Positions 1 through 16,896 of a stretch of 16,896 nt of DNA are shown piece by piece. The notes below the pieces were generated by a model. It saw only the letters and a program-made list of their open reading frames with translations, ran no database searches and had not been told where the DNA came from. A program made the position numbers and the translations under genes. Every line of letters begins with the position of its first letter. Position 1 is the first letter of the stretch. The DNA lies in assembly GCA_046543235.1 (NCBI GenBank), contig JBKGZT010000029.1, forward strand, positions 1-16,896, read 5' to 3'. The DNA is from Candidatus Acetothermia bacterium. Its GTDB lineage: Bacteria > Bipolaricaulota > Bipolaricaulia > M55B111.

Positions 1-2
1 TC

Positions 3-1124
3 TCCTACCGAGCCGTCTTTCTGCTGGAGGATATAAAGGAAAGCAGCCCGGCCATTTTGAGAGGGGTTTCTTTCCAACAGCTGCCGGGGGAGGTCCTTCA
101 AGATATCAAGGATGGGATTTCACAAAAAGCGTGGGCAGAGCTTCAAAAGGCGATGAACCCCGAGAATGATTTCGGTTTTGATGATTTATCAGTCCGCACC
201 AGTAGAGAGATACTTGAAGCGATCCCGAGGGAAACCCTGGAGAAAGAGCTGGGGGTAGAGGGTAACTACGGCGCGGGATTGCAGCTGGCGGTTTCCGGGA
301 TGAAGGTAAGCGGCGTTTCCTTGGAATTGAAGACCAGGTTGGGAATGGTTCCAAACCCCGGTGAGATGGTCGGGGACGATCCGGGCAGCGGCTACGATGT
401 ATTTAACTCCGGCGGCAGATACGACGGTTACACGGGAAGTGACGTGGAAATAAACGAAATAGATTTCGGGGGAATAAGCCTGGATACTACCAGCAGTTTT
501 TCTGCCGAAGACGGGTACGAGGAAACCGAGGTCGAATTCTCGCTCGAGGAGGAATCTCTGGACTTCGAGCTCGATGGTACGATGACTTACAGTCCAGATG
601 AAAAGACCCTTTCGCTGGAGCCGTCACTGGACCTCGAGTGGGCCTGCTTCGACGTTTATACGGAGATTAAGCCGGGGGAATTGACGGAAGAGAAGAACGA
701 GATAACCGGATTGAACTTAAAAGGTTACGGGATGGACGAGCTTCAAATCGGTGACGTGAAGGTCAGCTTCCTGGAGACGATCGGGGATACCAAGCTGCAG
801 CGCCAGAGCGGCGAGGCGGACTGGCGGCTCCGGGCCTCCGACTACGAGCTATCCTCGGAATCGCAGTTTTCCTACGAAGCCCGTTCGTTCGTCTACAATG
901 AGACGGATTACGACGGAGTTCTGTCACTGGAAGGAGGGGGAGGTAACCTGGAAGTGGCCGTCGATACCTACTGGGAGAACGAAGAAACCGGGTTCTTCGG
1001 GATTAGCGAAGTAACCGGGGAGGGGAGCTACAGGATTAGCGAGTCCTTCGAGCTGACCAATGGCCTGGTGCTTGGTTCGGACGGACTGGAAGGGCTAATC
1101 GTAAACACGGTCTACAGCTGGTAA
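3..1124 (+). CDS. 5'-truncated acidic hypothetical protein, putative outer-membrane beta-barrel
   Basis: The frame is open from the window edge (SYRAVFLLEDIKESSPAIL precedes the listed TTG at 57). The protein is very D/E/G-rich with alternating-polarity beta-strand-like segments. The C-terminus GLIVNTVYSW ends Y-x-W, resembling a BAM beta-signal. Function is inferred. Confidence 0.6.
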   Translation, partial: SYRAVFLLEDIKESSPAILRGVSFQQLPGEVLQDIKDGISQKAWAELQKAMNPENDFGFDDLSVRTSREILEAIPRETLEKELGVEGNYGAGLQLAVSGMKVSGVSLELKTRLGMVPNPGEMVGDDPGSGYDVFNSGGRYDGYTGSDVEINEIDFGGISLDTTSSFSAEDGYEETEVEFSLEEESLDFELDGTMTYSPDEKTLSLEPSLDLEWACFDVYTEIKPGELTEEKNEITGLNLKGYGMDELQIGDVKVSFLETIGDTKLQRQSGEADWRLRASDYELSSESQFSYEARSFVYNETDYDGVLSLEGGGGNLEVAVDTYWENEETGFFGISEVTGEGSYRISESFELTNGLVLGSDGLEGLIVNTVYSW

Positions 1125-1330
1125 AGGCCGGAATCCGGAAGTTGGCATGGATACGACCGTGTAAACACGTATTGTAGCTTTGGAAACCGTTCGCTAAAAC
1201 CAGGGAGGAGGTTGTCAACTTTTACAGTGGTCGTTGAAATCAGTCCGTAACTCGGGGAAAATAGTTTAAATACCGGTTTTCGTGGCTTTATCCCGCCGAA
1301 TCAACCCAAAAAACTCACGGGGAGTTCTTC

Positions 1331-2236
1331 TTGCAGTCCTGGAATGATTTCAAATCGAAGCTTATCTTGTTTTTTAAAGGTATGGTAATGGGTTTCGCTT
1401 CGATCATCCCCAGCGTCTCCGGGGGCACCATGGCCCTGATAACCGGCATTTACGAGGAGCTGATCGAGGCTATTGAGTCGTTCGAACCGGCTATTTTGAT
1501 CGACCTCCTCGCCGGAAGGTTCAATCGATTTATAAAAGGAGTCAAAAGGATCGAATACGGTTTCCTGGTCCCGGTCGCGGCAGGGATCGGGGTTTCCCTG
1601 CTAGTCGGCTCTCAGTTCATCAGGTACCTGTTGGATAACTATCCTCCTTACGTTTACTCGTTTTTCTTCGGTCTGATACTTGCCTCTGCCGTATTGGTCT
1701 ACTACGAAGTACCCGAGCTAAAAGGGTCGGTGTTTCTTACCACGTCCCTGGGAGCCGGGGCCGCGGTTCTCCTCGTCGGGGTTTCGGCGGGGGAGGTAAG
1801 TCACGCCCTTCCCGTAATCTTTCTCGCCGGCGCGATCGCGATCTGTGCCATGATCCTGCCGGGAATTTCCGGAGCGCTGCTGCTCCTGTTGCTTGGCCAG
1901 TACGAGTACATACTGGACGCGGTAGACAACTTGCCGGCCAGTTTCCTGATTTTGCTCGTCTTCGGCTTCGGGGCCGCGGTTGGGATTGTAGCGTTCTCCC
2001 GAGCCCTCTCATTTGCCCTGGAGCGGTGGCGTTCGGAGACCTACGGGTTCTTGATCGGCCTGATGATCGGGGCCCTGCGCAAACCCTTAGAAGTGCTGGT
2101 GGGGTCGAGCGGTAATACGGCAATTGATTTCAGCTGGACGCTTCGGGCAACTTCTCTCGTCGTCCTGTTCGGCCTCTTCGGTATAGGAGTCGTGATTGGT
2201 CTGGGTTATTTCAGATCGTCCGATGGGCGGAGTTAA
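1331..2236 (+). CDS. DUF368 family membrane protein (undecaprenyl-phosphate recycling translocase family)
   Basis: Two repeated family motifs, KGMVMGFASIIPSVSGGTMALITGIYEELI and AICAMILPGISGALLLLLLGQY, plus multiple TM helices. GGGGAG SD at 1319-1324 precedes a TTG start. Confidence 0.9.
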   Translation: MQSWNDFKSKLILFFKGMVMGFASIIPSVSGGTMALITGIYEELIEAIESFEPAILIDLLAGRFNRFIKGVKRIEYGFLVPVAAGIGVSLLVGSQFIRYLLDNYPPYVYSFFFGLILASAVLVYYEVPELKGSVFLTTSLGAGAAVLLVGVSAGEVSHALPVIFLAGAIAICAMILPGISGALLLLLLGQYEYILDAVDNLPASFLILLVFGFGAAVGIVAFSRALSFALERWRSETYGFLIGLMIGALRKPLEVLVGSSGNTAIDFSWTLRATSLVVLFGLFGIGVVIGLGYFRSSDGRS

Positions 2237-2342
2237 ATCCTCGACCCTCAGTTAAGTACTTATTTTCTCTTTCTCCTCTTTGACTTTGAGAAAACTTTTC
2301 AGAGTAGCGTTGACAAGAGATTTCTCCTAAAATGATCATGTT

Positions 2343-3083
2343 ATGAATCGACAGTTAGACGAAATCGACAAACGGATAATTTACCGACTGACTCAAAACG
2401 CCAGGGACACCTCGGCCCCGGAGATAGCCGAAGAAGAAGGTGTCTCTCCGGCGACCATCCGCAATCGGATCAAAAAGCTCGAAGAGGACGGTATTATCCT
2501 GGGCTATCATGCCGAGGTAGCCTATGAGGAGATCGAGAGTCGCCTGGTAAATCTCTTCAGGTGCTCTTCTGAAGTCAAAAACAGGAACAAACTTGCACGC
2601 GAAGCTCTTCAGGTTTCCGGGGTTATTCACGTGCGAGAGATAATGTCCGGTGGAAAGGACCTGCATGTAAAAGCCGTGGGAAAGGACACGGAGGAGCTAA
2701 ACAGGATTGCAAACGACCTCGTTGATCTTGGGCTGGAAATTCGGGGTGAAGACCTGGTGAAACGGGAATACTTCCATCCGTATCACGATTTCGGCCCGGA
2801 AGAGGACGAAGCCAGGTCGTTGCTGGACTTCCGCTCGATTCCGGGGCCGGCCGAGATCGCGACTGTACGGGTAAAAGAGGAATCGCAGGTATCGGGAAAG
2901 AACGTCGAGACCATCAGTAAAAGTGGACTGATTGGGGATGGAGTTTTGCTCATTTCAGTTGAGAGAGGTGACAAAACGATCGTTCCCAGGGGGAAAACTA
3001 CGATAAAAACCGGAGACATAGTTTCCATTTTTTCCGCAACGGGAATAGGGGACGCGACGCTGGATGCCTTTAAAGGGCCTTAG
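2343..3083 (+). CDS. Lrp/AsnC family transcriptional regulator with C-terminal TrkA-C (RCK_C) domain
   Basis: N-terminal HTH LDEIDKRII..L..NAR.TSAPEIAEEEGVSPATIRNRIKKLEEDGII.GY, a central RAM-like region, and a C-terminal RCK_C motif (VKEESQVSGKNV...LLISVERGDKTIVPRGKTTIKTGDIVSIF). Confidence 0.9.
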   Translation: MNRQLDEIDKRIIYRLTQNARDTSAPEIAEEEGVSPATIRNRIKKLEEDGIILGYHAEVAYEEIESRLVNLFRCSSEVKNRNKLAREALQVSGVIHVREIMSGGKDLHVKAVGKDTEELNRIANDLVDLGLEIRGEDLVKREYFHPYHDFGPEEDEARSLLDFRSIPGPAEIATVRVKEESQVSGKNVETISKSGLIGDGVLLISVERGDKTIVPRGKTTIKTGDIVSIFSATGIGDATLDAFKGP

Positions 3084-3516
3084 TCTTTCATCGAGCTATG
3101 TTTTCCCCGGTAATATCTCGAACCGGACCACTTCCTTTGTTCAAGAGCTATTCGATTGCATCATTGCCTTAATTGTATTGTGCTTCCCTCATATATTTCC
3201 CTTTTTTTTGTTGATTCCGTAAAATTTAGGCGTATAAGCCTTGAATCAAAAAAATAATTCAATATACTAATTTTTACGTTAGAAGATTGCTTTGATTCAG
3301 AATCAGGCCGGACAAACCAAAAACCCGAGATTGGGTAAGGTGTTTTTAACCCTAACGCATTTATTAACTGGTAAACCGGGAAATTTTTAATTAGAAGTTC
3401 CGAGGTACGAACATCCTTGCAGTGGTGGGCTAAACTTGCCGTTGATTGTTCGGTTCAAGACGGATCTTACTATTGGCTATAAAAATATAACACAAATTGG
3501 CTTAGAAGCTTTATTT

Positions 3517-3546
3517 TTGCAAAGAATGTAATCCGTAGGTTATACT
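3517..3546 (+). promoter_or_regulatory. putative sigma70 promoter of the kdp operon
   Basis: TTGCAA (3517-3522), 18-nt spacer, TATACT (3541-3546), with AT-rich sequence upstream. It lies about 35 nt before the kdpF ATG. Confidence 0.6.
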
Positions 3547-3581
3547 TCAATTCAGCTCTGCTGTTAAGGGAGGGTTCCGTT

Positions 3582-3668
3582 ATGGGTGGACGAATGCTTT
3601 TGTTGGTCGTAGCCGGATTTATCTTTCTTTACCTTGGTTACGTTCTGATCTTTCCGGAGAGGTTTTAA
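3582..3668 (+). CDS. kdpF: K+-transporting ATPase subunit F (28 aa, not in the ORF track)
   Basis: Hand translation gives MGGRMLLLVVAGFIFLYLGYVLIFPERF*, with the KdpF signature YLxYxLxxPERF. SD AAGGGAGG at 3566-3573. The stop is 1 nt before the kdpA ATG. Confidence 0.93.
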   Translation: MGGRMLLLVVAGFIFLYLGYVLIFPERF

Positions 3669-3669
3669 C

Positions 3670-5406
3670 ATGTTCTTTGGAATAGTTCTCCCCTTGGCCC
3701 TGTTTTTCCTGATACTGGCGGGACTAGTTTACGTGCTGGGAGAGTATCTCGGATGGTCCTTCCGGGAAGAGATGGGCATAGAGGAAGGATTTCCTCGGTT
3801 CTTCGATTACCTCGAGCGCTACGTGGAAAAACCGATACTGGAACCGATCGAGAGGTTGATTTACCGAGTCGGCGGGATAGACCCGACGGTAACGATGAAC
3901 TGGAAGTCGTATCTTTTGAGTGCCCTCTGGCTCAACCTGATCCTGTTTGTTTTTATTTACCTGATTTTTCTTTTTCAGGGCGGCCTGCCTTTAAATCCCG
4001 CCGATATAGGAAACCTCGACTGGGACCTTGCTTTCCATAACGCCGCGACCTTTGTCTCCAACACGAACCAGCAACATTACGCCGGTGAAACGGCGCTTTC
4101 TTACTTCTCCCAGCTGGGAGCCGTCCTCCTGGCGATGTTTGCCTCCGCTGCAACCGGTTTGGGGTTGCTGGTAGGTTTTACTAAAGGTCTGACAAACGAA
4201 GAGGACCCCAGGCTCGGAAACTTCTTTGTCGCTTTTGTCAAATCCTTGACCAGGTTCCTGCTTCCGATCAGTTTCCTGTTAGCCCTATTTTTGATCAGTC
4301 AGGGGGTTCCTCAAACCCTGTCCGGCCCGATATCAGTAACCACGCTGGAAGGGGCTACCCAGACCATTGCAAGGGGGCCGGTGGCCACTCACGAGGCTAT
4401 CAAAATGCTTGGAACCAACGGAGGCGGGTTCTTTGCCGCCAACGCGGCCCATCCGTTCGAAAACCCGACCCCGCTATCGAACGTCGTCCTGAATCTATTT
4501 CTGTTTCTGGGAACTATATCCACCTTCTACGCCTTCGGAGTCTGGGTAAAGAAGAGAAAGCACGGATTGGTACTGGTTGGTGCGGTCTCGATTCTCGTGC
4601 TGGTGTTTCTCGCGCTGGCCGTTGGTGGAGAGACAGGAGGAAACCCGGCACTGGATGGACTGGGGATAGATGGAGCTCAGGGTAACATGGAAGGGAAAGA
4701 GGTCCGATTCGGAGCTACTTTGAGTGCTCTCTGGGGGGTATCCACGACTTCAACCACCAATGGCGGGGTTAATGCCATGCACGATAGCTTTACCGCTCTG
4801 GGTGGATTGGCGCTCTTTCTAGGAATGAGTCTTAATTCGCTGTTTGCCGGGGTCGGTACGGGGGTAATGAACTTGCTTACCTACGTCTTTCTGGCTGCTT
4901 TCATGGGAGCGCTGATGATTGGACGGGCTCCCGTTTACCTCGGAAAAAAGCTGGAATCGGACGAGATCAAGTTCGCAGCGATTATCATCCTTCTGCTCCC
5001 GACTCTGGTCCTTTTTCCGACCGGGATCGCCGTGGTAACAAACATGGGGAAAGAGGCAATAACCAATCCCGGTTTTCGTGGTTTTAGCCAGGTCATGTAC
5101 GAGTTCTTTTCAGCGGCAGCCAATAACGGTTCCGGCTTCGAAGGGCTGATGGATGATACCGTATTTTACAACGTGGCCGGAGGTTCCGTGATACTTCTCG
5201 CCAGGTATATTCCACTGGTTTTACAGATGATGATAGCCGGGTCCCTGGCCAGAAAGAAGGTTAGACCCGAGACGGAAGGGACTTTAAAAGTCGAAAACTT
5301 GCCTTTTTTGGTCCTTCTGCTGGTGATTATGGTTGTAATTGGGGGACTCGTGTTCATCCCAGCCCTGTCCCTTGGCCCCCTTGCAGAACTACTTTCACTG
5401 TGGTGA
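3670..5406 (+). CDS. kdpA: K+-transporting ATPase subunit A
   Basis: Pore and filter motifs NTNQQHY, GTNGGGFF..NAAHPFENPT, EGKEVRFG, TTNGGVNAMHDS and ANNGSGF. Confidence 0.98.
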   Translation: MFFGIVLPLALFFLILAGLVYVLGEYLGWSFREEMGIEEGFPRFFDYLERYVEKPILEPIERLIYRVGGIDPTVTMNWKSYLLSALWLNLILFVFIYLIFLFQGGLPLNPADIGNLDWDLAFHNAATFVSNTNQQHYAGETALSYFSQLGAVLLAMFASAATGLGLLVGFTKGLTNEEDPRLGNFFVAFVKSLTRFLLPISFLLALFLISQGVPQTLSGPISVTTLEGATQTIARGPVATHEAIKMLGTNGGGFFAANAAHPFENPTPLSNVVLNLFLFLGTISTFYAFGVWVKKRKHGLVLVGAVSILVLVFLALAVGGETGGNPALDGLGIDGAQGNMEGKEVRFGATLSALWGVSTTSTTNGGVNAMHDSFTALGGLALFLGMSLNSLFAGVGTGVMNLLTYVFLAAFMGALMIGRAPVYLGKKLESDEIKFAAIIILLLPTLVLFPTGIAVVTNMGKEAITNPGFRGFSQVMYEFFSAAANNGSGFEGLMDDTVFYNVAGGSVILLARYIPLVLQMMIAGSLARKKVRPETEGTLKVENLPFLVLLLVIMVVIGGLVFIPALSLGPLAELLSLW

Positions 5407-5412
5407 TAAAGA

Positions 5413-7440
5413 ATGGACAGTGAACAGGTATTAGATGCTCTCGGTGAAGCTATAAAGAAGTTAAACCCGGCGTACCTGGTAAAGAATCCAGTTATATTTG
5501 TCACCGAGATTAGTACCATTATAGTAATTGTCCTTACGATAGTCCCGGGTTTTTTCGGTGGTAGTCAGGGTAGATGGTACTACTCAGCCATTTCTGCGGT
5601 TCTATTATTCACGGTGGTTTTTGCCACTTTTGCCGAGTCGCTAGCTGAGACACAGGGAGAAGCCCACGCTGAAAGCCTGAGAGCGATGAAGGAGGAAGTT
5701 AATGGAAAGAGAGTTAATAAAGACCTCGCTCTCGACGAGATCGAGGAAGACGATCTGGAAGAAGTTGAGGCCGACGAACTGGCAGAAGGGGACCTGGTTT
5801 ACGTTACTGAAGGGGACGTGATCCCCAGGGACGGCACGATCGTTGAAGGGTCCGCTTCAATCGATGAATCAGCAATAACCGGCGAATCCGAGCCGGTCAT
5901 CCGGCAGAGTGGCGGGGACAAAAGCTCTGTTACGGGAGGTACAGAAGTGCTGAGTGACCAGCTCAAGATAGAAATAACTGCCGCGGCTGGAGAGTCGTTC
6001 ATGGATGAAATGATCGGTCTTGTGGAGAGCGCCAGCCGGGAAAAGACGCCGAACGAGATATCCCTCACTCTGTTGCTTGCCAGTTTTACCTTCATCTACA
6101 TGCTCGTTGTGACGACGTTGGCTTTCTTCGGGGATTTCGTCCGGTTGAACGTGGAGGTGGCGGACCAGATAGCGTTATTGATCGGACTTATGCCGACTAC
6201 CGTCGGCGCCCTTCTGTCGGCGATCAGGATCGCGGGCATGACGCGCGTGACCAGGGATAATGTTATAGCGAAGTCCGGCAAAGCTGTCGAGTCGGCCGGC
6301 GACCTCGACGTACTCATTCTCGATAAGACGGGCACCATCACGACGGGAGAAAGAGCGGCTACGGAGTTCATTTCCGTAGGGGGGTCCGATGAAGAGGAGG
6401 TAGTCGAAGCCGCGTTAAAGTCATCTTTTTACGACGAAACTACTGAAGGTCGATCGGTCGTTGCCCTGGCTGAACAAAATGGGAAGGAACTGAATGAGGA
6501 TGAAATATCCGAAGATGGTTTCCTTGAATTCAGCGCTGAAACGGGGATGAGCGGAATAGATCTCAAGGACGGAACGGAGATTAGAAAGGGCTCCGTGGAC
6601 GCGATCAAGGAGTACGCCGACTCTCCCCCGGACGAGCTGGACGATAAAGCCGCGGAAGTGGCTGATTCCGGGGGTACGCCGCTCGGACTGGCCGTGGACG
6701 GAAAAGTGCTTGGCATAATCGAACTGCAGGACGAATTAAAAGCTGGGATAGGGGAAAGGATTGACAGGCTCCAACAGATGGGGATAAAGACGATAATGTG
6801 TACCGGTGACAACGAACGGACTGCCCGCTATATAGCTGAAGAGGCAGGGTTGGACGAGTACTATGCCGAATTCCAGCCTGAAGAGAAGATCGGCCTGGTT
6901 GAAGAGGAGAAGGCAAAAGGTCACATGGTCGGGATGACCGGTGACGGGACCAACGATGCGCCTGCCCTGGCGAAAGCCGACGTCGGTCTGGCGATGAACG
7001 CCGGAACCGCCGCGGCAAAAGAAGCCGGCAACATGGTGGATATGGATTCGGATCCGACGAAGTTGATCGAGGTCGTTGGTATCGGCAAGCAGCTGTTGAT
7101 GACCAGGGGTTCGCTGACCACTTTCAGCATCGCAAACGACGTCTCGCGTTACTTCGCCCTTGTACCGGCGATATTTTCGGCGAGCATTCCGGCGCTCGGC
7201 AAGATGAACCTGATGAACCTGCATTCCCTACAGAGCGTGGTCATTTCCTCGCTGATATACAACAGCCTGATCATCCCGTTTCTAGTTCCGCTGGCGATGC
7301 GGGGTGTCGAATATAGACCGGTTAGCGCATCCCGGCTTCTGGTTCGTAACATGCTTATCTACGGGGGTAGCGGCCTGATCGTCCCGTTCCTTTCGATCAA
7401 GTTGATAGACTGGTTACTGGTTACCCTGGGGGTGTTTTAA
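5413..7440 (+). CDS. kdpB: K+-transporting ATPase subunit B (P-type IA ATPase)
   Basis: Motifs TGES, KTPNE, DKTGT (phosphorylation site), [17 protein letters not shown] and [13 protein letters not shown]. Confidence 0.98.
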
Positions 7441-7442
7441 TC

Positions 7443-8207
7443 GTGGTTGAGGAAGACGAAGAAGGCAGGCAGGAAGAAAGGCCGGAGGAAAAAGAAGAAA
7501 CCGAAACCAAAGAGGAAAAAGCGAAAGATGAAGAGGAAACGGCTGAAGAGGAGCCCGGAAAAGGGCACGAAGAAGAAAGCGAAGAGGTCAAAGAGGAAGA
7601 GGAAGAAGTTTCCTATCCCGATACTGATCAGCTAAGTACTTCTCGTTTGCTGACCACGGGCTTCCGGGTAGTTCTCATAGCCCTCGTGCTGACCAGCGTG
7701 CTGTACCCACTTGCCACTACGGGGATTGGAAACCTCGTCTGGCAGGATAATGCCCGGGGCGATCTGGTCCGATTTGATGGAGAAGTCGTCGGGTCTAAAT
7801 TGATCGGTCAGACTTTTACCTCGGAAAAGCACTTTCACCCCCGACCGTCCTCCAAGAACTACGACGGGATGGATTCGGGCAGCGCAAACCTATCACCGGA
7901 AAACGAGGAGCTTACCCGGCGAGCGGAGGAGCTGCTGGAAGGTCTGGAAGAAGAGGGAGTAGATCCGGAAGAAGTACCGGTTAGTTTCGTTACCGAATCC
8001 GGATCGGCTCTCGACCCCCACATTACCCCCGAATCCGCTTATCTCCAGGTGCCTCGGATAGCCGAGGCGACGGGAATCGATTCGGATAGATTGAGAGGCT
8101 TGATTGAAGATCTTACCAGTGGGAAATTTCTCGGTTTGTATGGACAGAAAAGAGTAAACGTATTAGAATTAAATTTAGAAATAGGAAGACTTATGGAGTC
8201 AGGATAA
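7443..8207 (+). CDS. kdpC: K+-transporting ATPase subunit C with a Glu-rich N-terminal extension
   Basis: Motifs YPLATTGIG, GSKLIGQ.F, FHPRPS, SGSANL, TESGSALDPHI, A.LQVPRIA and VNVLELNL. GTG start 2 nt after the kdpB stop, with a GGGGTG SD. Confidence 0.96.
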   Translation: MVEEDEEGRQEERPEEKEETETKEEKAKDEEETAEEEPGKGHEEESEEVKEEEEEVSYPDTDQLSTSRLLTTGFRVVLIALVLTSVLYPLATTGIGNLVWQDNARGDLVRFDGEVVGSKLIGQTFTSEKHFHPRPSSKNYDGMDSGSANLSPENEELTRRAEELLEGLEEEGVDPEEVPVSFVTESGSALDPHITPESAYLQVPRIAEATGIDSDRLRGLIEDLTSGKFLGLYGQKRVNVLELNLEIGRLMESG

Positions 8208-8208
8208 C

Positions 8209-9096
8209 ATGAATGACGCCGATAAGAAGCCGGAAGAAAACCAGGACTACGAAGACGTTTTGATAAGCGTTGCCAATCCGGAAACCGCCAAGCAACTCGT
8301 TACCCTGGCTCATATGGTCACCACCGACCAAACGACTCTCCATATCATGCACGTAACCCCCCAGGGTTCCTTTCCGGAGGAGGAACGTGCCTGGCGTGAA
8401 GGGTCCGAGCTGGTTATGGACACGACTCATTTTGCCAGGCGGCTGGACCGTGTGGCTAAACCCCTGACCGTAACCTCTGGTTCGATTCCCGGGGCTATAA
8501 TCAATACCGCCAAAGACCTTGGGGCTGATTTAATACTTATGGGGTGGTTCGGTAGAATCACTCCGGTTGTAGTCAGAAGGAGTTCGGTGGTTAACAAGGT
8601 TCTGAAGAAGGCTTCCTGTGACGTATCCGTTTTGAAATCCAGAAAGGACCTCTCGTCGGTTGAGTCAATTATGATGCCTGTGGGTCCAAATAAGCCACGA
8701 CCTAAGAGGCTCTCTCTAGTGAACAGGTTGGTTTGTCAGAGCGGTGCCGGGGGTGAGCTGGTCCACGTGCTAACCGGCGGCCCGGATGAGAGAACGGAGG
8801 AAGAAGCCACTCAGTATCTGGAGGAGTCCCTCGAACTCGTCGAAAACGAACTGGAAACGAGAATTATCACATCTAATACGGTTCTCGACGGGCTACTGAC
8901 CGCCTCCGAGGATGCCGACTTGATCGTTCTCGGTCCCGGTCGAGAGTGGGTCTTCAACCGCTTTCTTTTCGGGAGGACCGCCGATAACCTGACCAACAGG
9001 GTCGAATCATCGGTCGTCATGTTTAAGGGTAAGGAGCACAAGATGGTTGCCTGGTCCAGGGGACTGCTTAAAGCCATCCAGGACCTCTTTTCCTGA
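8209..9096 (+). CDS. tandem universal stress protein (USP) domain protein, KdpQ-like
   Basis: Two USP folds: VLISVANPET...ADLILMGW...VLKKASCDVSVLK and IMMPVG...ADLIVLG...FG.TADNL. It starts 1 nt after the kdpC stop, so it is probably co-transcribed. Confidence 0.88.
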   Translation: MNDADKKPEENQDYEDVLISVANPETAKQLVTLAHMVTTDQTTLHIMHVTPQGSFPEEERAWREGSELVMDTTHFARRLDRVAKPLTVTSGSIPGAIINTAKDLGADLILMGWFGRITPVVVRRSSVVNKVLKKASCDVSVLKSRKDLSSVESIMMPVGPNKPRPKRLSLVNRLVCQSGAGGELVHVLTGGPDERTEEEATQYLEESLELVENELETRIITSNTVLDGLLTASEDADLIVLGPGREWVFNRFLFGRTADNLTNRVESSVVMFKGKEHKMVAWSRGLLKAIQDLFS

Positions 9097-9262
9097 CCCG
9101 TCTTTCATGGACATCTTCCAAAAACCAAGTTTTTATCCGCCCCGGATTCAAACGAGTACTATCACGGGTTAATAAATTTCGTTTCGAATTTTAGGAGCTC
9201 ACTCACTTGGAGCTCGGTCAAGCGTACCCGGAAACAGGTTATTGATTTTGTCACCCACCCAA

Positions 9263-9291
9263 TTGACCCTGGATCCGCCTGGGGCTAAAAT
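9263..9291 (+). promoter_or_regulatory. sigma70-type promoter of rnpB
   Basis: TTGACC (9263-9268), 17-nt spacer, TAAAAT (9286-9291). The predicted TSS near 9298-9299 coincides with the 5' end of helix P1. Confidence 0.8.
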
Positions 9292-9298
9292 TGATTGC

Positions 9299-9720
9299 GA
9301 TAAGGGGGAGAGGAAGCCGCGGCCCCGAGGGCCGAGGAAAGTCCGGACTCCACAGGGCAGGTCGCTGGTCAAGGTATAATTACCGTAGACCAGAGCCGGT
9401 GACGGCTGGAAAGTGCCACAGAAAAGAGACCACCAGCACTTACTTTAATATGGGCTTAGGATATTGATCTTAACTTACAGCTAAAGAGTTAGGTTTTAAT
9501 TGACCTTTTCCGCCCAAAGTCCATATTAAAGTAAGTGCTGGTAAGGGTGAAACGGTGAGGTAAAAGCTCACCGCTCCGGCCGCGAGGTTCGGAGGCACGG
9601 CAAACCCCGACCGGAGTAAAGCCAAATAGGGAGGCTGGAGCTGCCCGCTCCGTTACCTCCGGGTAGGCTGCTGAGATAGATGGCTTCCTAACACAGGATC
9701 CGGCTTAACTCCCCCTTATC
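9299..9720 (+). ncRNA. rnpB: RNase P RNA, bacterial type A
   Basis: P1 GATAAGGGGGAG (9299-9310) pairs with CTCCCCCTTATC (9709-9720); P2 is AGGAAGCC/GGCTTCCT. Conserved regions GAGGAAAGTCCGG, AGTGCCACAGAAA, GGGTGAAACGG, GGCAAACCCC and ACAGGATCCGGCTTA are present. The P6 pseudoknot GGGCA/TGCCC and helices P13, P14 and P15-P17 are identifiable. Confidence 0.97.
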
Positions 9721-9728
9721 CTTATTTC

Positions 9729-10736
9729 CTAGCTGATCGGGTAAAAATAACCGAGCAGGCCGACACCGGCTAGAACTAACTGAACTATCCATAGCCTCCC
9801 AGTGACCTTGTTTTCCGGCCACTCGGCTTTCGGCAGCAGGTAGCTGTAATCTACTCCCTCCGCCGGCTCGAAGTGGTGATGCAGGGGGCTTATCTTGAAG
9901 ACCCTTTCCCCCGTGCTCTTGTAGTAGAGAACCTGGATCATCACTGAGAACGTATCAAGAGCGAAAAGACCTCCGAAAAAAGGCAGTAAAAGCTCCGTGC
10001 GTGTAACTAGCGCGGCGGTCGCTATTATTCCACCCAGCGCAAATGCTCCTGTATCCCCGAGGAAGAGTTCGGCGGGATAAAAGTTGTACCAGAGGAAACC
10101 GAAAATCCCGGCAATGGAGATAAAAAGAATTGGTAGCAATTCTGTAAAACCTATTACTGCAAAAGTAACCAGTGAAATCACCGCCGCCCCACCGGCTAGA
10201 CCGTCAAGCCCGTCCGTCAGGTTGACCGCATTGACGGTCCCGATCAGGACGAAGGCCGTCAGGGGGTAATAAGCGACGGTCGGTACGAGTAATTCTCCGC
10301 GGCTAAATGGAAGTATGAGCCTGTTTGGCTCTTCGAGCAGCAATAGGGACAGGAAAATCAGTGAAAGGGATACGATTAGCTGTAACAGTATTTTTTCCCC
10401 CGGCTTCAATCCCCGGGATTGTTCGTTTAAAATGCTCAGCAGGTCGTCAGCACAGCCGACGAGTCCGAAGCCAAACCCCCCAAGAAGAAAGAGAGGTAAG
10501 TAGTTCCTAACCGCGGGTAAATAAAACCATAGAAATGGGGACGAGAAACCCACGGCGGCCAGAATCGCCAGCCCTCCCATGGTTGGTGTACCGCTCTTGT
10601 GTTCGTGCAGGTTCGGACCCCAGCTCCTTATCTGCTGGCCGATACCTTCTTCGGACATGATCCTGATCATGAGGCCAGAGGCCGTTATTGAAATCCCTAA
10701 GGAGACTAGGCATAGGACGAAGGTAGTCAAAACCAA
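9729..10736 (-). CDS. mraY: phospho-N-acetylmuramoyl-pentapeptide transferase
   Basis: Motifs GQQIR..GP..H..KSGTPTMGG, GCADD, NAVNLTDGLDGLA, FLGDTGA and PLHHHFE. AGGTGA SD precedes a TTG start. Confidence 0.96.
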   Translation of the reverse strand: MVLTTFVLCLVSLGISITASGLMIRIMSEEGIGQQIRSWGPNLHEHKSGTPTMGGLAILAAVGFSSPFLWFYLPAVRNYLPLFLLGGFGFGLVGCADDLLSILNEQSRGLKPGEKILLQLIVSLSLIFLSLLLLEEPNRLILPFSRGELLVPTVAYYPLTAFVLIGTVNAVNLTDGLDGLAGGAAVISLVTFAVIGFTELLPILFISIAGIFGFLWYNFYPAELFLGDTGAFALGGIIATAALVTRTELLLPFFGGLFALDTFSVMIQVLYYKSTGERVFKISPLHHHFEPAEGVDYSYLLPKAEWPENKVTGRLWIVQLVLAGVGLLGYFYPIS

Positions 10737-10768
10737 GTCTATTCACCTGTAGTTAAGCGGGAGTCATG

Positions 10769-10800
10769 AAAAAACCGGTGAAAGCGGGAAATCCGGGTTT
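10769..10800 (-). terminator. weak possible terminator or attenuator hairpin between gatA and mraY
   Basis: Minus strand reads AAACCCGG, a 14-nt loop, then CCGGTTTTTT. The stem is short and the loop large. Confidence 0.3.
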
Positions 10801-10806
10801 GGTTGT

Positions 10807-12213
10807 TCAAAAAGCCCTTTCAAAAGCATGGCCGGCTCGGAGAATTTCCTTTTCGGCCAAGCTATCCCCGATTATCTGCATGCCGACAGGTAAACCGTCT
10901 ACCTCCCCGGCCGGCATGGACATGGCCGGCAGTCCTGCCAGGTTGACCGGGACGTTAAAGACGTCCGAGAGGTACATCTCTAGCGGGTCGTCTATTTTGT
11001 CCCCGATTTCAAACGCCGGAGTCGGCGAAGTGGGGGCAGCTATCAGGTCTACCGATTCGAACGCACGGTCGAAGTCCTCTTTTATCAGCCTTCTGACTTT
11101 CTGGGCTTTGCCATAGTACTCGTCGTAATAGCCGGCTGAGAGCGCGTAAGTTCCAAGTAGTATCCTTCGTTTGACCTCCGGACCAAAGCCCTCGTCCCGG
11201 CTCTTCGAAAAGAGCTCGTCGATGGAGTCGGTATCCGCTCTGCTGGTGTATCTGACGCCGTCGAAACGTGCCAAATTGGCACTTGCCTCCGAGCTGGCTA
11301 TCAGATAATAGGTGGCGATCGCGTATTCGCTATGGGGAAGAGAAACTTCCGCTACCTCCGCTCCGAGGTCCTCAAACGTTTCCCGCCACTTCTTCCCTTT
11401 TTCCCTGATGCTAGCGTCCAGCTCCTCGCCGAAGTATTCTTCCGGAAAGCCGACCTTGAGCCCCAATATTCCCCGATTGATCCCGGAGGTGTAGTCCGGA
11501 GTATCTTTTACGGCAGAAGTAGAATCCATCTCGTCGTAACCGGCAAGATAGTTCAGCAGGAGGGCTGCGTCGTAGACGTCCTTGGTGATCGGTCCGATCT
11601 GGTCCAGTGAGGACGCGAAAGCCGTGAGGCCATAACGGGATACCAGGCCGTAAGTAGGTTTCAGTCCTACGACCCCACAGAATGAAGCAGGGTGGCGGAC
11701 GGAACCGCCCGTATCGGAACCGAGGGCGTAGATTGCCTCGTCGGCAGCTACCGCGGCCGCCGAGCCTCCTGACGAACCTCCAGGCACACGCGATAGGTCT
11801 CGAGGGTTCCTGGTGGTCTGAAAGTAGGAGTTTTCCGTAGAGGAACCCATCGCGAACTCGTCCATGTTGGCCTTGCCGAGGACGGGAGAGCCGGCCTCTT
11901 TCAGGGACTTGATAACAGTGGCGTCATAGACGGACTCGTAGTCCTTCAAGAACCTGGACCCGCAGGTCGTCTTGAAACCGAGTGTCTGTATGTTGTCCTT
12001 TATCGTCCCCGGTACTCCTTTTAACGGCCTGTCCAAAAATTCCCTTGCCGCTTCTAGTAGTTCTTCCTTGCCGGCCAGTTCCAGGTAGGCCTGGACGTTC
12101 TCCTCGACGTCGTCTATTTGTTCAAACAGGTCGTCGTAGAGCTCGTCCAACCTGTCGGGTTCGTCTTCCAGCAAATCCAGGGTCTCGTGTAAAGTCAGCT
12201 TGTTTAGGTTGAT
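10807..12213 (-). CDS. gatA: Asp/Glu-tRNA(Asn/Gln) amidotransferase subunit A
   Basis: Amidase triad motifs IKDN, GGSSGGS and GSDTGGS, plus GatA-specific [29 protein letters not shown] and [10 protein letters not shown]. The start is placed at ATC 12213, 7 nt after GGGAGGT; the ORF track uses TTG 12174. Confidence 0.95.
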
Positions 12214-12322
12214 CGTAACTACCTCCCGGAATAGTCAATGTTTCTAAATGGGTTCCGACCAGGAACGGATTACCGGTCAATGGTTTTTTCAAAAATAAGG
12301 TCTTTCTAGCCGTTCGACAACT

Positions 12323-12350
12323 ATTATAACGTTTGGGTATACGCGTTCAA
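12323..12350 (-). promoter_or_regulatory. putative sigma70 promoter for gatA(-mraY)
   Basis: Minus strand TTGAAC (12350-12345), 16-nt spacer, TATAAT (12328-12323). Confidence 0.6.
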
Positions 12351-12352
12351 AC

Positions 12353-12460
12353 TTACAAACCCTCAGATCTTTCAGCTCCTCGGTCATGGTTTGATTTTCC
12401 GGTAAGAAAGTTCGCCTTCAGTTCCCGACACTTTCTTGCCGGAACCCGGTCGTCGGACAT
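12353..12460 (-). CDS. small hypothetical ORF (35 aa) or gene remnant
   Basis: MSDDRVPARKCRELKANFLTGKSNHDRGAERSEGL*, preceded by a strong SD GGAGGAGG (12475-12468) at 7-nt spacing. No family is recognisable. Confidence 0.35.
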   Translation of the reverse strand: MSDDRVPARKCRELKANFLTGKSNHDRGAERSEGL

Positions 12461-12533
12461 ATGTGGTCCTCCTCCAGGGCTTTCTGGCCCGACTAGTACG
12501 ATCGTAAGTTTGATTTAAAACTCTGAATTGGAT

Positions 12534-12572
12534 AAAAAAAGGGAACGACCGCGGGATAGATTCCCGCGGTCG
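12534..12572 (-). terminator. Rho-independent terminator downstream of trpB2
   Basis: 11-bp perfect stem CGACCGCGGGA (12546-12556) / TCCCGCGGTCG (12562-12572) with a 5-nt loop, followed on the minus strand by TTCCCTTTTTTT. Confidence 0.8.
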
Positions 12573-12608
12573 ACGGTGTTCTAAATACCCCTCCTTCGAA
12601 ATCGACGT

Positions 12609-13919
12609 TTAGTGGTAAACGTCCTTTAGCTTCCCTTTCCGGTAGTCGTCGTAGGCCGCCATGTCGAAGTTTCCATGGCCGCTGTAGTTGAATACGATTG
12701 TCTTGTCCTCGTTTTCTTCCTTCGCCTTCTTTGCCTCGTCTATTGCTGCCTTTATCGCGTGAGCTGACTCCGGAGCAGGTATGTAACCTTCTGTGTTTGC
12801 AAAAGTCAGTGCCGCCTCGAAGATGTCCGTCTGTTCGTAGGCTTTTGGAGTCATATAACCCTTACTGTTTAGCCTGCCGACTATCGGCGCCATGCCGTGG
12901 TAGCGGAGCCCTCCCGCGTGAATTCCGTCGGGTACGAAATCGTGCCCCAGGGTGTACATGTTCATCAGCGGCGTCATTTCTCCGCTGTCGGCGAAATCGT
13001 ATCTCTGTTCGCCCTTGGTCAATGTCGGACAGGCCGTTGGTTCCGCTCCGATCATCTTTATGTCCTTTCCTTCCTCGAGTTTGTCCTTCAGGAAAGGCAA
13101 AACGAGGCCGCTGAAGTTGCTTCCACCGCCGACGCAGCCGATCAATACGTCCGGCTTCTCGCCCGCCTTCTCCAGCTGCAGTCGCGTCTCCTTTCCCAGG
13201 ACGGATTGGTGGATCATCACGTGGTTCAGGACGCTACCCAGGGAGTACTTGGCGTCGTCGGATTTGGAGGCTACCTCGATTGCTTCGCTGATTGCCATCC
13301 CGAGGGTCCCTTCCGTGTCCGGGTCCTCTTCCAGGAACTTCCTTCCGGCCTCCGTTTCTTCCGAGGGACTTGGGACAATCTCGCCGTTCCACGTTTGGAC
13401 CATCGACTTCCTGTACGGCTTCTGGTTGTAGCTGACTTTTACCATAAATACTTTTGCGTTCAGGCCAAGCTGTGACGTGGTAAAGCTAAGGGCGCTGCCC
13501 CACTGACCGGCTCCGGTCTCGGTAGTCAGGGTTTTGGTACCTTCTTGTTTTGCGTAGTAGGTCTGGGGTAATGCGGTATTCGGCTTGTGGCTGCCAGGAG
13601 GTGAAGCTCCTTCGTATTTGAAATATATGCTTGCCGGGGTTCCCAGCTTTCTTTCCAGGTTCGTTGCCCTGATTAGAGGGGTTGGTCTCCATATTTTATA
13701 GATCTCTCGCACTTCTTCCGGTATGTCTATTTCCCGCTCCCGGCTGGTTTCCAGCTCTATCGAACGTTCGGGGAAGATTTTCTTTAACTCCTCGGGCGGC
13801 ATCGGTTCCCTCGTTTCCGGGTCCAGTGGCGGTTCGAGCGGTTCGTCGAATAAAGGTATAGGGTTGAACCACGTTTTGGGTGCGTCGGCTTGATCGAGAT
13901 GGATCATCTTGTTTTCCAT
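12609..13919 (-). CDS. trpB2: tryptophan synthase beta chain type 2 (TrpB2, stand-alone, PLP-dependent)
   Basis: TrpB2-type motifs WRPTPL.RA, GSHKPN (PLP lysine), [38 protein letters not shown] and APESAHA. AGGAGGT SD. No trpA is adjacent. Confidence 0.95.
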
Positions 13920-14141
13920 TTTACATACCTCCTGTTAGGTATAATATGTGGTAAGGTCTTGATATTGGCTCAAAGCAAGGCTGTACTGGAGTAAGGTTGT
14001 CAAAGTCGAGTTACGCTATGTTTGGCGGTTCAGGGCCGCCAGGCTGGCTCCAGCTGTTCGGGAAAGAAAGAGGGCAATTTGGGGTGGATCGAAAAAACGA
14101 AGGGAAAGGAAAGGTTTGTTATCCCGCAGAGTCGGTCTTTT

Positions 14142-14183
14142 TTATTGTGGGCCGGGCCAAACCCGATCACCTAGGTTTTTCAT
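14142..14183 (-). CDS. putative Trp-containing leader peptide of trpB2 (MKNLGDRVWPGPQ)
   Basis: 13-aa uORF with a GAGGTG SD (14195-14190), directly after a good promoter, containing one TGG codon. It ends about 220 nt upstream of trpB2. Confidence 0.6.
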   Translation of the reverse strand: MKNLGDRVWPGPQ

Positions 14184-14211
14184 GTATTTCACCTCGTAAT
14201 TATTCTCGACT

Positions 14212-14240
14212 AGTATAGCGAACTTTCCTTAGTTAATCAA
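14212..14240 (-). promoter_or_regulatory. sigma70 promoter for the leader-trpB2 transcript
   Basis: Minus strand TTGATT (14240-14235), 17-nt spacer, TATACT (14217-14212). Confidence 0.75.
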
Positions 14241-14327
14241 GCTTCGATATCGAGAAGATCCTGATCCTCGTTGTCCGTTTGGCTTAAGAGGTTTCAGTAC
14301 TTAACGATTATAGTATCCATTCTGAGC

Positions 14328-14415
14328 AGCGGGGAACTCCTGGACGAGTCGGGGAATGCTTGGCCGAGCGCCAGCGAGGGAGTCTCAGGAGCCCGAACCA
14401 GGGATCTTCCAGGCT
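14328..14415 (+). ncRNA. candidate structured small RNA of unknown class
   Basis: GC-rich island in an AT-rich intergenic region with nested pairings: GGAA/TTCC, TCCTGG/CCAGGG, TCGGG/CCCGA, and hairpins TGGC/GCCA and GAG/CTC. A -10-like TATAGT/TAGTAT lies at 14309-14316. Confidence 0.45.
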
Positions 14416-14483
14416 ATTTATGGGTTTGTTAACCGTAATGCTTTGCTGGAAGATTTATGAGGAGATAAAAACTCCGTATCAGC

Positions 14484-14512
14484 TTGCATACCCCGGTAGT
14501 CTGGCTTAATAT
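14484..14512 (+). promoter_or_regulatory. putative promoter of tRNA-Ala
   Basis: TTGCAT (14484-14489), 17-nt spacer, TAATAT (14507-14512), 12 nt before the tRNA. Confidence 0.65.
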
Positions 14513-14524
14513 TATCCTCGATCT

Positions 14525-14600
14525 GGGGCCGTAGCTCAGTCGGGAGAGCGCGTGGTCGGCATCCACGAGGTCACGGGTTCGAATCCCGTCGGCTCCACCA
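14525..14600 (+). tRNA. tRNA-Ala(GGC)
   Basis: 76-nt cloverleaf: acceptor stem GGGGCCG/CGGCTCC with the G3:U70 alanine determinant, D-arm GCTC/GAGC, anticodon arm CGTGG-TCGGCAT-CCACG, T-arm ACGGG-TTCGAAT-CCCGT, and encoded ACCA. Confidence 0.95.
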
Positions 14601-14698
14601 CGATCCCTTTCATTCAGACCTTTTGCCTCTACCGACCTAATTTGATTACCGGCCAAGAAGATTATAGTCCGGATTGGTGGTGGTAAAGGAATTGAGTT

Positions 14699-15754
14699 TC
14701 ATTCTTTCTTTATTATCCTGGCCTGACTCCCCAGCGTCGCGCTCACACGATCTCCCGGAATTTCTATCGTCGCGTCGGCTCCCACCAATGCGTCGGAAAG
14801 CTCCGTGTTTACGACCTCCGTTCCGGACATGATTATCGCGTCTTCGACGTGAGAGTCCTCGACTACTACGTCTTCACCTATGGAGACGTTCGGGCCCAGC
14901 TTCGAGTTAACGACCTCCGAGTTCTCGGCCACGCGGACCGGACCACTTATCTTGCTCTTTCGGATGACGCTACCCTGGTCCGTGCCTATCTCGGATCGTT
15001 TACGCAATTCGGTATCAACCGTTTCTCCTTCTATCGAAAGGTCGGTATCGCGAAGCAGGACGTCGTTCGCTTCGATTGCATCCCCCGGTCGCCCGACGTC
15101 AAGCCACCAGCCTTCGATCTCTGATGGCGTCACCCGCCTTCCTTCTTTGATCAAGCGCGCTATTGCATCGGTTATCTCCAGTTCTCCCCTGTCGGAGGGT
15201 TCTATTTCTTCTATGGCCGGGAATATCTCCTCGGTAAACAGGTAGGTTCCGACGATTGCCAGGTTGCTCGGAGGACGGTCCGGTTTCTCGACCAGGTCGA
15301 CGACTTCCCCGCCCTCTATTTCGGCCACGCCAAACCTCTCCGGGTCCTCCACTGGTGCGAGAAGGATGGAGGCGGGCGAGTTGCTCTTTTGGAAATCGTT
15401 AACCATCTCCTCGAGTCCGGTCTGGAGAAGGTTATCCCCGAGGTATACCAGGAAAGGCTCGTCCCGGACGAAGTCCCGCGCACAGTCGACCGCGTGGGCC
15501 AGCCCCCTGGGGTCTTCCTGGTGGATATAAGTGATTGAAGCCCCCCACCTGGAGTTTCCCAGTACATCTCTGTACATCCCTTCCATTTCGGGGGATACGA
15601 CCAGGCCGATCTCGTCGATCCCTGCATCGATGACTTTTTCGACGTTGTACCGCAGAATTCTTTTGTTTGCTATCGGTATCAGGTGTTTTGGAACGGAGTA
15701 GCTTATCGGACGCATTCTCGTACCTTTCCCGGCACAGAGAAACACTCCTTTCAA
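14699..15754 (-). CDS. glucose-1-phosphate thymidylyltransferase, long form (sugar-phosphate nucleotidyltransferase with C-terminal beta-helix)
   Basis: Motifs KGVFLCAGKGTRMRP..YSVPKHL.PIANK, Q..PRGLAHAV, YLGDN, FGVAE, EKP, PS.RGELEITDAI and WW.D.G, with hexapeptide-like repeats at the C-terminus. The start is reassigned to TTG 15754 after a GAGGTG SD (15766-15761). Confidence 0.9.
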   Translation of the reverse strand: MKGVFLCAGKGTRMRPISYSVPKHLIPIANKRILRYNVEKVIDAGIDEIGLVVSPEMEGMYRDVLGNSRWGASITYIHQEDPRGLAHAVDCARDFVRDEPFLVYLGDNLLQTGLEEMVNDFQKSNSPASILLAPVEDPERFGVAEIEGGEVVDLVEKPDRPPSNLAIVGTYLFTEEIFPAIEEIEPSDRGELEITDAIARLIKEGRRVTPSEIEGWWLDVGRPGDAIEANDVLLRDTDLSIEGETVDTELRKRSEIGTDQGSVIRKSKISGPVRVAENSEVVNSKLGPNVSIGEDVVVEDSHVEDAIIMSGTEVVNTELSDALVGADATIEIPGDRVSATLGSQARIIKKE

Positions 15755-15924
15755 AACGATCACCTCGATTTGAAACCAATTATAACCCAATCTTTCACGC
15801 CTGTAAAAGTCCGTAATATGGTTTAATAAGTGGTACGAGTTGGGGGCGGACCGAACGTTGTTTTATCCCAGATGCGGGTTAAAATTGGGACGAATTCAAT
15901 TCAATTCTCGAGCGGGAGGTCAAG

Positions 15925-16632
15925 ATGTCTCAACCCCCAGTAGTTTCCGTATACGGCAACTCGGATTCAGGCAAAACTGAGCTGGTAGTGGATTTGATTC
16001 AGGAATTCAAAGGGGACGGCCTGAAGGTATGTACGATCAAGCACAGCCCTTCGGAGGTTTCTCTGGACGAAGAAGGAAAGGACACCTGGCGCCATAGAGA
16101 AGGTGGAGCGGAACTGGTCGTCTTCTCAACGGAAGTCGAAACCGACTTCCTCTTTCCCAAAGAGCTGGCGATAGGTGATATTCTCGAGATGGTTGATAGG
16201 ATGGTCGATCCCGATCTGGTTATAGCGGAAGGGTACAAGGACGAAGACGTACCGAAGATAGCTGTGGGGGAAATCGACGAGAGGGAGAATACTCTGGATA
16301 GGTTTGACGGAAACCGGGCCAGGCTGAAGGAAGCCATAAGGCGGGAGATCGAGGTAAAAGCGATAGAGGAGGAGCTACCCGGCTTGGACTGTGGTAGGTG
16401 CGGCTACGCTAGCTGTAGAGAGCTTGCGGAGGCGATCCACGCGGGCGACAACGCCTTGGAAGACTGCGAAGTCAGGGAAGGGCGGTCCGTAATGCTGGAG
16501 GTAGACGGCGAGGAGATCCCTCTGGAGAACTTTCCGGCACTGATGCTCGAGGAAGGGTTGAAAGGCATGCTCAGGTCACTAAAGGGGGTAGACGGGGAAA
16601 TCGAAAGAATAGACCTGACGATCGACGGTTGA
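15925..16632 (+). CDS. mobB: molybdopterin-guanine dinucleotide biosynthesis protein B with C-terminal Fe-S domain
   Basis: Walker A GNSDSGKT, motifs IKH, D.EGKDTWRH..GA and DLVIAEGYK, then LPGLDCGRCGYASC...DC (four-Cys FeS motif). GGGAGGT SD. Confidence 0.9.
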   Translation: MSQPPVVSVYGNSDSGKTELVVDLIQEFKGDGLKVCTIKHSPSEVSLDEEGKDTWRHREGGAELVVFSTEVETDFLFPKELAIGDILEMVDRMVDPDLVIAEGYKDEDVPKIAVGEIDERENTLDRFDGNRARLKEAIRREIEVKAIEEELPGLDCGRCGYASCRELAEAIHAGDNALEDCEVREGRSVMLEVDGEEIPLENFPALMLEEGLKGMLRSLKGVDGEIERIDLTIDG

Positions 16633-16799
16633 GTTGGTTTTACACAGCTTAGAATTTGATCGCCGGCGAAAAGCTTTTTAGAAGGTACGGGGCCTTGACC
16701 GGGCTCGACGAGGTTGTATGGGATCCCCTTGTTGGGTTTATTGGTCGGCAGTAACGTCATCTTTAAGGGCGCAATATCTGATAAAAGACGGAGGAAGAA

Positions 16800-16896
16800 T
16801 TGGACCGCTTCGAACTCTTTCGGGCCGAGGTGGTGGAACGGGACAGCCGGGTTACGGTAATAGCTAGGAAGGGCCCCGAGAAGTTCCGTGCCCACC
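16800..16896 (+). CDS. 3'-truncated ORF, possibly SfsA-family nuclease / sugar fermentation stimulation protein
   Basis: GGAGG (16790-16794) followed by TTG gives MDRFELFRAEVVERDSRVTVIARKGPEKFRAH..., running off the window. The RxxR...AH spacing resembles the SfsA N-terminus, but only 32 codons are visible. Confidence 0.4.
   Translation, partial: MDRFELFRAEVVERDSRVTVIARKGPEKFRAH

Follow-up and report, generated by a model that had tools for sequence, protein, structure and literature searches.

The stretch of DNA analyzed here (the window, 16,896 nucleotides) is the whole of one contig, mraY included, from a bacterial MAG assigned to a hypersaline Ca. Bipolaricaulota, with a genome 87% complete. 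An Lrp–TrkA_C regulator gene is followed by kdpFABC and then by a tandem USP gene, here called kdpQ:

2343..3083, + strand: Trh2-like Lrp/AsnC regulator with a TrkA_C (RCK_C) domain, 246 aa; accessory
3084..3581, no strand: AT-rich intergenic region, no Rfam match
3517..3546, + strand: sigma70-like promoter of kdpF, 9/12 consensus, 18-nt spacer, 35 nt before the kdpF start
3582..3668, + strand: kdpF, 28 aa; PF09604 above cut-off; Shine-Dalgarno at 3568-3573
3670..5406, + strand: kdpA, 578 aa; brine clade
5413..7440, + strand: kdpB, P-type ATPase, 675 aa; TGES and DKTGT motifs intact
6733..6780, + strand: KdpB residues 441-456, core of the KdpQ-binding surface predicted by complex modeling
7443..8207, + strand: kdpC, 254 aa
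8209..9096, + strand: kdpQ, tandem USP, 295 aa, with two Usp stretches; 1 nt past the kdpC stop
8371..8442, + strand: KdpQ helix 55-78, with its Trp62-Arg63 pair at 8392-8397; predicted KdpB contact

An earlier, sequence-only reading had described this layout, including the 1-nt gap before the USP gene, and all of the ORFs lie where it placed them. The kdpF, A, B and C genes are all intact and in order, and KdpA, KdpB and KdpC pass the NCBIfam equivalog cut-offs; KdpC begins with an acidic stretch of some 60 aa, an extension whose length differs among relatives. Both domains of the regulator are recognized by Pfam (HTH_AsnC-type, E 3e-10; TrkA_C, E 2e-7), and its gene, with no Shine-Dalgarno before the start, is possibly leaderless.

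The absence of kdpD and kdpE from the window, on which the earlier reading had built, extends well beyond it: KdpD was found neither in this genome nor in any of 19 family genomes or 102 Halanaerobiia-class genomes, most relatives' genomes being 70-90% complete, such that a kdpD may have been overlooked in a single one. The sole OmpR-type regulator of the genome is not KdpE, and a weak KdpD-family match is RadA. As supposed, there is also no c-di-AMP riboswitch (RF00379) in the window, where Rfam finds only RNase P and one tRNA, or in the genome, or in 18 related Bipolaricaulota loci (0/18); one lies upstream of kdp in 8 of 15 Halanaerobiia loci. A search of the genome for a diadenylate cyclase, also proposed earlier, turned up DisA. 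The locus resembles the riboswitch-run kdpFABC of Bacillus thuringiensis (PMC6488665) in lacking a full KdpDE in a host able to make c-di-AMP, and differs from it in lacking RF00379, which sister Halanaerobiia kdpFABCQ operons do bear. A survey in that paper found neither KdpD, KdpE nor riboswitch in 142 of 2990 species with Kdp, and raised the question of how their pumps are regulated (PMC6488665).

The sigma70 promoter proposed for kdpF fared less evenly. A suitable pair is present at 3517-3546, and the same -10 box occurs 27-45 nt upstream of kdpF in 6/14 related loci; taken alone, the pair is not significant, the region holding 8 sigma70-like sites against 5.0 +/- 2.3 in shuffles. A sigma70-like kdpF promoter occurs also in relatives without the Lrp gene. 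In Halobacterium, kdp has an archaeal BRE-TATA promoter with an operator (PMC4299497); no such promoter was found here, where the sigma70-like pair and a Shine-Dalgarno sequence precede kdpF instead.

The upstream regulator combines an AsnC-type HTH, a RAM-like domain and TrkA_C, the haloarchaeal Trh2 architecture, an assignment made by domains; the earlier reading had noted that Lrp–TrkA_C fusions are common in haloarchaea. Such Trh2-type Lrp/FFRP–TrkA_C fusions of Halobacteria were called restricted to halobacteriaceae in 2014 (PMC4236453), whereas the present one sits in bacteria. It is 43-49% identical to named haloarchaeal proteins, and in an unrooted tree it belongs to a separate 18-row branch (100/100) containing no named haloarchaeon. 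Like BusR, a GntR-RCK_C c-di-AMP repressor (PMC8517857), it joins a DNA-binding domain to RCK_C, and there is a weak fold match to the BusR structure 7b5t; unlike BusR, it has a Lrp-type HTH and RAM rather than a GntR winged helix and coiled-coil tetramer. Glu207, Pro215 and Gly217 are invariant in 29 rows.

Could this protein stand in for KdpDE? In the earlier proposal it is a sensor of c-di-AMP or K+ and KdpQ a transcriptional co-regulator, and the two together replace the two-component system at the kdp promoter. For three further Lrp and KdpA hits the longest contigs match in length, an indirect sign of linkage. The gene does lie just upstream of kdp in the window and likewise at L126/L127, metagenome loci of a single lineage, its 5' relics directly precede kdpF in G004 (E 7e-12) and, weakly, in G015 (E 0.07), and diadenylate cyclase is encoded in 19/20 relatives. 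There is also a broader association with K+ uptake: trkA, trkH or kdp lies within 5 kb of 29/65 distinct homologues versus a background of 2.3% in this genome, an enrichment that is likely overstated because the background comes from this bacterium and haloarchaea may carry more trk copies. However, synteny does not bear out a standing replacement: the gene is intact upstream of kdp in 0/13 relatives' loci, ten of which have no trace of it (including G014, with 97% KdpA identity), it is full-length in 4/184 phylum genomes, two of them without a detected kdpA, and it is found in 0/15 Halanaerobiia loci. From the other side, kdp is nearby in only 2/80 Lrp loci, and blastn among five regions gave no operator common to Lrp-flanking spacers. 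KdpQ, moreover, persists under riboswitch control; whether a riboswitch, a sigma70 promoter or an archaeal promoter stands in front, the gene stays. The kdp genes of H. salinarum are VNG6176-6179. None of the 40 Trh2 targets listed for that species (PMC4236453 supplementary file 15) is a VNG617x gene, and c-di-AMP was bound by only 2/4 haloarchaeal RCK proteins (PMC12699388). A kdp switch built on this regulator is improbable; Lrp–TrkA_C is optional at kdp and, in genomes that retain it, likely regulates genes for K+ uptake.

kdpQ follows kdpC in 13/13 related Bipolaricaulota loci (one more is truncated) and in 12/12 Halanaerobiia loci (three more truncated), that is, in 25/25 readable clade loci. 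The arrangement is not unique among bacteria, since kdpFABCQ recurs in every Halanaerobiia locus that could be read (12/12); KdpA and USP accession numbers are also 3 apart in 5 records from 4 further lineages. kdpFABCQ, with KdpQ as its fifth part, is a constant of the brine clade, to which the Lrp gene is an accessory, often lost. The earlier suggestion that the USP is KdpQ-like holds: it groups with H. salinarum KdpQ (ML clade 100/99), its best plasmid match among 72,556 records (31% identity, pairwise E 3e-32). KdpA, KdpB and KdpQ each belong to a single brine clade that spans both domains, with members from Halanaerobiia, several bacterial phyla, MSBL1 and Halobacteria, and the main split is common to the three trees. 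A KdpA scan of the genome collection returned 12 Bipolaricaulota-family loci and 68 distant loci, none from other brine lineages. At one locus (L128) the neighboring genes look bacterial.

The H. salinarum operon, on plasmid pHS3 / pNRC200, shares gene order and KdpA, KdpB and KdpQ clades with the window; haloarchaeal kdp synteny rests here on that one plasmid region and three KdpA proteins. It differs in its archaeal host and divergent upstream trkA, where the window has a bacterial host and an upstream Lrp–TrkA_C, and the window proteins have an extra C-terminal helix on KdpQ and an acidic N-terminal tail on KdpC. The window lineage is not its sister: the direct exchange with haloarchaea that had been envisaged is rejected by AU tests (p=0.0002 for KdpA, 47 of 94 rows; p=0.001 for KdpQ, 30 rows), run under LG+G4 without a mixture model.

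Outside the clade the picture is reversed. Outgroup kdp loci have a KdpQ-like USP in 0/73 cases and a KdpD domain in 57/57 with room past kdpC; even within Bipolaricaulota, family f4 has a distant KdpA (42%) followed by kdpD in 5/5 loci. KdpQ and KdpD are mutually exclusive in the loci examined. KdpDE-controlled systems (E. coli, S. aureus, f4) have the same pump subunits, keep the TGES serine and likewise have a USP domain accompanying the pump; the window differs in having neither KdpD nor KdpE, and a USP that is a free tandem protein. The KdpD serine-kinase off-switch acts on KdpB, and the known KdpFABC shut-off needs KdpD (PMC11018627).

A pump partner of another kind is suggested by complex prediction. 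KdpQ folded with KdpB scores 0.69 (runs 0.70, 0.69, 0.68), the best of three controls scoring 0.00; the score mark is reached by 116/157 solved pairs and 2/215 mismatched ones, counts only roughly valid for alignments built here. At least 97% of contacts recur between runs, and partner pLDDT is at least 77; the model covered KdpQ and KdpB alone, and clashes with KdpA, KdpC, KdpF or the membrane are possible. In the prediction, KdpQ helix 55-78 (Trp62, Arg63) docks on KdpB 441-456 and 547-560, the rest of the surface being formed by residues 344-357 and 631-636. The Trp-Arg pair is present in 45/45 KdpQs versus 3/123 other tandem USPs, and interface conservation on KdpQ is borderline (0.60 vs 0.54, p=0.053). 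Searches of the PDB with KdpQ found no Kdp-USP complex, and listings of the open-access literature showed no paper in which KdpQ binds KdpB or a bacterial kdpQ is described.

By sequence, KdpQ is most closely related, apart from other KdpQs, to the C-terminal USP parts of amino-acid-permease fusions. USP-fold transporter tails match KdpQ with a Foldseek TM of about 0.6, plain tandem USPs scoring equally well, and the ESM Atlas returned generic USP clusters only. The tails of cation-chloride cotransporters and amino-acid permeases (PDB 3g40, 6vwa, KCC/NKCC) share the tandem USP fold; unlike them, KdpQ is a free protein next to a P-type ATPase, and it bears the Trp-Arg pair that they mostly lack. 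There is about an even chance that KdpQ is such a transporter-tail USP, freed and clamped on the KdpB P domain, where it would switch the shared KdpFABCQ pump without a kinase and so replace KdpD.

Another possibility, the least probable of those considered, is that the complex prediction passed falsely and that KdpQ, as a soluble sensor of nucleotides or stress, acts off the pump on kdp expression via another partner. USPs commonly bind nucleotides (PMC8214093), false passes do occur (2/215), and the KdpB side carries no clade-specific signal: clade-specific positions are not enriched at the interface (2/37 vs 28/390 other cytoplasmic positions, p=0.76). By the motif definitions of PMC8214093, however, the KdpD-type c-di-AMP pattern (A/G/C)xSxSx2N occurs in 1/45 KdpQs, not the window's, which tells against the KdpD-like c-di-AMP sensor of the earlier reading, and the ATP-binding USP/Walker A motif G-x2-G-x9-G-(S/T) occurs in 0/45. 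KdpQ lacks a DNA-binding domain, the residues most specific to its family lie at the predicted interface, and no partner other than the pump is evident that would be common to Halobacteria, Halanaerobiia and Bipolaricaulota.

Since both of these nucleotide motifs are absent, no sensing ligand is evident for KdpQ. This is consistent with a further alternative, unlikely though it must be taken more seriously: KdpQ binds KdpB to help the pump assemble or stay stable, or as an activator sustaining ATPase in molar salt, rather than as an off-switch. The same complex prediction, the strict co-inheritance and the confinement to the brine clade all fit it. The strict either-or of KdpQ with KdpD, on the other hand, suits a shared job, and pure activation would predict more kdp transcription on loss of kdpQ, an ill fit to the label of positive auto-regulator given to H. 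salinarum kdpQ in PMC8303175.

The reading preferred here, at a probability of roughly 0.6, is that the window holds an intact kdpFABCQ of a cross-domain, KdpD-free brine lineage, in which KdpQ is predicted to sit on KdpB, at its cytoplasmic motor domain, and there likely controls the pump in place of the KdpD off-switch. KdpQ would restrain the pump; without it, the pump would relieve K+ shortage sooner and kdp transcription would be lower, such that kdpQ would look like a positive regulator, as it is labeled in Halobacterium. On this reading, transcriptional control is an exchangeable input: many Halanaerobiia use a c-di-AMP riboswitch, Halobacterium has an archaeal operator, and the window has a sigma70 promoter to which Lrp–TrkA_C is an optional addition.

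Both the Trh2-type fusion and riboswitch-controlled kdp extend past their published ranges. Among P-type pumps KdpFABC serves as a model, and a whole clade of it without KdpD can now be named. The hypothesis is framed at the level of residues (KdpQ Trp62/Arg63 on KdpB 441-456 and 547-560), and kdpQ has a phenotype in H. salinarum. If true, it would be a new mode of P-type ATPase regulation, and the "transcriptional co-regulator" KdpQ of Halobacterium would be recast as a pump subunit.

The window, one entire contig of a 1.32-Mb bacterial MAG (87% complete), encodes proteins with close homologues named as Ca. Bipolaricaulota/Acetothermia, and long ORFs show an excess of acidic residues (median D+E 16.6% vs. 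K+R 11.1%), in keeping with a brine organism. The sequence-only reading had every ORF it named at exactly the right coordinates.

Features of the window
3-1124, +: acidic ORF, at least 355 aa, with no match in Pfam or NCBIfam; also precedes DUF368 in relatives G014 and G010
1331-2236, +: DUF368/undecaprenyl-phosphate translocase-like gene; also 5' of kdp in 4 related loci
2343-3083: Lrp-HTH/TrkA_C
3517-3546: sigma70-like pair, ending 35 nt 5' of kdpF
3582-3668: kdpF
3670-5406: kdpA
5413-7440: kdpB
7443-8207: kdpC
8209-9096: kdpQ, tandem USP
9301-9722, +: class A RNase P RNA of 422 nt, vs. a 367-position model
14525-14597, +: tRNA
within 9729-16632: mraY, amidase-family gene (presumably gatA-like), PLP enzyme (presumably trpB-like), nucleotidyltransferase, mobB-FeS fusion

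KdpC has an acidic N-terminal extension (window 7443-7620), and is 212-291 aa long in the window's family vs. 189-190 aa in Halanaerobiia.

By sequence, the tandem USP is KdpQ, as had been proposed: its top match among 72,556 plasmids is the USP encoded after kdpC on Halobacterium salinarum pHS3 (31% identity, E 3e-32). The kdpFABCQ layout itself is already known from Halobacterium. It had been thought unusual in a bacterium, a view that the distribution of kdpQ does not bear out. The gene follows kdpC in all 13 related loci with DNA beyond kdpC (14 fetched, 1 truncated), and in 12/12 readable loci (3 more truncated) of a class, that of genome G273, taken as Halanaerobiia from one member's KdpA, 100% identical to a named Halanaerobium congolense protein; kdpA is present in 15 of the 102 genomes of that class and KdpD in none. 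KdpA and USP accession numbers differ by 3 in a Euryarchaeota MAG, Ca. Aegiribacteria, two Ca. Krumholzibacteriales records and Ca. Brocadiia. Among outgroup kdp loci used as a control, a KdpQ-like USP was found in 0/73, and a KdpD domain in all 57 with at least 1 kb beyond kdpC. Because kin are not independent, these counts describe a pattern and are not a statistic. Some relatives carry further USP or potassium genes: G005 contig C85 has a second copy of kdpQ (L042:4169-5065, 74% to the window's), unaccompanied by pump genes and flanked on one side by a divergent Lrp-TrkA_C and on the other by trkH/trkA; in L021, L023, L024 and L026, kdpQ is succeeded by trkH and a convergent trkA, forming a K+ uptake island; and L031:6276-7157 (G020) is a second, more distant USP gene just 5' of kdpF.

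The absence of KdpDE, also anticipated, is borne out: nothing in the 87%-complete genome exceeds the KdpD-family cut-off, and KdpD occurs in 0/19 genomes of the window's family and 1/41 sampled from the class. A weak KdpD-family match is RadA, and the genome's sole OmpR-type regulator fits MtrA/OmpR/PhoB models best, far below the KdpE cut-off. Family f4 of Bipolaricaulota has a distant KdpA (42%), then kdpD, in 5/5 loci fetched. The genome also has two trkAH loci and a diadenylate cyclase, DisA, above its cut-off; a diadenylate cyclase occurs in 19/20 relatives.

In ML trees of KdpA (47 of 94 rows, FastTree covering all 94) and KdpB (28 rows), one long-stemmed "brine clade" was recovered each time with support 100/100, its nearest outgroups being bacterial. 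For KdpA it comprises Bipolaricaulota f1/f3, Planctomycetota, Fermentibacterota, Krumholzibacteriota, a Euryarchaeote, Halanaerobiales, MSBL1 and Halobacteria; the KdpB members sampled were only Bipolaricaulota, Halanaerobiia and H. salinarum. Halobacteria cluster with Halanaerobiales and MSBL1, apart from the window, and KdpABC is described as missing from most haloarchaea (PMC4230888). Direct exchange with haloarchaea, part of the sequence-only reading, is rejected by AU tests forcing the window's family and Halobacteria together (KdpA, p=0.0002; KdpQ, p=0.001); a haloarchaeal donor is not supported. The main split is common to the KdpQ and pump trees, indicating that pump and KdpQ moved jointly among brine microbes of both domains.

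The upstream Lrp-TrkA_C is built like H. salinarum Trh2 and belongs to a fusion type called restricted to halobacteriaceae in PMC4236453. Its named haloarchaeal homologues are 43-49% identical, and in an unrooted tree of 42 rows it lies in a separate branch of 18 (support 100/100) with no named haloarchaeon. Full-length versions occur in 4/184 genomes of the phylum, all from the window's family. Of the 13 related loci that extend upstream of kdpF, not one carries an intact copy there: two have 5' relics (G004, E 7e-12; G015, weak, E 0.07), 10 have no Lrp trace and 1 ends too soon. G007 aligns with the window on either side of the Lrp block, and metagenome loci L126 and L127 have an intact Lrp-TrkA_C, a trkA fragment, then kdpF. 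Elsewhere the gene is divergent from the second kdpQ copy and trkH (G005) or near trkA (G017). Over 80 metagenome loci, trkA, trkH or kdp lies within 5 kb for 29/65 distinct proteins (background 2.3% of positions in the window genome, not a haloarchaeal one), kdp itself being close in 2/80. In 24/80 loci a USP-like gene is no more than 5 kb away, and on a Haloarcula plasmid (L269:3599-6765) a haloarchaeal Lrp-TrkA_C is immediately 3' of a permease-USP fusion. The H. salinarum kdp genes presumably carry the tags VNG617x. No VNG617x gene is among the 40 Trh2 targets listed in the supplementary file of PMC4236453, and c-di-AMP is reported bound by 2/4 haloarchaeal RCK proteins (PMC12699388). The protein is likely a regulator of K+ uptake genes; we read it as an accessory, beside kdp for part of the family's history and often lost.

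Other front ends are found elsewhere. Rfam agrees with the earlier expectation of no riboswitch before kdp, with none in window or genome, and RF00379 precedes kdpF in 0/18 Bipolaricaulota loci. This c-di-AMP riboswitch (68-88 bits) is 5' of kdpF in 8/15 Halanaerobiia loci (L239-L243, L245, L246, L250; 1 of the 15 is without upstream DNA); riboswitch-controlled kdp was described as seemingly Bacillales-restricted in PMC6488665, which could assign no known regulator of kdp to 142 species. H. salinarum kdp has an archaeal promoter and operator (PMC4299497). In L251:1509-6963 (Halanaerobiia), a HAMP/PAS histidine kinase, 1-2 receiver proteins and trkA-trkA-trkH lie directly 5' of kdpFABCQ, an arrangement also seen in L253, L255, L256, L258 and L262-L264; the receiver proteins have no recognised DNA-binding domain.

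That Lrp-TrkA_C and KdpQ together replace KdpDE in transcription, as first envisaged, we consider quite unlikely, the intact Lrp gene being upstream in 0/13 related loci. No DNA-binding domain was found in KdpQ. The KdpD-like c-di-AMP binding once suggested for it also loses ground: by the definitions in PMC8214093, the KdpD-type motif is not in the window protein (pattern in 1/45 KdpQs), and the USP Walker A is in 0/45. Since KdpQ is retained across three types of transcriptional control and lacks a DNA-binding domain, it more likely acts on the pump, the transcriptional front end being swappable. Its structure model (pLDDT 84) is about equally like tandem USPs and cytoplasmic regulatory domains of cation-chloride cotransporters, and many of its nearest non-Kdp relatives are permease-USP fusions. 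A C-terminal helix predicted at residues 276-294 (window 9035-9093), with conserved Trp and Gly, is found in the Bipolaricaulota/PVC branch and may be a membrane anchor; the proteins of Halobacterium and Halanaerobiia are shorter and lack it.

Complex prediction with KdpB (25-row alignment) and KdpQ 11-295 (33 rows) scored 0.69 (runs 0.70, 0.69, 0.68), the best of the 3 controls reaching 0.00. The runs shared at least 97% of their contacts, and partner pLDDT was at least 77. The threshold was passed by 116/157 solved and 2/215 mismatched pairs, counts that apply only approximately to our own alignments. The predicted contacts involve KdpQ 40-89, chiefly helix 55-78, and KdpB 441-456, 547-560, 344-357 and 631-636. 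Trp62 and Arg63, known to be invariant before folding, lie at the best predicted contacts; the pair is present in 45/45 KdpQs vs. 3/123 other tandem USPs. PDB searches with KdpQ returned no Kdp complex, so there is no sign that the model reproduces a similar known structure. The alternative that KdpQ does not bind KdpB at all draws on borderline conservation of the KdpQ interface (p=0.053) and on the absence of excess clade-specific residues at that of KdpB (2/37 vs. 28/390), both of which count against the complex; we hold it to be very unlikely. No paper on bacterial kdpQ or KdpQ-KdpB binding was found in the open-access literature.

E. coli KdpD also phosphorylates KdpB Ser162, stopping the pump, and many archaea are without KdpD, according to PMC11018627. 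The equivalent serine is kept in the brine clade, which has no KdpD in the genomes searched. H. salinarum kdpQ has been labelled a "positive auto-regulator" (PMC8303175); were KdpQ to restrain the pump, feedback would make kdpQ appear as just such a regulator. An assembly or activating role is conceivable, if unlikely. Our preferred reading, with a probability of about 0.6 and drawing on the modeled complex, is that KdpQ stands in for the missing KdpD in these organisms, filling the gap through its predicted binding to the P-domain region of KdpB.
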